Shown here one piece after another: positions 1 to 64,000 of a stretch of 64,000 bases of DNA. The notes under the pieces were generated by a model, which did not search any database, was not told where the DNA came from, and saw nothing but the letters and a program-made list of their open reading frames with translations. The stretch comes from Escherichia phage vB_EcoM_WL-3: sequence record MT968995.1; one strand, 5' to 3'. How positions within the stretch are numbered: the stretch's first letter is position 1; each line of letters begins with the position of its first letter. The position numbers were made by a program, and so were the translations under genes.

Positions 1-82
1 AAATTTAGAAATAATCACTTGGGAATCTAACCGAGAAAAGTCAAAAAGAAATAGCGTAGATCTTTGGGATTTACTAGAATGA
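1..82 (+). CDS. 3-prime end of upstream late gene, probably tail sheath gene 18 (partial)
   Basis: Frame 2 is open from the window edge to TGA at 80-82, immediately followed by a hairpin and late promoters before gene 19; identity inferred from T4 gene order only. Confidence 0.35.
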   Translation, partial: NLEIITWESNREKSKRNSVDLWDLLE

Positions 83-89
83 TTCTAAA

Positions 90-107
90 GGCCTGTTTCG
101 GCAGGCC
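90..107 (+). terminator. GC-rich hairpin (GGCCTG/CAGGCC stem) after the upstream gene
   Basis: Inverted repeat ggcctg...caggcc seen directly; no strong U-run, so it may be an RNA-stability hairpin rather than a true terminator. Confidence 0.45.
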
Positions 108-108
108 A

Positions 109-116
109 TATAAATA
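109..116 (+). promoter_or_regulatory. T4-type late promoter (TATAAATA)
   Basis: Exact TATAAATA match, the gp55-dependent late promoter consensus, upstream of gene 19. Confidence 0.55.
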
Positions 117-167
117 CACTATATCCTTAATTCTTTAATTCTATATGCCCTAGGTTAAACATAGGGA

Positions 168-175
168 TATAAATA
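168..175 (+). promoter_or_regulatory. T4-type late promoter (TATAAATA) for gene 19
   Basis: Exact TATAAATA about 15 bp upstream of the gene 19 start. Confidence 0.6.
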
Positions 176-189
176 CTACAGAGGCTAAT

Positions 190-681
190 ATGTTTGTAGA
201 TGATGTAACACGAGCGTTTGAATCTGGTGATTTTGCTCGACCTAACTTATTCCAAGTAGAAATTTCTTATCTTGGACAAAATTTTACGTTTCAATGTAAA
301 GCCACTGCTTTACCAGCTGGTATTGTAGAAAAAATTCCAGTCGGATTTATGAACCGTAAAATTAACGTAGCAGGCGATCGTACATTCGATGACTGGACTA
401 TTACAGTAATGAATGATGAGGCGCATGATGCACGCCAGAAGTTTGTTGACTGGCAAAGCATTGCTGCTGGGCAAGGAAACGAAATTACTGGTGGAAAACC
501 AGCAGAGTATAAAAAGAGTGCTATTGTACGCCAATATGCTCGTGACGCTAAAACTGTAACAAAAGAAGTCGAAATTAAAGGCCTGTGGCCTACTAACGTG
601 GGTGAACTTCAGTTAGATTGGGATTCAAACAATGAAATCCAAACCTTTGAAGTAACTCTCGCTCTCGATTATTGGGAATAA
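190..681 (+). CDS. 19: Tail tube protein gp19
   Basis: 163-aa ORF; length, sequence and position before portal gene 20 match T4 gp19. Confidence 0.93.
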   Translation: MFVDDVTRAFESGDFARPNLFQVEISYLGQNFTFQCKATALPAGIVEKIPVGFMNRKINVAGDRTFDDWTITVMNDEAHDARQKFVDWQSIAAGQGNEITGGKPAEYKKSAIVRQYARDAKTVTKEVEIKGLWPTNVGELQLDWDSNNEIQTFEVTLALDYWE

Positions 682-713
682 AATGAATGGGGAGAAATCC
701 CCATCCTGCTTAA

Positions 714-2338
<1,625 letters not shown>

Positions 2339-2339
<1 letters not shown>

Positions 2340-2581
2340 TGGAAGGTTTAATTGAAGCTATTAAATCAAACGACCTCGTAGCCGCTCGTAAATTATTTGC
2401 TGAAGCCATGGCTGCAAGAACGATTGATTTAATTAAAGAAGAAAAAATCGCTATCGCTCGTAATTTCTTAATCGAAGGTGAAGAACCTGAAGACGAGGAT
2501 GATGACGAAGATGGTGATGATAAAGACGACAAAAAAGACAAAGACTCTGACGAAGATGACGAAGACGAGGATGATGAATAA
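2339..2581 (+). CDS. 67: Prohead core protein gp67 with acidic C-terminal tail
   Basis: 80-aa ORF with an Asp/Glu-rich C-terminus; position between 20 and 68 as in T4. Confidence 0.85.
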
Positions 2582-3006
2582 TGCTTCTGATCCCTGAAAC
2601 TCATGAATTAGTTCTCGAGAATGTCGAAGCACTTATTCCTGAAGCACAGGGTCGCTTTGACGAATTGTCTTCTGCTTTAAATAAAGACGATATAAATACA
2701 ATTGTCGAGAATATGCTTGATGATGAAACTGATTTAGCAGTTGCATTAGCTTCTATTAATGAAAACATGCCGTTAAATGAATTCATTGTTAAGCACGTTT
2801 CAGCTCGTGGTGAAATTACACGTACTAAAGATCGCAAAACACGCGAACGTAATGCATTTCAAACCACTGGGCTGTCTAAAGCAAAACGTAGACAAATTGC
2901 TCGCAAAGCTACCAAAACGAAGATTGCCAATCCAGCAGGTCAATCTCGTGCTCAGCGTAAGCGTAAAAAAGCTCTTAAACGCCGTAAAGCATTAGGATTA
3001 AGCTAA
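2581..3006 (+). CDS. 68: Prohead core protein gp68
   Basis: 141-aa ORF with a basic C-terminus; overlapping start/stop with neighbours as in T4. Confidence 0.85.
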
Positions 3007-3644
3007 TGAATGAACCCCAATTACTAATTGAAACTTGGGGTCAACCTGGCGAAATTATTGATGGTGTGCCAATGCTCGAATCCCACGATGGAAAAGACTT
3101 AGGTTTAAAACCGGGTTTATACATCGAAGGAATATTCATGCAAGCAGAAGTCGTCAATAGAAATAAACGTCTTTATCCAAAACGCATATTAGAAAAAGCG
3201 GTAAAAGACTATATTAATGAGCAAGTTTTAACTAAACAAGCTCTCGGAGAATTAAATCATCCTCCACGCGCTAATGTTGACCCGATGCAAGCCGCTATCA
3301 TTATAGAAGATATGTGGTGGAAAGGAAATGACGTATACGGACGAGCTCGTGTTATTGAAGGTGACCATGGTCCTGGAGATAAATTAGCAGCTAATATTCG
3401 TGCCGGATGGATTCCAGGAGTTTCTTCTCGTGGATTAGGTTCATTGACTGACACAAATAAAGGTTATCGTATCGTAAACGAAGGATTCAAATTAACTGTA
3501 GGTGTTGATGCAGTATGGGGTCCAAGTGCTCCAGATGCATGGGTAACTCCTAAGGAAATTACCGAATCACAGACGGCGGAAGCCGATACAAGTGCCGATG
3601 ACGCCTATATGGCTCTCGCAGAGGCCATGAAAAAAGCGTTATAA
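3006..3644 (+). CDS. 21: Prohead core protease gp21
   Basis: 212-aa ORF, length and position match T4 gp21. Confidence 0.9.
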   Translation: MNEPQLLIETWGQPGEIIDGVPMLESHDGKDLGLKPGLYIEGIFMQAEVVNRNKRLYPKRILEKAVKDYINEQVLTKQALGELNHPPRANVDPMQAAIIIEDMWWKGNDVYGRARVIEGDHGPGDKLAANIRAGWIPGVSSRGLGSLTDTNKGYRIVNEGFKLTVGVDAVWGPSAPDAWVTPKEITESQTAEADTSADDAYMALAEAMKKAL

Positions 3645-3647
3645 ATA
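3640..3647 (+). promoter_or_regulatory. Late promoter (TATAAATA) for gene 22
   Basis: Exact TATAAATA overlapping the end of gene 21, about 28 bp upstream of gene 22. Confidence 0.6.
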
Positions 3648-3674
3648 TTATTATCTAAACAACAGGACTACAAA

Positions 3675-4484
3675 ATGCTTAAAGAACAACTGATTGCTGA
3701 AGCGCAAAAAATTGATGCTTCCGTTGCTCTTGATAGTATTTTCGAATCAGTTAATATTTCTCCGGAAGCAAAAGAAACTTTCGGCACTGTATTCGAAGCT
3801 ACCGTCAAGCAGCACGCCGTTAAATTAGCTGAATCTCATATCGCTAAAATTGCTGAAAAAGCAGAAGAAGAAGTAGAAAAAAATAAAGAAGAAGCCGAAG
3901 AAAAAGCTGAGAAGAAAATCGCTGAGCAAGCTTCTAAATTCATCGACCATCTTGCGAAAGAATGGCTCGCTGAAAATAAATTAGCAGTTGATAAAGGCAT
4001 CAAAGCCGAACTGTTTGAATCCATGCTTGGTGGATTAAAAGAGCTCTTTGTTGAACACAACGTTGTTGTTCCAGAAGAATCAGTTGATGTTGTGGCTGAA
4101 ATGGAAGAAGAGCTGCAAGAACATAAAGAAGAATCAGCTCGTCTGTTCGAAGAACTCAATAAGCGTGACGCATATATCAATTATGTGCAGCGTGAAGTGG
4201 CATTGAGCGAAAGTACTAAAGATCTGACTGAGTCTCAAAAAGAAAAAGTCTCTGCTCTGGTCGAAGGTATGGATTATTCAGATGAATTCTCAAATAAATT
4301 GAGTGCCATCGTAGAAATGGTGAAGAAGTCTAATAAAGATGAAAGCACTATTACTGAGGGTATAAATACTCCTGATACTGAAGCAGCCGGACTAAATTTC
4401 GTCACTGAAGCTGTAGAAGATAAAGCTGCACCTGGTGCAGAAGATATTGTAAGTGTATATGCGAAAGTCGCATCTCGTTTCTAA
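3675..4484 (+). CDS. 22: Prohead scaffold/core protein gp22
   Basis: 269-aa ORF, highly charged coiled-coil-like sequence; matches T4 gp22 in length and position. Confidence 0.9.
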   Translation: MLKEQLIAEAQKIDASVALDSIFESVNISPEAKETFGTVFEATVKQHAVKLAESHIAKIAEKAEEEVEKNKEEAEEKAEKKIAEQASKFIDHLAKEWLAENKLAVDKGIKAELFESMLGGLKELFVEHNVVVPEESVDVVAEMEEELQEHKEESARLFEELNKRDAYINYVQREVALSESTKDLTESQKEKVSALVEGMDYSDEFSNKLSAIVEMVKKSNKDESTITEGINTPDTEAAGLNFVTEAVEDKAAPGAEDIVSVYAKVASRF

Positions 4485-4502
4485 TTTTAAAGGTTAACAC
4501 AA

Positions 4503-6068
4503 ATGACTATCAAAACTAAAGCTGAACTTTTGAACAAATGGAAGCCATTACTGGAAGGTGAAGGTTTACCGGAAATTGCTAATAGCAAACAAGCGATTAT
4601 CGCTAAAATCTTTGAAAACCAGGAAAAAGATTTCCAGACAGCTCCAGAGTACAAAGACGAAAAAATCGCCCAGGCGTTCGGTTCTTTCTTAACAGAAGCT
4701 GAAATCGGTGGTGACCACGGTTACAATGCTACTAACATCGCTGCTGGTCAGACTTCTGGCGCAGTAACTCAGATTGGCCCAGCTGTTATGGGTATGGTAC
4801 GTCGTGCTATTCCTAACCTGATTGCTTTCGATATTTGCGGTGTTCAGCCGATGAACAGCCCGACCGGTCAGGTATTCGCACTGCGCGCAGTATATGGTAA
4901 AGACCCAATCGCTGCCGGTGCTAAAGAAGCATTCCACCCAATGTATGGTCCAGATGCAATGTTCTCTGGTCAGGGTGCTGCTAAGAAATTCGCTGCTTTG
5001 AAAGCAAGTGATACTCTTGAAGTTGGAACTATTTACACCCACTTCTTCCAGGACACTGGTACTGTGTATCTGCAAGCTACAGAAGTTAAGCAAATTGACA
5101 CTAGTGCAACTGACGCAGCTAAATTAGATGCTGAAATTAAGAAACAAATGGAAGCTGGCGTACTGGTAGAAATCGCCGAAGGTATGGCTACTTCTATCGC
5201 TGAACTTCAGGAAGGTTTCAACGGTTCTACCGATAACCCATGGAATGAAATGGGCTTCCGTATCGATAAACAAGTTATCGAAGCTAAATCTCGTCAGCTG
5301 AAAGCTGCTTACTCTATCGAATTAGCACAAGACCTCCGCGCTGTTCACGGTATGGATGCTGATGCTGAACTGTCTGGTATTCTGGCTACCGAAATCATGC
5401 TGGAAATCAACCGTGAAGTTGTTGATTGGATTAACTACTCAGCTCAGGTTGGTAAATCTGGTATGACCCTGACTCCAGGTTCTAAAGCTGGTGTATTTGA
5501 CTTCCAGGATCCGATTGATATTCGTGGTGCTCGCTGGGCGGGTGAATCCTTTAAAGCTCTGTTGTTCCAGATTGACAAAGAAGCAGTTGAAATTGCTCGT
5601 CAGACCGGTCGTGGTGAAGGTAACTTCATTATCGCTTCCCGTAACGTAGTTAACGTTCTGGCTTCAGTTGATACTGGCATTTCTTATGCTGCACAGGGTC
5701 TGGCTACCGGCTTTAACACTGATACTACCAAGTCAGTATTTGCTGGTGTTCTGGGTGGTAAATACCGTGTATATATCGACCAGTATGCTAAACAGGATTA
5801 TTTCACTGTAGGTTATAAAGGTCCGAACGAAATGGATGCTGGTATTTACTATGCTCCATATGTAGCTCTGACTCCGCTGCGTGGTTCCGATCCGAAGAAC
5901 TTCCAACCAGTAATGGGATTCAAAACTCGTTACGGTATCGGTATCAACCCATTTGCAGAATCCGCTGCTCAGGCTCCGGCTTCTCGCATCCAGAGCGGTA
6001 TGCCTTCTATTCTGAATAGCCTTGGTAAAAACGCTTACTTCCGCCGTGTATATGTTAAAGGTATCTAA
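4503..6068 (+). CDS. 23: Major capsid protein gp23
   Basis: 521-aa ORF beginning MTIKTKAELLNKWKPLLEG, recognised as T4 gp23; strong E. coli-like codon usage. Confidence 0.97.
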   Translation: MTIKTKAELLNKWKPLLEGEGLPEIANSKQAIIAKIFENQEKDFQTAPEYKDEKIAQAFGSFLTEAEIGGDHGYNATNIAAGQTSGAVTQIGPAVMGMVRRAIPNLIAFDICGVQPMNSPTGQVFALRAVYGKDPIAAGAKEAFHPMYGPDAMFSGQGAAKKFAALKASDTLEVGTIYTHFFQDTGTVYLQATEVKQIDTSATDAAKLDAEIKKQMEAGVLVEIAEGMATSIAELQEGFNGSTDNPWNEMGFRIDKQVIEAKSRQLKAAYSIELAQDLRAVHGMDADAELSGILATEIMLEINREVVDWINYSAQVGKSGMTLTPGSKAGVFDFQDPIDIRGARWAGESFKALLFQIDKEAVEIARQTGRGEGNFIIASRNVVNVLASVDTGISYAAQGLATGFNTDTTKSVFAGVLGGKYRVYIDQYAKQDYFTVGYKGPNEMDAGIYYAPYVALTPLRGSDPKNFQPVMGFKTRYGIGINPFAESAAQAPASRIQSGMPSILNSLGKNAYFRRVYVKGI

Positions 6069-6082
6069 TCTTTGACGATTTA

Positions 6083-6100
6083 AGGGACCTTCGGGTCCCT
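6083..6100 (+). terminator. Intrinsic terminator after gene 23 (AGGGACC-UUCG-GGUCCCU hairpin plus U-run)
   Basis: Perfect 7-bp stem with UUCG tetraloop followed by ttagttgttttt. Confidence 0.7.
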
Positions 6101-6116
6101 TTAGTTGTTTTTATGG

Positions 6117-6124
6117 TATAAATA
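6117..6124 (+). promoter_or_regulatory. Late promoter (TATAAATA) for gene 24
   Basis: Exact TATAAATA about 28 bp upstream of the gene 24 ATG. Confidence 0.6.
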
Positions 6125-6151
6125 AATCATATAAACCAAAAGGAAAGCGCA

Positions 6152-7435
6152 ATGGCTAAAATCAACGAACTTCTGCGCGAATCAACCACAACGAATAGCA
6201 ACTCAATCGGTCGCCCAAATCTCGTTGCTTTGACTCGCGCTACCACTAAATTAATATATTCTGACATTGTAGCAACGCAAAGAACTAATCAACCTGTTGC
6301 TGCTTTTTATGGTATCAAATACCTTAATCCAGATAACGAATTTACTTTTAAAACTGGTGCTACTTACGCTGGCGAAGCTGGATATGTAGACCGAGAACAA
6401 ATCACAGAATTAACAGAAGAGTCTAAATTAACTCTCAATAAAGGCGATTTATTCAAATATAATAATATCGTTTATAAAGTATTAGAAGATACACCATTTG
6501 CTACCATTGAAGAAAGCGATTTAGAATTAGCTCTTCAGATTGCAATTGTTCTTTTAAAGGTTCGTCTATTTTCTGATGCAGCATCAACAAGCAAATTTGA
6601 AAGTTCTGATAGCGAAATTGCGGATGCTAGATTCCAGATTAATAAATGGCAAACCGCAGTTAAATCTCGTAAACTTAAAACTGGCATCACAGTTGAATTA
6701 GCACAAGATTTAGAAGCAAATGGATTCGATGCTCCTAATTTCTTGGAAGATTTGCTTGCAACTGAAATGGCGGATGAAATCAATAAAGATATTCTACAGT
6801 CTTTGATTACAGTATCAAAACGCTATAAAGTTACAGGAATTACTGATACCGGATTCATTGATTTGAGTTATGCATCTGCACCTGAAGCTGGTCGTTCATT
6901 ATACCGAATGGTATGTGAAATGGTTTCGCATATCCAAAAAGAATCAACTTATACTGCAACGTTCTGTGTTGCTTCAGCTCGTGCCGCTGCGATTCTTGCT
7001 GCATCAGGTTGGTTAAAACATAAACCAGAAGATGACAAATATCTTTCACAAAATGCCTACGGGTTCTTAGCTAATGGTTTACCGCTTTATTGCGATACTA
7101 ACAGCCCATTAGATTATGTAATCGTTGGTGTAGTAGAAAATATCGGTGAAAAAGAAATTGTCGGATCAATTTTCTATGCTCCGTATACAGAAGGTCTTGA
7201 CTTAGATGACCCTGAACATGTAGGTGCATTTAAAGTTGTAGTTGATCCAGAAAGTTTGCAGCCATCTATCGGTTTATTGGTTAGATATGCTTTATCTGCA
7301 AATCCTTACACTGTAGCAAAAGATGAAAAAGAAGCAAGAATAATTGATGGTGGAGACATGGATAAAATGGCGGGTCGTTCAGATTTGTCTGTTTTATTAG
7401 GTGTTAAGCTACCAAAAATTATCGTTGATGAATAA
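6152..7435 (+). CDS. 24: Capsid vertex protein gp24
   Basis: 427-aa ORF, a gp23 paralog in the expected position and length. Confidence 0.93.
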   Translation: MAKINELLRESTTTNSNSIGRPNLVALTRATTKLIYSDIVATQRTNQPVAAFYGIKYLNPDNEFTFKTGATYAGEAGYVDREQITELTEESKLTLNKGDLFKYNNIVYKVLEDTPFATIEESDLELALQIAIVLLKVRLFSDAASTSKFESSDSEIADARFQINKWQTAVKSRKLKTGITVELAQDLEANGFDAPNFLEDLLATEMADEINKDILQSLITVSKRYKVTGITDTGFIDLSYASAPEAGRSLYRMVCEMVSHIQKESTYTATFCVASARAAAILAASGWLKHKPEDDKYLSQNAYGFLANGLPLYCDTNSPLDYVIVGVVENIGEKEIVGSIFYAPYTEGLDLDDPEHVGAFKVVVDPESLQPSIGLLVRYALSANPYTVAKDEKEARIIDGGDMDKMAGRSDLSVLLGVKLPKIIVDE

Positions 7436-7441
7436 AAACAA

Positions 7442-7459
7442 AGGGACCGAAAGGTCCCT
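7442..7459. terminator. Bidirectional terminator hairpin between gene 24 (+) and rnlB (-)
   Basis: AGGGACC-GAAA-GGTCCCT hairpin flanked by A/T runs on both sides. Confidence 0.65.
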
Positions 7460-7465
7460 TTTTAT

Positions 7466-8470
7466 TTAACTTACCAATTCAATCCAAGCCGGACGAAGTA
7501 CATCTTGTACCATTTTAACTAATTCCTTTTTAACCAAAGAAGGATTATCTGCTTGAGTTAGAGTAATACCTTCACGAGAAGTTTCTTCCAAAATATCTTG
7601 AACAGTTAGTCCCATCACCTTTCCAAAATCCTTCGGACCAATTTCACCAATTTTAGAAATAACGTTATTTACTCGGTTCAGTGTAACGTAGCAAGCTAAA
7701 ATTCCCACCAATTTGTTATCAGCTTCTGATAGTTCAACTTTAGCTTTAATAGGCTTATCAGACTTTTTCTTTTCACTAAATTTGGAATTCTTGCATTTGA
7801 TGGCTACACGATTTCCATTATGAAGCCAAGAAGGATAACAAGGTTTCAATACATATCCTTCAGCGGTAAATACTTCGCCTTTGGCTTCAGCTTTCCAAAC
7901 ACATTTGTTAGCGTCAACTAATCCAGCATGGTCTACTGTAAAATTATAATCTTGGACGACAGAATCTAAATCATTTGGCAATTTAATAAGTTCTTCAAAT
8001 TTACCACGACCTAAAAGTGGAGCCATTTTAAATTTAAATGTATTACAAAATGATTCCATCATATAATCATCGACATAAGTCACATCACCACTTTCTGTAG
8101 TGACAATAATGTCAAATACATAAAAATCTTTATCGCCATAATCGACATTCTTCTGAATGCCAGGTCCAGCGAATTCGCCAAAGACTTGATAAGATACAAC
8201 CGCCGAAGTTTCCATAATATCTTGTACTGCTTTAATAGAATCTTCGTAATTCTTTAGAATAATTTCATGCCCAAAGAAATCTTCAGCAGGAAGAATCGGT
8301 CCAGTACGTTTAGCGCAAGTTACTTTATCACGCTCAATAATCAATGAGAAATTTGTGCCGTGAATCTTTTCACGAGCTACCCACTCCCCACCAGTCAATC
8401 CCAAGCTATAAAGTTTTTCAATGAATTTAGAATTGTAATGATTTTCAAGACTGCTATACTTTTTAAACAT
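7466..8470 (-). CDS. rnlB: RNA ligase 2 (Rnl2)
   Basis: 334-aa ORF with the nucleotidyltransferase lysine motif EKIHGTN; matches T4 Rnl2 in length and position. Confidence 0.9.
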
Positions 8471-8479
8471 AATTAATCC

Positions 8480-8758
8480 TCAAAATGTAATTTCTAACCA
8501 ATCACCATCACGCTGATCACTATTGACTTTAAAGCTAAATCCTTCTTTTCTCAGCCAATCACCAATTTCTTCAGTAATCAATTTATCGCGAGCAGTGCAA
8601 TAATAACTAAAATATGTTTTACCTTGTTCAGCTGCTTTATTAGCAAGTTCCGAAAAATCTTTAATAAAACACTCTAGTTTAAACTGTTTACTTTTAAGTG
8701 CTTTTTCACGTAATTGATTAGCAAAAGATTCATTTTCATAAAGATCATACTGTTCCAT
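8480..8758 (-). CDS. Hypothetical protein (T4 24.2-like position)
   Basis: 92-aa ORF in an operon-like array downstream of the 8745..8960 ORF. Confidence 0.6.
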   Translation of the reverse strand: MEQYDLYENESFANQLREKALKSKQFKLECFIKDFSELANKAAEQGKTYFSYYCTARDKLITEEIGDWLRKEGFSFKVNSDQRDGDWLEITF

Positions 8759-8960
8759 TTTTCACCTTTTTATTAATATGTCTTTTTCTATAGACAACTT
8801 TTTCTCGAGTCTCAAATTTATTTTTAGCAGTCATAGCTCGAGCCCATAATACAGCCACTTCTTTCGCCTGTAAGTTCAATTCACGAGCAATTTCAATGAA
8901 TGACTTTCCAGACTCATGGAGTGTAAACACCACAACCTCAGTTCTCATAATCAATCTCAT
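8745..8960 (-). CDS. Hypothetical small basic protein (T4 24.3-like position)
   Basis: 71-aa ORF, basic C-terminus. Confidence 0.55.
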   Translation of the reverse strand: MRLIMRTEVVVFTLHESGKSFIEIARELNLQAKEVAVLWARAMTAKNKFETREKVVYRKRHINKKVKNGTV

Positions 8961-9027
8961 GTTATCGAGTTGGTGCCATTATATACATCGTTTTCTGATT
9001 GTGTTTTATTTGCTTTCAAAATGAAGA

Positions 9028-9045
9028 AAGGGGCCGAAGCCCCTT
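9028..9045 (-). terminator. Hairpin downstream of hoc (AAGGGGC-CGAA-GCCCCTT)
   Basis: Perfect GC stem with tetraloop immediately 3-prime of the hoc stop on the minus strand. Confidence 0.55.
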
Positions 9046-9049
9046 ATGA

Positions 9050-10180
9050 TTATGGATAGGTATAGATGATACCAGTTTCTAAAGCAGTTTTATGAATGAT
9101 GTATCCATTGCGCGATTCTTGAACATCAACTTCTGGATAGTCTTTCATCATCTTCTGAAGAGTGTAACGATGCAAGTAGTACTTACTATCTGGGTCGTCA
9201 GTTTTCCAATCTTTACCTTCTTCAGTCATTTTTTGGATTTCATCCATAACCCACCAACCGCACCAGATGTAAGCTGAAGTACGATGTGGAAGAGGATGAA
9301 CATAAGGCAATTCACCTTCTGGTTCCGGAGCAACTTTATCAGTCACTTGAACTTGACCTGTTGTTTTAACTGTTTTGCTATCATAGTCAGTTGCTGTAAC
9401 GACAGCAGTAACTTCAATAGTTTGACTTCCAACAGATGAGGTATCGACAGTATATACGTTAGTTGACCCTTCTACAGGAGAAGAATCTTTCTTCCACGAG
9501 TAAGTAATTTGTGCTGCGTCAGGTGCGCCAGTAACATTAGCAGTAAATGTAGCCGAAGCATCTTGCTGAACGTTAATAGAAGGAGGAGTCAATGCAATCT
9601 GTGGATTCATTGTCTTCTTATTAACCGTCAATGATACTTCATTAGAAGTAACTTCCTTTGCATCATAATCTGTCGCTGTTACTTGGGCTACGCATTTAAT
9701 TCCTTTTACTCCACTTGTAGTTGGAGTATAGCTAAATGTAGCGGAAGTTGCTTCACTAACAGGAGAATCATCTACATGCCACTGATACGTAGCAGATGCG
9801 CCTGATGGTTGAGAAGCTAAAGCAGCAGTAAATTCAACAGGAGTTCCAATCACTCCAGCAGCAGGACTATCAGGAGTTACAGCTAAGGTAGTTGTCTGTG
9901 TCTTATTTTGAACTGTGATAGTTGTAGAAGCTTCTGCTGTTTCAGCCTCAGCTTCTGGAACTGTGTTTGTTGCAACTACTTTAATAGTCTTTTGACCGGC
10001 AGGTCCTTTTAGTACATAACTAAAAGTTGCTTCAGTTCCATCTTGTGGAACATCGTCTACAGTCCAAGCATAGGTAATAGTTCCACCTCCAGTTTGACCA
10101 CTGGGTGTAGCAGTAAACTGCTGAGTCTGATCGATAACTCCAGTAGGTGTTTTAGGAGTTATATCAACTGTAAAAGCCAT
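9050..10180 (-). CDS. hoc: Highly immunogenic outer capsid protein Hoc (Ig-like repeats)
   Basis: 376-aa ORF with repeated Thr/Val-rich Ig-like segments and a conserved C-terminal capsid-binding region; length equals T4 Hoc. Confidence 0.9.
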   Translation of the reverse strand: MAFTVDITPKTPTGVIDQTQQFTATPSGQTGGGTITYAWTVDDVPQDGTEATFSYVLKGPAGQKTIKVVATNTVPEAEAETAEASTTITVQNKTQTTTLAVTPDSPAAGVIGTPVEFTAALASQPSGASATYQWHVDDSPVSEATSATFSYTPTTSGVKGIKCVAQVTATDYDAKEVTSNEVSLTVNKKTMNPQIALTPPSINVQQDASATFTANVTGAPDAAQITYSWKKDSSPVEGSTNVYTVDTSSVGSQTIEVTAVVTATDYDSKTVKTTGQVQVTDKVAPEPEGELPYVHPLPHRTSAYIWCGWWVMDEIQKMTEEGKDWKTDDPDSKYYLHRYTLQKMMKDYPEVDVQESRNGYIIHKTALETGIIYTYP

Positions 10181-10189
10181 AAGTTATCC

Positions 10190-10870
10190 TTATTTTAATG
10201 TTACGAAAGAAGAATTACGTGTTTCACGAATTAGAACTGATCCGTCACGGTTAATGTAGTAAATTAAGCTAAATAAAGTTTGGTGTGCCGACGCGTGTTC
10301 AAAACTAGTTGGGTGAGATTTCCAATCCGGAGTTTCAGCAATCCATTGATAAATCCACCAAGGAACAGTACAGAATCCTGGATTTTTTCCAATCAACTGA
10401 AGATTCGGGCTAAAGTTTTCCGGAAGAGTAAATACAGACGGCTTTTCAGATTCAATAATCTCAGCTACAGCCTGCTCAAATTTTTCTTCAACAAAAGGAG
10501 TATCTTCAATCAAAACATCGATATTTTCAGGAATTTTATCCGTTTCTACCACTTCAATTTTAATGTCAGATTTAACCGGAGAATCAATCAGAAGTGCTGC
10601 TTCTGGATTGACCTCTTCATCGTCATATTTTAATCCCTCTGCAGCATCAGCAGCATTGATTAAGTCCTTAATAGATAACCCATCAGTCTCTGGCATAGGT
10701 TCACTAGCGAGCTTCTGGAGGGCTTCTTCAATATCAATAACGATATTATCAAAAGATTTATTCTTTTTGACCTTTATACCAAACTGTTCAGCATATTCAG
10801 CTAATTTAGCCTTAGCTTCTTTATTATCATCAAGAGCCTTCAGCTCTGCAATATAATCTTTATCTATCAT
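10190..10870 (-). CDS. inh: Inhibitor of prohead protease Inh
   Basis: 226-aa ORF, position between hoc and uvsW and length as in T4. Confidence 0.85.
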   Translation of the reverse strand: MIDKDYIAELKALDDNKEAKAKLAEYAEQFGIKVKKNKSFDNIVIDIEEALQKLASEPMPETDGLSIKDLINAADAAEGLKYDDEEVNPEAALLIDSPVKSDIKIEVVETDKIPENIDVLIEDTPFVEEKFEQAVAEIIESEKPSVFTLPENFSPNLQLIGKNPGFCTVPWWIYQWIAETPDWKSHPTSFEHASAHQTLFSLIYYINRDGSVLIRETRNSSFVTLK

Positions 10871-10883
10871 AATATTTCCTCAG

Positions 10884-10891
10884 TATAAATA
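10884..10891 (+). promoter_or_regulatory. Late promoter (TATAAATA) for uvsW
   Basis: Exact TATAAATA about 30 bp upstream of the uvsW ATG. Confidence 0.55.
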
Positions 10892-10920
10892 TAGATATAT
10901 TTATTACATGGTATTTAGAC

Positions 10921-12432
10921 ATGACTGACATTAAAGTACATTTTTATGATTTTAGTCACGTGAGAATTGATTGTGAAGAAAGTACATTTCATGAACTCCG
11001 TGATTTCTTTAGCTTTGAAGCTGATGGGTATCGTTTTAATCCGAAATACAAATATGGTCACTGGGATGGACGAATCCGTCTTTTAGATTATAATCGCCTT
11101 CTTCCGTTCGGCTTAGTCGGGCAAATTAAAAAGTTCTGTGATAACTTTGGCTATAAAGCCTGGATTGACCCACAAATTAACGAAAAAGAAGAATTATCAA
11201 GAAAAGATTTTGATGAATGGCTTTCTAAATTAGAAATCTATTCAGGAAATAAAAGAATTGAACCGCACTGGTATCAAAAAGATGCAGTGTTCGAAGGATT
11301 AGTTAATCGTCGTAGAATTCTTAATCTTCCAACATCCGCAGGTAAATCTTTAATTCAAGCTTTGCTTGCACGTTATTATTTGGAAAATTATGAAGGTAAA
11401 ATTCTTATCATTGTTCCAACAACTGCTCTGACAACTCAGATGGCTGATGACTTTGTTGACTATCGTTTATTCAGTCATGCAATGATAAAGAAAATTGGTG
11501 GTGGAGCATCAAAAGATGATAAATATAAAAATGATGCACCAGTCGTTGTTGGTACATGGCAAACTGTAGTAAAACAACCAAAAGAATGGTTCTCACAGTT
11601 TGGAATGATGATGAATGATGAATGCCATCTTGCCACAGGAAAAAGTATTTCATCTATCATATCAGGTTTAAATAACTGCATGTTCAAATTTGGTCTATCA
11701 GGTTCATTACGTGATGGCAAAGCTAATATCATGCAGTATGTTGGAATGTTTGGTGAAATATTTAAGCCAGTAACGACTTCTAAATTAATGGAAGATGGAC
11801 AAGTAACTGAGTTAAAAATTAATAGTATTTTTCTTCGCTATCCTGATGAGTTCACTACTAAATTAAAGGGAAAAACTTACCAAGAAGAAATAAAAATTAT
11901 TACTGGGCTCAGTAAAAGAAATAAATGGATCGCTAAATTAGCTATTAAGCTTGCGCAAAAAGATGAAAACGCTTTTGTCATGTTTAAGCATGTATCACAT
12001 GGTAAAGCTATTTTCGATTTAATTAAAAATGAATACGATAAAGTTTATTACGTATCAGGAGAAGTTGATACTGAAACGCGCAATGTAATGAAAACCTTAG
12101 CTGAAAACGGTAAAGGAATAATTATAGTAGCTAGTTATGGTGTATTTTCTACTGGTATTTCAGTTAAAAATCTGCATCACGTTGTTTTAGCGCACGGCGT
12201 TAAATCTAAAATTATTGTATTGCAAACAATAGGTCGTGTATTACGTAAGCATGGTTCTAAAACAATCGCAACGGTCTGGGACCTCATTGATGATTGCGGT
12301 GTTAAGCCAAAATCTGCTAATACGAAAAAGAAATACGTTCATTTGAACTATCTTTTAAAACACGGCATTGATCGTATTCAGCGCTACGCAGATGAAAAAT
12401 TTAATTACGTAATGAAAACAGTTAATTTATAA
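10921..12432 (+). CDS. uvsW: UvsW DNA/RNA helicase (SF2)
   Basis: 503-aa ORF with Walker A (PTSAGKS) and DECH box motifs; matches T4 UvsW. Confidence 0.92.
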   Translation: MTDIKVHFYDFSHVRIDCEESTFHELRDFFSFEADGYRFNPKYKYGHWDGRIRLLDYNRLLPFGLVGQIKKFCDNFGYKAWIDPQINEKEELSRKDFDEWLSKLEIYSGNKRIEPHWYQKDAVFEGLVNRRRILNLPTSAGKSLIQALLARYYLENYEGKILIIVPTTALTTQMADDFVDYRLFSHAMIKKIGGGASKDDKYKNDAPVVVGTWQTVVKQPKEWFSQFGMMMNDECHLATGKSISSIISGLNNCMFKFGLSGSLRDGKANIMQYVGMFGEIFKPVTTSKLMEDGQVTELKINSIFLRYPDEFTTKLKGKTYQEEIKIITGLSKRNKWIAKLAIKLAQKDENAFVMFKHVSHGKAIFDLIKNEYDKVYYVSGEVDTETRNVMKTLAENGKGIIIVASYGVFSTGISVKNLHHVVLAHGVKSKIIVLQTIGRVLRKHGSKTIATVWDLIDDCGVKPKSANTKKKYVHLNYLLKHGIDRIQRYADEKFNYVMKTVNL

Positions 12433-12445
12433 GGGCTTCGGCCCT
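12432..12445 (+). other. UUCG-tetraloop hairpin between uvsW and uvsW.1
   Basis: agggc-ttcg-gccct directly after the uvsW stop, followed by tttGGAGaaaaag ATG. Confidence 0.6.
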
Positions 12446-12457
12446 TTGGAGAAAAAG

Positions 12458-12688
12458 ATGTTACTAGAATTTAAACAATTTCTTTATGAAGCTTCTATTG
12501 ATGAATTCATGGGTAAAATTGCCTCTTGCCAAACATTAGAAGGTCTAGAAGAACTTGAAGCTTATTATAAGAAAAGAGTTAAAGAAACTGAATTAAAAGA
12601 TACTGATGACATCTCAGTTAGAGATGCTTTGGCAGGAAAAAGAGCTGAATTAGAAGATTCAGACGATGAAGTAGAAGAAAGCTTTTAA
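12458..12688 (+). CDS. uvsW.1: UvsW.1 small acidic protein
   Basis: ORF 12446..12688 begins at TTG; the ATG at 12458 with an upstream GGAG gives 76 aa, matching T4 UvsW.1. Confidence 0.8.
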   Translation: MLLEFKQFLYEASIDEFMGKIASCQTLEGLEELEAYYKKRVKETELKDTDDISVRDALAGKRAELEDSDDEVEESF

Positions 12689-12743
12689 ATTAAAAAAGGC
12701 CCAACCAAAAAGGAAGGGCCAAAACTATAGACTAAAGGTCACA

Positions 12744-12911
12744 CTATAGCAAAAGTTGTGTTTCATTTAATTGTTCTTCCGAACTTTCTGAAACTGGTAG
12801 TTCTTTAATGTAATTATAGCAAGGCCCAGGATGTACAGGACCTTTGTCTGTTTCAACAACCAATGCAGAATCGATTGGAGTTTTACAGACAACACAAATC
12901 TTATCTGACAT
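12744..12911 (-). CDS. Small Cys-containing hypothetical protein (about 55 aa; uvsY-upstream ORF)
   Basis: Hand-translated ORF below the 60-aa track cutoff; ATG at 12911..12909 with GAGGAG upstream; protein MSDKICVVCKTPIDS... Confidence 0.45.
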   Translation of the reverse strand: MSDKICVVCKTPIDSALVVETDKGPVHPGPCYNYIKELPVSESSEEQLNETQLLL

Positions 12912-12939
12912 GATTGTCTCCTCTAAATTATATATCTAT

Positions 12940-13164
12940 TTATATAACTCTCATATGCATATCAATGCCCATATCTTTAGAATAAAAATATTCATCAAGA
13001 TATCCGGCAAATTTTCCTTTAATGTAAAGTACATCTTCACCGCATGGGTGGTCAGCCAGGATACGAATATCCTGACGCTTGAGATTATACTTTTTCATTA
13101 AGAATTGAATTTCCGTTTCGAATTCTTCTTCATAATTAAAAGCATCATCAATGCTATATTTCAT
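12940..13164 (-). CDS. Hypothetical protein upstream of uvsY (uvsY.-2-like position)
   Basis: 74-aa ORF whose stop overlaps the uvsY start. Confidence 0.65.
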   Translation of the reverse strand: MKYSIDDAFNYEEEFETEIQFLMKKYNLKRQDIRILADHPCGEDVLYIKGKFAGYLDEYFYSKDMGIDMHMRVI

Positions 13165-13577
13165 TATTTTCCAGCCTCAAATGCTCGCATGTCTTGAATA
13201 TGCTTAATAGCAAATCCACGTGATTTAATAGCATCAAGAGCTCCGCTACAGAAATCTAATAAAATTCCCCAATATTGCAATGAAGTATCAACTTTTAAAA
13301 CGTCCTTATCAGCTGATAGAACTGTCTTCATTTCTGATTTTTCATAACGATCCATACTAAATTCATCACCATCTCCTCGTCCCGAGTAGTAGTCTAATTT
13401 AGCTTTAAGAGCAACTTTTTTCTGTGCTTCAATTCTAAGCATTTCCTTTTTAATACTTGAATGCTTATTAAGCCATTTACTATATAACATCACATTATTA
13501 GCTGCTTCATACTGTAATTTAGTCGAATCTATAAACACATCTTTCTTCAATTCTTCTTGAAGATCTTCTAATTTCAT
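13164..13577 (-). CDS. uvsY: Recombination mediator UvsY
   Basis: 137-aa ORF, length and position match T4 UvsY. Confidence 0.9.
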   Translation of the reverse strand: MKLEDLQEELKKDVFIDSTKLQYEAANNVMLYSKWLNKHSSIKKEMLRIEAQKKVALKAKLDYYSGRGDGDEFSMDRYEKSEMKTVLSADKDVLKVDTSLQYWGILLDFCSGALDAIKSRGFAIKHIQDMRAFEAGK

Positions 13578-13617
13578 ATTGTTCTCTATTCAATTGTTAT
13601 TGGATGGACTTAGATTC

Positions 13618-13643
13618 ATTATACCACGTTTACACGTGAAGCA
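13618..13643 (-). promoter_or_regulatory. Candidate MotA-dependent middle promoter for uvsY
   Basis: Minus-strand aTGCTTCA MotA-box-like motif about 12 bp upstream of TATAAT, just upstream of uvsY. Confidence 0.45.
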
Positions 13644-14042
13644 TTATACTCTATTACTAGAAGCCAGTTGCAGTTTTATCTGCTCAATATCATCAGGGTT
13701 ATCGATGACCGAAAAGCGTATTTCTACTATAAGAGTATAATCATCATAAACTGGTATTACATTAACTGCTAATTTATCAATACGTGGCTCGTAGTTTCTT
13801 ACTGCGCTTTCAATGTTACGCTCAACGGTATCAGCAGTAAGAGGAGTCATATTCTCAAAAAGTTGATCAGATAAATCGCATCCAAATTCTGGGTCAAATG
13901 GTCTTGACCCTTTTCTGGTTGTAATAATTCCCAAAAGGCTATTTTTAATTGACCTTAATCCAAGAGATCTAGAAACATCTTTGTCCCAATCCATTTTCAT
14001 TTCTGGGTCAATGTCAGAATAAAGCTTATTAATATTTGCCAT
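13644..14042 (-). CDS. 25: Baseplate wedge protein gp25
   Basis: 132-aa ORF; TAATG overlap with gene 26 as in T4. Confidence 0.9.
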   Translation of the reverse strand: MANINKLYSDIDPEMKMDWDKDVSRSLGLRSIKNSLLGIITTRKGSRPFDPEFGCDLSDQLFENMTPLTADTVERNIESAVRNYEPRIDKLAVNVIPVYDDYTLIVEIRFSVIDNPDDIEQIKLQLASSNRV

Positions 14043-14668
14043 TACAATAGCTCAAAGAATTCTTTGAGTCCTCTTATTACATGAGCGTGAGATTTTCCAC
14101 ACTCTGGACATTTAATTGGAACAGCCAAATAAACAGTAGGCTTTAAAAGCATATCTTTTATAGCTACAATATCTGACTCTGTGATGATAGAATATAAATC
14201 TTCCAACTCTTTTTCATTTAAGTCTTCAATTGGAATGCTTTCACCGTTAGCATGAATCGTTTCTATACATGATACTATCATGTGGGCTATATTTTTATCA
14301 TCAAAAATTTTAGGGTAATGGAACTTAATTTTAATGTCACCCAGTGTATACCAGAGGTCTTCTGGTGCATCTATTTGTGTATGTAATAGATTTATATGGG
14401 TTGGTATTTCAGTTCCACAGGTGCACTTCCAGGAGTTTTCGTGATTAACTTCTCCAAGAGAATGTGCCCATAAATGAATCAGCAGTAGTTCTGATTCTTG
14501 GCGGTTTAAATCTTTTGCATTTGTACAGTCTTTAATTAGCTTTTTAACGATCTCTTCTACTGAACCGTTCTTTTTAGCAGTAATAAGTTCTAGATATTCT
14601 TTAAGAGTAAATGCACGACAGTTGATTATTTTAGAACCAACTCTCACATCAAATTTGTATTCATACAT
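14042..14668 (-). CDS. 26: Baseplate hub assembly protein gp26
   Basis: 208-aa ORF in the expected position and length. Confidence 0.88.
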
Positions 14669-14689
14669 ATTTAGCTCCTTTATTTATCA

Positions 14690-14701
14690 TATTTATAAAT
14701 A
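14690..14701. promoter_or_regulatory. Divergent overlapping late promoters (atATTTATAAATAg) for gene 26 (-) and gene 51 (+)
   Basis: TATAAATA on plus at 14694-14701 and its reverse complement at 14690-14697 form a near-palindrome in the 26/51 divergent intergenic region. Confidence 0.55.
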
Positions 14702-14718
14702 GAATAAAAGGAGCATCT

Positions 14719-15468
14719 ATGGCAAACATTATTCGTTGTAAATTACCAGATGGTGTTCATCGTTTTAAACCATTTACGGTAGAAGATTATCGAGATTTTT
14801 TGTTAGTTCGAAACGATATAGAACATCGGTCACCACAAGAACAAAAAGAAATAATTGCTGATTTAATTGCCGATTATTTTGGAGACTATCCGAAGACTTG
14901 GCAGCCATTTATATTTTTGCAGGTATTTGTAGGGTCAATAGGTAAAACTAAAGTACCGGTCACATTTGTATGTCCAAAATGTAAAAAAGAAAAGACAGTT
15001 CCATTTGAAATATATCAAAAAGAATTAAAGGAACCTGTTTTTGATGTAGCTAATGTTAAAATTAAATTAAAGTTTCCTTCTGAGTTTTATGAAAATAAAG
15101 CAAAGATGATTACTGAAAATATTCATTCTGTTCAAGTAGATGAAACATGGTATGATTGGAAGGAAATTAGTGAATCAAGTCAAATAGAACTTGTTGACGC
15201 CATCGAGATAGAAACATTAGAAAAAATTCTCGATGCAATGAATCCTATTAATTTAACGCTACACATGTCATGCTGTGATAAGTATGTAAAAAAATACACT
15301 GATATAGTAGATGTGTTTAAGCTATTAGTTAACCCAGATGAGATATTTACTTTTTATCAAATTAATCACACACTCGTAAAAAGTAATTATAGTTTAAATT
15401 CAATAATGAAAATGATTCCTGCCGAGCGCGGATTCGTATTAAAACTGATTGAGAAGGATAAACAATAA
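14719..15468 (+). CDS. 51: Baseplate hub assembly catalyst gp51
   Basis: 249-aa ORF in the expected position and length. Confidence 0.88.
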
Positions 15469-16643
15469 TGAGTATGTTGCAACGCCCAGGATATCCAAAT
15501 CTCAGCGTTAAATTGTTTGATAGCTACGACGCTTGGAGAAATAATAGATTTGTTGAATTAGCTGCTACTATTACCACATTAACTATGCGGGATTCTCTTT
15601 ATGGCCGAAATGAAGGAATGCTGCAGTTTTATGATTCTAAAAATATCCATACAAAAATGGATGGAAATGAAATAATTCAGATTTCTGTAGCTAATGCAAA
15701 CGATATTAATAATGTTAAAACAAGAATTTATGGATGTAAGCATTTTTCAGTGTCAGTAGATTCAAAAGGTGATAACATCATTGCTATTGAATTGGGAACT
15801 ATTCATTCTATAGAAAATCTTAAATTTGGCAGACCGTTTTTCCCTGATGCAGGTGAATCTATAAAAGAAATGCTTGGTGTCATTTATCAAGATCGCACAC
15901 TATTAACTCCAGCGATAAATGCTATAAATGCTTATGTTCCTGATATTCCATGGACTAGTACATTTGAAAACTATTTGTCATATGTCAGAGAAGTTGCTCT
16001 AGCTGTAGGAAGTGACAAATTTGTGTTTGTGTGGCAAGACATCATGGGAGTTAACATGATGGACTATGATATGATGATAAATCAAGAACCGTATCCAATG
16101 ATTGTCGGTGAGCCATCTTTAATAGGTCAATTCATCCAAGAATTAAAATATCCATTAGCATATGATTTCGTTTGGTTGACTAAATCGAATCCTCACAAAC
16201 GTGACCCAATGAAAAACGCTACTATCTATGCTCATTCATTTTTGGATTCTTCATTGCCAATGATTACTACAGGAAAAGGAGAAAACTCTATTGTAGTGTC
16301 AAGGTCAGGTGCTTATTCTGAAATGACTTATAGGAATGGATATGAAGAAGCTATTCGTCTTCAAACTATGGCGCAATACGATGGCTATGCTAAATGTTCT
16401 ACTGTCGGTAATTTTAACTTGACACCTGGCGTTAAAATTATTTTTAATGATAGTAAAAACCAATTTAAAACAGAATTTTACGTTGATGAAGTTATCCACG
16501 AATTATCCAATAATAATTCAGTAACTCATCTATATATGTTCACTAATGCAACGAAACTGGAAACAATAGACCCAGTTAAGGTTAAAAATGAATTTAAATC
16601 TGATACTACCACTGAAGAAAGTAGTTCTTCCAATAAGCAATAA
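15468..16643 (+). CDS. 27: Baseplate hub protein gp27
   Basis: 391-aa ORF in the expected position and length. Confidence 0.9.
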
Positions 16644-17121
16644 AGAAGTTTCTATTCCTAAAATGGGTCTTAAACATTATAACATTTTAAAAGATGTTAA
16701 AGGTCCTGATGAAAATTTAAAACTTCTTATTGATTCTATTTGTCCAAATTTATCACCGGCAGAAGTTGATTTCGTTTCTATTCATTTATTGGAATTTAAT
16801 GGAAAGATTAAATCTCGTAAAGAAATAGATGGTTATACTTATGACATTAATGATGTTTATGTATGCCAAAGATTAGAATTTCAATACCAAGGAAATACAT
16901 TTTATTTTAGACCGCCTGGAAAATTTGAACAATTTTTAACTGTGAGCGATATGTTATCCAAATGCTTGCTTAAGGTCAATGATGAAGTTAAAGAAATTAA
17001 TTTTCTTGAGATGCCAGCATTCGTTTTAAAATGGGCAAATGATATTTTTACAACTTTAGCAATTCCTGGCCCTAATGGTCCAATAACCGGAATTGGCAAT
17101 ATTATTGGATTATTTGAATGA
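16588..17121 (+). CDS. 28: Baseplate hub distal subunit gp28
   Basis: 177-aa ORF overlapping the 3-prime end of gene 27 in another frame. Confidence 0.85.
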
Positions 17122-18890
17122 AAAAGCCACAAGAAATGCAAACGATGCGTAGAAAAGTTATTTCAGATAATAAACCAACACAGGAAGCGGCTAAATCCGC
17201 TTCTAACACTTTATCTGGACTTAACGATATATCTACGAAATTGGATGATGCTCAAGCTGCTTCTGAATTAATTGCTCAAACTGTCGAAGAAAAATCGAAT
17301 GAAATAATTGGAGCAATTGACAGTGTAGAAAGCGCAGTGAGTGATACTACTGCTGGTTCTGAGTTAATTGCTGAAACTGTCGAAATTGGCAATAATATTA
17401 ATAAAGAAATCGGTGAATCACTCGGGAGCAAATTAGATAAATTAACAAGTTTACTAGAGCAAAAAATTCAGACAGCTGGAATTCAACAGACTGGAACTAG
17501 TTTAGCCACAGTTGAAAGCGCTATTCCTGTTAAAGTTGTTGAGGACGATACAGCTGAATCTGTGGGTCCTTTATTACCAGCTCCTGAAGCAGTTAATAAT
17601 GATCCTGATGCTGATTTTTTCCCTACCCCTCAGCCAGTTGAGCCCAAACAAGAATCGCCAGAAGAAAAACAGAAAAAAGACGCATTTAACTTAAAATTAT
17701 CTCAAGCTTTAGATAAATTAACAAAGACTGTTGATTTTGGATTTAAGAAATCCATTTCAATTACTGATAAAATATCAAGCATGTTATTTAAGTATACCGT
17801 CAGTGCTGCTATTGAAGCTGCTAAAATGACTGCAATGATATTGGCTGTTGTTGTTGGAATAGATCTGCTGATGGTTCACTTTAAATATTGGTCAGATAAA
17901 TTTTCGCAGGCTTGGGATTTGTTTAGTTCAAACTTTACTAAATTCTCTAGCGAAACCGGAACATGGGGTCCTTTATTACAGAGCATCTTTAGTTCTATTG
18001 ATGAAATTAAAAAATTCTGGGAAGAGGGAGATTGGGGCGGTTTGACGGTAGCTATTGTAGAAGGGCTTGGAAAGGTTCTTTATAATTTAGGAGAACTTAT
18101 TCAGCTTGGAATGGCTAAATTATCTGCTGCAATTCTTCGAGTCATTCCTGGCATGAAGGATACCGCTGATGAAGTAGAAGGAAGAGCGCTAGAAAATTTC
18201 CAAAATTCTACTGGAGCATCTCTCAATAAAGAAGACCAGGAAAAAGTTGCAAATTATCAAGATAAACGAATGAATGGAGACCTTGGTCCAATAGCAGAAG
18301 GACTAGACAAAATTGCGAACTGGAAAACTCGTGCATCTAACTGGATTCGTGGCGTTGATAATAAAGAAGCACTAACTACCGACGAAGAACGTGCAGCAGA
18401 AGAAGAAAAATTAAAGCAACTTTCACCTGAAGAAAGAAAAAATGCTTTAATGAAGGCTAATGAAGCGCGCGCGGCGATGATTCGCTTTGAAAAATATGCT
18501 GATTCGGCTGATATGAGTAAAGACTCAACAGTTAAATCAGTTGAAGCTGCCTATGAAGACCTTAAAAAACGGATGGATGACCCAGATTTAAATAATTCAC
18601 CGGCAGTTAAAAAAGAACTTGCTGCTAGATTTTCTAAAATTGATGCTACTTATCAAGAGCTTAAGAAAAATCAGCCTAACGCCAAGCCTGAAACTTCTGC
18701 TAAATCGCCAGAAGCAAAACAAGTCCAGGTTATTGAAAAGAACAAAGCACAGCAAGCTCCTGTTCAACAAGTATCTCCTTCGATCAATAATACTAATAAT
18801 GTTATTAAGAAAAATACTGTCGTTCATAATATGACACCTGTTACGAGCACGACTGCTCCTGGTGTATTTGATGCGACTGGAGTTAATTAA
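17118..18890 (+). CDS. 29: Baseplate hub / tail length determinator gp29
   Basis: 590-aa ORF in the expected position and length. Confidence 0.9.
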   Translation: MKKPQEMQTMRRKVISDNKPTQEAAKSASNTLSGLNDISTKLDDAQAASELIAQTVEEKSNEIIGAIDSVESAVSDTTAGSELIAETVEIGNNINKEIGESLGSKLDKLTSLLEQKIQTAGIQQTGTSLATVESAIPVKVVEDDTAESVGPLLPAPEAVNNDPDADFFPTPQPVEPKQESPEEKQKKDAFNLKLSQALDKLTKTVDFGFKKSISITDKISSMLFKYTVSAAIEAAKMTAMILAVVVGIDLLMVHFKYWSDKFSQAWDLFSSNFTKFSSETGTWGPLLQSIFSSIDEIKKFWEEGDWGGLTVAIVEGLGKVLYNLGELIQLGMAKLSAAILRVIPGMKDTADEVEGRALENFQNSTGASLNKEDQEKVANYQDKRMNGDLGPIAEGLDKIANWKTRASNWIRGVDNKEALTTDEERAAEEEKLKQLSPEERKNALMKANEARAAMIRFEKYADSADMSKDSTVKSVEAAYEDLKKRMDDPDLNNSPAVKKELAARFSKIDATYQELKKNQPNAKPETSAKSPEAKQVQVIEKNKAQQAPVQQVSPSINNTNNVIKKNTVVHNMTPVTSTTAPGVFDATGVN

Positions 18891-18898
18891 GGAATAAT

Positions 18899-19993
18899 AT
18901 GGCAATTGTTAAAGAAATAACTGCTGATTTAATTAAAAAGTCCGGTGAGAAAATTTCAGCCGGACAGAGTACTAAATCAGAAGTAGCAACTAAAACATAC
19001 ACTGCCCAGTTTCCAACTGGGCGTGCTAGTGGTAATGACACTACAGGGGACTTCCAGGTAACAGATCTATATAAGAATGGATTATTATTTACTGCATACA
19101 ATATGTCATCTAGGGATTCTGGAAGTCTTAGATCGATGAGATCTAACTACTCTTCTTCATCTTCGAGTATTTTACGTACAGCCAGAAACACTATCAGTAA
19201 TACAGTATCAAAACTATCAAATGGATTAATATCAGATAATAATTCAGGAACAATAAGTAAAGCACCTGTTGCAAATATTCTTTTACCAAGATCTAAATCC
19301 GATGTTGATACATCATCACATAGATTTAATGATGTTCAAGAAAGTCTTATCAGCAGAGGTGGAGGTACTGCCACTGGTGTGCTAAGTAATATTGCTTCAA
19401 CTGCAGTATTTGGTGCGCTAGAAAGTATAACGCAAGGTATAATGGCTGATAATAATGAACAGATTTATACGACAGCCAGAAGTATGTATGGTGGTGCTGA
19501 AAATAGAACTAAAGTGTTTACATGGGATTTGACTCCACGTTCAACAGAAGATTTGATGGCTATTATTAATATCTATCAATATTTTAACTATTTTTCTTAT
19601 GGTGAAACGGGCAAATCTCAATATGCTGCTGAAATAAAGGGGTATTTAGATGATTGGTATCGTTCTACGTTAATTGAACCTTTATCTCCGGAAGACGCAG
19701 CTAAAAATAAAACACTATTTGAGAAAATGACATCGAGTTTAACTAACGTTCTAGTAGTTTCAAACCCGACAATTTGGATGGTGAAAAACTTTGGTGCAAC
19801 ATCTAAGTTTGATGGAAAAACGGAAATATTTGGCCCATGCCAAATACAAAGCATCAGATTTGATAAAACACCTAATGGTAACTTTAACGGATTAGCTATT
19901 GCTCCAAACCTCCCTAGTACATTTACTCTTGAGATTACTATGAGAGAAATTATCACGTTAAACCGTGCTTCTTTATATGCGGGGACTTTTTAA
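18899..19993 (+). CDS. 48: Baseplate tail-tube junction protein gp48
   Basis: 364-aa ORF in the expected position and length. Confidence 0.9.
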   Translation: MAIVKEITADLIKKSGEKISAGQSTKSEVATKTYTAQFPTGRASGNDTTGDFQVTDLYKNGLLFTAYNMSSRDSGSLRSMRSNYSSSSSSILRTARNTISNTVSKLSNGLISDNNSGTISKAPVANILLPRSKSDVDTSSHRFNDVQESLISRGGGTATGVLSNIASTAVFGALESITQGIMADNNEQIYTTARSMYGGAENRTKVFTWDLTPRSTEDLMAIINIYQYFNYFSYGETGKSQYAAEIKGYLDDWYRSTLIEPLSPEDAAKNKTLFEKMTSSLTNVLVVSNPTIWMVKNFGATSKFDGKTEIFGPCQIQSIRFDKTPNGNFNGLAIAPNLPSTFTLEITMREIITLNRASLYAGTF

Positions 19994-20958
19994 TGTATTC
20001 TTTAGAGGAATTTAATAATCAAGCAATAAACGCAGATTTCCAACGTAATAATATGTTTAGCTGCGTTTTTGCGACAACTCCATCAACTAAAAGCTCTTCG
20101 TTGATAAGTTCAATTAGCAACTTTTCTTATAATAACTTGGGCCTAAATTCAGATTGGTTAGGATTAACTCAAGGCGATATTAATCAGGGAATTACTACGC
20201 TAATTACTGCTGGCACACAAAAACTGATAAGAAAATCAGGGGTTAGTAAATATCTTATTGGTGCCATGAGTCAACGTACAGTTCAAAGTTTATTGGGCTC
20301 ATTTACAGTTGGTACATATTTAATTGACTTCTTTAACATGGCATATAACTCATCTGGATTGATGATATATTCTGTAAAAATGCCAGAGAATAGATTATCC
20401 TATGAAACTGACTGGAACTATAATTCTCCTAATATTCGTATAACTGGGAGAGAATTAGACCCTTTGGTTATTTCATTTAGAATGGATTCAGAAGCATGTA
20501 ATTATCGTGCAATGCAAGACTGGGTTAACGCTGTTCAAGACCCAGTAACTGGACTGCGCGCTTTGCCACAAGATGTCGAGGCAGATATTCAGGTTAATCT
20601 TCATGCTCGTAATGGATTACCTCATACTGCTGTGATGTTCACCGGATGCATTCCAGTGTCAGTGAGCGCTCCTGAGTTATCATATGATGGAGATAACCAA
20701 ATAACTACATTTGATGTTACTTTTGCGTATAGAGTTATGCAGGCTGGAGCAGTTGATAGACAAGCTGCGCTTGAGTGGCTTGAATCTGCTGCTATAAATG
20801 GCATTCAAAGCGTTCTCGGAAATAGTGGAGGTGTTACTGGACTATCTAATTCGCTTTCACGACTTAGTAGATTAGGAGGAACTGCAGGAAGCATTTCAAA
20901 CATTAATACTATGACGGGAATTGTCAACTCGCAAAGTAAAATATTAGGAGCAATATAA
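19993..20958 (+). CDS. 54: Baseplate tail-tube initiator gp54
   Basis: 321-aa ORF in the expected position. Confidence 0.9.
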   Translation: MYSLEEFNNQAINADFQRNNMFSCVFATTPSTKSSSLISSISNFSYNNLGLNSDWLGLTQGDINQGITTLITAGTQKLIRKSGVSKYLIGAMSQRTVQSLLGSFTVGTYLIDFFNMAYNSSGLMIYSVKMPENRLSYETDWNYNSPNIRITGRELDPLVISFRMDSEACNYRAMQDWVNAVQDPVTGLRALPQDVEADIQVNLHARNGLPHTAVMFTGCIPVSVSAPELSYDGDNQITTFDVTFAYRVMQAGAVDRQAALEWLESAAINGIQSVLGNSGGVTGLSNSLSRLSRLGGTAGSISNINTMTGIVNSQSKILGAI

Positions 20959-20961
20959 CAA

Positions 20962-20981
20962 TGGGGACCGAAAGGTCCCCA
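20962..20981. terminator. Terminator hairpin between gene 54 (+) and the minus-strand alt cluster
   Basis: TGGGGACC-GAAA-GGTCCCCA hairpin followed by tgtttttatt. Confidence 0.7.
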
Positions 20982-20986
20982 TGTTT

Positions 20987-21277
20987 TTATTTACGGAATG
21001 AAATAAAAGCAGCAACTGAAGCAACTAAACTGTCTTCAATATAAACTTCAATTTTTACCGGAGCTTCTGATTCAAATTTACCTGTTACTACACCCTGGAA
21101 AATGCTTTCAGTCTGTTCTGGCTTTGAAAAATTTTCAGAAGGAAAAATTCCGAACTTTTTATTTGTTCCAAAAATTTTGATAAATTCATCATAAACTGCT
21201 TCATTAAAAGCGTTATCAACAGGAATAACGCCTTCAACTACAAGTTCTTGACCTAAAAAGCGTAAAGAAGATTTCAT
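20987..21277 (-). CDS. Hypothetical protein (alt.-3-like position)
   Basis: 96-aa ORF directly downstream of an early promoter. Confidence 0.6.
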   Translation of the reverse strand: MKSSLRFLGQELVVEGVIPVDNAFNEAVYDEFIKIFGTNKKFGIFPSENFSKPEQTESIFQGVVTGKFESEAPVKIEVYIEDSLVASVAAFISFRK

Positions 21278-21308
21278 TTTGTGTTCCTCATGTTATGTCA
21301 GTAAGATT

Positions 21309-21338
21309 ATTATAACACAATACGAGGGACTTGTAAAC
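21309..21338 (-). promoter_or_regulatory. T4 early-type promoter (GTTTAC-N18-TATAAT)
   Basis: Minus-strand GTTTACAAGTCCCTCGTATTGTGTTATAAT; the same cassette recurs upstream of alc. Confidence 0.6.
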
Positions 21339-23395
21339 TACATCTTGAACTTTTTAGACATTCCGTTGATGTTAACCAAAGAAGCTAAGATTTGAGAAAC
21401 TTCGTTTTCCTCTTCTTTTGATTCTTCTACAAGGAATTGATTAAACCCAGCCATTGGACGAACTTCACCAGTTTCCATCAGATGATCGCCATCATATACC
21501 GATTCTTCTAATTGTTCAGAAGGAGGAACGATTGTACCTTCGATTAAATACTTGTTATAAGCAGTTTCTTTCATCATGTACGTGCTCACTTTATTAATCT
21601 TCAGCAAAATTCCACGTGGTAAAATAACTTCAGCTTCTGACGTAAATCCTGATAAATGACCCGGAACGATAACTTTGATTCGCTCAGCTCCTTTAATTAC
21701 CATACCCACGCTAGTTTCAGCATCTTCATTCGCATAAGCAGAATGACTGCCCATATGCATCAAATCTTCTGCGTCAATTGAACCTTCTCCTTCACCAGAA
21801 AATACTGCACTGGAATCATCTAGAGCCATATAGTTTTTACCATACTCACCGAAGATATTTGGTTTAAGCGATGTGGATACGAAGTTCTTAAAATAGAACA
21901 TTTTATTTTCAATATTATGACGTAAAGTTTTAAAGGTAACTTCTTGGCCACGGTAAAGCGTAGTTCCTGGAGGAAGAACTGATCCTTTGGCAAAAGCAGA
22001 ATCCATCGTCTCGATGTGTTTAATAGCTCGTTCCATATATTCTTCACGAGTAGAATCCGGTTTACCTAAAAGGAACGAGTTCATTTCAACATATGAATCT
22101 GCGCAATAATCTTCAATTACATCAGACTCAGCCCGAGTTAATCCTTTTGGGGGTACTTCAGTACTTGCATATTCATACGCTTGAGAAGCAGACTCATTAA
22201 TCAATTTATAAATGCCATTCATGACAAATTGAATAATAGCTACCTTTTCATCTGGCGTGGCTTTAGAACCTTTAACTAAATCATTGACAATTTTCTTAAT
22301 AACATCAAAGCTATTAGAAATATTAATGTCAGCAAGATCGCTTAAAATTTTATCAGTTTTATAATCAAAAAATTCTTTATTCTTTAAATATTCTTGAGAA
22401 CCTTGATGTGTTATATCGCTCTGCAGTCTGATAGACGGATCACGTAAACGTGCATGGGCCAATGCAATATGATTTCGGAAGCTTTTTAGTTCATAATCAC
22501 TAGATTTAAAACGAGAAGCACTCCTCATACCACCGATAGCTCCTTTGCCGAAGTTTGAACCAATCTGAATAACGCCAGAGTTCATTGGTCCTTCTGCTTT
22601 ATATACCGGAACTTTAGATTCAAACTCTTGATATTTCTTAGCAGCGAAACTATCGCCCTGAAGTGAAGCATCGACAGTAGAGTATTGAGCTTGTGCTGCT
22701 AATCGACGACTAATTTTAGTTTTCTGAATAACAGCTTGATCCGTGCGCTTATCATTTTCTAAAGCAATAGAAGCGGCAACAGCAACAGCTTTAGGAACAG
22801 CATTACCTGTTTTAACGTCTACATAAACATCACCAACCTTTGATTCAACTTTTGTGAATAACTCAGTTGAAATAGGAGGTACACCTGGAATGTCTTCTAA
22901 ATTGGCATTTTTACGGTAAACCATAATATATGCATACTTTTTATCGTAATCCCAGATTTCCTTTAAAAGAACATATCGACCTGCTCCTTTAGTACGTACT
23001 AAACGGTCAGCAATAACTTGAATTTGTCGAGCTGCGCCATTTGTTTTACTCTTTAGTACGCGGAACAGGCATGCGTCAATTTTATACTGTTTCATTGTTT
23101 GAAGAGCAGTATCAAAAACCGCATTAATAACACCAATTGGATTTCCACCCAAGTTTTTAAGTTTAACTAATGATAGTTTCTCATTGACACCTATCATTAC
23201 GATATGCATCATTTTATCGCCTGGCTTAACGTTTTTATTTGTATCACCGCCAGAGGTGTATGTGCAAAATCTAAATCCAGGAAGCACGCTTTCTTCACCG
23301 GCTTGAATAGCAAAAATTTGAGGTATTTTATGCTTAGGATTTAAGTTAACAACCGGCGCCGAAGCGCCGTCAAATAATTCTGTAATAAGTTCCAT
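21338..23395 (-). CDS. Alt-family ADP-ribosyltransferase, paralog A
   Basis: 685-aa ORF with MELITELFD N-terminus and C-terminal ART motifs (YRGQ Arg, FVSTSL, EAEVILPRG); paralogous to the adjacent ORF; which copy is the T4 alt ortholog is not resolved. Confidence 0.85.
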   Translation of the reverse strand: MELITELFDGASAPVVNLNPKHKIPQIFAIQAGEESVLPGFRFCTYTSGGDTNKNVKPGDKMMHIVMIGVNEKLSLVKLKNLGGNPIGVINAVFDTALQTMKQYKIDACLFRVLKSKTNGAARQIQVIADRLVRTKGAGRYVLLKEIWDYDKKYAYIMVYRKNANLEDIPGVPPISTELFTKVESKVGDVYVDVKTGNAVPKAVAVAASIALENDKRTDQAVIQKTKISRRLAAQAQYSTVDASLQGDSFAAKKYQEFESKVPVYKAEGPMNSGVIQIGSNFGKGAIGGMRSASRFKSSDYELKSFRNHIALAHARLRDPSIRLQSDITHQGSQEYLKNKEFFDYKTDKILSDLADINISNSFDVIKKIVNDLVKGSKATPDEKVAIIQFVMNGIYKLINESASQAYEYASTEVPPKGLTRAESDVIEDYCADSYVEMNSFLLGKPDSTREEYMERAIKHIETMDSAFAKGSVLPPGTTLYRGQEVTFKTLRHNIENKMFYFKNFVSTSLKPNIFGEYGKNYMALDDSSAVFSGEGEGSIDAEDLMHMGSHSAYANEDAETSVGMVIKGAERIKVIVPGHLSGFTSEAEVILPRGILLKINKVSTYMMKETAYNKYLIEGTIVPPSEQLEESVYDGDHLMETGEVRPMAGFNQFLVEESKEEENEVSQILASLVNINGMSKKFKM

Positions 23396-23398
23396 GAT

Positions 23399-25495
23399 TT
23401 ATCCTTGAACGAACTTGTAAGGCATGTTTGTAATATCTATGCAAGACGCAATAATTCCGAGAGATGATTCTGCTTTCTGTTTAACATTTGATGAAACAAA
23501 TGATGCAAAGTCAACTCTGTCTTCTATTTCAATATCACCTGTCATTGCAACTACTTCACCAGTTTCCATTAAATGGTCTCCATCATAAATTACTGATTCG
23601 GTGAGTTCTTCTGTAGTCATAACTTCAGATTGAATGAGTTTTGTATTATTAGATGTTGTTCCGTCATTATTAGAAGCATCAGTTATTTTATTAACTTTGA
23701 CCATCAATCCGCGCGGTAGAATAACTTCAGCTTCTGTTGCTATTCCGAGACTTCCTGGATATACAACATTAACTTTATGAGCTCCATCAATTGCCCATCC
23801 TATTTGAACTTTAACGTATTCAGGATTTTCTTTATACGCTCTTATTTCGTTTGGATTAATAGTTATTCCTTCTTCATTTTTATCAACTGTCAATTCATTA
23901 CGAGCTTCTGGTTCTAAAAGACCAATACCAGCATGTGTAATTCCAAAACGTCCAAAAATGATAGGAGTTAAAGAAGTAGATACAAAATTTCTGAAATAGA
24001 ACACTTTATTTTTAACTAGTGCTTCGTATATAGGAGCAGTCATACTTTGAGCACGATAAACTGTAATGCCTTCTGGTATACGGTCACCATTTTCAAAAGC
24101 TGAATCTAAGTTATTTATAGCAGATTCAATTTCTTTTTCACTCATTACATCATATCGTTCTGGATTGTAACGACCCAAAAGAAGATTATTGATGTCAGTA
24201 TATCCTGAACCACAATACTCTCTAATGCCGCGCTTTTGTGATGGAGTATATTTAGAACCATCACGGGCAATAGTAATATCAATCATTGGACCTGCACCAA
24301 TTCCAGAAAAACTATAAATCATTCGTTTGAGGAATTTAGTTTTTGCTGCGTTCCAGGAATTTTTAGTTATTTCTTCCCAGACTTCATCTGGCTGTCCTTT
24401 ACGGGTTTTATTATGTTTATCAAGCCAAGTATCTTTATATTCTTCAAAGAATTTATTAACAGCTGCTGCGTATTTCTCTAAACATTTTATTGAAGTAGTT
24501 GGTTCATTTTTAATCGCATTAAGAATTACATCTTTAATTTTTTCAGAAACTTCATTAACCTCACTTTTTGAAAAGAATTTATAGTCATAGTGAAGTTCAT
24601 CTGCGGTTCCTTCGGCAATGATTTTTGCTGCCTTAGTTTTAGAAGCTAATGAATTAATTCCAAGCTTCATTTCTTCTGCTTCGGGAATTAAAGGAGCTGT
24701 AGCAGGTTTATTGAAATTAGCTGCAGTAGATTCATACTTCTGGAATAATTCGCTTTCAAATCTAGAAGATTCTAATGATTGACTTTGCGCAATTGCTCTA
24801 CGGGAAATTTTAACTTTAACAATAACAGCTTGGTCAGAACGTTTATCATTTTCTTGTGCAATAGATGCTGCAATTGCCTCATTTTTAGTTACTTGAGCTC
24901 CAGTATCTTTATTGATATAAACATCGCCGACTTTCGATTCAACTTTAGTAAAGAGCTCGGTACTAATTTCCGGAACTCCTGGAATGTCTTCTAGTGATAC
25001 ATTTTTGCGATGTATAAGAATATATGCATACTTTTTATCGTAATCCCAGAGTTCCTTAAGAAGGACGTATCTGCCACCTGAACGACTACGAATAAGTCTA
25101 TCAGCAATAACTTGAATTTGTCGAGCTTGACCAGCAGTTTTAGACTTAAGAATACGGAGCATACAGGCATCAATTTTATACTGACGCATCGTCTGCATTG
25201 CAACAGTAAAAACTGAATTGATATAATTAATTGGGCTTGGACCGAGACCTTTTAATTTAGCAATTGAACCTTTAGCAGTTAATGTAAAAGGAACAATATG
25301 CATCATTTTATCGCCCATTTTTAAATCGCGATTAGTATCACCTCCAGATGTATAGGTACATAAACGAAAGCCTGGTTGTTCAATTGCGTCATCGACATGA
25401 ACTGAAAAAATTTGTGGTATTTTCTTCTTTGGATTTAAGTTTGTAATCGGAAGAGTAGTATCTTCGTCAAATAATTCTGTAATGAGTTCCATCAT
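23399..25495 (-). CDS. alt: Alt-family ADP-ribosyltransferase, paralog B
   Basis: 698-aa ORF (697 aa from the second Met) with the same N-terminal and catalytic motifs (YRAQ, FVSTSL, EAEVILPRG); late promoter and SD immediately upstream; symbol assigned by position next to gene 30, which is uncertain. Confidence 0.85.
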   Translation of the reverse strand: MMELITELFDEDTTLPITNLNPKKKIPQIFSVHVDDAIEQPGFRLCTYTSGGDTNRDLKMGDKMMHIVPFTLTAKGSIAKLKGLGPSPINYINSVFTVAMQTMRQYKIDACMLRILKSKTAGQARQIQVIADRLIRSRSGGRYVLLKELWDYDKKYAYILIHRKNVSLEDIPGVPEISTELFTKVESKVGDVYINKDTGAQVTKNEAIAASIAQENDKRSDQAVIVKVKISRRAIAQSQSLESSRFESELFQKYESTAANFNKPATAPLIPEAEEMKLGINSLASKTKAAKIIAEGTADELHYDYKFFSKSEVNEVSEKIKDVILNAIKNEPTTSIKCLEKYAAAVNKFFEEYKDTWLDKHNKTRKGQPDEVWEEITKNSWNAAKTKFLKRMIYSFSGIGAGPMIDITIARDGSKYTPSQKRGIREYCGSGYTDINNLLLGRYNPERYDVMSEKEIESAINNLDSAFENGDRIPEGITVYRAQSMTAPIYEALVKNKVFYFRNFVSTSLTPIIFGRFGITHAGIGLLEPEARNELTVDKNEEGITINPNEIRAYKENPEYVKVQIGWAIDGAHKVNVVYPGSLGIATEAEVILPRGLMVKVNKITDASNNDGTTSNNTKLIQSEVMTTEELTESVIYDGDHLMETGEVVAMTGDIEIEDRVDFASFVSSNVKQKAESSLGIIASCIDITNMPYKFVQG

Positions 25496-25515
25496 ATCCT
25501 CTCTAGTGTTTATTC

Positions 25516-25523
25516 TATTTATA
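25516..25523 (-). promoter_or_regulatory. Late promoter (TATAAATA on minus strand) upstream of Alt paralog B
   Basis: Plus-strand tatttata is the reverse complement of TATAAATA, about 20 bp upstream of the paralog B start. Confidence 0.55.
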
Positions 25524-25528
25524 AAATT

Positions 25529-25546
25529 AAAGGCCCGAAGGCCTTT
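25529..25546 (-). terminator. Hairpin (AAAGGCC-CGAA-GGCCTTT) after the 62-aa ORF
   Basis: Perfect stem-tetraloop overlapping the stop of the upstream ORF, followed on the minus strand by a T-rich run. Confidence 0.55.
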
Positions 25547-25733
25547 AATAATCTAATGGTAAGAGAGTACGGTATATTTCAAACTTTGGCCCTTTTTCAT
25601 AGGCATCAAATGTTTCTGTAAATTTATTATAAGCATATGCATCTACAAATTCGAGAACGATTTGTGATACAGAAGTAGAAACATCTCCACCTTCTTTTTG
25701 AGCCACGACAATTGTTTCTAAGTAAGCTTTCAT
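25545..25733 (-). CDS. Hypothetical small protein between gene 30 and the alt cluster
   Basis: 62-aa ORF with an ATGA start/stop overlap with gene 30. Confidence 0.6.
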   Translation of the reverse strand: MKAYLETIVVAQKEGGDVSTSVSQIVLEFVDAYAYNKFTETFDAYEKGPKFEIYRTLLPLDY

Positions 25734-27193
25734 AGACCAGTTACCTCATGAAAATCACCAAATACATCCTCGAATGTATTAGCTTTTGTTTTATCTTCAC
25801 GCAAACGAATCGCAATTGGAAGAAATAATTTAACGTAATCAGTGCGACCATCAGATTTTAACCAACCGTTGCATTCGCACTCTAGAATTTTTCCAATATA
25901 ATAATTTTGGTTTTCCATAATGCGAGTACGGTCAAGTTCATGTGATTTTACACCGGCTTTATCTTTTAAGCCTGAACCTGCATTTACTTTAATTTTTCCA
26001 CACTCTGATTCAAGAATAAATCCACCCGCTTTAGTAGGGTCTTTACGGTGAGGATAAATTCCTACAATTTTTAAATCAACATCAATTACTTCTTTAAATT
26101 TATAGAGATTTTTTGAACGAGCATTTTCCCACAATCCATCGGTATTTTTGAGAATAATACCTTCAAGACCCTGGTCAATATACTTTTTATAAATTACCTT
26201 AGCTTCATCTAGGTTATTTACTACCTGGTTTTCAATTAAAATTACTTTATCATATCCTGATGTCATTTGTTCTAGTTTAGAAAAACGTACATCATATTTT
26301 AAACGAAACGCCGGAAGACCGTATATTTCTACCAACGGGACATAATCCCAGACCTGAAACTTCATGCATTTGGCTTCTTTTTCGGAAATGGTTCCTTTTA
26401 AGGATTTATTGGCGATTCCATTAGAAGCAGTACGAGATTCCGCTACTTCGGCGAATTCTTTAGCTTTACTAATTTCAGGATAAGCATCAAAAAGAAAATC
26501 TAGGCCTTCTGGTTCCTTTTTAACTTGCTCATGGTATACCAATTCACCATCAATTAACACACCTTCTGGATGAATCTGGCGGGCTTCAGCAGTCATTTTG
26601 ATTAACTCTTCCTTAAGAAGATCTAATCCTAGATATTCATTACCAGCTCGTGATAAAAGACGAACATCATCTAATTCATCACCTCGGACTTCAGCAAAAC
26701 ACCGAGCTCCATCTGCTTTTAACTGCGCAAAAGCTGGAAACTTGATATTCTTACTAATGCCTTTTTCATCATAAGAACTTGCTAGCATTTGAGGTTGTTC
26801 AGGAATTAAACCTGGCCAAACTTTGTTTGCAATAGATACTGAAGCACCGCATTCAAGGTCTCGCATCATAACTCGACGCAAAACTTCAACATCATCCTTT
26901 TTACCATCAGTGATATATCCAGTTAATTCCTCAATTGCAGCATTTCCAGTCAATTTCCGAGTAGCTAACGTGAATTCAATGAAGTCAAGCATATCGGTAA
27001 TAGTCAGCATTCCAAAACTCTGGGTAGCAATACCAGGTTTAGGCCATTTCTTGATATAATACTGTAACCCACGAGAATAAGTCAGACGATATACTCGTTT
27101 AAGCAATTCATTATTTTTATTCTTTTCAAGAATTGCTTGCTTCTGTTTAGTTGATCCAATAGATGCTATTTCATTCAGAATTTTAAGAATCAT
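25730..27193 (-). CDS. 30: ATP-dependent DNA ligase gp30
   Basis: 487-aa ORF with adenylation motif KADGAR; matches T4 DNA ligase length. Confidence 0.95.
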   Translation of the reverse strand: MILKILNEIASIGSTKQKQAILEKNKNNELLKRVYRLTYSRGLQYYIKKWPKPGIATQSFGMLTITDMLDFIEFTLATRKLTGNAAIEELTGYITDGKKDDVEVLRRVMMRDLECGASVSIANKVWPGLIPEQPQMLASSYDEKGISKNIKFPAFAQLKADGARCFAEVRGDELDDVRLLSRAGNEYLGLDLLKEELIKMTAEARQIHPEGVLIDGELVYHEQVKKEPEGLDFLFDAYPEISKAKEFAEVAESRTASNGIANKSLKGTISEKEAKCMKFQVWDYVPLVEIYGLPAFRLKYDVRFSKLEQMTSGYDKVILIENQVVNNLDEAKVIYKKYIDQGLEGIILKNTDGLWENARSKNLYKFKEVIDVDLKIVGIYPHRKDPTKAGGFILESECGKIKVNAGSGLKDKAGVKSHELDRTRIMENQNYYIGKILECECNGWLKSDGRTDYVKLFLPIAIRLREDKTKANTFEDVFGDFHEVTGL

Positions 27194-27459
27194 TGTTCAT
27201 CCTTCAGAGTTTGATTTACATCTCTATTATAAATCAATTCATCATTAAGCTCAGGCAAAGACTTATGATATGTCGTTCTAACTTTATTTCCTTGCATCCA
27301 GTGCTTGACGTAAATGAAACCTTGCTCTACACATTTTTTAAAAATTCGTTCATCCTTTTGAGCACGGAACTCTGGATTGCATCTAAAAAATTGATTTACG
27401 TGACCATAATCACGTGTAGTATTACCTTCATTTTCATAAATAGTATGAACAACAAACAT
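27190..27459 (-). CDS. Hypothetical protein (30.1-like position)
   Basis: 89-aa ORF overlapping the gene 30 start. Confidence 0.65.
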   Translation of the reverse strand: MFVVHTIYENEGNTTRDYGHVNQFFRCNPEFRAQKDERIFKKCVEQGFIYVKHWMQGNKVRTTYHKSLPELNDELIYNRDVNQTLKDEQ

Positions 27460-28298
27460 TAGAATGCTCCTTGAAAAATATTATCACCACTAGTAGGTCT
27501 ATTATACAAATACTCTATGCCACCAGGTTTAATATAGTTCCATGTCTGAAACGGATGTGTCTGATATGGATGATATGGATGATTATAAGGATTTAATCCA
27601 GGCGTTCTCCAGGTAGTGTTCCAAGGAAAAGAATCGTTTTTAACCATCTTCTCAATTAAATCTTTTATAGCTTTTTCACTATCAAAACTTTCTTTATTTT
27701 CCTTCGGCGAAAAAAGCTTATTTTCTACATCATTCCATGTATAAACTCGCTGCGCAGTTTTTGGAATATTGTCACGCTCTCCTCGAGCCATCCAATAAAC
27801 TGGAACATTTAATATTTCACTCGCATGATCGCAGTGATGAGCGAGATCGTCAATATAACAAATTACGTTATATTTCTCTTTTGCCTTTTTGAACAGCTCT
27901 TCTTTTGAAGAATCATGACCACACATCATTACTTCTGAGAAGGCACCAGGAAAAAGAGCGTTCAAATTAAATTGACGATTCAACAGAGCGTCAATAGAAT
28001 CACCCAATGCTGTAACAGCTACAAAATTATAATCTTCTTTTAATTTGTTAATTACACACAGGGCATCTTTATACGGAGACAAGTAACGAATAAAATCTGA
28101 ACGATTGTATTTTTCAATTAACTTGACGCCAAGTTCTTCGTCACAATTAAAGAGTTTACCTGGAGAAATAAATTTCTCATCTTGGATCATTTTTAAAATA
28201 TGTTCTAATGGAAGATTATATTTCTGAGCAAAATAAGGAAGGCCTGATTGCCAGCTTAAACATACTCCATCAATATCAGTCAAAATAGTTGGCTTCAT
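27459..28298 (-). CDS. HAD-superfamily hydrolase-like protein (30.2-like position)
   Basis: 279-aa ORF with an N-terminal DIDGV motif typical of HAD phosphatases. Confidence 0.7.
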   Translation of the reverse strand: MKPTILTDIDGVCLSWQSGLPYFAQKYNLPLEHILKMIQDEKFISPGKLFNCDEELGVKLIEKYNRSDFIRYLSPYKDALCVINKLKEDYNFVAVTALGDSIDALLNRQFNLNALFPGAFSEVMMCGHDSSKEELFKKAKEKYNVICYIDDLAHHCDHASEILNVPVYWMARGERDNIPKTAQRVYTWNDVENKLFSPKENKESFDSEKAIKDLIEKMVKNDSFPWNTTWRTPGLNPYNHPYHPYQTHPFQTWNYIKPGGIEYLYNRPTSGDNIFQGAF

Positions 28299-28759
28299 AG
28301 AGAGTCTCTTAATAGGTTTAACACATCAATAAATTCAGCTTCGGTTAGTATTGTATCATCTTTTGTTAGACCACTAGCCATGCTGTGCTTCAAAACTTTT
28401 CCTTTCGAGGCTTGTAATGCATTGCGAAATCCCTTGTTTTGGATCGCTGCTTCAAAATATGCATTTGTGTATAATTCTTTCCATGCTTCGGAATATCTTG
28501 AAAACGGAGTTCCAAGCCAGAACAACGTGCCACGGTCCTGAGCTCTTGCATAAGACCTTCCAGCTTGTTGGGCGGCAAGCCCGGATAACCCAAATATACG
28601 ACGTTGGTGTTCAACATTTTTCACCTTACACCCTTGGAGGAATCCTTCGAGACCTCCAAATTGAATACCATCCATAACGAAAGGCCATTGGGCGAAATTA
28701 CTTAATGCACATGATGGCCATTTAAAATTGCTTCTTATCTCTAGCTCAGACATTTTCAA
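28295..28759 (-). CDS. Hypothetical protein (30.3-like position)
   Basis: 154-aa ORF in the operon-like array. Confidence 0.65.
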   Translation of the reverse strand: MKMSELEIRSNFKWPSCALSNFAQWPFVMDGIQFGGLEGFLQGCKVKNVEHQRRIFGLSGLAAQQAGRSYARAQDRGTLFWLGTPFSRYSEAWKELYTNAYFEAAIQNKGFRNALQASKGKVLKHSMASGLTKDDTILTEAEFIDVLNLLRDSL

Positions 28760-28952
28760 TACTTATAATTTCAACATCAGCCCAATGACCATAGCAAGGA
28801 AGACGAAATTCAACTGGCCAGTTAGGGTCCTTTTCTAATATAATAGACTGAACTTGTGGCTCTTCATATTCATCGGTATACGGACCTTTATACGTTACTT
28901 TATATGTGACCTTAATGTACTGAATTCCAAAAATCTTATTAATTATATTCAT
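28746..28952 (-). CDS. Hypothetical small protein
   Basis: 68-aa ORF with overlapping junctions. Confidence 0.55.
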   Translation of the reverse strand: MNIINKIFGIQYIKVTYKVTYKGPYTDEYEEPQVQSIILEKDPNWPVEFRLPCYGHWADVEIISIENV

Positions 28953-29146
28953 ACTAATTCCTTTAATCCGTAAATAGGAGATAATTCATCGCCCATACGA
29001 AGGTCTTCATTTCCATCTACCCAGGAAACAATATAAGCCTCTTTTATTTGAATACCACTCCATTTAAATGGAGGTAGAACCTTAGAAATTAATCCAGGTA
29101 TACCAACTCCCTTTAATTCAACAGTTTGACCCAAAAAGAATTTCAT
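28949..29146 (-). CDS. Hypothetical small protein
   Basis: 65-aa ORF with overlapping junctions. Confidence 0.55.
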   Translation of the reverse strand: MKFFLGQTVELKGVGIPGLISKVLPPFKWSGIQIKEAYIVSWVDGNEDLRMGDELSPIYGLKELV

Positions 29147-29433
29147 TAGAACCTCATCTGAAAACCATGCGATTTAACATTACCACCACCAATGTCAGAA
29201 ATATTAATTTCACGCGCAATTGAAGGGTCAATGTCAATTTCACGATTGAGTTTAATGATTGCTAGAGTATCACGTCCATTTACAGTACGGAACTCTAAAG
29301 GACATACTACATTAACGTAGTTTTTAATCGATTCACTGGTAGGCTGCAAATGAGCAGGAATGTCTTTAGGCGCCTTAGAGAAAACCACTTCACAGAAATT
29401 TTTACGGGTATCAAAATAAGTAGTCATAAACAT
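29146..29433 (-). CDS. Hypothetical protein
   Basis: 95-aa ORF; GAGG SD preceded by a GC hairpin. Confidence 0.6.
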   Translation of the reverse strand: MFMTTYFDTRKNFCEVVFSKAPKDIPAHLQPTSESIKNYVNVVCPLEFRTVNGRDTLAIIKLNREIDIDPSIAREINISDIGGGNVKSHGFQMRF

Positions 29434-29450
29434 AGTATTTTCCTCAGTAA

Positions 29451-29464
29451 GGGGCCGAAGCCCC
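29451..29464 (-). other. GC tetraloop hairpin (GGGGC-CGAA-GCCCC) immediately 5-prime of the SD of the 29146..29433 ORF
   Basis: Seen directly; same architecture as the hairpins ahead of gene 38 and uvsW.1. Confidence 0.5.
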
Positions 29465-29474
29465 TCATTTTATT

Positions 29475-29852
29475 TTAAATATCAAATTCGTTAAGAACTA
29501 CATCAAAGATCGCTTCAAGATGCTCAGGTTTAGCTCTGTTACTCAGAATATGACGAATCCAAGTTTTAACCAGAAGCTTACGATTGACGCCATTCCAGCA
29601 AGGATGAGTCCCTAAATCACGTTGACGGAAATCATCATCTAATGCGATTTTAAAAGAAGAACCTTCTTTCGTGATTGAAACCGTGATGCCATTTTCAAAT
29701 CGCATATAAACGTAGTTAGGAGTCATATACTGTTCAATTTCGCATACTGATCCATTTTGATGTTTCCAAAGACAGATAGTATCAATAGAACCTGCAATAC
29801 CGTTAGAAACATATTTACGTTCAAAGTTGATGTAGTTCATTTTATTCTCCAA
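29475..29852 (-). CDS. Hypothetical protein
   Basis: 125-aa ORF. Confidence 0.6.
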   Translation of the reverse strand: MENKMNYINFERKYVSNGIAGSIDTICLWKHQNGSVCEIEQYMTPNYVYMRFENGITVSITKEGSSFKIALDDDFRQRDLGTHPCWNGVNRKLLVKTWIRHILSNRAKPEHLEAIFDVVLNEFDI

Positions 29853-29907
29853 GATGTTTAATTGCGGTACAGGTATATAATATCATATCCTGTACCAAAG
29901 TAAACAA

Positions 29908-30240
29908 TTATTTTACTACTTTCCAGTGCTGCATGTCAAGTTTACCAACTTTTTTCATCTTCTCAATTAAGCGTTCTGCACGTTGGCGAGCTGTAACATA
30001 ATACCATTCACCTAATTCATTTTGTTCAATTTTTCCAACGATTACTGTATTCAATTCATAAATCCAACCAGTAAAGAAATTATGAACTTGAATTGTAAAG
30101 GTGAAATCTGTTCCCATACCTTCTGTTGTTTCTACTTCAATAATATCACCTTCAACTGCCATTAAGAACCACATAGTTTCGTTATATTCACCATTGAAAC
30201 ATTTAGCTTTAACCGCAGCGTTCAGATTAATCGTTTTCAT
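29908..30240 (-). CDS. Hypothetical protein
   Basis: 110-aa ORF downstream of an early promoter. Confidence 0.6.
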   Translation of the reverse strand: MKTINLNAAVKAKCFNGEYNETMWFLMAVEGDIIEVETTEGMGTDFTFTIQVHNFFTGWIYELNTVIVGKIEQNELGEWYYVTARQRAERLIEKMKKVGKLDMQHWKVVK

Positions 30241-30267
30241 TTTATTCTCCTTTGTTTGTGTAAGATA

Positions 30268-30297
30268 ATACTATCACAAAGGAACCATACTGTAAAC
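30268..30297 (-). promoter_or_regulatory. T4 early-type promoter (GTTTAC-N18-TAGTAT)
   Basis: Minus-strand GTTTACAGTATGGTTCCTTTGTGATAGTAT upstream of the 29908..30240 ORF. Confidence 0.5.
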
Positions 30298-30326
30298 AAC
30301 TTTGTGCAATCTTTGGAAAATAAAAA

Positions 30327-30346
30327 AGGACTCCCGAAGGAGTCCT
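30327..30346 (-). terminator. Intrinsic terminator (AGGACTCC-CGAA-GGAGTCCT plus U-run) after the 30.9-like ORF
   Basis: 8-bp perfect stem and tetraloop followed on the minus strand by a run of Ts. Confidence 0.7.
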
Positions 30347-30350
30347 CAAC

Positions 30351-30527
30351 TTATGCTTTCTGCTTACCAAAACGAGAAGCATCATCTCGAAGAACCGCAC
30401 GTGCTCGGCGCATGATCTTCTCAACAGTTTGATTGATACGAGAGTTCGACCCACGCTTGTAACCAGCGCGTTTAGAATCACCAACTTTCTTTTCAACTGC
30501 TTTCTTTGCTTTAGCTTGTTTTGCCAT
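30351..30527 (-). CDS. Small highly basic protein (30.9-like position)
   Basis: ORF 30351..30569; the internal ATG at 30527 gives a 58-aa Lys/Arg-rich product; start choice uncertain. Confidence 0.5.
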   Translation of the reverse strand: MAKQAKAKKAVEKKVGDSKRAGYKRGSNSRINQTVEKIMRRARAVLRDDASRFGKQKA

Positions 30528-30721
30528 TATAAATTCTCTTTTAAATGAAAATGCAGGACTTATTGGCATTGCCTGCGAAAGCCCTCAAGGGGTACTTAGG
30601 TTTTGAATATTTACCGGCAGGATAACCATAAACCTCGTCAACATTCAAGAGGTACACCGTAAAACAAAGTTCGACGGCTCCTCGATTTTAGCTCACACTA
30701 AGGCAGTGAATCTCCAATAAA

Positions 30722-30970
30722 TTACTTCAGTGTTACCACAAAGTGACGAACTGCTTTTCGTGCAGCAGAAGCCAGAGGCTTAGCATATTTAAGTTCATCT
30801 TTTTCCTGGAGCTCAGCAGCTAATGCAGTTTGAGCAGGATTCAGATGTTTGAAATAACGCAGGATTTCAAGGGCTTCGGCTTCAACATCAATAGATGCGC
30901 CATAGTTTTCGTGACCATTATTCCATGCGTTTCGTTGCAGTTCAAGAGCGTGTTGTAATTGTTTAATCAT
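30722..30970 (-). CDS. rIII: rIII lysis-inhibition accessory protein
   Basis: 82-aa ORF, length and position (adjacent to gene 31) match T4 rIII. Confidence 0.85.
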   Translation of the reverse strand: MIKQLQHALELQRNAWNNGHENYGASIDVEAEALEILRYFKHLNPAQTALAAELQEKDELKYAKPLASAARKAVRHFVVTLK

Positions 30971-31108
30971 TTAAAAATTCTCGTTAGAGATTAAAACTCG
31001 GTAGTCACGTTCTTCTGAATTTCATCTTCTTTCGACAGATCTCTCAGTTGTAGACTACCACATAGAATTGTTCGGTTAACTTATTATTCCGACACCCAAT
31101 TCATATTA

Positions 31109-31116
31109 TTATTTAT
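31109..31116 (-). promoter_or_regulatory. Candidate late promoter (TATAAATA on minus strand) in the 31/rIII intergenic region
   Basis: Plus-strand tatttata; about 140 bp upstream of rIII, so the assignment is tentative. Confidence 0.4.
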
Positions 31117-31117
31117 A

Positions 31118-31453
31118 TCACTTATAAAGACACGGAATAGCTTTATAGTGACAAGTAACGAATTTTTGTTTAATTTCTTTTGGCTGCTTAAGACCCAGAG
31201 CTACAAAAGGATGCGGAACGTTTCGAATTTGACCAACTGGAAGAGAAGTCAAATCACCAACTTCGCAGAAACCTTCAGGAACATCAGGACCAACAGAGTG
31301 AACTACGCACAGTTCAGGAACTTCGCCTTGAACACGTTTACCGATAATAAGTCCTGATTCTGTAACTTCTTCATCACCGGCTTGTGCAGGTTCAGAAACT
31401 AAAATAACGTATTCACCGACAGCACGAATTGGTAGCTGTTGTACTTCAGACAT
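31118..31453 (-). CDS. 31: Co-chaperonin gp31 (GroES analogue)
   Basis: 111-aa ORF, length and position match T4 gp31. Confidence 0.9.
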
Positions 31454-31509
31454 CGTTTTTCCTTTTTGTTAACAGATGAATTAATAATAACAAATAATTC
31501 TTAAAGCAT

Positions 31510-31818
31510 TTATTTACCAATAAATTGAAGTAAATGCTCAACTTTCATGCCATTAACGGAAATCAATTTGTCAATAGAAAAACCTCGCCATGCACCAAGC
31601 TCAACATCAAATACTGGAATCATATCAGTAGATTCTTTCCGAGTAGATTCAGTCAATTTACCGGTTTGCATGGTTGGCATAAAGTCTGCATCACGAGTAC
31701 CTTTCATAGTACGAATAGTACCATCAGACTTTTCAAAAACCACGTTTGAAATACCCATGGACAATTTAGTTTTCAAAATTTCACGAATTGCTACTTTTTG
31801 CTCAGTCGTCAGTTTCAT
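31510..31818 (-). CDS. Hypothetical protein (31.1-like)
   Basis: 102-aa ORF. Confidence 0.6.
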   Translation of the reverse strand: MKLTTEQKVAIREILKTKLSMGISNVVFEKSDGTIRTMKGTRDADFMPTMQTGKLTESTRKESTDMIPVFDVELGAWRGFSIDKLISVNGMKVEHLLQFIGK

Positions 31819-32055
31819 TTATTTACCTATCACAGTTTTAATATGGGTTGTTCCACGTTCTTTAAGAGTGGAAAGCAATTTTTGGCATTTTTCTAAATCA
31901 GATTTCCAACTATACGGTCTATCAATACAAACCCATTCTGACTTATAATACTGCTTCCATTTAGAGAAAAAATATTTCTTATACTCTACAGCAAATGAAA
32001 TGTTCTCGTTAGAATAAGAACTAATTGCTGTGAGTTGTACCAAACGAAATTTCAT
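31819..32055 (-). CDS. Hypothetical protein (31.2-like)
   Basis: 78-aa ORF; stop overlaps the cd start. Confidence 0.55.
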   Translation of the reverse strand: MKFRLVQLTAISSYSNENISFAVEYKKYFFSKWKQYYKSEWVCIDRPYSWKSDLEKCQKLLSTLKERGTTHIKTVIGK

Positions 32056-32636
32056 TATTCACCACAGAATTCGTTGATATTTTCCCAATTTAACTTATTC
32101 AAGTTTTTCTTAGGAACATTAAACACTTCAATACCCGCATTTCGCAGAATATCATCCCAGCCAGGTTTATTTTTATCGTATGTTTCGCAATAAACCAGCT
32201 TTTTAATACCAGATTGAGCTATCGCTTTTGCGCAATCTGGGCAAGGAGAAAGTGTTACATACATAGTAGCACCTTCAATTGAAGAACCGTTTCGTGCAGC
32301 AAACAAAATCGCATTTAGTTCAGCGTGAATTTCATTTTTAGACGACCATTCAGAGTGCGCGCTACGGTGTTCTTTCGCCAAGACAAAACGATCAGTTGAA
32401 CCAAATGATACACATTCAGGCTTATGACCTTGAATGATAGTATGTTTAGGCTTATTCAGCAACCAACCTTGCTCAGCAGCATAATCACAGCAGTTCACAC
32501 CACCTGCAGGTGAACCATTATATCCAGTAGAAATAATACGTCCATTCTTTTCAATTACTGCTCCTACTTTCCAGGAGCAACATTTTGATTCTTGTGATAC
32601 TAAATATGCAATTTGAAGTACTGTACTCGCTTTCAT
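32055..32636 (-). CDS. cd: dCMP deaminase
   Basis: 193-aa ORF with the cytidine/dCMP deaminase zinc motif HAE...PCxxC; matches T4 Cd length. Confidence 0.92.
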   Translation of the reverse strand: MKASTVLQIAYLVSQESKCCSWKVGAVIEKNGRIISTGYNGSPAGGVNCCDYAAEQGWLLNKPKHTIIQGHKPECVSFGSTDRFVLAKEHRSAHSEWSSKNEIHAELNAILFAARNGSSIEGATMYVTLSPCPDCAKAIAQSGIKKLVYCETYDKNKPGWDDILRNAGIEVFNVPKKNLNKLNWENINEFCGE

Positions 32637-32971
32637 TTCATAATCACCAGATAAGCAGATTTAGCAGTTTCAACACGATAAATTTCGTGACGAAGTTTAG
32701 TTATACTTTTAATAACAGAACTAATTATATTCTGCCCATCTTTAAAGCGGTTTTTCTTATCAATAAAAATTGCACCAGCCATCTTTTTGTGAAGCTCAAC
32801 TGGATACTTCGTCACAATAATAGCATCATACACAGAAGGATGAATACTATTCACTAGAGTATCGTTCATTAAAGTTATTCTAATGAACTGTGCTGTTTCA
32901 GAGTCAAGCGCTCTATGATCGCCAGTATCATTTTCAAGACAATTATCAATTATATCAGTTAAATTCATCAT
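32633..32971 (-). CDS. Hypothetical protein (cd.1-like)
   Basis: 112-aa ORF. Confidence 0.6.
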   Translation of the reverse strand: MMNLTDIIDNCLENDTGDHRALDSETAQFIRITLMNDTLVNSIHPSVYDAIIVTKYPVELHKKMAGAIFIDKKNRFKDGQNIISSVIKSITKLRHEIYRVETAKSAYLVIMK

Positions 32972-33204
32972 AGTACGCCATACACCCTTTGTGCTTCAAC
33001 TAATCCATCAAAATCCAATTTGAGATGTGTTATTTGGTCACCATCACCTGGATTCACAATTACTAATACCGAACGAGGAGTTTCGGTAATAACACGAACC
33101 GACGTTTCAGGAAATCGTTCAGAAACCTTATTTACCAATTCTTGAGCAAATAGTTTAACTTTTTCTTGGAATTCTTTAACAGTAATTGGTTTTTCGCTTA
33201 GCAT
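32968..33204 (-). CDS. Hypothetical protein (cd.2-like)
   Basis: 78-aa ORF. Confidence 0.6.
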   Translation of the reverse strand: MLSEKPITVKEFQEKVKLFAQELVNKVSERFPETSVRVITETPRSVLVIVNPGDGDQITHLKLDFDGLVEAQRVYGVL

Positions 33205-33725
33205 GTTGATCCTAGCTCCTTACTTTCAACATTTTTAACTAATTTGACAGAAACTAATTCAGCATCTTGGGTAATCATTACCGGACCTTCTTCATGCTCT
33301 TCAAGATATTCTAGAGCTTTCTTTTTAGCTTCTTCCTTCGTATCAGTTTGAGCATAGATATAGAACATACAACCAGTAATACCTACTACTTTCCACTTAA
33401 TTTCTTTATCAGTTTTAATTTCAAATTTACTTACAGAATCATCTTTTTGAACTTCTTCGAAAAAAGAATATTCTAACATATAAGCAATTGAAAATAACGG
33501 GCTAACTTTATAGGATTCACCCATTACATCAACAGCTTTATACCAACAATCATCAATTTCACGTTTAATGCTAATAACATTTTTCGCAGGATCTATTTTT
33601 ACTTTAAATGAATTTTCCCCAATAAACTGGGCAATTCGTTTATTAGCCCCGCAAGTTTCATTAAAAATATCTTTATACCCAGTTTTAAAGCGATAAACCT
33701 TATCTTCTTCAAACCATTCGCTCAT
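33198..33725 (-). CDS. Hypothetical protein (cd.3-like)
   Basis: 175-aa ORF downstream of an early promoter. Confidence 0.65.
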   Translation of the reverse strand: MSEWFEEDKVYRFKTGYKDIFNETCGANKRIAQFIGENSFKVKIDPAKNVISIKREIDDCWYKAVDVMGESYKVSPLFSIAYMLEYSFFEEVQKDDSVSKFEIKTDKEIKWKVVGITGCMFYIYAQTDTKEEAKKKALEYLEEHEEGPVMITQDAELVSVKLVKNVESKELGSTC

Positions 33726-33755
33726 TTCAATTTCCTCGTTTGTTTTGGTAGAGCT

Positions 33756-33785
33756 ATAATATCACAACTCTACCGTAAAGTAAAC
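33756..33785 (-). promoter_or_regulatory. T4 early-type promoter (GTTTAC-N18-TATTAT)
   Basis: Minus-strand GTTTACTTTACGGTAGAGTTGTGATATTAT upstream of the 33198..33725 ORF. Confidence 0.5.
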
Positions 33786-33786
33786 T

Positions 33787-34062
33787 TTAAATTGCTTTGA
33801 ATTCTGATGTCTGTGATTCAAAGCGAATATCGCCTTTGATGACTAGCTCAGCATCAAGACCGAATACGACAATGATATGCGCGGAACCTGGATACAACGT
33901 GATGGCAACAGAATCCACCTGGTCTGGAAGCAAAGTGTTCAATACATGAGTCACTTGAGCATGGATTCGAAGCTCAGCTGCGTTATCAAGTTTTTCAAAC
34001 ATATTATTAGCGATAATTTGGCTAAACACTACTTCTACGATTTTAGAGTAAGTCGGAAACAT
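33787..34062 (-). CDS. Hypothetical protein (cd.4-like)
   Basis: 91-aa ORF. Confidence 0.6.
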   Translation of the reverse strand: MFPTYSKIVEVVFSQIIANNMFEKLDNAAELRIHAQVTHVLNTLLPDQVDSVAITLYPGSAHIIVVFGLDAELVIKGDIRFESQTSEFKAI

Positions 34063-34064
34063 AT

Positions 34065-34257
34065 TTACCTCACATAATTTTCTTCAAGCCAATCAATAAC
34101 ATCCAAAGCGTTATCAAAAGTTGCGCCATCTACTTTGTCTTCTGTTTCATAATCAAGAACATCTAGGCCTACTCTTCCGTCAACAATAGGCCATAGACAA
34201 AATAGATATTTCTTTTCTTTTTCAATTTTATCACAAAGACGATAAATCTTTTCTAGG

Positions 34258-34265
<8 letters not shown>
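34065..34265 (-). CDS. Hypothetical protein (cd.5-like)
   Basis: 66-aa acidic ORF. Confidence 0.55.
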
Positions 34266-35680
<1,415 letters not shown>

Positions 35681-35683
35681 TTA

Positions 35684-35914
35684 TTATTTCTCAACCAATG
35701 ATTGAATATAATCATGTAGGTCTTTAGATGCTTTACCCCACTTATTTTGGTATTCATTTTTAAGATTAGCACGTGATTGAGCTAATAAAACATCATTAGT
35801 TGGAGGTAAAGATTCTAACCGCTGAATCTGGCGTCCGTAAATCATTGCAGCTATCTCGGATTCATAAATCAATCCTTTGAGATGTTCAAATTGATGCCAT
35901 GAAATCATTTGCAT
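35684..35914 (-). CDS. Hypothetical protein
   Basis: 76-aa ORF. Confidence 0.55.
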   Translation of the reverse strand: MQMISWHQFEHLKGLIYESEIAAMIYGRQIQRLESLPPTNDVLLAQSRANLKNEYQNKWGKASKDLHDYIQSLVEK

Positions 35915-36204
35915 TTATCCTCTTTTAACTCTTGACGATAATAACATATCATAGTTTTCTGATCATGTACATATCGTTTTACATCATTGAGCCAAATACG
36001 AAATTCCTGGGAATCTTCGAATGGCATACCGACCCAAGCTTTACCATCAATAACTTTAACTTGCCAAAATAGTTTAGCTTCATCGTATGACTTTATCTGT
36101 ACAGGCCAATTAGGATGAACTGTTTCTTTCTTTACTTCTAGAGGCTTTGTCGAACAACCAGCTAGAAGACCGATAGATAATATTACTGCTGATAGTCTAA
36201 TCAT
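35905..36204 (-). CDS. Outer-membrane lipoprotein, o-spanin-like (Rz1 analogue)
   Basis: 99-aa ORF with signal peptide and lipobox LLAGC; immediately downstream of the i-spanin-like ORF and overlapping its end. Confidence 0.65.
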   Translation of the reverse strand: MIRLSAVILSIGLLAGCSTKPLEVKKETVHPNWPVQIKSYDEAKLFWQVKVIDGKAWVGMPFEDSQEFRIWLNDVKRYVHDQKTMICYYRQELKEDKCK

Positions 36205-36554
36205 TTAGAAAGGTCCTGGATGTCTTCTGCGAACTTGTTGAAGGAGTTGTTGATTTGTTTTTCAACCAATCCTGGCTTACGAGCCACCACATCCGCCTTC
36301 TTTGCATCTTTGCGCAGTTTTTCATTTTCACGCTCAATAGCAGCAATCGCCTCACGATTTTTATTATTCATCGCATCAATATAATTATACTGAATTCGCA
36401 AATTATTTAATGCTAAGGCGTTTTCATTGGCCGTTTTTGTAATTTCTACAACAGACGTTTCTAATCTTTCAATTTTATTTTTTAAAATTAAAGAAGTTCC
36501 GCCTAATGCAATTACAATTAATAGCAAACCTGCTGTCGTATTACTTAATTGCAT
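36201..36554 (-). CDS. Inner-membrane i-spanin-like protein (Rz analogue)
   Basis: 117-aa ORF with an N-terminal transmembrane segment followed by a charged coiled-coil-like region. Confidence 0.65.
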   Translation of the reverse strand: MQLSNTTAGLLLIVIALGGTSLILKNKIERLETSVVEITKTANENALALNNLRIQYNYIDAMNNKNREAIAAIERENEKLRKDAKKADVVARKPGLVEKQINNSFNKFAEDIQDLSK

Positions 36555-37051
36555 AAAGTTTTAATAACCTCTATAATATCGTCTTGAGAAAGACCGTTAA
36601 TTAAAATATGATGTTCAGCCGGAGATTTAGAAATTTTAAAGCATGCCTCAACATCTTCTGCCATATCCGATGCGCTACGATTTGGATTACTAATTCCAAG
36701 ACGATGTTTTCCCGTTAAAGGATTAACGATGATATAGCATTTACAGTTGTTAATATGAACATTAGGTTGAGTCTGATTAATGAACACATCGCAATCATAT
36801 TTCGCAAGCTGATTTTCTAAAAAGACTTTCATCTCCTCAACCGCATCAGGAAGCATATCACGGGCTTGCTCAAGACGACGATTTCGATATTCTTTAATGG
36901 TCGTTTTCCGCTTGACTTGCTTAGCTAAATCTTTCTTAAGATCGGTGATATATCCAACTCGACGATTTCCTTTAAATACAGAAATCCCATCTGTAGTATC
37001 ACCGTATGCTTCAACGACCATTTCAGTAGTAATAAGCTGCAAATCCATCAT
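36545..37051 (-). CDS. alc: Alc, inhibitor of host transcription
   Basis: 168-aa ORF (167 aa from the second Met), length and position match T4 Alc. Confidence 0.85.
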   Translation of the reverse strand: MMDLQLITTEMVVEAYGDTTDGISVFKGNRRVGYITDLKKDLAKQVKRKTTIKEYRNRRLEQARDMLPDAVEEMKVFLENQLAKYDCDVFINQTQPNVHINNCKCYIIVNPLTGKHRLGISNPNRSASDMAEDVEACFKISKSPAEHHILINGLSQDDIIEVIKTLCN

Positions 37052-37079
37052 AAAGTCCTCATGTTATGTCAGTAAGACT

Positions 37080-37109
37080 ACTATAACACAACACGAGGGA
37101 CTTGTAAAC
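37080..37109 (-). promoter_or_regulatory. T4 early-type promoter (GTTTAC-N18-TATAGT) for alc
   Basis: Minus-strand GTTTACAAGTCCCTCGTGTTGTGTTATAGT; about 50 bp near-identical to the cassette at 21278-21338. Confidence 0.6.
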
Positions 37110-37112
37110 AGC

Positions 37113-38700
<1,588 letters not shown>

Positions 38701-38705
38701 AATAA

Positions 38706-38719
38706 AATGGGCCTTGCGG
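38706..38719 (-). promoter_or_regulatory. Hairpin between the Shine-Dalgarno (AAGGAG) and the denA start codon
   Basis: Minus-strand AAGGAGT-GGGCC-GCAA-GGCCC-ATTTTATT-ATG; the stem-loop would bring the SD close to the AUG. Confidence 0.55.
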
Positions 38720-38727
38720 CCCACTCC

Positions 38728-39906
38728 TTAAAAGTATTTTTTAAAACTCATCATAACTTTATCATCAACATCATTATCAATCTGTGCAACAAGATAAGAT
38801 GACAGTTCTACTTCTTGTGGCGCTGATTGAACATTATCAGAATTAAGATATTCACGAATCCAAGGATATGGATGTTTAACCGGAGCATCGGTAATTGGGC
38901 ATGGAAGACCACACTGTTTCATACGAGATACAGTTAAGTAATCAATAAAGCTCCACATGCTATTTGTATTTAATCCAGGAACATCGCCATCTTTAAATAA
39001 ATGAACTGCCCAATCTTTTTCTTGGCGGTTAACTTCCATGAAAATATCAACTGCTTCTTGTTCACACTCTTGAGCAATTTTAACCCATTGATCGCCATCA
39101 GTACCAGATTGAAGTTGACGAATAATATATTGTGTACCTTTAAGATGAAGCTGCTCATCACGTGCAATAAATTTCATAATCTTCGCATTACCTTCCATGA
39201 TTTCCATGTTCTTATGGAAGTTGAAAGTACATGCAAAGGATACATAAAAACGAATAGCTTCCAGAGCATTGATAACGTGCAGACAGAGATAAAGCGACTT
39301 CATTAGCTCACGCTTCCAATATGTCTCATGCTCAATAGCATCTTCAATAACGTCTTCGTCTGCATTAATTTCTTTTTGGTATTCGATATCAGCTTTAGCG
39401 TTTTCCCAATAACGAGTTTTAATCAGAACATCATCATAATAACGTCCAATGGATTCAGCACGTTTCATAATAGCTTCATCTAATACAATTTCATCAAATA
39501 CCTTCGATGGATCAGTATAAAGATTTCGCATGATATGAGTATATGAACGACTGTGAATAGTTTCACTAAAAGTCCATGTAGCAACCCATGTATCAAGGCT
39601 TGGGTCTGAAATTAATGACATAAGTACAGCAGATGGCGCGCGACCCTGAATGCTATCTAAAAGTGATTGATACTTCAAGTTGTTAGTAAAAATATTTTGC
39701 TGATACTGAGGAAGCTTATTAAACTGTGCAGCATCCATCATCAAGTTTACTTCTTCAGGACGCCAGAAAAATGATAATTGCTTTTCGGTTAAATCTTCAA
39801 AAACTTTATGACGTTGAATATCATAACGCGCAATACCAAGACCTGAACCAAAAAACATAGGTTCTTTTAAAACGTCAACTGGATTTGTATTAAAAACTGT
39901 GCTCAT
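38728..39906 (-). CDS. nrdB: Ribonucleotide reductase small subunit (intron-less)
   Basis: Continuous 392-aa ORF with no interruption. Confidence 0.92.
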   Translation of the reverse strand: MSTVFNTNPVDVLKEPMFFGSGLGIARYDIQRHKVFEDLTEKQLSFFWRPEEVNLMMDAAQFNKLPQYQQNIFTNNLKYQSLLDSIQGRAPSAVLMSLISDPSLDTWVATWTFSETIHSRSYTHIMRNLYTDPSKVFDEIVLDEAIMKRAESIGRYYDDVLIKTRYWENAKADIEYQKEINADEDVIEDAIEHETYWKRELMKSLYLCLHVINALEAIRFYVSFACTFNFHKNMEIMEGNAKIMKFIARDEQLHLKGTQYIIRQLQSGTDGDQWVKIAQECEQEAVDIFMEVNRQEKDWAVHLFKDGDVPGLNTNSMWSFIDYLTVSRMKQCGLPCPITDAPVKHPYPWIREYLNSDNVQSAPQEVELSSYLVAQIDNDVDDKVMMSFKKYF

Positions 39907-39957
39907 AAATTTTCCGCTTAGTTAATAGTTGGTGACTCGTCCGTGAGTCAAATTATA

Positions 39958-42222
39958 TCATAATTTACAGGATGAACAATCTTCAGCTTTTGGAGTTTCT
40001 ATTTCATAATCATCAGTACCAGAACCATCGCGGGTATTATGATAATAGAAATTTTTTCCGCCAAAATACCAAAAATACAAAAGGTCATCAATCATTATTG
40101 ACATTGGAACCTTTCCTTTAGGGAAGATTTGGGGGTCATAGTATGTATTCGCTGAAGCTGATTGACATACCCATTTCAGCATAATAGCTACTTGCGTAAG
40201 ATAAGGTTTATTACCTTTCTTAGCTAATTTCCATGTATAATCATAGAGGTCTATGTTATGCTCAATATTGGGCACGACTTGATTAAAGGAACCCTCTTTT
40301 GATTCTTTAACACTTACCGGTCCACGTGGAGGCTCGATACCGTTTGTACTGTTAGAAACTTGGGAAGATGACTCACATGGCATAAGTGCTGATAATGTGC
40401 TATTACGGATGCCAAAGAGCTTAAGGTCTTCCCGCAGCGACGACCAGTCACAAACGTATTTTGGAGCTGCGATTTGGTCAATCTTTTTATTGTACCAGTC
40501 GATAGGTAATTCGCCTCGAGACCAACGAGTGTCTGAATAATATTCGCAAGGTCCTTTTTCTTTGGCGAGCTTAATGGATGCTTTAATGAGTCCATACTGT
40601 AATCTCTCAAATAGTTCATGTGTTAAATCGTTAGCATCTTCATAAGAAGCAAAGTTACTTGCCAGCCAAGCTGCATAGTTAGTAACACCTACACCAAGGT
40701 TACGACGCCTTTTAGCTTTTTCTGCTTCAGGAACTGGATATCCTTGGTAATCCAAAAGATTATCAAGAGCACGAACTTGGACTTCTGCCAATTCATTAAT
40801 TTTATCTTGGTCTTGCCAATCGAAGTTATCCAACACAAATGCAGATAACGTGCACAATCCAATTTCAGCATCAGGGCTATTCACATCATTTGTTGGAATA
40901 GCAATTTCACAGCACAAGTTACTCTGACGAATAGGTGCCTTTTCACGAATAAACGGAGTATAGTTATTCGTATTATCAATGAACTGCACATAAATCCTTG
41001 CTGTTCCTGAACGTTCAGTCATGAGCAATTCAAATAGTTCACGGGCTTTAATACGCTTTTTGCGAATATTAGGGTCTTTTTCTGCTGCTTCGTATAATTC
41101 ACGGAAACGGTCTTGGTCTTTAAAATAAGAATAATAAAGCTCGCCACCCATTTCATGCGGACTGAACAAAGTAATGTAATCGTTCTTTCCGAATCGTTCC
41201 ATCATCAAATCATTCAGCTGAACACCATAATCCATATGACGGATACGGTTTTCTTCTACACCTTTGTTATTTTTCAAAACGAGAAGATTTTCAACTTCCA
41301 AATGCCAAATAGGATAATAAGCAGTAGCAGCGCCGCCACGAATTCCACCCTGTGAACATGATTTAACAGCAGTCTGAAAATGTTTCCAAAAAGGAATAAC
41401 GCCAGTATGACGTACTTCACCTGTGCCAATCTTAGAACCTTCAGCACGAATCATACCAACGTTAATGCCAATTCCAGCTCGTTTAGAAATATACTCAACA
41501 ATTGAAGCAGAAGCCTTATTAATAGACTTTAATGAATCACCTGCCTCAATAACAACACATGAACTAAACTGTCGAGTTGGAGTACGACAACCAGCCATAA
41601 TAGGAGTTGGCAGTGAAATCTGTCGAGTGGATACTGCTTCATAAAAACGGATAACGTGTTTTAATCTATCAACAGGTTCATCTTGATGCAATGCCATTCC
41701 AATAGTCATAAATGCAAACTGTGGAGTTTCATAAATTTGACCAGTGGTTTTATCTTTAACAAGATATTTTTCTTTTAATTGCATCGCCCCGGAATAAGTA
41801 AATTCCATATCCCGCTCGTGCTTAATTTTTGATTCTAAAAATGTAATTTCTTCTGCAGAATATTTTGACAACAATTCAGGGTCGTATTTACCTTCATTTA
41901 CACAGTAAGAAATATGGTCAATAAATGAACGCGGTTCATATTGCCCATAAACATGCTTACGAAGAGCGAACATTAAACAGCGTGCAGCTACGTATTGATA
42001 ATCAGGCTCTTCAACTGAAATAGAATTCGCAGCAGCCTTAATTACAATGGTTTGAATGTCATCAGTTGTCATTCCATCACGGAGATATGATTTAATATTT
42101 TCATATAATTCATAAGGATCTACTGATGTTCCTTCAGCTGCCCAAGATAAAACTTTAATAATTTTTTGTGGGTCAAAGCTCTGAGAAACACCACTACTTT
42201 TGATAACATTAATTAATTGCAT
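39958..42222 (-). CDS. nrdA: Ribonucleotide reductase large subunit
   Basis: 754-aa ORF, same length as T4 NrdA. Confidence 0.95.
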   Translation of the reverse strand: MQLINVIKSSGVSQSFDPQKIIKVLSWAAEGTSVDPYELYENIKSYLRDGMTTDDIQTIVIKAAANSISVEEPDYQYVAARCLMFALRKHVYGQYEPRSFIDHISYCVNEGKYDPELLSKYSAEEITFLESKIKHERDMEFTYSGAMQLKEKYLVKDKTTGQIYETPQFAFMTIGMALHQDEPVDRLKHVIRFYEAVSTRQISLPTPIMAGCRTPTRQFSSCVVIEAGDSLKSINKASASIVEYISKRAGIGINVGMIRAEGSKIGTGEVRHTGVIPFWKHFQTAVKSCSQGGIRGGAATAYYPIWHLEVENLLVLKNNKGVEENRIRHMDYGVQLNDLMMERFGKNDYITLFSPHEMGGELYYSYFKDQDRFRELYEAAEKDPNIRKKRIKARELFELLMTERSGTARIYVQFIDNTNNYTPFIREKAPIRQSNLCCEIAIPTNDVNSPDAEIGLCTLSAFVLDNFDWQDQDKINELAEVQVRALDNLLDYQGYPVPEAEKAKRRRNLGVGVTNYAAWLASNFASYEDANDLTHELFERLQYGLIKASIKLAKEKGPCEYYSDTRWSRGELPIDWYNKKIDQIAAPKYVCDWSSLREDLKLFGIRNSTLSALMPCESSSQVSNSTNGIEPPRGPVSVKESKEGSFNQVVPNIEHNIDLYDYTWKLAKKGNKPYLTQVAIMLKWVCQSASANTYYDPQIFPKGKVPMSIMIDDLLYFWYFGGKNFYYHNTRDGSGTDDYEIETPKAEDCSSCKL

Positions 42223-42539
42223 AAGTCCTCAACTTGAAAATCGTCTTTAAACAATCGGTTAACTATATGAGCTATTATATCACCATGACACGGCTTTGGT
42301 TTACATGTGCATCCTAGCCTCATTCCACGTAAAGGCTCTAAATGTGCTTTAGTTATTTCTCCGGATTTAATTCGACGTATAAAATCTTTTTTGAATAATT
42401 CAATGGCAACCTCCCGGCTGCCAGCATCTTTACCGACGTAATTTCCCCAAAATGTACCACGGTGAATATTAACATCAAAGTCGGATTTATATTTATTCAC
42501 TACCTGGCATAGACGGCCCGCGCGGTGATAATTCGTCAT
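42213..42539 (-). CDS. Hypothetical protein (nrdA.1-like)
   Basis: 108-aa ORF overlapping the nrdA start. Confidence 0.6.
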
Positions 42540-42756
42540 ATTGTTTTTCCGTTAAAACAGTAATATCATAGTAACAATCTGAAGAAGTTTTAACTGTAGA
42601 AATTTTATTATCAAAATACTCACGAGTCATTTTATGAGTATAATATTTTTTGCCATAAATGATAATAGGCTGATTTGGTCCTGGAACTTCTAACTCACTT
42701 GGATTAGGAAGTGTAAAAAGAACTGCACCAGAAGTATCTTTAAATCGTAAAATCAT
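42493..42756 (-). CDS. Hypothetical protein (nrdA.2-like)
   Basis: 87-aa ORF. Confidence 0.55.
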
Positions 42757-42779
42757 ATATCCTCACAGTTAATAATTAA

Positions 42780-43091
42780 TTACACCGCCATTTTTCCTTT
42801 AATAGGAGGGTGTGATTCGTAACCTTTAAGAACGAAATCTTTAGGCCTGAGTTTAAGAACATATTCCAATTGTTCTTTAGTAGAAAGATAGCGGAATTTA
42901 TAAGGCAATCCGCCTATTACCAGTTCACAAAGCTCTTTAGGTTCACGACGTAAAATTTCTTTACATTGTTCCACGTGGTTCATATAGATATGAGTATTAC
43001 CGCCAGAAAATATCAAATCTCCAGGAATAAGATTACACATCTTAGCTACAATATGAACCAACGCAGCATATGATGCAATATTAAATGGAAG
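42780..43091 (-). CDS. td: Thymidylate synthase, exon 2
   Basis: Encodes LPFNIASYA...KGKMAV; joined to exon 1 it gives a 286-aa TS; 3-prime splice site after the G at 43092. Confidence 0.92.
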   Translation of the reverse strand, partial: LPFNIASYAALVHIVAKMCNLIPGDLIFSGGNTHIYMNHVEQCKEILRREPKELCELVIGGLPYKFRYLSTKEQLEYVLKLRPKDFVLKGYESHPPIKGKMAV

Positions 43092-44107
43092 CATTATGTT
43101 CAGATAAGGTCGTTAATCTTATCCCGGAATTATATCCAGCTGCATGTCACCATACAGATCAGACTATATCTCCATCTTGATGAAGCAAGATGTCTATCGT
43201 TTCGAGTCACTTGACCCTACTCCCCAAAGGGATAGTCGTTAGGCATTTATGTAGAACCAATTCCATTTATCAGATTTTACACGATAAGTAACTAATCCAG
43301 ACGAAATTTTAAAATGTCTAGCTGCATCTGCTGCGCATTCAAAAATAATCCCGTCGCATGAAATCTTTTTAATATTACTAGGCTTTTTGCCTTTCATCTT
43401 TTCTGATATTTTAGATTTAGTTTTGTCCGAATGCTTATGATTAAAGAATGAATTATTTTCACCTGAACGATTTCTGCATTTACTACAAGTATAAGCAGAA
43501 GTTTGTATACGAACACCGCACTTACAAAATTTGTGTTTTTCTGGATTCCATCGTCCGTTTTTACTTCCGGGTTTACCGTAAAGAGCTTTCCGAGCATCAA
43601 GGCCAAGCTTAAGCATCTTAGCTTTAACAGTTTCAGAGCGTTTCTTAATAATTTCTTCTTTTAATGGATGTACAGAATATGTATCACCAAACGTTGCATC
43701 AGCAATATTATATCCATTAATTTTAGAATTAAGCTCTTTAATCCAAAAATTTTCTCGTTCAATAATCAAATCTTTCTCATATGGAATTTCTTCCAAAATA
43801 GAGCATTCAAATACATTACCGTGTTTGTTAAAAGACCTTTGAAGTTTTATAGAAGAATGGCATCCTTTTTCTAAGTCTTTAAAATGCCTCTTCCATCTCT
43901 TTTCAAAATCTTTAGCACTTCCTACATATACTTTATTGTTTAAAGTATTTTTAATCTGATAAATTCCACTTTTCATAAATACCTCTTTAAATATAGAAGT
44001 ATTTATTAAAGGGTAGTCCTACAATTTAGCACGGGATTGTCTACTAGAGAGGTTCCCCGTTTAGATAGATTACAAGTATAAGTCACCTTATACTCAGGCC
44101 TCAATTA
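43092..44107 (-). mobile_element. Group I self-splicing intron of td (1016 nt) carrying the I-TevI ORF
   Basis: Intron 5-prime sequence TAATTGAGGCCTGAGTATAAGGTGAC directly after exon 1 (in-frame TAA at the splice site); 3-prime end at ...ATAATG; total 1016 nt. Confidence 0.9.
43239..43976 (-). CDS. Homing endonuclease I-TevI (GIY-YIG)
   Basis: 245-aa ORF inside the td intron; N-terminal GIY-YIG domain (GIYQIKN...KVYVGSA) and C-terminal zinc-finger DNA-binding region. Confidence 0.93.
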   Translation of the reverse strand: MKSGIYQIKNTLNNKVYVGSAKDFEKRWKRHFKDLEKGCHSSIKLQRSFNKHGNVFECSILEEIPYEKDLIIERENFWIKELNSKINGYNIADATFGDTYSVHPLKEEIIKKRSETVKAKMLKLGLDARKALYGKPGSKNGRWNPEKHKFCKCGVRIQTSAYTCSKCRNRSGENNSFFNHKHSDKTKSKISEKMKGKKPSNIKKISCDGIIFECAADAARHFKISSGLVTYRVKSDKWNWFYINA

Positions 44108-44656
44108 ACCCAAGAACACGTCAACACTTCTTTGATACCACTGTAAATCCAAATATCCATTACGCACATTAAACTGATAGAACATATGACAAGGTGGTAA
44201 TGCCATATATTTAAGTTCAGCTGGATTCCACGCAGAAACAATTTGACGCCTATCATTCGGTAGTTTTTTAATACGATCAATAACTTCTACAATTTGGTCT
44301 ACACCGCCAAAATCACGCCATTGTTTTCCGTAAATTGGACCAAGTTCACCACTATGATATCCTAAATCTTTTGCTTGGTTTTCGTAATTTTCATCCCAGA
44401 CTGTTTTGCCTTGAATTAATGAATCGTGTTGAATTAATCGTAAATCATTGACATTTGTGCTTCCTGATAAAAACCAAAGGAGCTCAGCAATGCAAGCTTT
44501 CCAGGCGAGCTTCTTAGTCGTTACTGCAGGAAAACCTTTAGTTAAATCCCAGCGTAATTTAGTACCGAACAAAGCAATTGTTCCTGTGCCTGTTCGGTCA
44601 TCGGTTTCATAGCCATTTTCAAAAATGTCTTTAATTAAATCTTGGTATTGTTTCAT
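44108..44656 (-). CDS. td: Thymidylate synthase, exon 1
   Basis: 183 codons ending ...VDVFLG, with the active-site region LPPCHMFYQF. Confidence 0.92.
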
Positions 44657-44701
44657 TTAGTACCTTATATAAATTATAATACATTTTATGAAGCTAAATA
44701 A

Positions 44702-45061
44702 TCAATACGGTTTAGCATCAAATTTTCTTTCGATTTCAGGAGTGAAATATAATTCTTTACCACGTTTGGAAAAACGACCAATAATATGATAATTATTCTC
44801 ATCAAACGTGATATTGCCAATATCCATAGCTTTCAACCAAATATCGATATTTCTATCCAGCTTTATATCAAAATTCCAATACGGAGAACTATTACCGAAA
44901 ATACTGCAAGCGGATTCAGTGAAACAACTGCTATAAATTTTGTCTTTGGGAACTACTAATTGATAGACGCCTTTAATAAACTGAGGACCCTGCCATTTTG
45001 GTTGTTTCGCGTCTTTTTCTAATAGAATAGGGTAATAATTAAAGTTCATATTTTCCGCCAC
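44702..45061 (-). CDS. Hypothetical protein inserted between frd and td
   Basis: 119-aa ORF (GTG start; 115 aa from the ATG at 45049); no recognisable motif. Confidence 0.55.
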   Translation of the reverse strand: MAENMNFNYYPILLEKDAKQPKWQGPQFIKGVYQLVVPKDKIYSSCFTESACSIFGNSSPYWNFDIKLDRNIDIWLKAMDIGNITFDENNYHIIGRFSKRGKELYFTPEIERKFDAKPY

Positions 45062-45069
45062 GCGTTATT

Positions 45070-45654
<585 letters not shown>

Positions 45655-45897
45655 TCAAAACCCCCTTTCAATAAACCATTCAGCGGCTTTATTAGCATCA
45701 AAGAATAATTCTTCATATGTCTTTTCTTTGTTTTCAAAAACTGTCACACAAACACGTTGACATTCTCCACAGTATTCTTCTGACATACTCAAAGCGTCAG
45801 AAAACATTTCATTAAATTCATTTAAATCAGGATTATGCAATGCGTTAAAAATTGCATAATCGAATTCATCATTCATAAATTCAAATACAAAAATCAT
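45655..45897 (-). CDS. Hypothetical protein (frd.1-like)
   Basis: 80-aa ORF. Confidence 0.6.
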   Translation of the reverse strand: MIFVFEFMNDEFDYAIFNALHNPDLNEFNEMFSDALSMSEEYCGECQRVCVTVFENKEKTYEELFFDANKAAEWFIERGF

Positions 45898-46241
45898 ATT
45901 ATCTCATAATATAAAGGATCAGGAACATATCCACTGGCTTTAATCATTTTAATTAACGTTAACATTCCTTTATTAACTGCTCGTGAAATTTCATCAAAAA
46001 CTTCATCACTAAAAAGTTCTAACACGCCCTTCTGAACTTTTAATTTACACCCAACAATTTCGTCATCGCCTATAGTAAATTCGTTTCCGCCAATTCCACC
46101 GAAAAACTTAATTGCACCAGTCAACTGTCTTCCACGAGAATATGGGTCGTGTGATAAAGTAATATGAGTCACCCCAGGTACAGTTTTAAATTGGCAACGG
46201 ATGTTTACTTGGGCAATTCCAGTTACGTGAATGTCAGACAT
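45894..46241 (-). CDS. Hypothetical protein (frd.2-like)
   Basis: 115-aa ORF. Confidence 0.6.
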   Translation of the reverse strand: MSDIHVTGIAQVNIRCQFKTVPGVTHITLSHDPYSRGRQLTGAIKFFGGIGGNEFTIGDDEIVGCKLKVQKGVLELFSDEVFDEISRAVNKGMLTLIKMIKASGYVPDPLYYEII

Positions 46242-46251
46242 AATATTTTCC

Positions 46252-46494
46252 TCAAACAGACTTTTTCACAATTTTCCAATCAGCTTTAAACTGATCGACG
46301 TCAGAATGATAAATCCAGAACCCTGCGCTTTCTCCATCCTCATAAAGAGGGCATCCATCGCATTCATCTTCCCATCCCATGCCACGTAAAAGATGTTCAG
46401 CTTTTTCAACAAGTTCAGAATCTTTACCAATGATATTAAAATACCATTTACCTCTAACTTCTGAATCTTTGATGCTTTGGCGTTGTAATCTCAT
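46252..46494 (-). CDS. Hypothetical protein (frd.3-like)
   Basis: 80-aa ORF downstream of an early promoter. Confidence 0.6.
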   Translation of the reverse strand: MRLQRQSIKDSEVRGKWYFNIIGKDSELVEKAEHLLRGMGWEDECDGCPLYEDGESAGFWIYHSDVDQFKADWKIVKKSV

Positions 46495-46519
46495 TTTATT
46501 CTCCTTAGTTGATAGGGTA

Positions 46520-46549
46520 ATAGTATCACACTACTACCCTACTGTAAAC
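46520..46549 (-). promoter_or_regulatory. T4 early-type promoter (GTTTAC-N18-TACTAT)
   Basis: Minus-strand GTTTACAGTAGGGTAGTAGTGTGATACTAT. Confidence 0.5.
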
Positions 46550-46929
46550 TACTTTTTGAAAGTTTTTCGCAAAAGTTCAATGATTTCATCTACATTGTTT
46601 TCGTCTACAATGCAATGAATTTTTGTTACGCCAGAAATCTTGTCTTCGACTTCATCTTCTTCAGAAGTCGGTTCTTTATACTCGCGGAAACAATGAAATT
46701 CGTCTTCACAAATTTCTAAAAGTCTATCTTTGAGGTAAAAATGTTTTCCATTTGCGCATTCAATGTGTTTTACTGCTTTATATCCATTAGCGACAGAAAC
46801 TTCTTTAACTTCAAACCATCCGCCATTATCTCGAATAGCTTTAACTATTGATGAATTAGAACGTGGGCTATAATTAATAAATGTATCAATAAGTCTTGGA
46901 ACAAGTTCATACTTTCTACCAGTATACAT
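46549..46929 (-). CDS. Hypothetical Cys-containing protein
   Basis: 126-aa ORF. Confidence 0.6.
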   Translation of the reverse strand: MYTGRKYELVPRLIDTFINYSPRSNSSIVKAIRDNGGWFEVKEVSVANGYKAVKHIECANGKHFYLKDRLLEICEDEFHCFREYKEPTSEEDEVEDKISGVTKIHCIVDENNVDEIIELLRKTFKK

Positions 46930-46973
46930 TGTGTTTTCCTCATTTTAACGGGGCTGTAATAGCCCCTTGATAA

Positions 46974-47225
46974 TTATTGTTCAATCAGTCCCATATAAAA
47001 TTCTGCATCTTCAGAATCCATGCCATCACAATATTCATTAGCCATAAAGCGGGTGAGGTCTTCAAGAGGACCTTCAATGACAATAGAAAAATTGCAATAA
47101 TTGGGATCATCATGAATACTTGTGATACTAAGTTCAGGATAACGATTACGAATAATTTCTTCAATATATTCAAAATCAACGATGTCAATATCAACTTTAG
47201 CCATATTATTTTCCTCTTTAATCAT
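46974..47225 (-). CDS. Hypothetical acidic protein
   Basis: 83-aa ORF downstream of an early promoter. Confidence 0.6.
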
Positions 47226-47247
47226 CAGCAGTATTGCCGATAGTTGT

Positions 47248-47277
47248 ATAGTACTATAGAAGAACAGAGGTGTAAAC
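47248..47277 (-). promoter_or_regulatory. T4 early-type promoter (GTTTAC-N18-TACTAT)
   Basis: Minus-strand GTTTACACCTCTGTTCTTCTATAGTACTAT; shares the GATAGTTGTATAGTAC context with the motA promoter. Confidence 0.5.
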
Positions 47278-47308
47278 AGTTTTGTGAAAAAATTTTTGAA
47301 ATAAAAAA

Positions 47309-47327
47309 GGGGACCTCTAGGGTCCCC
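47309..47327 (-). terminator. Intrinsic terminator downstream of gene 32
   Basis: GGGGACC-CTAGA-GGTCCCC hairpin followed on the minus strand by TTTTTTATTT. Confidence 0.75.
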
Positions 47328-47349
47328 AATTAATTAGTAATATAATCTA

Positions 47350-48258
47350 TTAAAGGTCATTCAAAAGGTCATCCAGGTCCGTGTCATCAGCACTAGATGA
47401 ACTGCCAGAGCTTGAGCTCATAAAATCATCTTCAGTTTTTGTTTTAAAGTCATCAACATTAAATGCATCCAAATCATCAGCAACTTTATCGGCTTTCTTA
47501 GCGGCAGTTGCTGCGGCACCACCCATAGCAGCAGTTCCCATAACTTGACTGAATTTAGTGCTCAGTTCTTCAAACGATTTGAATTTATCTTTAGAAGTCA
47601 TTTCAGAAAGGTCAACCATTTGTTCGAACAGTTCTTTCTGGAAAGATTCATCATCAATGTTTGGAATCGCAGATTGATTCAGGAATTTAGATTCGTCGTA
47701 GTTACTAAAACCAGAAACTTGTTTAACTTTCAGTACAAAGTTAGCACCTTCCCACGGACAAGTTACATCAACCGGAGTTTCACCCATTTCAACATCAACG
47801 GCAATCATTGCATTGATTTTATCCCAGATTTTCTTACCGAAACGGTATTTAAATACTTTACCTTCATTTTCTGGAGCAGCTGGGTCTTTTACTACAAGAA
47901 TGTTAGCCCAGTAAGAAGTTTTACGTTTAACAAGACCGTACTCTTTATTGTCAGTGTTGTACAAATCATTTTTACTGATGTATTGACATACTGGACAAGA
48001 ATCGTAATCACCGTGGGTAGATGAACAGTTTTCAATATACCATTTACCATTTTTCTTGAAACCGTGATTTACAAGAATTGCGAATGGTGCTTGTTCATCA
48101 TTTTTAGACGGAAGAAAACGAATTACTGCTTGACCGTTACCCGCATTATCGAGTTTCAGTTTCCACTCGCCTTTATCTTCAGAAGAAAAACCACCTTTAT
48201 TTCCAGCCAGTTTAGCCATTTGTGCAGCGAGTTCAGCAGTAGATTTACGTTTAAACAT
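47350..48258 (-). CDS. 32: Single-stranded DNA-binding protein gp32
   Basis: 302-aa ORF with a zinc-binding Cys/His cluster and an acidic Ser/Asp-rich C-terminal tail; recognised as T4 gp32. Confidence 0.95.
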
Positions 48259-48357
48259 TTTTATTTCCTTTTTAATTTAATTAACAGTTGGTGCTATGAC
48301 GATGTATGACCTCATAGCTGGTCAGTGAGATAATTATAATCTATTTATAATAAGCAA

Positions 48358-49011
48358 TTAATACTTGCATGATTTCACAGTTTCAATGAAAACACTTTTA
48401 GCTTTCTGTGAATCAATATTTAAAATTTTTCTATAAGCTTTTAACTTTATAGAATAATTATTCCAGACTAAATTATCAGTCTGTTCATCATGTTTATCAA
48501 TTATATTTAAAAACGAATCAAGCAAGATAAACGTCTCAAACGAAATTATATTCGATTGAAGCAGTTTAAAAATATAACTTGATTGAACTTTTGGATTATA
48601 TTCAAAGATTTCTTTAAAAGCAGAAACTTCAACTTTTTTACTAAAATAATAAATGTTGCGAATATCTTCTTCAAACTTAAATTTAATTTGCTTTAAGCGT
48701 CCGATATATTCACGATAAAACACAAGTGCATCAGCGTCAGAGATGTCACCAATCCAAGCATCCTGGTTAGCAACAAGATTGCTTATAAAGATTAAAGCAA
48801 GTTCCTTTAATTTATATTTTTCTGATAACTTCTGGAAAAAATACTTATCCCTTCGCTTTTGATAAGCGGCATCAGACACCCGCATGCACCAATTATACTT
48901 AATTACATCATACTTTCCATTCATATGTTGTTTTATCATTAAGTATAATTTATAAACTGATTTACCATCAATGTATCTTTCACCACCAGCAGGCATGCGG
49001 AGTTTAATCAT
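48358..49011 (-). CDS. 59: Helicase loader gp59
   Basis: 217-aa ORF, length and position match T4 gp59. Confidence 0.9.
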   Translation of the reverse strand: MIKLRMPAGGERYIDGKSVYKLYLMIKQHMNGKYDVIKYNWCMRVSDAAYQKRRDKYFFQKLSEKYKLKELALIFISNLVANQDAWIGDISDADALVFYREYIGRLKQIKFKFEEDIRNIYYFSKKVEVSAFKEIFEYNPKVQSSYIFKLLQSNIISFETFILLDSFLNIIDKHDEQTDNLVWNNYSIKLKAYRKILNIDSQKAKSVFIETVKSCKY

Positions 49012-49346
49012 AGTAGAAAATCTAATGTATTAGTTTTTTCACAACGAACAACAGAAGGACGTAAAAGATTTTCGTCAATAGCTTCTGACTGAATTTTTTC
49101 AATTATACCCGAAGGAATAAATTTAGCAAATTGAGTTTCAGGAATAGAATTTTCTTCCAAGAATGCTGTTGTAGCTTCAAGATAACTCATTCCAAATTCT
49201 TCTACCATTTTTTCAATAATAAATCCATTTTCTTGGCGGTCAAGAAGCTTTGCAATTTCATCCTTTTCTTTCTTAATTGAAAGTTCTTTTTCTGAAAGAC
49301 CGGTCTCATCGACCGGACGAATATCATTTAGAGAAAACTGTGTCAT
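49008..49346 (-). CDS. 33: Late transcription co-activator gp33
   Basis: ORF 49008..49355; start at MTQFSL gives 112 aa as in T4 gp33. Confidence 0.8.
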   Translation of the reverse strand: MTQFSLNDIRPVDETGLSEKELSIKKEKDEIAKLLDRQENGFIIEKMVEEFGMSYLEATTAFLEENSIPETQFAKFIPSGIIEKIQSEAIDENLLRPSVVRCEKTNTLDFLL

Positions 49347-49593
49347 AAAGTTCAACTACCTCTTCAGTTTCAGCTTCAAACACATCACGGTTATCTTTAT
49401 GATACAAAGCTAACAAACGATTAAACATCTTACCATCAACGCCAAGTTCATCTTTGGCGCGAATTCGAATATCTTTAATCAATTCATTATAACCAGAAAT
49501 TTTCAGTTTATGATCAGATGCTTCTTTGATAAATTTAGCCAAGTCTTCGCCATGGATAGCTTCATCAAATTCGACCATTTCTTTTTTAGCCAT
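49324..49593 (-). CDS. dsbA: Double-stranded DNA binding protein DsbA
   Basis: 89-aa ORF, length and position match T4 DsbA. Confidence 0.8.
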   Translation of the reverse strand: MAKKEMVEFDEAIHGEDLAKFIKEASDHKLKISGYNELIKDIRIRAKDELGVDGKMFNRLLALYHKDNRDVFEAETEEVVELYDTVFSK

Positions 49594-49601
49594 TATTCAC
49601 C

Positions 49602-50519
49602 TCAAAATTCATTAATGCTATTAGTTAATTTAGAAAGACCCGCTTTTACAAAATATGAATAAATTTTGCCACGCGGTGGTAATTTATATGAATTATAGTA
49701 ATTCACAATGTTTGAAGCAATATTATCAGGAATATAATCAAAATCAATTAGAACTAAATTTTCTTTATATCGATTATATTCAGATTCAGTGAGAAGCACC
49801 TTAGCTTGCTCACGGTCATTAGCAATAGCTTCAACAACAGATGTTTTCATTGAAGGAGTTCGTTCACCTTCAACTCTGGTAAACCAAAAGTCAGATCGTA
49901 CTTTAACTGAAGCAACGTTATCCTTTTTATCACCTTTAAGGATTTTAGTCATACAGTCAATTTCAGCAGAACCGCTTTTAATTTTAACCCATTTCTTGTG
50001 CATCGGTGACCACTGCTTAACATTTGGGTATTTGTGAAGTTGAGTAAAGTCACCATCCGATGAAATGATTAAAATCTTGTGTCCTTCTAAAGAGAACTTT
50101 TTAACAAGAACAGCAATGTGGTCATCTGCTTCATACTTGTCAATATCCATAACAATGTATGGCATATAAGCTTTCAATTCATCTATAACTTTATGACTGG
50201 ATTCAAAATAACCTTCCCAGTCCCAAGTAGATTCTTCTCGTGCTTTTCCACGGTTTTTCTTATAATAATAAGCAAAATCACGACGCCAGTATCCAGATTT
50301 CGCGTTATCGATACACAGTACAATTTTAGTGTATCCAAGAGTTTTCGCTTTTTTGACATTAAACTTAATTGAGTTCAATATCAAATGACGAACCATTGAT
50401 AAATTAATTTTTTCTTTATCTGGGAAGTTTACCAAAGCAGTTGAAAGCGCAATTTGACTAAAGTCAATTAAGCAGATTCCTTCTTTGTAATCTTCATCCA
50501 GCATCATTTCTAAATCCAT
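49602..50519 (-). CDS. rnh: RNase H / FEN-like 5-prime to 3-prime exonuclease
   Basis: ORF 49602..50534; the ATG at 50519 (MDLEMM, GAGG SD) gives 305 aa as in T4 RNase H. Confidence 0.9.
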   Translation of the reverse strand: MDLEMMLDEDYKEGICLIDFSQIALSTALVNFPDKEKINLSMVRHLILNSIKFNVKKAKTLGYTKIVLCIDNAKSGYWRRDFAYYYKKNRGKAREESTWDWEGYFESSHKVIDELKAYMPYIVMDIDKYEADDHIAVLVKKFSLEGHKILIISSDGDFTQLHKYPNVKQWSPMHKKWVKIKSGSAEIDCMTKILKGDKKDNVASVKVRSDFWFTRVEGERTPSMKTSVVEAIANDREQAKVLLTESEYNRYKENLVLIDFDYIPDNIASNIVNYYNSYKLPPRGKIYSYFVKAGLSKLTNSINEF

Positions 50520-50548
50520 ATGAACCTCGTTCAATTAGTGAGATTTCT

Positions 50549-50578
50549 ATTATATACCATCCGAATCTTAAAGTAAAC
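50549..50578 (-). promoter_or_regulatory. T4 early-type promoter (GTTTAC-N18-TATAAT) for rnh
   Basis: Minus-strand GTTTACTTTAAGATTCGGATGGTATATAAT. Confidence 0.55.
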
Positions 50579-50581
50579 AAG

Positions 50582-50589
50582 TATAAATA
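50582..50589 (+). promoter_or_regulatory. Late promoter (TATAAATA) for gene 34
   Basis: Exact TATAAATA about 35 bp upstream of the gene 34 ATG. Confidence 0.6.
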
Positions 50590-50623
50590 CTTATTATTGA
50601 AAACACAATAGGAGCCCGGGAGA

Positions 50624-53600
50624 ATGGCCGAGATTAAAAGAAAGTTCAGAGCAGAAGACGGTCTGGACGCAGGTGGCGATAAAATAATCAACGTAGCTTT
50701 AGCTGATCGTACCGTAGGAACTGACGGTGTTAACGTTGATTACTTAATTCAAGAAAACACAGTTCAACAATATGATCCAACTCGTGGATATTTAAAAGAT
50801 TTTGTAATCATTTATAATAATCGTTTTTGGGCAGCAACGGATAATATTCCAAAACCTGCTGGAAGTTTTAATAGAATTCGTTGGAAAGCATTACGTACTG
50901 ATGCCGTATATACAACCGTATCATCTGGACCATATCAATTAAAATCCGGAGAAGCAATTTCAGTAGATACATCAGTTGGTAATGACATTGAGTTTAATTT
51001 ACCACCTTCTCCGCTTGATGGAGAAACCGTAATAATTCAAGATATTGGTGGAAAACCTGGTATAAATCAGGTTAAAATAAATTCTTCAAATCAGAGTATT
51101 GTTAATTTTAGAGGTGAACAAGTACGTTCAGTTCTAATGACTCATCCAAAGTCACAGATGATATTCATTTTTAATAATCGTTTGTGGCAAATGTATGCTG
51201 CTGATTATAGCAGAGAAGCTGCGATTGTTACTCCATCAACTGCATATCAAGCACAATCTAATGATTTTATCGTGCGTAGATTTACTTCCGCTGCGCCGAT
51301 TAATATTAAACTTCCGAGATTTGCTAATCATGGCGATATTATTAATTCGTGCGTAGATTTACTTCCGCTGCGCCGATTAATATTAAACTTCCGAGATTTG
51401 CTAATCATGGCGATATTATTAATTTCGTTGATTTAGATAAATTAAATCCACTTTATCATACAATTGTCACAACATATGATGAAACAACTTCAGTACAAGA
51501 AGTTGGAACTCATTCTATTGAAGGCCGTACATCAATTGACGGTTTCTTGATGTTTGATGATAATGAAAAATTATGGAGACTGTTTGACGGGGATAGTAAA
51601 GCACGTTTACGCATTATAACAACTAATTCTAATATTCGTCCAAATGAAGAAGTTATGGTATTTGGCGCGAATAACGGAACAGCCCAAACAATTGAACTTC
51701 AACTTCCAACCGATATTTCCATTGGTGATACTGTTAAAATTTCCATGAATTACATGAGAAAAGGACAAACAGTTAAAATCAAAGCTGCCGGTGAAGATAA
51801 AATTGCTTCTTCAGTTCAATTGCTGCAATTCCCAAAACGCTCAGAATATCCACCACCTGAAGCTGAATGGGTGACTGTCCAAGAATTAGTTTTCAATGGT
51901 GAAACTAATTATGTTCCGGTTTTACAACTTGCTTATATAGAAGATTCTGACGGAAAATACTGGGTTGTACAACAAAACGTTCCAACGGTTGAAAGAGTCG
52001 ATTCTTTAAATAATTCTACTAGAGCAAGATTAGGCGTAATAGCTTTAGCTACACAAGCTCAAGCTAACGTCGATTTAGAAAATTCTCCGCAAAAAGAATT
52101 AGCAATTACACCAGAAACATTAGCTAACCGTACTGCTACAGAAACTCGTAGAGGTATCGCAAGAATAGCAACTACTGCTCAAGTGAATCAGAACACCACA
52201 TTCTCTTTTGCTGATGACCTTATCATCACTCCTAAAAAGCTGAATGAAAGAACTGCTACAGAAACTCGTAGAGGTGTAGCTGAAATTGCTACGCAGCAGG
52301 AAACTAATACAGGTACTGATGATACTACAATCATCACTCCTAAAAAGCTTCAAGCTCGACAAGGTTCTGAATCATTATCTGGTATTGTAACCTTTGTATC
52401 TACTGCGGGAGCTACTCCAGCTTCTAGTCGCGAATTAAATGGTACAAATGTTTATAATAAAAACACTAATAATTTAGTTGTTTCGCCTAAAGCTTTGGAT
52501 CAGTATAAAGCTACTCCAACACAACAAGGTGCAGTAATTTTAGCAGTTGAAAGTGAAGTAATTGCTGGACAAAGCCAAGAAGGATGGGCAAATGCGGTTG
52601 TAACGCCAGAAACGTTACATAAAAAGACATCAACTGATGGAAGAATTGGTTTAATTGAGATTGCTACGCAAAGTGAAGTTAATACAGGAACTGATTATAC
52701 TCGCGCAGTCACTCCTAAAACTTTAAATGACCGTAAAGCAACTGAAAGTTTAACTGGTATAGCTGAAATTGCTACGCAAGTTGAATTCGACGCAGGCGTC
52801 GACGATACTCGTATCTCTACACCATTAAAAATTAAAACCAGATTTAATAGTACTGATCGTACTTCTGTTGTTGCTCTGTCTGGATTAGTTGAATCAGGAA
52901 CTCTCTGGGACCATTATACCCTTAATATTCTTGAAGCAAATGAGACACAACGTGGTACACTTCGTGTAGCTACACAAGTTGAAGCTGCTGCAGGAACATT
53001 GGATAATGTTCTAATAACTCCTAAAAAGCTTTTAGGTACTAAATCTACTGAAGCGCAGGAAGGTGTTATTAAAGTTGCAACTCGGTCTGAAACTGTAGCT
53101 GGAACGTCAGCAAATACTGCTGTATCTCCAAAAAATTTAAAATGGATTGTGCAGAGTGAACCTACTTGGGCAGCTACTACTGCGATAAGAGGTTTTGTTA
53201 AAACCTCATCCGGTTCAATTACATTCGTTGGTAATGATACAGCTGGTTCTACGCAGGACTTAGAACTATATGAGAAAAATAACTATGCAGTATCACCATA
53301 TGAATTAAACCGCGTATTAGCAAATTATTTGCCGTTAAAAGCAAAAGCTGTAGATAGTAATTTATTAGATGGTTTAGATTCACTCCAGTTCATTCGTAGG
53401 GATATTGCGCAGACGGTTAATGGTTCACTAACCTTAACACAACAAACGAATCTGAGTGCCCCTCTTGTATCATCTAGTACTGCTACGTTTGGTGGATCAG
53501 TTTCGGCAAATAGTACATTAACTATTTCTAATACTGGAACGGCAACTCGTCTTATTTTTGAAAAAGGGCCTCAAACTGGGACGAACCCAGCTCAAACGAT

Positions 53601-54573
53601 GACAGTCAGAGTGTGGGGAAATCAATTCAGCAGTGAATCGGACACAACACGTTCTACTGTATTTGAAGTTAGTGATGAAACGTCTAGTCACTTTTATTCT
53701 CAGCGCAATAAAGCTGGTAATATAACATTTAATATCAATGGTACAGTAACACCGATAAATGTGAATGCTTCAGGAACATTGAATGCGAATGGCGTTGCAA
53801 CATTCGGTAGTTCAGTTACTGCTAATGGCGAATTTATCAGTAAATCGTCGAATGCTTTTAGAGCAATAAATGGTGATTATGGATTCTTTATTCGTAATGA
53901 TGGTGCTAACACCTATTTTATGCTTACTGCATCTGGTGATCAGACCGGTGGATTTAATGGATTACGTCCTTTATCTATTAATAATGCATCTGGTCAAGTA
54001 ACGATTGGTGAAAGCTTAATCATTGCCAAAGGTGCTACTATAAGTTCAGGTGGTTTAACTGTTAACTCGAGAATTCGTTCTCAGGGTACTAAAACCTCTG
54101 ATTTATATACCCGTGCGCCAACATCTGATACTGTAGGATTCTGGTCAATCGATATTAATGATTCAGCCACTTATAACCAGTTCCCGGGTTATTTTAAAAT
54201 GGTTGAAAAAACTAATGAAGTGACTGGACTTCCATACTTAGAACGTGGCGAAGAAGTTAAATCTCCCGGTACATTGACTCAGTTTGGTAACACACTTGAT
54301 TCGCTTTACCAAGATTGGATTACTTATCCAACTACCCCAGAAGCGCGCACCACTCGCTGGACACGCACATGGCAGAAAACCAAAAACTCTTGGTCAAGTT
54401 TTGTTCAGGTATTTGATGGGGGTAACCCTCCTCAACCTTCGGATATAGGAGCGATCCCATCTGATAACGGAATAATAGGTAATCTTACTATTCGTGATTT
54501 CTTGCGAATTGGTAATGTTCGCATTATTCCTGACCCAGTGAATAAAACTGTTAAATTTGAGTGGATTGAATAA
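50624..54573 (+). pseudogene. 34: Long tail fiber proximal subunit gene 34, frameshifted by a 77-bp tandem duplication
   Basis: Two overlapping ORFs (50624..51436, 270 aa; 51349..54573, 1074 aa) that together recapitulate the ~1289-aa gp34; the reading frame breaks exactly at a perfect 77-bp direct repeat. Confidence 0.85.
51270..51423 (+). repeat. Perfect 77-bp tandem duplication (2 copies) inside gene 34
   Basis: 51270-51346 and 51347-51423 are identical (tcgtgcgtagatttacttccgctgcgccgattaatattaaacttccgagatttgctaatcatggcgatattattaat); 77 is not a multiple of 3. Confidence 0.95.
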
Positions 54574-54581
54574 GAGGTATT

Positions 54582-55697
54582 ATGGAAAAATTTATGGCAG
54601 AGTTTGGACAAGGATACGTCCAAACGCCATTTTTATCGGAAAGTAATTCAGTAAGATATAAAATAAGTATAGCGGGTTCTTGCCCGCTTTCTACAGCAGG
54701 ACCGTATGTTAAATTTCAGGATAATCCTGTCGGAAATCAAACATTTAGCGCAGGTCTTCATTTAAGAGTTTTTGACCCTTCAACAGGAGCATTAGTTGAT
54801 AGTAAGTCATATGCTTTTTCTACTTCAAATAATACTACATCAGCTGCTTTTGTTAGTTTCATGAATTCTTTGTCAAACAATAGACTTGTTGCTATATTAA
54901 CTAGCGGAAAGGTTAATTTTCCTCCTGAAGTGGTATCTTGGTTAAGGGGAGCAGGAACTTCAGTTTTTCCATCAGATTCAGTATTGTCAAGATTTGACGT
55001 ATCATATGCTGCTTTTTATACTTCTTCTAAAAGAGCTATTGCATTAGAGCATGTTAAACTAAGTAATAGAAAAAGCACAGATGATTATCAAACTATTTTA
55101 GATGTTGTATTTGATAGTTTAGAAGACGTCGGAGCGACAGGATTTCCAAAAAGAACTTATGAAAGTGTCGAGCAATTCATGTCAGCAGTTGGTGGAACTA
55201 ATAACGAAATTGCGCGATTGCCAACTTCAGCTGCTATAAGTAAACTTTCTGACTATAATTTAATTCCTGGTGATGTTCTTTATCTTAAAGCACAGTTATA
55301 TGCTGATGCTGATTTACTTGATCTTGGAACTACAAACATATCCATTCGTTTTTATGATGCATCAAATGGATATATTTCCTCGACCCAAGCTGAGTTTACT
55401 GGGCAAGCTGGGTCTTGGGAATTAAAAGAAGACTATGTAGTTGTTCCAGAAAACGCCGTAGGATTTACGATATATGCACAAAGAACTGCTCAAGCAGGTC
55501 AAGGCGGCATGAGAAATTTAAGTTTTTCTGAAGTATCAAGAAATGGCGGCATTTCAAAACCTGCCGAATTTGGCGTCAACGGTATTCGCGTTAATTATGT
55601 CTGTGAATCGGCTTCACCTCCAGATATAATGGTACTTCCTACACAAGCCTCTTCTAAAACTGGCAAAGTGTTTGGACAGGAATTTAGAGAAGTTTAA
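54582..55697 (+). CDS. 35: Long tail fiber hinge connector gp35
   Basis: 371-aa ORF in the expected position. Confidence 0.88.
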   Translation: MEKFMAEFGQGYVQTPFLSESNSVRYKISIAGSCPLSTAGPYVKFQDNPVGNQTFSAGLHLRVFDPSTGALVDSKSYAFSTSNNTTSAAFVSFMNSLSNNRLVAILTSGKVNFPPEVVSWLRGAGTSVFPSDSVLSRFDVSYAAFYTSSKRAIALEHVKLSNRKSTDDYQTILDVVFDSLEDVGATGFPKRTYESVEQFMSAVGGTNNEIARLPTSAAISKLSDYNLIPGDVLYLKAQLYADADLLDLGTTNISIRFYDASNGYISSTQAEFTGQAGSWELKEDYVVVPENAVGFTIYAQRTAQAGQGGMRNLSFSEVSRNGGISKPAEFGVNGIRVNYVCESASPPDIMVLPTQASSKTGKVFGQEFREV

Positions 55698-55702
55698 ACT
55701 GA

Positions 55703-55720
55703 GGGAGCCTTCGGGTTCCC
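55703..55720 (+). terminator. Terminator hairpin after gene 35 (UUCG tetraloop plus U-run)
   Basis: gggagcc-ttcg-ggttccc followed by tttttcttt. Confidence 0.65.
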
Positions 55721-55728
55721 TTTTTCTT

Positions 55729-55736
55729 TATAAATA
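55729..55736 (+). promoter_or_regulatory. Late promoter (TATAAATA) for gene 36
   Basis: Exact TATAAATA about 24 bp upstream of the gene 36 ATG. Confidence 0.6.
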
Positions 55737-55759
55737 ATATTAAAATAAAGGGGCATATA

Positions 55760-56410
55760 ATGGCTGATTTAAAAGTAGGTTCAACTGTGGGTGGATCTGT
55801 CATTTGGCATCAAGGAAATTTTCCATTGAATTCAGCCGGTGACGATGTACTCTACAAATCATTTAAAATATATTCAGAATATAATAAACCGCAGGCAGCT
55901 GATAACGATTTCGTTTCTAAAGCTAATGGTGGTACTTACGCCGGTCCAATTACTATTAATTACGGGGTAAATAGTTATCTTCAATTAAGTAATAATGAAA
56001 CCCCTATCCGAATTCGTTCTGGTGGCGGCACTGGTAATACTCTTGTAGTTGGTGGCTCTTCTGGCGGTATTAGTTTTAGACCAGCAGGTAGTGAAATCAC
56101 TACTGGACAAATTACTATTACGCCAGAAGGTTTGACAACATTTACCAGGGCTGTAACGGCTCCATCTGTAACTGTTACATCTACTCCTTCCGCAGCATCT
56201 GATGTTACTCGTAAAGATTATGTTGATGGAGCAATAAATACTGTTACAACAAATGCAAACTCTAGGGTATTACGCTCTGGAGACACTATGACAGGAAATT
56301 TAACTGCGCCAAACCTTTTTTCACAGAATCCTGCATCTCAACCTTCACACGTTCCACGATTTGACCAAATCGTAATTAAGGATTCTGTTCAAGATTTCGG
56401 CTATTATTAA
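55760..56410 (+). CDS. 36: Long tail fiber distal connector gp36
   Basis: 216-aa ORF in the expected position. Confidence 0.88.
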
Positions 56411-56418
56411 GAGGACTT

Positions 56419-59367
56419 ATGGCTACTTTAAAACAAATACAATTTAAAAGAAGCAAAACTGCAGGTCAACGTCCTGCTGCTTCAGTATTAGCCGAAGGTG
56501 AATTGGCTATAAACTTAAAAGATAAAACAATTTTCACAAAAGATGACTCAGGTAGTGTTATAGAATTAGGTTTAAAATATGGAGGAACTATAAATGGGTC
56601 TTTAGAGGTTACAGAAAATATAACTGGAACTTTAATTGGAAATTCTAGCACAGCTACTAAATTGCAAACACCTAGGAAAATTAATGGTATATCTTTTGAT
56701 GGGTCAAAGGACATTACCTTAACTCCATCTGACATAAATGTCAATAGCACAACATTTATAAAAAATAATGGCGAATTACCTACTGATGCTAATTTAGATA
56801 CGTATGGGCCCATTGAAGAATATCTTGGTGTTTGGTCGAAATCTACTTCAACAAATGCGCAACCAGCAAATAAATTCCCAGAAGAAAATGCCGTAGGTGT
56901 ACTAGAAGTGTTTGTGGCCGGCCAATTTGCTGGCACTCAGCGTTATACTGTAAGATCTGGTAACGTCTATATTCGTTCCTTATCTGCTAAATGGAATGGC
57001 GTCGATGGTCCATGGGGTGTGTGGCGTAATGTTCAAGCGTCAACTCGTCCACTTTCACAAACGATTGACCTTGATAGCTTGGGAGAATTAGAACATTGTG
57101 GCTTATGGCGAAACAGTTCAAGCGCAATCGCATCATTTGATCGCCATTATCCAGAAGAAGGATCAGCCGCACAAGGATTTTTAGAAATATTTGAAGGTGG
57201 TTTATACACGAGAACTCAGCGTTATACTACCCGCATGGGTATGGTTTATACTCGTTGTCTCGCTGCTGCATGGGATGCTAGTGCACCTAAGTGGGAGGAA
57301 TGGAAGCAGGTTGGTCATGGCACACCAGCGACTTTCTATGATGGAGATCTGAATGATTTTAAAACTCCCGGGTTATATAATATTTTAGGCACTGATGCCG
57401 TTATTAACTGTCCTACAGGTGAAGGTTTGCCGACTGTTATTGTTGGTTTGCTGGAAGTTAAACAGCGTGCTTCTGGCGGTGCTATTTTCCAACGTTTCAC
57501 TACCGCAGGAACGGGTGCAACTACTCGCGATCGTATTTTTGAGCGTGCATATACTGGTGGTGCGTGGGGTGCATGGAACGAAGTATATACATCTTATTCT
57601 CTGCCAATTACTTTGGGTATGGGTGGTATTAAAGCTCAATTAGCGGAGTTAGATTGGCAAACCTTTGATTTTGTCCCTGGTAGTATGTTTAGTGTTCCTT
57701 TGAACAAAATAAAGAATATGCCAGCAAATATGGATTGGGGCACGATTGATGGAAACCTGGTTATGTTTTCTGTCGGTCCTAGCGAACATACCGGAACGGG
57801 TCGAACTGTTCAAGTGTGGCGCGGTACTGTATCTCAGGCGAACTATCGTTATTTCGTTGTTCGTATCGCTGGTAATCCAGGAAGTAGGACTAATACTTGT
57901 CGTCGTGTTGTTCTTGAAGACGGATCACATACTTGGACTGCTCAACAAAACTTTAGGGGATTGCTGAATATCACTGCTGCTGTTAATCTTGGTGCTAATC
58001 AGAAAATTTCACTTGCTCCAGGAGCATATATTCAAGCCCCTGCTAGCGGTTCTGGTTCTAATACTTACGCAAATCAGAATACTACCATTGCGCCATTATA
58101 TCAGGCTATTGACGATTCAAATAAAAACCAGTTTGCGCCAATTGTTAAACAGAAAAACACTGTAACAAATATTACTATGGCTTCTGGTATGGATATTGCT
58201 AGTTCAGAATATCGTATCGTTGCTCAGGGTGATTTATCCGCTACTGGAACTACAGCCACTGAATTAGCTACATGGCGTTTCTTGCCGTCTGGCCGATTCA
58301 TGTCACAAAGCCGAGTTTATGCTGGCGCAGCATTCTTGAACACTGATGGTAACATTGCTGGTTCAATCTGGAAGAAATACAACGATGCAACCAATTTAGA
58401 TGCTGCCTTGAATACTCGCCTAGGTAAAGGCGGTGATACGATGACAGGTCGGTTAACAATCAATGCACCTAATGATTCTATTGTATTATCAACGACTGCT
58501 AGTAATTCTTTGCATATTCGTGGTGACATAGACGGGACTGGTAACTGGTATATTGGTAAGGGTGGTGCTGATAATTCGCTAGCATTTTATAGCTATGCTT
58601 CTCAGGCGGCAGTACATATCACAAACAGTGGTGAGATTGCGTTAAAACCGCAAAATACCGTAATGGTTAACGTTAACCGTGACCGTGTACACATTAACGG
58701 TTCTGGATGGATTGCTAGACAACCGGGTGATTGGGGCAACCAATGGCGAGTAGAAGCTCCATTATTCGTTGATCATGGTTATGTTTCACAGGATTGTTAT
58801 TATCCTATTCTTAAAGCAAGAAGCGTTATAACCAATCAAGGATATAGCACCGCTGTTGACTTTGGTATGCGTCGTATTCCATCACAGTGGGGGCAAGCAA
58901 TCATTCGTGTCGGATCCACGGAGGCTTCTCCTGATGCTGGACACCCACAAGCTGTGTTTGAATTCCATCATGATGGATTCTTTTATACACCAGGAAATGG
59001 TAGCTTTAGCGATGTGTATATTCGTTCTGACTCCCGTCTCAAGATTAATAAAGAAGAATTAGAATATGGAGCGGTCGAAAAAGTTTGCCGACTGAAAGTT
59101 TATATTTACGATAAAGTTAAGTCTATTAAAGACCGTAGTGTTATTAAACGTGAAGTTGGTATTATTGCTCAGGACCTTGAAAAGGAATTACCGGAAGCTG
59201 TATCTAAAGTTGAAGTTGATGGATCTGATGTTCTGACAATTTCTAACTCTGCTGTGAATGCTCTTTTAATTAAGGCTATTCAGGAAATGAGTGAAGAAAT
59301 TAAAGAATTGAAAACGCCTTTCTTCACTAAAATTGCTCGCAAAATTAGTAATTATTTTAAATTCTAA
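56419..59367 (+). CDS. 37: Long tail fiber distal subunit gp37 (T2-type, with C-terminal chaperone-like domain)
   Basis: 982-aa ORF; the C-terminal ~120 aa ([20 protein letters not shown]...) resemble an intramolecular-chaperone/autocleavage domain. Confidence 0.9.
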
Positions 59368-59372
59368 CAACA

Positions 59373-59387
59373 AGGGGCTTTGCCCCT
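59373..59387 (+). other. GC hairpin (AGGGGC-TTT-GCCCCT) immediately upstream of the gene 38 SD
   Basis: Seen directly; followed by ttGGAGaaaatt ATG. Confidence 0.55.
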
Positions 59388-59399
59388 TTGGAGAAAATT

Positions 59400-60200
59400 A
59401 TGGCAGTAGTTGGTGTTCCCGGTTGGATTGGAAGTTCATCTGTAAATGAAACAGGACAACGATGGATGAGTCAAGCGGCTGGTCAATTAAGATTGGGTGT
59501 TCCTTGCTGGATGAGCCAATTCGCCGGACGCTCAAGAGAGATTATTCATACCGTAACAGCAAACCATAACTTTAATGGTCAATGGTTCCGCGACCGTTGC
59601 TTTGAAGCTGGCGGTGCACCCATTGTATTCAATATTGTTGGTGATATCGTTTCTTATTCTAAAGATGTGCCACTTTTCTTTATGTATGGGGATACGCCTA
59701 ATGAATATGTTGTTCTTAATATTCATGGCGGTGTTCATATGTGGGGTCGTGGTGGTAATGGTGGATACACTCACTCAGGAGGCGACGGTAACGGTACACA
59801 AGGCGGTCATGTTATTCAAAATGATATCGGTGGACGGCTTCGTATTTGGAACTACGGTGTTATAGCTGCTGGTGGTGGTGGTGGTGGCGGTATTGCATAT
59901 CGTCCACACTCAGGGGCAAACTGGCAAGATATCGGTGGCGGCGGCGGTCGACCTTTCGGTGGGGCTGGCGGTGGCGGTTATTCCGGTGGTGCTGCTTCGT
60001 ATGAAGGTCCGGGTGGTGGTTATGACTATGGTAACGCACACTCCGGCGCTGGTGGTAATGCTGGTGCTGCTGGTCAGAATGCATGGTCTGACGGCGGTAA
60101 AGTTCTTAAAGTTGGTGTTGGTGGTGCGTCTGGTCATGCAGTGTTTGGGTCTTCTCCAACTTGGGGTGTTGTTGGAACAATTTACGGACCAAGAGTATAA
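59400..60200 (+). CDS. 38: Receptor-recognising adhesin gp38 (T2-type, glycine-island containing)
   Basis: ORF 59388..60200 begins at TTG; the ATG at 59400 gives 266 aa; conserved N-terminus plus several poly-Gly islands. Confidence 0.85.
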
Positions 60201-60230
60201 TTTGAATAAATATCCTTAAAAGGAGGGTCT

Positions 60231-60887
60231 ATGGCAGCACCTAGAATATCATTTTCGCCCTCTGATATTCTGTTGGGTGTTCTAGATCGCTTGTTCAAAG
60301 ATAATGCTACCGGGAAAGTTCTTGCTTCCCGGGTAGCTGTCGTAATTCTTTTGTTTATAATGGCGATTGTTTGGTATAGGGGAGATAGTTTCTTTGAGTA
60401 CTATAAGCAATCAAAGTATGAAACATACAGTGAAATTATTGAAAAGGAAAGAAATGCACGCTTTGAATCTGTCGCCCTGGAACAACTCCAGATAGTTCAC
60501 ATATCATCTGAGGCAGACTTTAGTGCGGTGTATTCTTTCCGCCCTAAAAACTTAAACTATTTTGTTGATATTATAGCATATGAAGGAAAATTACCTTCAA
60601 CAATAAGTGAAAAATCACTTGGAGGATATCCTGTTGATAAAACTATGGATGAATATACAGTTCATTTAAATGGACGTCATTATTATTCCAATTCAAAATT
60701 TGCTTTTTTACCAACTAAAAAGCCTACTCCCGAAATAAATTACATGTATAGTTGTCCATATTTTAATTTGGATAATATCTATGCTGGAACAATAACCATG
60801 TACTGGTATAGAAATGATCATATAAGTAATGACCGCCTTGAATCAATATGTTCTCAGGCGGCCAGAATATTAGGAAGGGCTAAATAA
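60231..60887 (+). CDS. t: Holin t
   Basis: 218-aa ORF with a single N-terminal transmembrane segment and large periplasmic domain; AAGGAGG SD; matches T4 T. Confidence 0.93.
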   Translation: MAAPRISFSPSDILLGVLDRLFKDNATGKVLASRVAVVILLFIMAIVWYRGDSFFEYYKQSKYETYSEIIEKERNARFESVALEQLQIVHISSEADFSAVYSFRPKNLNYFVDIIAYEGKLPSTISEKSLGGYPVDKTMDEYTVHLNGRHYYSNSKFAFLPTKKPTPEINYMYSCPYFNLDNIYAGTITMYWYRNDHISNDRLESICSQAARILGRAK

Positions 60888-61160
60888 TTATTTGTTTGTA
60901 TACATCTCTAGATATCGATATACACCCTCAAAACCCTCGTTGAATTCGTCGATGAGGGTTTTCTTATCTTCTTGTGTTAATTCAGAAACAATTTTACGGA
61001 ATGAATTCTGATTTAACTTTCTACCTTCATGCGTTACTCCAATCTCATTCAGAAATGCAATAAAATTAGCACGATTCTCAACAATATCTTCTCTGGAAAA
61101 TTTAATCAAAATAGACGCAACAGTAATAATTTCACGAACTGTATCAATGTTTTTATTCAT
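60888..61160 (-). CDS. asiA: Anti-sigma-70 factor AsiA
   Basis: 90-aa ORF beginning MNKNIDTVREIITVASILIKFSRED, recognised as AsiA. Confidence 0.93.
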   Translation of the reverse strand: MNKNIDTVREIITVASILIKFSREDIVENRANFIAFLNEIGVTHEGRKLNQNSFRKIVSELTQEDKKTLIDEFNEGFEGVYRYLEMYTNK

Positions 61161-61192
61161 TAACTACACCACTTAATTAGTTGACTTTATTA

Positions 61193-61222
61193 TAATATCA
61201 TCAGACGTTTGATTTGTAAACT
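61193..61222 (-). promoter_or_regulatory. T4 early-type promoter (GTTTAC-N18-TATTAT) for asiA
   Basis: Minus-strand GTTTACAAATCAAACGTCTGATGATATTAT about 30 bp upstream of asiA. Confidence 0.55.
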
Positions 61223-61321
61223 GGTCTGTGTTATCTTCTTCAAAAATTTTTTCTACGAATTCCTTGAACGACTCACGTTCCTGAACTACATTATGCTCGA
61301 TTACCTTTTCAAGATTATGAC

Positions 61322-61600
61322 TCATTCGAAATAATCTTCAATTTCGTAATCATGGACGTAAATCATTATAGTTTTTAATACATCATCAATACTTTTTCCT
61401 GGAGCTGGAATTACGTAAAAATACCCCGCCTTTGAGTTATCTTTATAAGTTCCAACCAAGAAATCATTATTTTCAAGATGTAGTTCTTCAACTAATTCAT
61501 CGACAATTGAGTGGTATAAATTTGGTAGAAACTTATATAGCTTTTCTAGAATGTCAATTTTGATTGTATATTGAACCACAGATTGAGAATCAATAATCAT
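61322..61600 (-). CDS. arn: Anti-restriction nuclease Arn
   Basis: 92-aa acidic ORF, length and position match T4 Arn. Confidence 0.8.
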   Translation of the reverse strand: MIIDSQSVVQYTIKIDILEKLYKFLPNLYHSIVDELVEELHLENNDFLVGTYKDNSKAGYFYVIPAPGKSIDDVLKTIMIYVHDYEIEDYFE

Positions 61601-61683
61601 AGACCTTCCCCTTATGTTTCTGTTTGCGATTAGATTCTTTAAACGCTTTCTTCTTATCTTTATGAACAGAAGCTTTATTAAAA

Positions 61684-61902
61684 TTATGTTTTGCGACTAA
61701 ATTGTTCATAGTGCTGAATTACCTCTCTTAAACATTTGCATGTGAATGAAAACTTTTTAGCTACACCACATTCAAATATATGTTCTCTTAAATCACGTGT
61801 ATCAGTATATCCCATCTCAACGATAAAATGCCGTATTAGATTTTTATCTTTATCATTGAGAGAATTAAAATAATCAGATTTTGAATTAATTTCCCTGGCC
61901 AA
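61684..61902 (-). CDS. Hypothetical protein (arn.x-like)
   Basis: 72-aa ORF with a Cys pair. Confidence 0.55.
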   Translation of the reverse strand: MAREINSKSDYFNSLNDKDKNLIRHFIVEMGYTDTRDLREHIFECGVAKKFSFTCKCLREVIQHYEQFSRKT

Positions 61903-62182
61903 ATTGAATCACCTTCAGTTGACGTTTTAATTCTTTTATCATTTCTTCGTTCATCGCAATATAAAGATCACGCAAAGCAGGTTTTAGCATTCCATTTACT
62001 GGAGAACTAAATGGACATACATAATCTTTTCCTACGAGCTTTTTAGTGAATTCCATATCACAGAATTTAAATCCCGGTTCATTGGTATAAATTCCCCAAT
62101 TAGTTGACATCATTTTATTGGCATATTCCAGTGCCTGGATTTGATTCATAATTCCATCAATTTGAAACTTTTTAATATTCAT
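61886..62182 (-). CDS. Hypothetical protein (arn.x-like)
   Basis: 98-aa ORF. Confidence 0.6.
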   Translation of the reverse strand: MNIKKFQIDGIMNQIQALEYANKMMSTNWGIYTNEPGFKFCDMEFTKKLVGKDYVCPFSSPVNGMLKPALRDLYIAMNEEMIKELKRQLKVIQFGQGN

Positions 62183-62643
62183 TAGTAAAGGTCCTCAGAG
62201 TAAAGTTCTTTTTCACTACCACCGCGTTCAATACGTACTTGTCCAGCGTAAGTTGCAATAATCATTGCTTCTTCACGTGTCCAATAATTACTATATTGGT
62301 CAATAAACCCTTGGTCATCATCACAAACTTGTTGAGTAACTAATTGAGGTTTAACTACATCTAAAACTTCTGCCATATCTTTAGAATAATGACGAGCACC
62401 TGGAATAATAAGAGTTCGTCCATCTTTTAATTTAAAACGGTTGGCTGCGCAAACAATCCGTCGTTGGTACTTTTGGTTTTCATCCCAGTATGCAGACTGC
62501 CAACAGATTTCCGGAACTTCTGCAAGAATATCTTCTTCTGTGCATTTATAACCATGTGCTTTAAATTTTTGAACAAGACTTTCTGGAGTTTCACGAGATA
62601 AAGGAACATTCAGCATTTTTAAACGATTAATAAATGGATTCAT
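62182..62643 (-). CDS. Hypothetical protein (arn.x-like)
   Basis: 153-aa ORF. Confidence 0.6.
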
Positions 62644-62969
62644 TTAAACCATCCTTTAATACGCTGCCATAAAGTTTTCTGTTGAGCTTTGTTAACACCA
62701 ATTGAGCGAATAACTGGTTGAGATTCCTGTAATTCTTTATAATCAGCAAGGTAAATTTCGTAAGCTGCATCCGTGAATGAACTTATCGCTGCCATGAAAT
62801 TGTTGCGAATACCTACTGGAGCATCTTTACTTTCACGAATAATCATGTATTTACCGGTCTTAATCTTTACGATGGTTCCAAGATAAGCCCCGTGGTACCA
62901 GATGTCCCACCCCTCTTGAGTGGGTTCTGCACAGCGACGAAGTTCATTGATAATTTCTAACTTGTTCAT
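62640..62969 (-). CDS. Hypothetical protein (motA.1-like position)
   Basis: 109-aa ORF immediately downstream of motA. Confidence 0.6.
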
Positions 62970-62979
62970 TATTTATTCC

Positions 62980-63615
62980 TCACAGTTCAGATGCTACGGT
63001 GATTACTGCTTCAATGTTTTCTGCCGAGCGTTTAATGTCAAGATACACATTACCGTTTTTAGCGATTTTACATGACATTCCGATATCAGTAAATTTCTGA
63101 ATATGATGTTCCATCATTTTGTATCCAAAAATTCGCATATTTCCATTGTTGTTAATTTCAAAATTACGAATTCCGTGAGTGCGTTTTTCTAAAATAGCGA
63201 GATAGTTACTACGATAAGTTTCAACCTTTTTAAGAACAAATCCATTTTCATCTAAAAGTTTTAACATGAAGTCTTTATCTTCTTCCATATCAGAAGTAAT
63301 CTCGCGAGCTTTACGTGTTGCTCGTTTTTTCAGCAGTTCAGGAGCGTTTTCCTGCGCGTATAAAGTTGCCGCATTTGAAATAATATCCTGAGCTTCACCT
63401 GTAATGATTAATCCATCACCAGATTTCTCCACCAGGCCTTTTTTAATCAATACCCCAATATTACTATTAACTACTGCATTACCTAAATCTGGATGCACCT
63501 CACGAACTTCTGCGGCTGTAATGAAATCTTTCTTAGCAATGGTAATTAAAATCGCAGCAGTTTTTTCATTCAGAACATCGTTAGAAGCTTTGATGATGTA
63601 AGTTACTTTAGACAT
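62980..63615 (-). CDS. motA: Middle-transcription activator MotA
   Basis: 211-aa ORF beginning MSKVTYIIKASNDVLNEKTAAILITIAKKDF, recognised as MotA. Confidence 0.93.
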   Translation of the reverse strand: MSKVTYIIKASNDVLNEKTAAILITIAKKDFITAAEVREVHPDLGNAVVNSNIGVLIKKGLVEKSGDGLIITGEAQDIISNAATLYAQENAPELLKKRATRKAREITSDMEEDKDFMLKLLDENGFVLKKVETYRSNYLAILEKRTHGIRNFEINNNGNMRIFGYKMMEHHIQKFTDIGMSCKIAKNGNVYLDIKRSAENIEAVITVASEL

Positions 63616-63656
63616 TTTCTAATCTCCGTAATTCTGTATCAGTAGTTGATAGTTGT

Positions 63657-63686
63657 ATAGTACCACAGTATGCTTTGGTTGTAAAC
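63657..63686 (-). promoter_or_regulatory. T4 early-type promoter (GTTTAC-N18-TACTAT) for motA
   Basis: Minus-strand GTTTACAACCAAAGCATACTGTGGTACTAT about 40 bp upstream of motA. Confidence 0.55.
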
Positions 63687-63716
63687 CGTTTTGTGAAAAA
63701 TTTTTGAAATAAAAAA

Positions 63717-63736
63717 GGGAGAGCCTCGGCTCTCCC
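63717..63736 (-). terminator. Intrinsic terminator (8-bp GC stem plus U-run) downstream of the small hydrophobic ORF and gene 52
   Basis: gggagagc-ctcg-gctctccc followed on the minus strand by TTTTTTATTT. Confidence 0.7.
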
Positions 63737-63741
63737 TAAAA

Positions 63742-63891
63742 TTACTGCATGACTGTGATAACTGTCATGATAACACGTTGAATTCCGAACGCAAGAAGAC
63801 CTCCTGCTACGGCTGGAACAACGCCTAAACCCGCCAGTAAAATGCTACCAGATACTAATGCAGCGCTTGTAATACCAATGAATGGACTCAT
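63742..63891 (-). CDS. Small hydrophobic protein (49 aa, putative membrane peptide)
   Basis: Hand-translated ORF below the track cutoff: MSPFIGITSAALVSGSILLAGLGVVPAVAGGLLAFGIQRVIMTVITVMQ; its ATG overlaps the gene 52 TGA (ATGA). Confidence 0.5.
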   Translation of the reverse strand: MSPFIGITSAALVSGSILLAGLGVVPAVAGGLLAFGIQRVIMTVITVMQ

Positions 63892-64000
63892 TTAATTTCC
63901 TCTAAATCTTTAGTGTATTCTGTAACTACATCAGTAGTTTTCCAATATTCGTTTTCTTCTTTCTTAGCTTTAGCTTCTTCAGCAAGTTTCTTTGCTTCAT
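63888..64000 (-). CDS. 52: 3-prime end of gene 52 (topoisomerase II subunit), partial
   Basis: Open minus-strand frame to the window edge encoding ...EAKKLAEEAKAKKEENEYWKTTDVVTEYTKDLEEIK-stop; identity inferred from T4 gene order next to motA. Confidence 0.6.
   Translation of the reverse strand, partial: EAKKLAEEAKAKKEENEYWKTTDVVTEYTKDLEEIK

Follow-up and report, generated by a model that had tools for sequence, protein, structure and literature searches.

Candidate structure-bridged ribosome binding sites at gene 25 and denA of a T4-like phage

Two genes of a Tequatrovirus, gene 25 and denA, appear to start from structure-bridged (split) ribosome binding sites, a reading of both sites that we hold at a probability of about 0.6. 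The two sites were studied in one 64,000-nt stretch of DNA, hereafter the window, in which both genes lie on the minus strand. The linear distance between the Shine-Dalgarno sequence (SD) and the start codon would be too long at either site (27 nt at gene 25, 23 nt at denA), with a stable hairpin filling the spacer. Once this hairpin is folded, the single-stranded path from SD to AUG would measure about 7-9 nt, so that a 30S subunit could engage both together. Each site combines an SD more than about 15 nt from the start with a looped-out spacing within roughly 5-13 nt (9 nt for gene 25 and 7 nt for denA), and neither has a conventional SD 3' of the hairpin. Compensatory stem changes were found for denA and, more weakly, for gene 25, and the denA motif matches that of a validated member, T4 gene 38. 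The split sites treated in a review of the subject are those of genes 38 and 25 only (PMC3014915), and for the function of these two sites in T4 we rely on that literature.

Gene 25 (13644..14042, minus strand) is a 132-aa open reading frame annotated as baseplate wedge subunit or gp25 in matching phage records. Upstream of it lies gene 26 (14042..14668, minus strand), a 208-aa open reading frame for a baseplate hub protein according to the matching records. The gene 26 stop codon UAA (14044-14042) shares one base with the gene 25 AUG (14042-14040), and the SD and hairpin of gene 25 sit within the 3' end of the gene 26 coding sequence, the hairpin in the stretch encoding ...GLKEFFELL*. On the minus strand the SD reads AAGAGGA (14075-14069), with its GAGG core at 14070..14073. 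It is followed by a 7-bp hairpin (14051..14068) made up of CUCAAAG (14068-14062), the loop AAUU (14061-14058) and CUUUGAG (14057-14051), in DNA letters CTCAAAG / AATT / CTTTGAG. An 8-nt tail, CTATTGTA (14050-14043), leads to the start codon, tail and codon together (CUAUUGUA plus AUG) occupying 14040..14050; we looked for an SD between hairpin and AUG and found none. The gap from GAGG to AUG is exactly 27 nt, of which 9 nt (1 + 8) remain when the hairpin is looped out. Stem pair probabilities were 0.95-0.99 in a 103-nt context, and the C at 14050 lets RNAfold add a G-C and a G-U pair that use the last two G of GAGG.

This site is a natural variant of the published T4 split-SD site and is, as such, already known. 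The window is about 94% identical to T4 across genes 26-25; GAGG stands at the same position, and the 7-bp stem, the 27-nt raw spacing and the UAAUG stop-start overlap are the same. The window differs from T4 by five changes, all outside the stem, namely C to A after GAGG, AGUU to AAUU in the loop, and three tail bases. For the T4 site, lacZ fusions, DMS probing and a 38-phage phylogeny are available, with a spacing that falls from 27 to 11 nt on folding and translation that is lost when the stem is destabilised (PMC3014915, citing Nivinskas 1999 and Malys & Nivinskas 2009). In T4, at gene 25 as well as at gene 38, stem-destabilising mutations lower translation and the structure has been seen by probing (PMC3014915). 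A first-pass annotation of this DNA had placed the gene 25 SD about 27 nt from the AUG across a 7-bp hairpin and had recognised the T4 arrangement; the coordinates bear out the first statement to the nucleotide, and the shared GAGG, stem and spacing bear out the second. Across 13 relatives, 96.7% of stem cells are paired, and one pair switches from C-G to U-A in 4 of the 13. Covariation is modest (2 of 7 pairs, 5 cells; score 0.216 against 0.156 in shuffles, reached in 3 of 500) and is confounded by the position of the stem in coding sequence.

The second site, denA (38290..38700, minus strand), is a 136-aa open reading frame for endonuclease II, the product of which is 100% identical to DenA of the T4 record X04140. 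It follows nrdB (38728..39906, minus strand; 392 aa), which is uninterrupted in the window, unlike the T4 nrdB coding sequence with its two joined pieces. The nrdB stop codon is itself part of the denA SD: UAA (38730-38728) is fused to AAGGAG (38729-38724), the two together spanning 38724..38730. The duplex of this SD with the 16S 3' end has an energy of -8.7 kcal/mol, compared with a median of -5.6 for gene starts in the window. Next comes a 6-bp hairpin (38708..38723) consisting of UGGGCC (38723-38718), the GNRA loop GCAA (38717-38714) and GGCCCA (38713-38708), or TGGGCC-GCAA-GGCCCA in DNA letters of the minus strand. It is followed by the 7-nt U-rich tail UUUUAUU (38707-38701) and the AUG (38700-38698), together 38698..38707. 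The raw spacing from AAGGAG to AUG is 23 nt, the nrdB stop lies 28 nt upstream, and looping out the hairpin leaves 7 nt; in the window the tail is not complementary to the anti-SD (duplex energy +2.8 kcal/mol). The first-pass annotation gave the sequence and anatomy of this site correctly, while its range of 38701-38724 omits five of the six SD bases.

All stem pairs at denA have a predicted probability of 1.0, and folding z-scores were -2.29 over 81 nt and -4.45 over 37 nt, compared with -1.43 and -2.61 for gene 25. Folding returns both of the stems that had been proposed, and RNAfold extends the denA stem into its SD. The gene 25 stem further differs from that of denA in being AU-rich, in lying within the upstream coding sequence and in having no terminator-like tail. 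In a survey of the window, the other GC-rich tetraloop hairpins situated just before genes have their own SD 3' of the hairpin, and denA is the only one with the SD on the 5' side. Rfam returned no match at gathering threshold anywhere in the window, both sites giving only noise (E of 0.6 or higher). Two further candidates at the denA SD were rejected or judged unlikely. The in-frame GTG at 38724, which would yield a 144-aa reading frame, begins 0 nt after AAGGA and was discarded as the denA start; ATG or GTG at this position is sporadic in relatives, and in L008 and L012 it is out of frame. RegB is unlikely to cleave the GGAG of the denA SD, the required single-stranded stretch being the stem and GGAG being missing in many relatives; RegB needs about 11 nt of single-stranded RNA from GGA onward (PMC1702504).

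The strongest argument for a bridged denA site comes from comparison among relatives. The matches listed, a subset of the roughly 1,000 annotated phage genomes with denA, contain at least 28 distinct nrdB-denA junction sequences, from phages whose DenA is 58-99% identical to that of the window, and 27 hairpin-bearing junctions were analysed in detail. The order of SD, hairpin and tail recurs at nearly every nrdB-denA junction among these matches, and the 46-nt junction itself is identical in the window and T4 (L060, from X04140). In a 28-row alignment, 93.5% of stem cells are paired and four of the six pairs change on both sides (28 such cells). The resulting covariation score of 0.461 exceeds that of shuffles (0.164; 0 of 500 reach it) and of slid registers (at most 0.19). 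Being intergenic, the denA stem has a far better covariation record than the gene 25 stem. An AGG or GAG core stands 0-4 nt 5' of the stem in 27 of 27 junctions, and in none of the 27 does the tail carry an SD. Duplexes with the anti-SD average -6.3 kcal/mol for the upstream element, a value that just 2% of random 14-mers from the window reach, and +2.4 kcal/mol for the tails. Raw SD-AUG spacing is 21-29 nt across the 27 junctions and falls to 6-11 nt in 26 of them when the hairpin is looped out. Even where the stop codon has changed to UAG, in L069, AGGAG is retained.

Among the matches listed, this putative cassette is conserved in T4-like phages wherever denA comes directly after nrdB. As we picture it, it would comprise a UAA fused to AAGGAG, a hairpin with a GC stem of 4-7 bp (mostly 5-7) and a GNRA or UUCG loop, a tail of 6-10 nt and the AUG. 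The hairpin is absent from L027, which relies on an ATGA overlap, nrdB, denA and rnlA all being coupled in this way. The arrangement is also absent from the denA homologues of Krischvirus, Tulanevirus and Slopekvirus and from the 40-42% identical GIY-YIG reading frames L072-L076, none of which is adjacent to nrdB. One Krischvirus denA has a different gene upstream and a hairpin with a separate SD downstream of it.

A covariance model of the denA junctions (R1) matches the T4-type gene 38 site with 37 bits (E about 1e-4), over model positions 10-46, from the stop/SD through the AUG; it has no other full-length match in the 64-kb window. Because of this match we consider gene 38, and not gene 25, the closest analogue of denA, and the predicted denA element repeats the motif of the T4 gene 38 initiation site. 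In both, the UAA of the upstream gene is fused to AAGGAG and followed by a GC tetraloop hairpin and a 7-nt tail; at the T4 site, located at the gene 37-38 junction, the hairpin is capped by C(UUCG)G and the tail leads to AUGAAA. The anatomy of the T4-type gene 38 site, TAAGGAGAGGGGCttcgGCCCCTTctgaatATG, and of a Karamvirus-type denA junction, TAAGGAGAGGGCCttcgGGCCCTTctgttATG, is essentially identical. On folding, the T4 gene 38 spacing falls from 22 to 5 nt (PMC3014915), compared with 23 to 7 nt at denA. The two sites differ in context, gene 38 being a late gene of tail-fibre assembly and denA a prereplicative gene of nucleotide metabolism and nuclease function, and in detail, with a UUCG loop in gene 38 and GCAA or GUAA in Tequatrovirus denA, where the tail is also more U-rich and more terminator-like. 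Moreover, the T4 gene 38 site has been characterised by experiment, while a literature search turned up no experiment on denA translation. The earlier likening of denA to gene 25 thus holds for the bridged layout, which the comparative data strengthen, but not for the choice of closest relative. The window's own gene 38 is of the T2/T6 adhesin type and has an ordinary site.

Could both arrangements be coincidences of an AT-rich genome that play no role in initiation? When all 975 candidate start codons of the window were scanned for an SD, a hairpin, 4-11 nt and the start, exactly two sites matched, gene 25 and denA. Shuffled upstream regions gave 2.1 matches on average, so that the pattern alone is not enriched in a single genome. 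The folding z-score of gene 25 in its 81-nt context and the fact that its stem codes for a conserved peptide also fit a chance origin. Both matches, however, fall on real gene starts, where about 0.2 would be expected (about 91 reading frames of 80 aa or more), and chance accounts poorly for the strong denA stem covariation, for a spacing kept across diverged relatives and for the T4 experiments on genes 25 and 38 (PMC3014915). Coincidence is already disfavoured, and we consider it highly improbable; the support for the bridged sites is comparative and does not come from single-genome frequency.

A spread of the cassette to unrelated phages was a further candidate. We searched IMG/VR with the pattern TAAGGA-N0-4-GGNCTTCGGNCC-N5-11-ATG and, as a control, with TAACCA replacing TAAGGA. 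The pattern matched 101 sites, many of them at real gene junctions of unrelated phages, but the control matched 69, among them members of the same gene families with hairpin, short tail and ATG in place and no SD. Real junctions numbered 56 for the pattern and 23 for the control, and once T4-like denA and gp38 loci were removed the comparison was an estimated 32 or so against 23. The control having failed, we rejected this idea. The unrelated contigs without an SD also illustrate that a hairpin near a start codon is by itself no proof of a bridged SD.

The extension of the denA stem that RNAfold predicts, and which the first-pass annotation had left out of account, bears on how the SD might be used. 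If G-U and A-U pairs between GGAG and the U-rich tail lengthened the hairpin, the SD would be hidden, and the structure would act as a repressor that keeps endonuclease II low. Minimum free energy and centroid structures of the window indeed pair GGAGU with AUUUU in a 10-bp helix of -16.4 kcal/mol, the ensemble probabilities of being unpaired for the four bases of GGAG (0.28, 0.11, 0.08 and 0.01) would hinder use of the SD, and a nuclease such as DenA may plausibly be needed in small amounts only. No pair of the extension, however, varies on both sides, 12 of 28 rows leave column pair 17-37 unpaired, and most non-Tequatrovirus junctions are unable to form the extension; a conserved SD-covering helix was not found, the extension being predicted in Tequatrovirus-type sequences only. 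Any purine-rich SD facing a U-rich tail would give such apparent pairing, and at about -4.8 kcal/mol the extension is weaker than the SD:anti-SD duplex (-8.7 kcal/mol). The gene 38 site, which is positive in experiments, is predicted to be similarly part-occluded, and the prediction of occlusion therefore does not discriminate. In the absence of covariation support, sequestration of the SD by an extended helix was rejected, and we regard it as improbable. The inhibitory hairpins of T4 gene e and I-TevI likewise control translation through RNA structure in the initiation region, but there the SD or AUG lies in a conserved stem and is freed by a transcript starting inside the structure (PMC3014915), while at denA the conserved stem lies between SD and AUG and the SD-covering extension is not conserved.

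The functional SD of denA could also be the AAGG within the hairpin itself (gcAAGGccc, in the loop and 3' arm, 11 nt from the AUG), used after the stem has melted. The T4 record X04140 (1986) annotates two candidate ribosome binding sites, the second of them in the hairpin, and our layout scan also flags this normally spaced SD-like 4-mer. Such an AAGG exists, however, only in Tequatrovirus with GCAA or GUAA loops, all lineages with UUCG loops lacking it and yet keeping the upstream AGG or GAG, and it is paired with a probability of about 1.0. As a sequence that is neither conserved nor accessible, being base-paired, it was rejected as the denA SD and has very little chance of being the one in use. 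Under the bridged reading that we prefer, denA would be translated from the upstream SD in a manner dependent on RNA folding.

A more substantial alternative, likewise not considered in the first-pass annotation, takes the denA hairpin mainly as a rho-independent terminator or 3' stabiliser of the nrdA-nrdB mRNA, with denA translated on the few read-through RNAs, mainly by termination-reinitiation from the nrdB stop, and with the hairpin neutral or inhibitory for denA initiation. The GC-rich stem, stable tetraloop and U-rich tail are those of such an element, and T4-like rho-independent terminators and intercistronic tetraloop hairpins share the GC-rich stem, the UUCG or GNRA loop and the U-rich tail; the denA hairpin is similar to others of this sort in the window. 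The denA tail scores -4.77, near the clear terminators of the window (-5.3 to -5.6), whereas hairpins preceding their own SD score about -2.3, and ARNOLD terminators are annotated in MK373786 and MK327943. The coupling by ATGA overlaps in L027, which has no hairpin, indicates that coupling alone can suffice; the hairpin with a separate SD further downstream at the Krischvirus denA, and the hairpins of other phages that precede a short tail and ATG and have no SD, point the same way.

A pure terminator nevertheless leaves unexplained why an AGG or GAG core precedes the stem in 27 of 27 junctions and a tail SD is found in none, and tails are poor in several relatives that keep hairpin, SD and spacing (-2.0 in L031/L032, -2.5 in L007 and -2.9 in L017/L019/L065). 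At gene 38, the identical motif reportedly enhances initiation (PMC3014915). A consensus terminator scan of the window gave 0 calls near denA; in our reading it misses the hairpin because the stem, extended by G-T pairs, consumes the T-run. In addition, the clear window terminators have longer stems (7-9 bp) and better T-runs and are followed by early-type promoters, while the denA hairpin has a start codon 7 nt on, belonging to a gene for which we recognised no other promoter. From the nrdB start to denA, no match to an early, middle or late promoter consensus was found, the next candidates being at 38289 and 37109, after denA. With no recognisable promoter of its own, denA depends on read-through of the hairpin, which makes efficient termination impossible and partial termination the most that can occur. 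We consider it unlikely, although not negligibly so, that termination and reinitiation account for the site without a bridged SD.

A hairpin with a stem of -11.6 kcal/mol and tail scores of -2.0 to -4.9 among relatives may still partly terminate transcription, and we infer that at denA it does. The structure would then probably also serve as a leaky intrinsic terminator or as a 3' stabiliser of the nrdA-nrdB mRNA; with leaky termination, only read-through transcripts would carry denA, and the nuclease would be kept low. We tentatively propose, as a possibility short of an even chance, that the nrdB-denA hairpin is dual-function, combining leaky termination or 3' stabilisation of the abundant nrdA-nrdB message with spacing of a bridged SD, such that a low DenA:NrdB ratio is set at two levels. 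As a portable module that gene 38 also carries, the element would be the third, previously unlisted, split site of T4-like phages. We found no statement on the denA initiation region in the literature, although older subscription literature could still contain one.

Of these findings, the gene 25 part adds nothing new, since it concerns a naturally occurring variant of a textbook site. The denA part, if true, would add a third structure-bridged SD to the two already described in T4-type phages and would make the gene 38 architecture a reusable cassette. Gene callers and ribosome binding site predictors confined to 5-15 nt upstream would find no SD for denA or would choose the in-frame GTG at 38724, and terminator predictors would annotate the end of an operon at the denA hairpin, even though no other promoter is recognisable for denA. 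The site may serve as a compact natural test case for how the 30S subunit accommodates a folded hairpin between SD and AUG, and for how one hairpin could serve both transcription and translation.

The genes around the two initiation regions, both on the minus strand, are annotated as expected, with baseplate hub and wedge (genes 26 and 25) at one site and NrdB and DenA (endonuclease II) at the other. For the 1.1-kb genes 26-25 segment, 499 phage records align at 90-99% identity, led by vB_EcoM_G50 (98.5%) and with T4 at 93.6%, which identifies the phage as a Tequatrovirus other than T4. At the protein level, its DenA matches that of the 1986 T4 record X04140 with 100% identity. The nrdB gene (38728-39906, minus) is one unbroken ORF of 392 aa and lacks the nrdB intron; in X04140 the CDS consists of two joined pieces because of a group I intron.

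At gene 25, the first-pass annotation had described a Shine-Dalgarno (SD) sequence about 27 nt from the AUG with a 7-bp hairpin in between, and had recognized the known T4 split SD. Direct reading bore out the quoted sequence exactly: GAGG (14073-14070) is followed by the stem CUCAAAG/CUUUGAG (14068-14062 and 14057-14051, loop AAUU), an 8-nt tail and an AUG (14042-14040) that shares one base with the UAA of gene 26, leaving a GAGG-AUG gap of 27 nt. T4 has the identical SD and stem, the five differing positions all lying outside the stem, and the site is published; the work of Nivinskas et al. 1999 and Malys & Nivinskas 2009 is covered in a 2010 review (PMC3014915). The gene 25 reading is thus correct, and already known. 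Stem pairing holds in 96.7% of cells across 13 distinct relatives, and one C-G pair is U-A in four of them, by way of a synonymous Leu change paired with a Glu-to-Lys change in gp26; covariation support is modest because the stem sits in coding sequence. The base directly 3' of the hairpin (14050, minus) is C here and U in T4, so that RNAfold adds a G-C and a G-U pair with a bulged A, reaching the last two G of GAGG (14069-14071 region, minus; P(unpaired) = 0.19). On this prediction, the gene 25 SD may be slightly more masked than in T4.

The denA sequence quoted in the first-pass annotation was likewise exact, but its range, 38701-38724, left out most of the SD bases. The nrdB stop UAA (38730-38728, minus) is fused to the SD AAGGAG (38729-38724), followed by the hairpin UGGGCC-GCAA-GGCCCA (38723-38708), the tail UUUUAUU and the AUG (38700-38698), with a raw SD-AUG spacing of 23 nt. 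We rejected a start at GTG 38724 (minus), which would have an SD spacing of 0 nt and an extension not conserved among relatives; the corresponding 144-aa ORF, with its GTG inside the SD/hairpin, was called because the ORF listing takes the first start after a stop. The T4 record names two candidate denA ribosome-binding sites, the first at the nrdB stop, the second an AAGG within the hairpin. We favor the first, since the hairpin AAGG is limited to lineages with GCAA or GUAA loops and is base-paired.

We then compared 42 DenA-relative loci from viral contigs, together with annotated phage records, which gave an alignment of 28 distinct nrdB-denA junctions, 27 of them taken through detailed analysis. 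Wherever nrdB directly precedes denA in the fetched relatives, the same layout was found: a stop codon running into GGA, a gap of 0-4 nt, a GC stem that is usually 5-7 bp long (range 4-7), a tail of 6-10 nt and the AUG. Most lineages close the stem with UUCG, Tequatrovirus with GCAA or GUAA; UUAG, UUUG and CUUGA are rare. The 46-nt junction is identical between the window and T4. Across the 28 sequences, the 6-bp stem core is 93.5% paired, and two-sided changes occur at four of six pairs (28 cells). The covariation score of 0.461 compares with 0.164 for column shuffles, none of 500 attaining it, and with at most 0.19 for slid registers. Raw SD-AUG spacing is 21-29 nt in all analyzed junctions and becomes 6-11 nt in 26 of 27 when the hairpin is looped out. 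Pairing energies between the 16S 3' end and the element 5' of the stem average -6.3 kcal/mol (-8.7 in the window); real gene starts in the window have a median of -5.6, and a value of -6.3 is attained by only 2% of random 14-mers. The tails of the analyzed junctions show no such pairing (mean +2.4). In locus L069, AGGAG is kept although the stop is now UAG. What carries the denA case is the SD core, invariant 5' of the stem, together with a spacing that is conserved. In Enterobacter phage KMB17 (L080, 1608-2222) and Serratia phage 92A1 (L081, 1614-2222), a homing endonuclease gene lies between denA and rnlA (gene 63), downstream of an intact nrdB-denA cassette.

The first-pass annotation had assigned denA the same architecture as gene 25; conservation supports the anatomy, but the closest known element is gene 38. 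As at denA, the T4-type gene 37-38 junction (TAAGGAGAGGGGCttcgGCCCCTTctgaatATG) joins the upstream stop to the SD; a C(UUCG)G hairpin, a tail of 7 nt and the AUG follow. According to the 2010 review, folding at gene 38 shortens the spacing from 22 to 5 nt, and a weaker intervening structure gives less initiation (PMC3014915). A covariance model trained on denA junctions alone matched the T4-type gene 38 site from stop/SD to AUG (37 bits, E ~1e-4). The denA site therefore agrees with this class in every feature that defines it at the sequence level. In the 64-kb window, the model found a full-length match at denA only, other hairpins matching solely in the stem-loop part, with E > 0.05. Gene 38 of this phage (59372-59402, plus) is of the T2/T6 adhesin type with an ordinary initiation region, in which GGAG lies 3' of the hairpin AAGGGGC-ttt-GCCCCTT and 7 nt ahead of the ATG. 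This phage thus lacks the classical T4 gene 38 split SD but carries its motif at denA. Among the intercistronic hairpins compared, only that of denA has its SD on the 5' side. Of the other GC-rich tetraloop hairpins, those at 12431, 59372, 46966 and 29465 each have a separate SD and then an ATG on their 3' side, and those at 63737, 47327 and 30346 lead into a long T-run and a promoter of early type. The latter (63737-63716, 47327-47309 and 30346-30327, minus) are strong terminator-like hairpins of 7-9 bp with the tail TTTTTATTT and an early-promoter-like GTTTAC-N17-TAnnnT within about 30-50 nt beyond, and apparently mark the borders of transcription units on the minus strand. Two more hairpins, at 7440-7461 and 20961-20982, appear to be bidirectional.

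The denA hairpin could also act in transcription. Its tail is U-rich, with a terminator-type score of -4.77, compared with -5.3 to -5.6 for clear terminators and about -2.3 for hairpins preceding an SD in the window, and in two public records the hairpin is annotated as an ARNOLD-predicted terminator. Tails are poor (down to -2.0) in several relatives that keep hairpin, SD and spacing. Early, middle and late promoter consensus sequences were all absent from the nrdB start to denA, the next candidates, MotA-type at 38289 and early-type at 37109, both lying past denA. Transcription of denA must therefore run through the hairpin, and, together with the poor tails, this means that any terminator must be leaky. 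From these features, a role as leaky terminator or 3' stabilizer is likely, as an addition to bridging rather than an alternative. A consensus terminator scan of 37000-40500 returned zero sites, an output that calls for caution: the hairpin fits the scan's stated terminator definition if the 6-bp Watson-Crick stem is used, and in our reading the T-run was consumed by a G-T stem extension. The element TGCTTCCA-N12-TACTAT (38289-38259, minus), right after the denA stop and ahead of rnlA, resembles a MotA-dependent middle promoter; the rnlA SD is ordinary (AGAGGA, 7 nt 5' of the ATG at 38237).

The helix may also mask the SD, since RNAfold lengthens it over GGAG in the window and predicts a mostly paired SD in naked RNA. 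Compensatory changes are absent from this extension, and many relatives cannot form it. It contributes about -4.8 kcal/mol, where the SD:anti-SD duplex is worth -8.7, and has a counterpart in similar predicted occlusion at the validated gene 38 site. Such masking may dampen translation in Tequatrovirus, but it is not the conserved feature. Termination-reinitiation coupling with nrdB stays a live alternative, because in the T4-like contig L027 (IMGVR_UViG_2974786931_000001) nrdB, denA and rnlA are coupled via ATGA overlaps (1440-1512 and 1880-1912) with neither intergenic hairpin nor SD. The hairpin is dispensable in this one lineage, and the contig, as a natural hairpin-less variant, is a useful comparison for hairpin-bearing junctions.

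Folding of both minus-strand 5' regions, a check proposed in the first-pass annotation, returned the hairpins, with z-scores that are weak as single-sequence evidence (gene 25, -1.43 in 81-nt and -2.61 in ~36-nt context; denA, -2.29 and -4.45). Scanning 975 candidate starts of ORFs of at least 50 aa in the window for SD, hairpin, 4-11 nt and start gave two matches, precisely gene 25 and denA. Shuffled upstream regions gave a mean of 2.1, so the layout is not enriched in this genome; both matches are at real gene starts, where ~0.2 would be expected from ~91 long ORFs. Single-sequence statistics being weak, the weight of the case lies in these real starts and in the comparative and published evidence.

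We considered a cassette module widespread across unrelated phages. A pattern search of IMG/VR gave 101 matches, many of them at real gene junctions of unrelated phages, some with tails that had no U-run. A control with the SD replaced by a non-SD hexamer undid this idea: it gave 69 matches, including hairpin plus ATG without SD in the same gene families, and with T4-like loci removed we estimate ~32 junction matches versus 23 in the control. The claim is accordingly confined to T4-like nrdB-denA and gene 37-38 junctions. The control also shows that a hairpin near a start codon can occur without a bridged SD. In several small-ORF families of uncultured phage contigs in IMG/VR (L184-L252 and L083-L162), starts lie 5-11 nt past a C(UUCG)G hairpin with or without an SD ahead of it. 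These families are MAYS..TI..IG.APKTLGNQLGRW (92 aa), M.IYL.H..HG.K.A (61-82 aa) and MFDDLNEDNFVMYA (128 aa).

In the 2010 review, genes 38 and 25 are the only structure-enhanced sites listed (PMC3014915), and our literature search found no mention of denA as one, though older sources may contain it. With its anatomy well supported by conservation, denA fits best among the gene 38-type bridged SDs, as a new member whose function we infer and which likely has a second role in transcription. We give a probability of roughly 0.6 to the combined explanation of the two sites. It takes a mechanism that is already known a modest step further, and may be of some help in annotation and as a compact model for experiments.

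Follow-up and report, generated by a model that had tools for sequence, protein, structure and literature searches.

An early promoter cassette shared by alc and alt.-3 in Tequatrovirus phages, with a predicted hairpin over the Shine-Dalgarno sequence

Two genes of Escherichia phage vB_EcoM_WL-3 (MT968995.1), alt.-3 and alc, are preceded by almost the same regulatory DNA, consisting of an early promoter, a leader and a Shine-Dalgarno (SD) sequence. In the 64,000-nucleotide stretch of this genome analysed here (the window), and in related phage genomes, we find that this repeat is real, significant and old, and structure prediction together with covariation supports placing the early promoter of alc inside a hairpin that would mask the SD. 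Our overall reading, which we hold with a probability of roughly 0.65, is that both are cassettes of the PeSL (promoter-early stem-loop) type, each with its own promoter inside an SD-masking hairpin, and that the alc cassette was copied over the alt.-3 promoter in the ancestor of Tequatrovirus. The repeat belongs to an already described class of phage promoter/stem-loop cassettes and is to that extent a largely ordinary finding; it would provide a clean, datable case of a promoter, leader and ribosome-site unit copied between conserved genes in T4-type genomes.

Results

The region around the repeat is 97–98.6% identical to many Tequatrovirus (T4-like) phages, and its gene order is that of T4 (genes 29/48/54, alt, 30, 31, cd, pseT, alc, rnlA, nrd, td, frd, 32, tail-fibre genes, motA). 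Both cassettes and the genes behind them lie on the minus strand. The first copy precedes a 96-aa gene (20987..21277) annotated as alt.-3 in PP01 and T4, and the second precedes alc (36548..37051), which encodes a 167-aa host transcription inhibitor and whose translation is 100% identical to annotated Alc. According to time-resolved omics tables for T4, alt.-3 and alc are early at both the RNA and the protein level, alt is late, and the rnlA protein accumulates late (PMC9697503 supplements). The alt.-3 gene is non-essential, and T4 mutants with a C-terminal extension of Alt.-3 escape CmdTAC (PMC11618068). A 9-bp G+C-rich hairpin with T-runs on both strands, which looks like a bidirectional terminator, is located between convergent alt.-3 and gene 54 (20961-20982); a stop-codon extension of the kind found in the escape mutants would read towards it. 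The window contains two full-length alt paralogues, as annotated in phage PP01, with repeat blocks at 22684-23122 and 24778-25216 (70-72% identical, 2094 nt apart), while T4 has one alt and the remnants alt.-1 and alt.-2, so that the gene directly upstream of the alt.-3 cassette differs between phages. A further repeat, at 51261-51414, is formed by two 77-nt units in tandem and in perfect register, 95% identical and of a length not divisible by 3; by T4 synteny it falls in the region of the long tail fibre gene 34.

The 53-mer GTTTACAAGTCCCTCGTATTGTGTTATAATAATCTTACTGACATAACATGAGG at 21286-21338 has a second match at 37057-37109 with exactly three mismatches, no third match at ≤3 mismatches in the window, and no match in 100 shuffles. 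A repeat search of the window gave a full block of 54 nt (21285-21338 and 37056-37109), identical at 51/54 positions (94%); at each of the three differing positions, alc has G where alt.-3 has A. The copies are separated by 15,771 nt and are in direct orientation. The initial annotation had described a near-identical block with three mismatches, extending over the -35 and -10 elements, the leader and the SD of two sites about 16 kb apart; this description holds, and the promoter is of the sigma-70 early type. The alc copy had been assigned to 37052-37109, where the block is indeed present, with its 3' end drawn slightly generously (the block covers 37056-37109, and the ATG is at 37051).

Repeat search, promoter scan and folding together delimit the cassettes at 21283..21338 (alt.-3) and 37053..37109 (alc). 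At alt.-3, the upstream alt paralogue ends in a TAG stop (21340-21338) whose G also opens the -35 element GTTTAC (21338-21333), and a TGn motif precedes the -10 element TATAAT (21314-21309), giving an 11/12 match to the sigma-70 hexamers (TTTACA-17-TATAAT); the predicted start is near 21302, and the SD, GAGG, is at 21289-21286. At alc, GTTTAC (37109-37104) lies 3 nt after the rnlA stop TAA (37115-37113), TG precedes the -10 element TATAGT (37085-37080; 10/12 match, TTTACA-17-TATAGT), the predicted start is near 37073, and GAGG is at 37060-37057. Both copies thus have an extended -10 (TGn) and an SD 5-8 nt ahead of the ATG. When 20.5-38.5 kb is scanned by consensus for sigma-70-like sites, their promoters come second and third. 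The DNA ahead of each cassette is the 3' end of a coding gene, A/T-rich at alc (aaaaattataaaaaatttatccc) and less so at alt.-3. Both loci also contain a mini-ORF starting from the ATG in CATGAGG (21291-21274 with 5 codons at alt.-3, 37062-37048 with 4 codons at alc), whose TGA stop overlaps the ATG of the gene (ATGA) despite the differing post-SD sequence at the two loci. This overlap is also seen at alc of EcS1 and is absent at alc of IME08 and of Karamvirus; given this inconsistency between genera, it may be coincidence.

One way to account for the shared 54 nt would be that they are merely an extended consensus of T4 early promoters and leaders. T4 early promoters do hold common information outside the -35, TGn and -10 elements (PMC2988021), and unrelated promoters in the window agree at up to 36/54 positions. 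We aligned the 12 GTTTAC-type sites in the window, 10 of which are minus-strand early promoters, on their -35 elements and compared 54 nt: the alt.-3/alc pair agrees at 51/54 positions, far outside a distribution with a mean of 23 and a next best pair at 36/54. Only two copies occur per genome, and the orthologous promoters differ in other genera. Since other early promoter pairs reach at most 36/54, the shared block is not general promoter consensus, and this comparison of all early promoters in the window rules out the extended-consensus reading, which we regard as having almost no chance of being correct. The earlier proposal that the identity goes beyond consensus and marks a duplicated cassette is upheld, with copying as the best explanation of the shared block.

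A second pair of related promoters had also been pointed out, and the underlying 16-mer GATAGTTGTATAGTAC is an exact match between 47239-47254 and 63648-63663 (0.05 chance matches expected at ≤2 mismatches); its start had been given as 47238, one base off. The 16-mer is part of a resemblance over ~100 nt that takes in a terminator T-run, UP region, -35, -10 and start region. The first member, at frd.3 (47203..47336, minus strand), consists of the gene 32 terminator hairpin (47327-47309) with its T-run, a UP region and a promoter with GTTTAC at 47277-47272 and TACTAT at 47253-47248, the frd.3 ATG being at 47203. The second, at motA (63614..63744, minus strand), likewise has a terminator hairpin with T-run and a UP region, followed by GTTTAC at 63686-63681, TACTAT at 63662-63657 and the motA leader. 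The pair shares a 44/45 block (T-run, UP region, -35) and a 16/16 block (-10, start region); their spacers are not alike, and their terminator stems, though self-complementary in each copy, have different sequences. The similarity exceeds consensus and fits the PeSL subclass with a stem-loop upstream of the -35, as that subclass is described in the PeSL papers discussed below.

The alt.-3/alc cassette is an imperfect palindrome, in which AAGTCC-C-TCGTGTTGTGTT, a segment that starts just past the -35 and takes in the -10, can pair with GACATAACATGAGGACTT, the leader and SD. In the folded structures, the hairpin covers 37103-37053 at alc, with 22 pairs and one bulged C, and 21330-21283 at alt.-3. 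The alc RNA folds at -27.3 kcal/mol (z -5.3, with 0/200 shuffles as good; -24.4 kcal/mol and z -5.27 for a 60-nt version), the alt.-3 RNA of the window at -15.8 kcal/mol (z -2.4; -15.2 kcal/mol and z -2.9 for 60 nt), and the two T4 cassettes at -23.0 and -24.7 kcal/mol. The -10 hexamer straddles an internal loop and a short apical helix, and the predicted start, 7 nt past the -10, opens the 3' arm. Partition-function folding of four Tequatrovirus cassettes predicts that the SD is unpaired with a probability of ≤0.008 in read-through RNA and of 0.13-0.62 in promoter-initiated RNA, the lower value matching the alt.-3 transcript of the window, whose SD is predicted to be just 13% open. In the lineage of the window, two of the three G-to-A differences at alt.-3 break the stem, one by creating an A.C mismatch and the other by the loss of a G-C pair in the apical helix, at a cost of ~9 kcal/mol, which suggests weaker constraint at alt.-3 than at alc. 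Among Tequatrovirus substitutions at paired positions (six in the main stem, one in the apical helix), 5/7 keep pairing, no better than transitions predict.

Hairpins straddling the -10 are also present at four other minus-strand early promoters of the window (46490-46549, z -3.6; 33726-33785, z -3.8; 30238-30297, z -2.1; 29846-29905, z -4.6). In each, the spacer supplies the 5' arm and positions around +1 to +10 supply the 3' arm; at the promoter at 30297, the hairpin also pairs the SD (CCTTTG/CAAAGG). Folding revealed no hairpin of this kind at the promoters at 63686, 61221, 50578 and 47277. In other genera -10-straddling hairpins are common, for example at L068 13453, L071 13387 and L069 8655.

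At the rnlA-alc junction, other lineages share the architecture seen in the window, with the 5' arm directly after the -35, the -10 in the loop and the SD in the 3' arm. Besides Tequatrovirus, six lineages have such a hairpin at alc, with differing arm sequences: Dhakavirus (TCTCCTCAT(G) / (C)ATGAGGAGA; IME08, VR5 and the genus-unassigned fDHCT2, which has the IME08 sequence), Kagamiyamavirus EcS1 (ATCCTCATTTTGTTG / CAACAAAATGAGGAT, 15 perfect pairs), Kanagawavirus IME523 (AATCCCATTTTGTT / AACAAAATGGGGATT), Marfavirus Marfa (CCTCGTTTGTT / AACAAACGAGG, with the same arms in unclassified Clarke_MM3), Karamvirus fGh-Ecl04 (TCTCCATTTGGTT / AACCAAATGGAGA) and Klebsiella phage Mexia (TCCTCATCAG / CTGATGAGGA). 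For these six other hairpins, the predicted probability of an unpaired SD is ≤0.002 in read-through RNA against 0.28-0.78 in the promoter's own RNA, save for IME523 (0.17 against 0.55).

RNAalifold applied to six alc sequences returned 13 pairs, of which 5 have changes on both sides. When 12 alc upstream regions are aligned with MAFFT, the 3' arm of Dhakavirus is placed wrongly, so formal covariation rests on the six sequences or on an SD-anchored table of minimum-free-energy (MFE) pairs for 8 sequences from seven lineages. In this table, the first three SD bases are paired in 8/8 sequences and the fourth in 7/8, and most stem columns contain at least two pair types. A covariance-model search mostly recovered other early promoters by sequence, and its alignment is no clean test of the alc helix. 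Complementarity at alc is kept while the arm sequence changes, which favours a structure formed by the nucleic acid over a binding site for a protein. No SD-masking hairpin exists at alc of Mosigvirus, Gaprivervirus VR25, Acinetobacter phage Ac42 or Aeromonas phage phiAS4, which makes the structure dispensable. At alc of VR25 (L096 1-80), the -35-like GTGTAC lies in the loop of a G+C-rich hairpin, AAGGGG-TGTACAA-GCCCCTT, so that this locus carries a promoter/stem-loop cassette of another positional subclass.

The alt.-3 gene has another type of promoter in seven phages from six genera (EcS1, IME08, VR5, SF, Marfa, VR25 and Melville), consisting of GTTTACAA, a palindrome of 4-6 bp wholly within the spacer, and then TACTAT or TATAGT. 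The palindromes are CCACA-AGGA-TGTGG, CCACAT-GG-ATGTGG, ACACAT-GG-ATGTGT, GCAC-AAGGAA-GTGC and ATCC-ATGGAA-GGAT; by chance, 1.2% of random spacers would contain a stem of ≥5 bp. RNAalifold on a MAFFT alignment of eight spacer-palindrome promoters (the seven at alt.-3 plus Mosigvirus alc) found no consensus structure, since the alignment does not bring the short stems into register; the evidence for the spacer palindromes is therefore weaker, consisting of palindromes in the individual sequences. An alc-type cassette stands at alt.-3 in Tequatrovirus only, and there alt.-3 retains its native flanks, the Alt C-terminus KFKM-TAG upstream and AACA..ATGAAATC downstream. Because six genera have the other promoter type at alt.-3 and the alc type is found there only in Tequatrovirus, copying most likely went from alc to alt.-3, with the ancestor of Tequatrovirus replacing its alt.-3 promoter by the alc cassette.

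Further exchanges between the two loci can be traced in other genera. In VR5 (Dhakavirus), a 32-nt leader, ACCTTACACAAACATGAGGAGAACATTATGAA, is identical at alc and alt.-3 from after the -10 to two bases past the ATG (L070 3374-3433 and 19943-20003); the alc leader of IME08 (L067 3713-3774) differs. On sequence grounds, the shared VR5 leader shows a second, independent exchange between alc and alt.-3. The alc promoter of Mosigvirus (SF, L065 20113-20176; mobillu, L066, same place) has the spacer palindrome ACACC-AAGGAA-GGTGT and a leader resembling the alt.-3 type. Mosigvirus alc and alt.-3 have a within-genome identity of 0.77; between genomes, the background is 0.68 ± 0.04 and reaches 0.78 at most, so that reverse copying, in which Mosigvirus alc would have received an alt.-3-type cassette, is only suggestive.

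The duplication had been called recent, which its distribution contradicts. In T4 (NC_000866), alt.-3 and alc are preceded by the same pair of cassettes, with 1 mismatch between copies. A 351-nt rnlA/alc query matched 646 phage records at 1144 places; 147 distant records and one fragment had one place each, and the remaining 996 places, in 498 Tequatrovirus records, correspond to two copies each. Cassettes from IMG/VR and metagenomes yield one consensus 54-mer for both loci, with several genomes 54/54 identical between copies and private substitutions numbering 0-3 per copy. No variant is common to both copies of one genome in six complete pairs (window, T4, L018/L041, L045/L064, L077/L083, L078/L081) or in L082/L086, and thus there is no sign of ongoing homogenisation; L052/L056 are two contigs presumed to come from one genome. 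The IMG/VR and metagenome cassettes derive from an exact 15-mer scan of IMG/VR, in which 62 loci contained 11 real cassettes and chance matches otherwise, and a metagenome scan with fixed ends and 36 free positions, in which 10 of 17 loci were real, too few for a population-level test of concerted evolution. With flanking DNA 95-99% identical, 0-3 differences per copy are no fewer than predicted. The pattern fits a single event that preceded the radiation of the genus, after which the copies drifted independently.

It had further been proposed that the repeats serve as substrates for deletion or inversion. As the copies are direct repeats, an exchange between them would delete or duplicate 15.8 kb, and inversion is excluded. 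The interval contains genes 30, 31, cd, pseT and others, of which genes 30 and 31 are essential. Chimeric queries at ≥80% coverage found neither the deletion junction (rnlA end, cassette, alt.-3) nor the duplication or circle junction (alt end, cassette, alc) in ~499 genomes, so the suggested role as a deletion substrate finds no counterpart among these records. A length of ~54 bp is reportedly, from work by Singer and colleagues in 1982, about the minimum homology for efficient T4 recombination, which would favour a recent duplication that is still an active substrate in this phage. Recombination between PeSLs, with mini-circles, is documented in RB49/phi1 (PMC2839356). Against such a recent and active duplication stand the presence of the pair in T4 and all sampled Tequatrovirus genomes, the direct orientation, the lack of a recombinant junction in the ~499 records and the two essential genes in the interval, and we consider it very improbable. 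The repeat is of little consequence for genome stability, being a direct repeat around essential genes for which no rearranged genome was found.

Discussion

Our model for the cassettes combines a regulatory proposal with a history. Each cassette comprises an upstream stop codon, a strong sigma-70 early promoter, a predicted leader of ~13 nt and the SD of the next gene. RNA reading through from upstream (from rnlA into alc, and from the late gene alt into alt.-3) would fold the hairpin and bury the SD, and the hairpin may also attenuate incoming upstream transcription. RNA from the cassette's own promoter would start at the 3' arm and lack the 5' arm, thus leaving the SD free, so that alc and alt.-3 would be translated essentially only from their own immediate-early transcripts. 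The T4 expression classes, with alt.-3 and alc early, alt late and the rnlA protein late, agree with such early-only translation, and the proposed function of the hairpin draws on folding and covariation. As to the history, a single ectopic gene-conversion patch of ≤54 nt in the Tequatrovirus ancestor probably overwrote the original alt.-3 promoter with the alc cassette. The ends of the patch fall where both promoter types already agreed, GTTTACAA and ACATGAGGA, and the copies would then have drifted independently, by 0-3 substitutions each.

The stem-loop could instead serve mainly to attenuate or terminate polymerase arriving from upstream, with the SD pairing incidental, a role that conflicts neither with the copying history nor with SD masking. 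PMC2839356 reports this function for PeSL stem-loops of RB49/phi1, one of which, placed before lacZ, cut expression as much as rrnB T1, and hairpins straddling the -10 without touching the SD exist at 46549, 33785 and 29905 (z -3.6 to -4.6) and in other genera. A canonical terminator scan calls neither cassette, however, and detects no terminator-like site in the rnlA-alc or alt-alt.-3 interval; the alt.-3 copy is followed by AACACAAAA rather than by a U-run. An intrinsic terminator as the main role is set aside for these reasons, namely the missing T-run at alt.-3 and the outcome of the scan at both sites. Moreover, the alc 3' arm covers the SD in 8/8 sequences from seven lineages despite differing loops and arms, which a pure terminator would not need. 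We judge attenuation as the principal function unlikely, while seeing in it the strongest competitor to SD masking.

Two other proposals fare worse. The identity of the copies might be selected because one sequence-specific factor, protein or RNA, binds both spacers or leaders and co-regulates the genes, in keeping with the early RNA and early protein of both genes in T4 (PMC9697503) and with a consensus that is identical for both copies across the genus. Other genera, however, have two different cassettes at the two genes, alc conserves complementarity rather than sequence, and the differences per copy are no fewer than flanking identity predicts, all of which makes a common factor improbable. 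The 22-bp helix might also be an RNase III site that splits the upstream message from alc or alt.-3, as its length of about two helical turns in the T4-type alc cassette would permit. The homologous alc helices of other genera have just 9-15 bp, and a helix of 9-15 bp is too short for RNase III; we have set this possibility aside and give it even less weight than a shared binding factor. SD masking combined with copying from alc thus remains our preferred reading.

The cassettes have close counterparts in the literature. Arbiol et al. 2010 (PMC2839356) and Comeau et al. 2014 (PMC4122927) describe the PeSL of T4-type phages as combining the stop codon of the preceding gene with an AT-rich stretch, sigma-70 boxes (-35 and -10), a stem-loop, and an SD with ATG; the stem-loop, for which five positional subclasses are distinguished, is commonest between the -35 and -10 or overlapping the -10. 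PeSL recombination is documented to reshape genomes and yield mini-circles in RB49/phi1, and the stem-loop can attenuate upstream transcription (PMC2839356). By their sequence features, both of our cassettes fit the PeSL class. They are intergenic and begin at or near the upstream stop (the alt TAG overlaps the -35, and the rnlA TAA lies 3 nt before it), they have sigma-70-like boxes at 17-nt spacing with TG before the -10, a stable stem-loop encloses the -10 and the SD and ATG are at the 3' end, and repeated copies appear to recombine, as in the Tequatrovirus alt.-3 replacement and the VR5 leader. The alc type would be a PeSL with a stem-loop overlapping the -10, and the alt.-3 type of other genera one with the stem-loop between the boxes.

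Several features differ from that description. The upstream side is coding DNA here, with no clearly AT-rich spacer; the stems are A/U- and G.U-rich, whereas those of PeSLs are poly-G/poly-C; between the copies lie 15.8 kb of conserved genes, some of them essential, where PeSLs enclose a dispensable ORFan within a hyperplastic region; what remains of the exchange is a promoter replaced by a promoter, not an indel; and the SD lies inside the 3' arm, of which the available text of the PeSL papers makes no mention. Within the available text of PMC4122927, the figure listing PST/T4 PeSLs aside, neither alc nor rnlA occurs, and "alt" appears in unrelated words only. Our literature search, which did not extend to the 2003 T4 genome review and older promoter compilations, found no paper on the alt.-3/alc pair or the alc hairpin. 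The cassettes extend the PeSL idea from the gain and loss of accessory ORFs to the replacement of regulatory regions, and the expression timing of alt.-3 is useful to know given that extended Alt.-3 variants let T4 escape CmdTAC (PMC11618068).

As promoters, the two sites resemble the T4 early promoters (Pe), with a GTTTAC -35, TGn, a TAnnnT -10 at 17-18 nt and early genes downstream; ordinary Pe, however, share at most about two thirds of the 54 positions. The nearest parallel for the hairpin is found in T4 e, soc, 49 and I-TevI, which have established SD-masking hairpins with an embedded promoter (PMC3014915, a review in whose text the word alc is absent). There, as here, the SD is in a helix whose 5' strand lies upstream of the proximal promoter, so that the long RNA is predicted to be untranslatable and the promoter-proximal RNA translatable. 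In those genes, however, the embedded promoter is late (or middle) and the hairpin blocks early expression of late genes, whereas here it is immediate-early and of the sigma-70 type, which in our model reverses the predicted effect and would confine translation to the early period. Tentatively, and at somewhat less than even odds, we regard the alc cassette as a conserved promoter-coupled translation gate and the mirror image of the T4 gene e hairpin, silent on later read-through RNA, kept by compensatory evolution in seven enterobacterial T4-like lineages and moved as a unit to alt.-3, with further exchanges in VR5 and perhaps Mosigvirus. If so, PeSL-type cassettes would rewire the regulation of conserved genes, going beyond the shuffling of ORFans.

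Follow-up and report, generated by a model that had tools for sequence, protein, structure and literature searches.

Two tandem Alt-type ADP-ribosyltransferase genes in a probable late operon of a T2/T6-like Tequatrovirus

Organisation and expression signals of the alt-alt2 locus

The window analysed here, a stretch of 64,000 nucleotides from Escherichia phage vB_EcoM_WL-3 (MT968995.1), is a Tequatrovirus segment, and the locus under study is most probably a late operon of the kind seen in T2/T6-like members of this genus. Two adjacent genes lie in it, alt and alt2 (Table 1), whose positions, lengths (698 and 685 aa) and separation of 3 bp had been given exactly in a preliminary description of the sequence; both lie on the minus strand, which that description did not state. 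The alt stop codon (TAA, 23399-23401) is followed by three nucleotides (ATC) and then by the ATG of alt2 at 23395. The longer ORF begins MMELITELFD, and the annotations of T2, T6 and PE37 use the second ATG, giving a protein of 697 aa; this 697-aa numbering has been used for Alt in the domain and motif rows. The pair is placed between gene 30/alt.1 and alt.-3/gene 54, confirming synteny with T4 Alt.

A terminator-like hairpin, AAAGGCCTTCGGGCCTTT, overlaps the alt.1 stop upstream of the alt promoter and is found with the same sequence in T4, T2 and T6, and in these three phages the distance from the late promoter box TATAAATA to the alt ATG is also conserved. A search for a late promoter internal to the pair found none specific to alt2; the only other TATAAATA (24112..24119) lies deep inside alt and has been treated as a chance occurrence. 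The two genes appear to share one late promoter and, by analogy with T4 Alt, are probably co-transcribed. Another promoter, of sigma-70 type, sits just past the alt2 stop, 5' of alt.-3.

Table 1. Features of the alt-alt2 locus, with positions in the window.
Feature	Positions	Strand	Remarks
alt.1	25545..25733	-	62 aa, Pfam PF24647 'Phage blade'; upstream neighbour; 94% identical to T4 Alt.1
Intrinsic-terminator-like hairpin, then T run	25529..25546	-	read from sequence
T4-type late promoter box	25516..25523	-	sole one immediately 5' of the pair
Ribosome-binding site GAGAGGA	25497..25503	-	before ATGATG start of alt
alt, T2/T6 allele	23399..25495	-	698 aa from first ATG; 697 aa from second ATG at 25492
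Alt N-propeptide MELITE	25475..25492	-	
Alt N-domain	24785..25456	-	
Alt helical region	24254..24754	-	
Alt ART domain	23618..24253	-	
Alt R480 (YRA)	24050..24058	-	
Alt STS	23972..23980	-	
Alt EAE	23726..23734	-	
Alt LME	23564..23572	-	
Alt C-propeptide	23402..23563	-	
Shine-Dalgarno AAGGA for alt2	23402..23406	-	within last alt codons, 6 nt 5' of alt2 ATG
alt2	21338..23395	-	685 aa; full-length counterpart of T4 alt.-1 plus alt.-2
Alt2 N-propeptide	23378..23395	-	
Alt2 N-domain	22691..23362	-	
Stretch with interior missing in T4	21349..23056	-	imperfect 9-bp direct repeats at ends
9-bp direct repeat CTAAAGAGT	23048..23056	-	
Alt2 helical region	22151..22678	-	
Alt2 ART domain	21521..22150	-	
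Alt2 R482 (YRG)	21947..21955	-	
Alt2 STS	21869..21877	-	
Alt2 EAE	21629..21637	-	
Alt2 LME	21473..21481	-	
Alt2 C-propeptide	21341..21472	-	
9-bp direct repeat CTAAAAAGT	21349..21357	-	
Strong sigma-70 / T4-early-like promoter	21309..21337	-	TTTACA-17-TATAAT, 11/12 matches, with TG
alt.-3	20987..21277	-	96 aa, DUF5498; downstream neighbour; 98% identical to T4 Alt.-3; PMC11618068
Bidirectional terminator hairpin	20961..20982	.	between alt.-3 and gene 54

Domain plan and predicted catalytic fold

Alt and Alt2 are built on a common plan, in which a propeptide of 6-7 residues ending in I-T-E is followed by an alpha/beta N-domain of ~225 residues, a helical region of ~175 residues, a C3/VIP2/Vis-like ART domain (R, S-T-S, E-x-E) and, after L-M-E, an acidic propeptide of 44-54 residues. 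Over their full length the two proteins are 41% identical (BLASTP, E = 8e-165), and this identity, together with MELITELFD and YDGDHLMETGEV present in both, bears out the paralogy proposed in the preliminary description. The N-terminal similarity reported there over about 200 residues corresponds to 68% identity across residues 12-235. The further statement that the central ~250 residues are unrelated is right for ~175 of them (240-415, 7% identity) but not beyond, where the ART domains (416-625) are 33% identical.

The R / S-T-S / E-x-E signature is intact in both proteins, as had been described. Alt2 has YRGQ(481), FVSTSL and EAEVILPRG(587), with catalytic residues R482, S507-T-S509, E587 and E589, and Alt has YRAQ(479), FVSTSL and EAEVILPRG(587), with R480, S505-T-S507, E587 and E589; none of R, the first S of S-T-S and the two E residues varies among 56 family representatives. 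An insert of 45-50 residues separates STS from ExE in both proteins, and the ARTT loop reads GHLSGFTSEAE in Alt2 and GSLGIATEAE in Alt, compared with SLAPSNEME in T4 Alt.

Membership of both in the Alt family, already suggested from the letters, is upheld by the PF03496 profile (69.8 bits for Alt2 and 128.3 for Alt, cut-off 23.4) and by phrog_802, which matches Alt2 residues 1-685 and Alt 1-696, non-catalytic N-domain included; NCBIfam gave no matches. With phmmer, no Alt relative of solved structure was retrieved, and it was the family profile alone that reached the C3, Certhrax and VIP2 ARTs. The YRG, STSL and QYE-LLPR motifs of C3cer and Certhrax align with the catalytic residues of both proteins. 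Modelling of the ART domains, proposed earlier as a check, gave an ART fold in both, the nearest structure for either model being the arginine-specific Vis toxin, which has also been crystallised together with the small molecule agmatine. An E-x-E alongside an R-S-E core marks arginine-specific protein ARTs (PMC8120803). Sequence and models suggest that Alt and Alt2 are probably functional arginine-type mono-ADP-ribosyltransferases.

The C3, VIP2, iota, CDTa, Certhrax and Vis toxins (PF03496) have the same catalytic fold and motifs as the window proteins, whereas the insert between STS and ExE is a feature of the latter; and while the toxins have a secretion signal or a binary-toxin B component, the window proteins have a phage-head N-module and propeptides of the kind cut by the prohead protease. 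We also considered whether the Alt N-domain may carry non-ART cargo in the three family representatives P0199, P0216 and P0223, which have no Pfam or PHROG match beyond this domain; it is not claimed here, because P0199 and P0223 end in ...NSEIVLPRG and ...EHVEVLLPG, which resemble divergent ART motifs.

Relation to T4 and distribution among relatives

T4 Alt (gpAlt, P12726; NC_000866 T4p200) is a packaged and injected RNA polymerase ADP-ribosyltransferase encoded at the same locus (ligase - alt.1 - alt - ... - alt.-3 - gene 54), and it has the terminator, late promoter, RBS, R/STS/ExE residues and both gp21 motifs in common with the window. ADP-ribosylation of RNA polymerase alpha Arg265 and of the further T4 Alt targets is known for T4 Alt only (PMC8120803). 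End to end, Alt2 is 42% and the window Alt 70% identical to it. Residues 1-247 of the two Alt proteins are nearly 100% identical and the final 100 residues ~88-95%, but residues 248-600 merely 12-65%, with about 45% for the core, and DNA similarity to T4 is undetectable over 24256..24686. Their ART domains are 64% identical, and the window cores span 33-64% identity to the T4 ART domain. By these comparisons the upstream gene carries the T2/T6 form of Alt and not the T4 allele, a difference the preliminary description had missed.

The T4 reference has no second full-length copy, and a check of its annotation for the same pair returned only the 61-aa alt.-1 and 67-aa alt.-2 remnants (T4p199 and T4p198; phrog_23015 and phrog_15247), which correspond to Alt2 residues 1-56 (95% identity) and 62-116 (98% identity). 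The alt2 DNA is collinear with these remnants up to the deletion junction, and identity in the downstream flank is 95%. Loss of one nucleotide from an A run separates alt.-1 from alt.-2, and a deletion of ~1.69 kb between CTAAAGAGT and CTAAAAAGT took out Alt2 residues ~117 to ~680. Read from this alignment, T4 lost alt2 recently, by a 1-nt frameshift and a deletion between 9-bp repeats. The T4 annotation note takes alt.-1/alt.-2 for a duplicated first portion of alt; their descent from a full-length gene follows from the 3' end of alt2 retained in T4. Duplications of alt have been described already, in the T4 annotation and by Nolan et al. (2006; PMC1524935).

The alt-alt2 pair is already known and annotated, ordinary for T2/T6-like coliphages and no discovery, and the novelty raised in the preliminary description does not stand, as the same two genes are present and annotated in T2, in T6 and in hundreds of Tequatrovirus genomes. 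The second gene occurs in about 400 of roughly 500 related genomes, ~400 records holding an Alt2 core at least 90% identical. An identical two-gene arrangement (3-bp gap, 697 + 685 aa) is seen in T2, T6, PE37, pSs-1 and Bas37/KarlGJung, with DNA 97-98% identical to the window over 4.9 kb. The genes are labelled 'Alt-like RNA polymerase ADP-ribosyltransferase' (twice) or 'Alt' and 'Alt2', the latter being the GenBank label of the second gene in Bas37 (bas37_0033 and bas37_0032). These phages differ from the window by a few amino-acid substitutions and in nothing substantive. In pSs-1 the partner of Alt2 is an Alt of T4 type, and in slur03 an Alt of T2/T6 type occurs next to the T4-like deletion. 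Among the genome rows listed, 6 of 29 cover 100% of the query, which puts the deletion in ~20% of Tequatrovirus, an approximate split (20%/80%) taken from the spread of these rows and in agreement with the ~400 Alt2-core records; a count at 80% coverage was not used, the part of the query left of the junction being 85% of it. Given that T4 and ~20% of its relatives are without Alt2, the protein is dispensable, at least on laboratory hosts. In the published HIDEN-SEQ data for Bas37, transposon insertions in alt2 (bas37_0032) are depleted on K-12 (fitness class 'Intermediate'), which could reflect toxic truncated products and not loss of function.

Purifying selection acts strongly on alt and alt2 alike (dN/dS 0.02-0.08). 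The N-terminal domains cluster by phage genus and the catalytic cores by type across genera, which indicates that the duplication is old and that cores have been exchanged between phages. The alt clusters of Dhakavirus, represented by JS10/JS98 Alt and by a tandem array of three genes in phage 04086, also lie between ligase and gene 54, with a type-A core then a type-B core as in the window, plus a third, type-C gene that the window pair does not have. The window Alt and 04086 gene 2 share 95% identity in their ART domains, and outside Tequatrovirus the core nearest to that of Alt2 is found in JS10 Alt (equivalent to 04086 gene 3), with 56% identity over the ART domain and 63-68% over the C-terminus. 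The Dhakavirus N-domains are merely 41-47% identical to the Tequatrovirus ones.

Probable packaging, alternative explanations and meaning of the pair

Candidate gp21 sites (L/I-x-E) are conserved at both termini of both proteins (I-T-E6, L-M-E641/643), Alt2 having two conserved C-terminal candidates, L-E-E 631 and L-M-E 641. The C-terminal L-M-E fits published gp21 processing, the protease cutting T4 Alt at both termini (PMC9026906), and by analogy the phage head probably carries both enzymes, which after injection would ADP-ribosylate proteins of the host. We favour, with good confidence, a late-operon pair of functional paralogous arginine-type ARTs, head-packed, gp21-trimmed and injected, with different host targets. 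The analysis itself establishes how the genes are built and related, that their catalytic residues are intact and under purifying selection, that promoter and motifs are conserved, which fold is predicted and how the T4 remnant arose; co-transcription, packaging, cleavage, injection and distinct Alt2 targets are extended from the example of T4 Alt. Both genes would be transcribed from the single TATAAATA late promoter, alt2 being translated from its own AAGGA site; both proteins would enter the prohead core via their conserved N-terminal part, be trimmed by gp21 at both ends and be injected with the phage DNA, after which they would ADP-ribosylate different sets of host proteins, since their helical regions, their STS-ExE inserts and their ARTT loops differ. 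Different substrates are plausible from the divergent cores.

Alt2 might instead be an active ART that is neither packaged nor injected and acts late inside the producing cell, like the unpackaged ModA and ModB, its N-domain serving some other role. Literature searches on 'Alt2', Tequatrovirus virion proteomics and paralogues found no dedicated study, nor any report of Alt2 in virions or enzymology or target data for it; the N-domain is just 68% identical to that of Alt, and the depletion of insertions on K-12 is compatible with an intracellular role. However, Alt2 belongs to the same late operon as Alt, its MELITE N-terminus and invariant C-terminal YDGD-x-L-x-E motif match the gp21 sites cut in T4 Alt, and termini conserved family-wide are hard to explain if unused, so that we consider this unlikely. 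Somewhat less likely still is an Alt2 of ART fold with a chemistry or acceptor other than that of Alt (nucleic acid, RNAylation or a small molecule instead of protein arginine), as RNAylation shown for ModB (10.1101/2021.06.04.446905), the agmatine complex of its best structural match and the differing ARTT loops of Alt2, Alt and T4 Alt might suggest; against it stand the E-x-E with R-S-E core and the lack of any sequence feature specific to a nucleic-acid acceptor.

That Alt2 is a redundant or decaying duplicate without function of its own, heading to the pseudogene state seen in T4, could be argued from the deleted remnant in T4 and ~20% of Tequatrovirus genomes and from T4 Alt being itself non-essential (PMC9026906). 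It is a most improbable reading, and decay as such is ruled out by the dN/dS of alt2 (0.03-0.08, with 30-98 synonymous versus 3-24 non-synonymous differences per pair); the number of near-identical cores on record, the invariant catalytic residues, the type-B core conserved across genera (JS10 Alt, 04086 gene 3) and the intermediate transposon class also oppose it.

More tentatively, and with somewhat less than even confidence, Alt2 may be another ART packed in the head and injected, with a host target set of its own, possibly in counter-defence, within a modular family. If true, interchangeable 'warhead' cassettes, each a helical region plus ART domain, would be borne by an N-terminal capsid-delivery domain specific to the lineage and by termini that the protease removes, with swaps between phage genera comparable to those of polymorphic toxins, and the loss of Alt2 in T4, together with its different Alt allele, would contribute to the known differences in defence-system sensitivity between T4 and T2/T6. 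The published transposon data hint at a fitness cost of Alt2 disruption, and the locus offers a useful pointer for work on phage-host conflict. T4, the textbook model, is the exception here: ~4/5 of its sequenced relatives, including T2 and T6, have two full-length Alt-type enzymes, and in many of them the Alt allele has a catalytic core merely about 45-64% identical to that of T4. Conclusions drawn on Alt (RNA polymerase alpha, MazF, Mokosh evasion) may therefore not transfer to most T-even phages, therapeutic isolates included.

The two alt-like genes of the window

On the minus strand the window carries, in this order, DNA ligase gp30, alt.1, alt, alt2 and alt.-3, with genes 54 and 48 on the plus strand beyond alt.-3; this is the T4 alt locus. 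The two long ORFs of the preliminary description were borne out at their coordinates, both on the minus strand, the alt stop codon TAA (23399-23401) being followed by ATC and then by the alt2 ATG. The alt start is ATGATG (window 25490..25495, minus strand) in the window, T4, T2 and T6, and annotations are split between 698 and 697 aa. The first ATG gives MMELITE, matching the published "7-residue" Alt N-propeptide, and the second is favoured by RBS spacing (2 vs. 5 nt).

Features of the alt region in the window
Feature	Position	Strand	Remarks
alt	23399..25495	-	698 aa
alt2	21338..23395	-	685 aa
alt.1	25545..25733	-	PF24647
alt.-3	20987..21277	-	DUF5498
Terminator hairpin	25529..25546		upstream of alt
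Late-promoter box TATAAATA	25516..25523		upstream of alt
RBS GAGAGGA			upstream of alt
Shine-Dalgarno AAGGA of alt2	23402..23406	-	within final codons of alt
Imperfect direct repeat CTAAAGAGT	23048..23056
Imperfect direct repeat CTAAAAAGT	21349..21357
Strong early-type promoter of alt.-3	21309..21337	-	directly after alt2 stop; near-consensus

Alt and Alt2 are 41% identical end to end (E = 8e-165), with 68% over residues 12-235, 7% over 240-415, 33% over 416-625 and 47% in the C-terminal 60 residues. The unrelated centre, previously put at about 250 residues, thus shrinks to about 175, and on these segment identities the ADP-ribosyltransferase (ART) domains are diverged yet homologous. Every motif cited for the two proteins was found, and both pass PF03496 (C3/VIP2-type ARTs). 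Across 56 family representatives clustered at 50% identity, R482, S507, E587, E589 and P593-R594-G595, among others, are invariant and S509 nearly so. A family profile search of the PDB retrieved the toxins C3cer, Certhrax, VIP2, iota, CDTa, C3 and Vis, with whose catalytic motifs the YRG, STSL and E-x-E-VILPRG of the Alt family align. Pairwise dN/dS among six phages (Nei-Gojobori) ranges from 0.03 to 0.08 in alt2 and from 0.02 to 0.07 in alt, with dS of 0.07-0.26 and internal stops absent. The presence of the two-gene feature is confirmed, and the functional reading of both genes is reasonable.

Alleles, spread of the pair and its remnant in T4

The alt-alt2 pair is an ordinary part of T-even genomes and had been annotated before. 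Many Tequatrovirus genomes match the 4.9-kb window region at 97-98% identity, with at least 80% coverage in 356 of the 538 matching records, many of which are annotated "Alt-like RNA polymerase ADP-ribosyltransferase (x2)", and the Alt2 core (helical region plus ART domain) is at least 90% identical in ~400 records. Exactly the same pair (697 and 685 aa, 3-bp gap) is present in T2 and T6, and PE37 and Bas37/KarlGJung also share it (bas37_0033, "Alt", and bas37_0032, "Alt2", in GenBank); in pSs-1 the partner of Alt2 is a T4-type Alt, and in slur03 a T2/T6-type Alt occurs together with a T4-like deletion. Duplications of alt in T4-like phages were already noted by Nolan et al. (2006; PMC1524935).

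The upstream gene is an allele other than that of T4. Its product is nearly 100% identical to T4 Alt at residues 1-247, 12-65% at 248-600 and 85-95% in the last 100 residues; in the DNA, similarity to T4 is lost between 24686 and 24256, and reaches 80% through the ART domain and 94% in the flanks. The window-type core (318 records of the phage collection at 90% identity or more, T2, T6, RB18 and RB27 among them) is about 44-46% identical to the T4-type core (172 records at the same threshold), and one T6 alt entry of the window type (X69894) was deposited in GenBank decades ago.

Downstream of alt (682 aa), the T4 reference has two short genes, alt.-1 (61 aa) and alt.-2 (67 aa), which its annotation already takes for the first part of alt duplicated long ago. 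Alt2 residues 1-56 are 95% identical to Alt.-1 and residues 62-116 98% identical to Alt.-2, and the PHROG families founded on these T4 proteins match those same residues. A 1-nt loss within an A run in T4 (AAATAAAAAC to AAATAAAAC) created the alt.-1/alt.-2 split, and a deletion of ~1.69 kb is bounded by the imperfect direct repeats. As the final ~19 nt of alt2 and the downstream flank are retained in T4 (95% identity), these fragments are the wreck of a full-length gene; a partial duplication was rejected, given their collinearity, the deletion junction and the retained 3' end. The T4-like junction occurs in roughly 20% of ~500 records (an approximate figure).

Expression and proposed head processing and delivery

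The hairpin, late box and RBS upstream of alt are kept in the same order in T4, T2 and T6. No late box or terminator was found between alt and alt2, so the simplest reading is that both are carried on a single late transcript. Another TATAAATA box, within the alt coding region (24112..24119, minus strand, ~715 nt 5' of the alt2 start), is probably due to chance, as the whole window has 17 such boxes vs. 8.9 expected. A bidirectional terminator lies 3' of alt.-3. T4 is known to escape the CmdTAC defence system by mutations that extend Alt.-3 at its C-terminus (PMC11618068), and in one competitive-fitness comparison of the Bas37 transposon data the orthologue bas37_0031 showed significant depletion (q = 0.02; log2 fold change -2.7).

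The prohead protease gp21 cleaves after L/I-x-E, and T4 Alt sheds a short N-terminal propeptide plus a C-terminal one (PMC9026906). Alt and Alt2 have in common I-T-E6, an invariant Y-D-G-D-x-L-x-E (L-M-E643 and L-M-E641, respectively) and a second conserved candidate gp21 site 10-11 residues upstream of L-M-E. After processing, Alt2 and Alt would have masses of 70.3 and 71.4 kDa, respectively (69.5 kDa for T4 Alt), and the predicted C-terminal propeptides are acidic (pI 4.3-4.9). We infer that Alt2 is packaged, cleaved and injected.

Evasion of Mokosh type I is reportedly aided by T4 Alt, with complementation by Alt of T4 and not by Alt of Bas37 (2025 preprint, 10.1101/2025.11.20.689424), the latter being the allele found in the window. 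Alt2 is not mentioned in the main text of that preprint; in its supplementary tables, 116 of 164 TA sites were hit in Bas37 Alt2 (saturation 0.71, "Intermediate") and 164 of 179 in Alt (0.92, "Non-essential"), with mean counts on K-12 of 44.5 and 203.6, respectively. These TA-site data suggest that Alt2 is expressed and that its disruption is costly; alternatively, toxic truncated Alt2 products could lie behind the transposon depletion.

Evolution of N-domains and cores

An Alt N-domain is clearly recognisable (phrog_802, E 1e-29 to 1e-36) in three Alt-family representatives of 485-1142 aa (P0199, P0216 and P0223), whose remaining 300-900 residues gave no Pfam or PHROG matches. Two of the three have ART-like C-terminal ends (...E-IVLPRG and ...E-VLLPG), so these proteins may be very divergent ARTs instead of new cargo.

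Escherichia phage 04086 (L005, OR842557), a Dhakavirus, has three tandem alt-like genes in the ligase to gene 54 interval (L005 856..7407), in the type order C-A-B. As annotated, the third gene is truncated at its N-terminus by an N and a repeated stretch of ~65 codons in the deposited sequence, which probably arose in assembly; the actual start, giving MENLNEVFD..., is near L005 4845.

N-domains group by phage genus (68% identity between window Alt and Alt2, 41-47% between Tequatrovirus and Dhakavirus), while cores group by type across genera, type A including the Alt of T4 and of T2/T6, 04086 gene 2 and CC31, among others, and type B including Alt2, JS10 Alt (equivalent to 04086 gene 3), P0011 and P0014. 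Window Alt and 04086 gene 2 are 95% identical in the ART domain and 46% in the N-domain, and their core DNA (window 23556..24812, L005 3437..4693) is 80% identical over ~1.27 kb, most of the helical region plus the ART domain, against a background of 65-67%. The Alt core cassette thus looks to have been exchanged laterally with a Dhakavirus. Overall, the grouping of N-domains by genus and of cores by type indicates that the A/B duplication is older than the genus split and that cores move laterally; T4 lost type B recently.

Follow-up and report, generated by a model that had tools for sequence, protein, structure and literature searches.

In the reference genome of phage T4 (NC_000866), the genes encoding dihydrofolate reductase (DHFR; frd) and thymidylate synthase (TS; td) overlap by 4 nt (ATGA), and no ORF is present at the junction. 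In a 64,000-nt stretch of the genome of Escherichia phage vB_EcoM_WL-3 (accession: MT968995.1; hereafter, the window), the same two genes are separated by a small ORF, which we call ORF A. This raises the question of whether a gene entered the junction, as a first-pass annotation made from the sequence alone had proposed, or whether one was lost from it in T4. The T4 overlap that this annotation had stated was confirmed by alignment, and the positions it gave for the frd stop (45070), the ORF (44702–45061), its internal ATG (45049), and the td start (44656) were all exact.

Organization of the frd–td locus

Read along the minus strand, the block leading to frd consists of gene 32, FRD3, FRD2, frd.1 (DUF5417), DUF7247, an 80-aa ORF, and frd itself, and the block downstream of frd consists of ORF A, td exon 1, the td intron with I-TevI, td exon 2, nrdA.2, nrdA.1, and nrdA. 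Over the 12 kb at positions 40000–52000 of the window, the best-matching deposited phage reached 95.7%, with the alignment broken into two or three pieces. The frd gene (45070–45651, minus strand) encodes 193 aa, with the C-terminus ...SVYK followed by TGA, and its product shares 95% amino acid identity with T4 Frd. ORF A (44702–45049, minus strand) encodes 115 aa from the ATG at 45049, or 119 aa (44702–45061) from a GTG at 45061. It is followed on the same strand by a 45-nt spacer (44657–44701) and by td exon 1 (44108–44656), which begins with the ATG at 44656 and holds the first 183 codons of the thymidylate synthase gene. Directly after exon 1 comes the td group I intron, with a 245-aa I-TevI ORF (43239–43976). 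The window is that of a mosaic Tequatrovirus with both an I-TevI-bearing td intron and an ORF-bearing frd–td junction. A 9-bp direct repeat, TAAATGAAA, lies on the minus strand at 45068–45076, where it covers the frd stop codon, and again at 44651–44659, where it covers the td start codon.

ORF A is a coding gene under purifying selection

The ATG at 45049 appears to be the likelier start of ORF A, because GGCGGA lies immediately 5′ of it, whereas the GTG at 45061 is not preceded by a ribosome-binding-site-like sequence, and because most database entries use the ATG (the 115-aa form is the annotation in most GenBank records). The frd stop lies inside ATGAAATAA (45065–45073, minus strand), which forms a two-codon mini-ORF, Met-Lys-stop (ATG AAA TAA); this may be a remnant of the coupled frd/A start known from other genera. 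The copy of TAAATGAAA at the frd stop includes an ATGA at which no gene begins.

Judged from its sequence and that of its relatives, ORF A is a genuine protein-coding gene and not a chance ORF. We estimated the probability of 115 open codons arising by chance to be near 2e−4 (approximately 7% stop codons, AT-rich DNA). The phage-like codon usage remarked on in the first-pass annotation was borne out, with a GC3 of 28% for ORF A and 26–28% for frd, td, nrdA, and gene 32. Relative to T2, ORF A has eight synonymous and no non-synonymous differences, and relative to phage F2, 37 synonymous and 10 non-synonymous differences (dN/dS 0.03). Comparison with metagenomic homologues of 63–66% identity shows saturation of dS and a dN/dS of about 0.09–0.17. 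The overall range of 0–0.17 indicates strong purifying selection on the gene. Were ORF A untranslated, the segment would be merely a spacer or a regulatory region for td, and the weakness of GGCGGA as a ribosome-binding site and the promoter-like td elements within the 45-nt spacer are compatible with this; the probability of such a reading is negligible when set against the dN/dS values with saturated dS, the existence of a paralogue and of homologues that are recognizable as proteins at identities as low as 27%, and the confident AlphaFold model of the product.

Distribution of ORF A and of the fused junction

The ORF A protein was found in 554 phage records by tblastn. Amino acid identity was ≥90% in 362 of these, including T2, T6, RB27, and many Tequatroviruses of Escherichia, Shigella, Yersinia, and Salmonella, and below 60% in the remaining 192, from Klebsiella, Enterobacter, Citrobacter, and other T4-like phages. 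The T4-type junction was counted with a 63-nt probe spanning it, which only 32 records matched without a break: strains and sub-clones of T4, T4T, RB55, RB59, vB_EcoM_112, G28, F1, FN, FL12, HY03, SG1, G2133, JEP6, and FL18. The ORF-bearing junction is therefore the majority state in Tequatrovirus (362 vs. 32 records). Outside that genus, RB69 (Mosigvirus) has the same fused ATGA junction (GTGTATAAATGAAACAATACCAA, RB69 locus 8384–8387), with strongly diverged flanks and a Frd that is 59% identical. Which of the T-even and RB phages carry the ORF had been left to such an alignment: T2, T6, and RB27 do, and T4, RB55, RB59, and RB69 are fused.

The first-pass annotation had suggested that ORF A could be a new accessory gene. 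Its accessory nature is upheld by its absence from T4; its novelty is not, because the gene is already catalogued and widespread. The identical 115-aa sequence had previously been recorded on 341 contigs, each time as a “hypothetical protein,” and the T2 record MH751506 names it RB32ORF229c; in a T2 fragment deposited in 2003 (AY310907), the gap between frd and td was left without annotation. The RB32ORF229c/PHROG 1928 hypothetical proteins (of T2, T6, RB27, RB3, CC31p239, and others) are the same gene at the same position after frd and show no difference from ORF A. A literature search for frd–td, PHROG 1928, RB32ORF229c, and the protein accessions found no paper on ORF A. Beyond correcting a T4-centred expectation, the presence of the gene in the window is of little value in itself.

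Conserved synteny and a paralogue in other genera

Diverged homologues of ORF A (27–66% identity) lie directly 3′ of frd in at least seven other genera of the Tevenvirinae. A homologue of 105–113 aa has its start at the 3′ end of the DHFR gene, or just within it, in several metagenomic contigs and in Kanagawavirus IME523, Jiaodavirus Mineola, Marfavirus F48, Moonvirus CF1, Karamvirus CC31, and a Winklervirus (the Serratia phage CHI14 record). With the exception of Mineola, each of these has a second ORF (B, 113–124 aa) after A, and the thymidylate synthase gene lies beyond it. A and B are paralogous (hhalign probability 99.6%, E-value 2e−24), and both B and the Jiaodavirus homologue match phrog_1928; a six-frame profile search of the 64-kb window found no second member of this family. 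The genes are closely packed: frd and A overlap by 1–20 nt (the exception being a 1-nt gap in one JGI contig), A and B overlap by 14–35 nt in the other genera, and where B directly adjoins td, the two overlap at ATGA. The gene 32–nrd region as a whole is collinear in these phages, and the conserved place of A beside frd and td is no proof that it is functionally tied to them.

The frd–td locus is a hot spot of small-gene gain and loss. Other small ORFs of the gene 32–nrd cluster, namely frd.1/DUF5417, frd.2/FRD2, frd.3, DUF7247, nrdA.1/DUF4326, and nrdA.2/DUF5496, resemble ORF A in being small, collinear, variably deleted, and of unknown function, but their sequences are unrelated to it. A further short ORF (43–69 aa) lies between B and td in a Kanagawavirus-like metagenomic contig (4670–4879) and in Marfavirus F48 (3226–3354); these extra ORFs have a common motif, ...GERSLGFT.KAKQMIKLGYKPK....

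The fused junction of T4 bears the signature of a deletion

The first-pass annotation had treated the ORF as an insertion. This is not supported: because the ORF-bearing state is the majority in Tequatrovirus and the position of the gene is common to at least seven other genera, we infer that T4 represents the derived, deleted state. The structure of the junction is consistent with this direction. The segment that distinguishes the window from T4 is 417 bp long and is flanked by the two copies of TAAATGAAA, which are 417 bp apart and have 11/12 identity over 12 nt. T4, in which frd and td are orthologous to those of the window and the flanks are of the Tequatrovirus type and identical up to the junction on both sides, lacks this segment and retains exactly one copy of TAAATGAAA. 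A single copy in T4 and a pair in the window are together the signature of a microhomology deletion. The repeat is largely set by coding, because frd ends with Tyr-Lys-TGA and td begins with Met-Lys.

A second difference between the two phages lies on the other side of frd. Between frd.1 (46252–46494, minus strand) and frd, the window has DUF7247 (45894–46241, 115 aa) and the 80-aa ORF (45655–45897), which has no Pfam match; T4 has neither. The 71-nt spacer between frd.1 and frd in T4 holds an approximately 60-nt relic of the 5′ end of DUF7247, and this relic, as a sequence trace, proves the direction of the event: T4 must have deleted the DUF7247 region, approximately 600 bp from the frd–td junction. 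Gene loss at this neighboring site provides independent support for losses by T4 in this region. Frd would then be flanked by two separate T4 deletions, making the reference phage gene-poor here.

These observations suggest the following history. The ancestral Tevenvirinae would have had a tightly packed, translationally coupled frd–A–B–td arrangement, with A and B as paralogues of approximately 105–125 aa. Tequatroviruses of the T2/T6 type, including the window, would have kept A and lost B, and T4 and its closest relatives would also have lost A, by the 417-bp deletion between the copies of TAAATGAAA. The ATGA overlap of T4 would be the product of this illegitimate deletion, selected since both genes stayed intact. 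The textbook frd/td overlap would accordingly describe a derived deletion state of T4 and a few relatives, and not the norm among T-even phages.

RB69 complicates this history. Its fused junction stems either from a second deletion, in parallel with that in T4, or from a polymorphism of greater age, and, because RB69 is closer to T4 than are the genera that carry A and B, the fused state could be the older one, with A re-acquired. Identities between the lineages also hint at an old lateral exchange of A. Between the window A and its counterpart in a Kanagawavirus-like metagenomic lineage (contig positions 4001–4348 and 4001–4360), identity is 63–66%, and between the corresponding Frd proteins it is only 47%; between this metagenomic lineage and Kanagawavirus IME523, the order is reversed, with 49% for A and 61% for Frd. 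The fused junction may thus have been ancestral to the T4/RB69 group, and Tequatrovirus may have gained (or regained) A through recombination with a Kanagawavirus-like phage, for which td, 85–95% identical across these lineages, would have supplied the homology. This would be an insertion in the historical sense, via ordinary phage–phage recombination and not by a mobile element. We consider it unlikely. It requires a precise gain between overlapping genes, followed by spread to >90% of Tequatrovirus records; the 9-bp repeat with one copy remaining in T4 is what a deletion leaves; T4 demonstrably lost genes approximately 600 bp away; and the GC3 of ORF A is native. Since dS between the window A and the Kanagawavirus-like metagenomic A is saturated, any transfer must have been ancient.

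ORF A is not recognizable as a mobile element

The first-pass annotation had also raised the possibility that the ORF is a remnant of a mobile-element insertion. According to this reading, the 417-bp segment would be a mobile cassette, for instance a transposon remnant or a free-standing homing endonuclease gene, and TAAATGAAA would be its target-site duplication. Presence and absence with exact boundaries, a 9-bp flanking direct repeat of the kind that a target-site duplication would give, and the proximity to I-TevI (and, in T4, to SegG) would all fit, and some GenBank records label the protein a “putative homing endonuclease” (MZ501089, MZ501046, and OR271596, from BASEL phages and a few others). 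Like ORF A, the Seg, Mob, and I-TevI genes vary in presence among close relatives and lie between conserved genes near td.

The protein itself does not resemble these enzymes. No match to GIY-YIG, HNH, LAGLIDADG, transposase, or recombinase families was found in Pfam, PHROGs, NCBIfam, or PADLOC, and the ORF A protein matched no Pfam family at an E-value of 10 or better. Among 23 family members, the only match to a nuclease family was a chance-level one in a single member (PF18431, RNAse_A_bac, E-value 0.14). The catalytic residues of GIY-YIG (Arg/Glu/Asn) or HNH (His/Asn/His plus metal ligands) enzymes are not conserved in 33 aligned sequences, structural comparison of the ORF A model did not find a nuclease fold, and a repeat search found no terminal inverted repeats at the ends of the 417-bp segment. 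A stretch that resembles GIY-YIG, “GVY...IYS,” was rejected because it is not conserved in the homologues. Unlike Seg, Mob, and I-TevI, ORF A lacks a GIY-YIG or HNH motif or fold, catalytic residues, and a DNA-binding domain, at a length of only 115 aa; its orthologues are fixed in position across many genera, with overlapping coding ends, and are under purifying selection as strong as that on a housekeeping gene. Its base composition (GC3) is native, and the flanking repeat is equally expected from a microhomology deletion. The mobile-cassette reading is thus largely refuted, and we regard it as highly improbable.

The homing-endonuclease label, which is spreading in GenBank, is unsupported by domain, residue, or fold evidence. 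The same applies to “putative glucose-1-phosphate adenylyltransferase,” the annotation in PQ571308 and in phage SF2-1.

Family, predicted structure, and possible function of the ORF A protein

The ORF A protein matches phrog_1928 with an E-value of 9.5e−36 (residues 8–115 on profile positions 2–125/126), and this family, which has no Pfam entry yet, occurs only in T4-like phages that infect Enterobacterales. When 1.84 billion cluster representatives were scanned with HMMER, 22 matched; two longer ones were dropped as low-complexity repeat artefacts, and the others are single-domain proteins of 95–116 aa. A second profile search added only hypothetical proteins of T4-like phages. Neither single sequences nor profiles gave a match when searched against Pfam, NCBIfam, PADLOC, and the sequences in PDB.

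The protein has a molecular weight of 13.6 kDa, is mildly basic (pI 8.5), and contains 17% aromatic residues. Across 33 aligned A and B sequences, Q16, W19, G27, G91, K95, and G97 are invariant, and L9, Y29, and F93 are nearly so, giving the family motifs Gln, Trp, Gly-x-Tyr, and Gly-Arg-Phe-x-Lys-x-Gly. None of the invariant positions in this set holds an acidic residue, His, or Cys. AlphaFold2 modeled the protein with a pLDDT of 92 and a pTM of 0.84, with strands at residues 6–12, 27–34, 38–40, 48–50, 62–64, 80–82, 86–96, and 99–104 and one helix at 68–76. The predicted domain is compact and rich in beta strands, and its single helix lies between b3 and b4 (b1-b2-b3-helix-b4-b5). The model had no significant structural match in PDB, and its weak matches were mostly OB folds (SSB, RPA, S1, Teb1, and HIN), which have a similar size and strand–helix order and likewise have conserved aromatic and basic residues. 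In a viral structure library, the only significant matches were uncharacterized proteins of other T4-like phages.

From these features, the product is predicted to be a small, non-enzymatic, OB-like domain that binds single-stranded nucleic acid or a protein partner. We infer a non-enzymatic binding protein because the invariant set lacks an acidic, His, or Cys residue, and the conserved Trp, Tyr, Phe, Arg, and Lys residues suggest a putative ligand-binding surface. T4 and RB69 are viable without ORF A; therefore, the gene is dispensable. We consider it probable, taking the parts jointly, that ORF A is a vertically inherited accessory gene, that T4 is derived by deletion, and that the product is a dispensable binding protein. 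Given its position and the coupled arrangement elsewhere, ORF A would be co-transcribed with frd and td as part of an early/middle nucleotide-metabolism cluster, so that its product would be made alongside DHFR and TS early in infection.

The main functional rival keeps the same gene history and makes the protein a host-takeover or anti-defence inhibitor, with its place beside frd merely an inherited gene order. Small early proteins of T-even phages often have such roles, and ORF A resembles them in being dispensable and variably present, in consisting of a single small domain without enzyme motifs, and in belonging to a family confined to T4-like phages of Enterobacterales. Such genes are usually fast-evolving and mobile, whereas ORF A is fixed in position and subject to strong purifying selection, and there was no match in PADLOC or elsewhere, though the PADLOC library does not model anti-defence proteins. 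This role is conceivable, if on the unlikely side. Alternatively, a specific functional tie of ORF A to DHFR and TS is possible. In its fullest form, A and B of PHROG 1928 would be small beta-domains of a structurally new class, devoted to phage DHFR and thymidylate synthase as their partners, which we regard as doubtful. If it were true, A and B might hold the two enzymes together within the dNTP-synthetase complex or regulate the translation of td, the lasting translational coupling between frd and td across the Tevenvirinae would be explained, and T4 and RB69 would be natural knock-outs. With its conserved, coupled frd–A–B–td module and a confident predicted structure that has no solved relative, the predicted binding protein is a reasonable and cheap target for functional study.

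The spacer upstream of td

As the first-pass annotation had described, td in the window has 45 bp of upstream sequence of its own with TATAAT-like and AAGG elements: TATAAT lies at 44673–44678, and AAGG, which resembles a Shine-Dalgarno sequence for td, at 44663–44666, 6 nt before the td ATG. The td gene of T4, by comparison, lacks both a spacer and a Shine-Dalgarno sequence of its own. A MotA-box-like sequence, TTTAGCTTCA, is present at 44689–44698, followed after 12 nt by TAATTT or, alternatively, by TATAAT. A promoter scan around ORF A also gave a sigma-70-like match, TTGATT-18-TATTAT; matches of this kind showed no excess (8 vs. 7.3 expected in shuffles), and no terminator was found around ORF A. 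The td-proximal promoter is thus a resemblance in sequence, because consensus matches are no commoner than in shuffled sequence. In phages of the T2 type, td comes with a Shine-Dalgarno sequence of its own and a spacer that resembles a promoter, and the deletion in T4 would force td onto coupling with frd. The spacer between A and td is identical in T2 over its 45 nt, and in phage F2 it is 13 nt long.

Follow-up and report, generated by a model that had tools for sequence, protein, structure and literature searches.

A perfect 77-bp tandem duplication in gene 34 of the Escherichia phage vB_EcoM_WL-3 record very likely stems from an untrimmed assembler overlap

Introduction

T4-type phages have circularly permuted genomes. 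The assembler SPAdes works by default with k values of 21, 33, 55 and 77, to which 99 and 127 are added for long reads, and with reads of roughly 150 nt the final k is 77. Duplications that arise biologically are known from this phage group as well. The classical T4 duplications arise between short direct repeats and were isolated by selection or as infrequent mutants, a preprint on T4 toxIN evolution is said to describe duplications in T4-type phages, and tandem duplications in tail-fibre genes have reportedly been found in Enterococcus phage EfV12-phi1. Mutations that confer fibre independence on T4-type phages map to gene 9.

Papers on permuted phages have described identical genome ends of exactly 77 bp and attributed these to SPAdes. 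In a mitochondrial contig, too, the first 77 bp were the same as the last 77 bp (PMC8767329). An end repeat of 127 bp in one phage was recognized as an artefact of k-mer length and trimmed by hand (PMC12007190), the same was done with a 127-bp end repeat in a second phage (PMC7372960), and from a 127-bp k-mer assembly of a circularly permuted genome the direct repeats at each end were likewise trimmed (PMC6853846). As for the long tail fibre itself, the N-terminal globular domain of its proximal subunit, gp34, binds the baseplate protein gp9, and infectivity needs at least three long fibres (PMC3004832).

Here we analyze a repeat in gene 34 within a stretch of 64,000 nucleotides from the record of Escherichia phage vB_EcoM_WL-3 (MT968995.1), which as a whole is called the window below. 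By nucleotide identity and gene order the window belongs to Tequatrovirus, and the closest genomes are about 95-96% identical to it over 24 kb, with a best local identity of 99.2%. We infer with high confidence, although short of a demonstration, that the 77-bp duplication seen in this gene is an artefact of assembly or curation and that the phage DNA itself does not contain it.

Results

A perfect two-copy repeat shifts the frame of gene 34

Direct string comparison of positions 51270-51346 with positions 51347-51423 gave 77 identities in 77 positions, with the two copies arranged head to tail. Tandem Repeats Finder described the same repeat with a period of 77, 2.0 copies, 100% matches, 0 indels and a score of 310. 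The start-to-start spacing of the copies is also 77, there are exactly two of them, and they abut directly. Identity continues one base past the end of the copy (a T at 51424), so the repeat boundaries can be placed only to within 1 nt. A perfect repeat of 77 nt cannot occur by chance within 64 kb, and no other long direct repeat in the window is exact, the nine other repeat families having identities of 72-94%. The features of the locus are collected in Table 1. Tandem Repeats Finder additionally gave a 39-nt quasi-repeat (65% matches) at 51278-51399 within the 77-bp unit. The wild-type sequence at this place encodes two loosely alike 13-residue segments (RRFTSAAPINIKLP and RFANHGDIINFVD), and an ancient internal repeat in the N-terminal domain of gp34 may be their origin.

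Table 1. Features of the gene 34 locus in the window (a slash marks the junction between copies)
Feature	Coordinates	Strand	Description
Gene 34, long-tail-fibre proximal subunit	50624..54573	+	Single 1290-aa gene after removal of one 77-bp copy
ORF1	50624..51436	+	270 aa; native gp34 residues 1-241 followed by 29 out-of-frame residues
ORF2	51349..54573	+	1074 aa; equivalent to gp34 residues 217-1289; GTG start
Copy 1 of 77-bp unit	51270..51346	+	Encodes gp34 residues about 216-241; relatives have a single copy at the same gene position
Copy 2 of 77-bp unit	51347..51423	+	Redundant copy; removing either copy gives the same result
New junction	51346..51347	.	Reads …GGCGATATTATTAAT / TCGTGCGTAGATTTAC…; position ambiguous by 1 nt
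Copy-end/copy-start junction, longer form			…ATTATTAAT / TCGTGCGTAG…

As 77 is not divisible by 3, the repeat shifts the reading frame of gene 34, which as written falls into ORF1 and ORF2, the frame of the latter being closed upstream by a TAA at 51343. Deletion of one 77-bp copy yields a single ORF of 1290 aa. The first-pass annotation of this DNA had reported the perfect duplication, the frameshift into ORFs of 270 aa and 1074 aa (the second with only a GTG as start) and the recovery of a gp34 of some 1290 codons when one copy is taken out, and all of this was borne out. The restored ORF is collinear with chain M of PDB entry 9x3r, the solved full-length long-tail-fibre proximal subunit. 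Specifically, residues 1-241 of ORF1 align with residues 1-241 of this chain and residues 1-1074 of ORF2 with its residues 217-1289, and the two alignments overlap by exactly the 25 duplicated residues. ORF2 carries the Pfam domains Gp34_trimer and Gp34_2nd (PF21446, PF21560), and the order of the genes, compared with that of AV121, is rnh, 34, 35, 36, 37, 38, t. Judged by this full-length collinear similarity, the C-terminal Pfam domains and the gene order, the interrupted gene is gene 34, which encodes gp34. With one copy removed the protein has 1290 aa, relative to 1289 aa in T4 and in all ten related loci, and the extra residue shows up in the alignments as one gap of 3 nt. The exact product of ORF1 has no record in the gene-position collection, and exact-product look-ups there likewise returned no match for an ATG-started ORF2 or for gp37 (56419-59367).

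The relatives and independent assemblies examined carry a single copy

We compared the repeat region with phage and metagenomic sequence. A 901-nt query across the repeat matched 499 phage records, and the best 40 of these 499 all span 824 nt (901 minus 77), aligning in two pieces. A 60-mer centred on the junction gave no contiguous match by megablast against 50,697 phage records, its halves mapping to opposite ends of a single unit. An exact search with a junction 31-mer found it absent from IMG/VR, from JGI metagenomes and from GTDB genomes (one genome per GTDB species), and as a positive control the 31-mer across the wild-type boundary was present in two IMG/VR contigs. Ten contigs that encode a 100% identical gp35 all have an uninterrupted gene 34 for a gp34 of 1289 aa, in which the unit occurs exactly once and at the corresponding position. 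Their gene 34 is 94.4-98.5% identical to that of the window, and none of these contigs represents the same phage. Over the full length of gene 34, nucleotide identity to 11 related loci (L002, L004-L013) is 94.2-98.5%, and a partial locus (L003) has an identity of 97.1%. The second copy is absent from the relatives and the independent assemblies examined. A comparison with gene 34 of the closest T-even relative had been proposed in the first-pass annotation, and in all relatives examined the gene has a single 77-bp copy.

The partial locus comes from Shigella phage sb3 (PQ666541.1), in which gene 34 is annotated as two CDS (L003 1225-1677 and 1738-3824) that are split near codon 150. This gene 34 contains one copy of the 77-mer and no duplication, and its break is probably a small indel error in the record. 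Thus sb3 resembles the window in that a record labelled as a complete genome has gene 34 as two CDS, but it differs in the position of the break, near codon 150, and in lacking a duplication.

When the 95 annotated proteins of AV121 were compared with the window by tblastn, about 90 were matched, and a switch of frame was seen in gene 34 only. The other cases flagged by this comparison are ordinary, namely cross-hits between gp23 and gp24 and between two alt paralogues, missing homing endonucleases, a low-complexity tail and a diverged gp38. Since no gene but gene 34 changes frame among the roughly 90 that could be compared, the assembly is not error-prone in general, and we rejected a generally error-ridden assembly as an explanation.

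An untrimmed end overlap in a related record

We also compared the first with the last 400 bases in the records of eight relatives. Seven of the eight were clean and one was positive. In the latter, Escherichia phage ZCEC14 (OP168898.1), the first 127 bases are identical to the last 127 (L016 1-127, L017 274-400). This end identity is an untrimmed assembler overlap with k=127, which makes the ZCEC14 record 127 bp too long. The artefact therefore does reach public records of the Tequatrovirus clade, and rotation of the ZCEC14 record would give the same picture as that seen in the window.

Other features of the window

Several further observations were made outside gene 34. A 54-nt direct repeat with 94% identity (21285-21338 and 37056-37109) occupies two intergenic spots in the minus-strand early region. 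On the minus strand it contains GTTTAC, followed after about 17 nt by TATAAT and further on by GAGGA as a ribosome-binding site, and by these motifs the repeat resembles a T4-type early promoter with its leader, present twice. Two tandem paralogues resembling alt, the RNA polymerase ADP-ribosyltransferase, are found at 21347-23395 and 23402-25492. They share about 41% protein identity and are joined by several nucleotide repeats about 2094 nt apart (families D1, D4, D5 and D10). Similar AT-rich stretches at 47288-47336 and 63696-63744 each precede a GC-rich hairpin (GGGGACC…GGGTCCCC and GGGAGAGCC…GGCTCTCCC). Both hairpins look like intrinsic terminators with a common conserved upstream context.

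Relative to AV121, the window also differs in its mobile elements (38731-39906, 42783-44656 and around 10900 and 12430). For two homing endonucleases and one 230-aa ORF of AV121 no counterpart was found in the window, save for a weak distant hit to the ORF. The halves of nrdB are nearly contiguous and in the same frame, which suggests that nrdB has no intron here, and td keeps an intervening I-TevI-like ORF (43242-43976). Finally, in regard to the gp38 adhesin (59400-60200), the match to AV121 is confined to the first 145 residues, with 83% identity. The C-terminal half is a different glycine-rich variant, which is a likely determinant of host range.

Discussion

The repeat in gene 34 consists of two abutting copies that are 100% identical, and relatives lack the second copy. 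Its length equals the largest default k of SPAdes. That the genome would assemble as a circle follows from its membership in Tequatrovirus together with what is generally known of permutation in T4-type phages. From a circularly permuted genome a de Bruijn graph assembler closes a cycle and puts out a linear contig whose first k bases equal its last k bases. In the present case the contig would have been opened by accident inside gene 34, starting at about 51347 and ending at about 51346, such that copy 1 would correspond to the terminal k-mer, or final 77 nt, of the original contig and copy 2 to its first 77 nt. The junction at 51346/51347 would then be the point where the contig ends were joined. 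If the overlap was left untrimmed when these ends were brought together, be it by rotation to a conventional start, by circular wrapping or by the pasting of contigs adjacent in the graph, the join would read X(77)X(77) and so present the unit twice in a row, perfectly repeated, with a period of 77. We infer that k=77 was the setting behind this record and that the untrimmed overlap survived a later rotation or wrapping. Counting against this reading are that the sole positive among the eight relatives has an overlap of 127 bp and not 77, and that the length of a genuine duplication might happen to be 77 bp. The first-pass annotation had listed an artefact beside a recent slippage or recombination event and an unstable genotype kept as a revertible subpopulation. 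The artefact is by far the best of these explanations, and the other two, on which that annotation had put weight, are not supported. The decisive clue, which was missing from it, is that 77 is the largest default k of SPAdes.

Other technical errors would fit the same absence of the second copy from relatives, with the length of 77 bp arrived at by chance. These include a polishing or consensus error, an overlap left by a long-read assembler and a chimeric read. However, long-read overlaps extend over kilobases and are imperfect, as in overlaps of 26.6-26.7 kb with 99.6-99.8% identity (PMC8767329). Polishing errors are typically indels of 1-2 nt that would touch other genes, and no other compared gene is affected. 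The exact k-mer length, moreover, points specifically to an end overlap from a de Bruijn graph, so that an artefact of a different kind is highly improbable. A further explanation holds that the duplication is real and that gp34 is made nonetheless, by a -1 frameshift within 51346-51433, by a 77-nt bypass in the style of gene 60 or as two fragments that assemble. Both frames are open over 51346-51433, where a -1 shift would produce gp34 with 26 extra residues, and for a bypass the perfect tandem repeat places, 77 nt downstream of every codon, an identical codon on which to 'land'. The region also folds somewhat better than shuffled sequence, although this z value of -2.5 is uninformative because a duplicated sequence with internal complementarity inflates folding. 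Against -1 programmed frameshifting, which we rejected, there is no slippery heptamer of the form X XXY YYZ in the ORF1 frame over 51346-51433, and this interval has no homopolymer run of 4 or more. A bypass of the gene 60 type was rejected given that copy 1 has no stop after a possible take-off codon, the ORF1 frame being open to 51434, and that a search of Rfam at E<=1 was negative. Re-initiation, or a split protein, was rejected given that no Shine-Dalgarno sequence lies upstream of the GTG at 51349 and that the break interrupts the N-terminal globular domain of gp34. The arrangement is conserved in no relative examined, which leaves recoding without evolutionary support. Overall, the locus has no sequence features that would be predicted to rescue expression of gp34, and its synthesis from a genuinely duplicated gene is hardly credible.

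There is also the possibility of a genuine spontaneous tandem duplication, formed by slippage or unequal recombination and present in the majority or in a subpopulation, that knocks out gp34 and readily reverts by recombination. That the copies show zero divergence agrees with an event of very recent date, T4-type phages are active in recombination and capable of forming duplications, and the 39-nt quasi-repeat inside the unit could favour misalignment. Deposited records do hold broken copies of gene 34, as in phage sb3, where the cause is probably technical too. However, the length of the repeat is exactly that of an assembler default, and few of the possible lengths would give such a match. 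The microhomology at the junction is a single nucleotide (T), and a 4-nt TCGT that stands at the start of the unit and again 78 nt later was left unused. Given this spacing, slippage there would predict an in-frame duplication of 78 bp and not one of 77 bp. In a phage with this genotype the domain that binds the baseplate would no longer be fused to the shaft, and no functional long fibres would be formed. With infectivity dependent on three or more long fibres, a lytic stock under propagation should not have a consensus genotype without gp34 unless this is complemented, and such a genotype has no evident advantage. Gene 9 lies outside the window. The junction, moreover, occurs in no relative and in no metagenomic contig searched. 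We thus consider a real duplication unlikely, and the fibre-less, poorly adsorbing phage that the first-pass annotation had expected finds no support, given the match in length to the SPAdes k, a junction found in none of the sequences searched and a genotype that should not propagate. That the duplication is physically present and acts as a high-frequency, perfectly revertible 77-bp switch that turns production of the long tail fibre off is very unlikely. Were it true, the genotype would have to be kept up by complementation at high multiplicity or infection without long fibres would have to be tolerated, and the adsorption apparatus would possess an ON/OFF switch driven by recombination.

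Returning to the untrimmed k=77 overlap as the favoured explanation, the phage very probably makes a normal long tail fibre from one copy of the unit and an intact gp34 of 1290 aa, and there is very probably no consequence for its biology, since it should have an ordinary gp34. The consequences are for the record, in which the largest structural gene of a T4-type phage is mis-annotated as two fragments and the genome is inflated by 77 bp. Left uncorrected, this could mislead analyses of host range, of receptor-binding proteins or of pseudogenes. In practice, 77 bp should be dropped and a single gene 34 annotated. Errors of this class are easily screened for, since they leave an exact overlap between the ends of a record or, inside it, a tandem repeat with two copies of 55, 77, 99 or 127 bp.

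Among known systems, the locus shares with the bypassed T4 gene 60 and with -1 frameshifting an interruption of a T4-type gene by a length that is not a multiple of 3, where a skip or a slip restores the product. In contrast to these systems, it has no take-off stop, slippery heptamer or conserved structure, and the arrangement is not conserved in relatives. With T4 duplications of the rII type and with slipped-strand mispairing it has in common a head-to-tail arrangement that shifts the frame and that recombination between the copies could in principle revert. It departs from the classical T4 duplications in its microhomology of 1 nt, in the 4-nt repeat that was passed over, in its location in an essential gene and in a length that equals an assembler parameter. 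Relative to the k-mer end overlaps left by SPAdes there is one difference, in that the copies are adjacent and internal instead of terminal, which would call for one further joining step. The remaining traits are those of such overlaps, namely identical copies, a length equal to a default k, a permuted genome, a position that ignores gene structure and absence from relatives.
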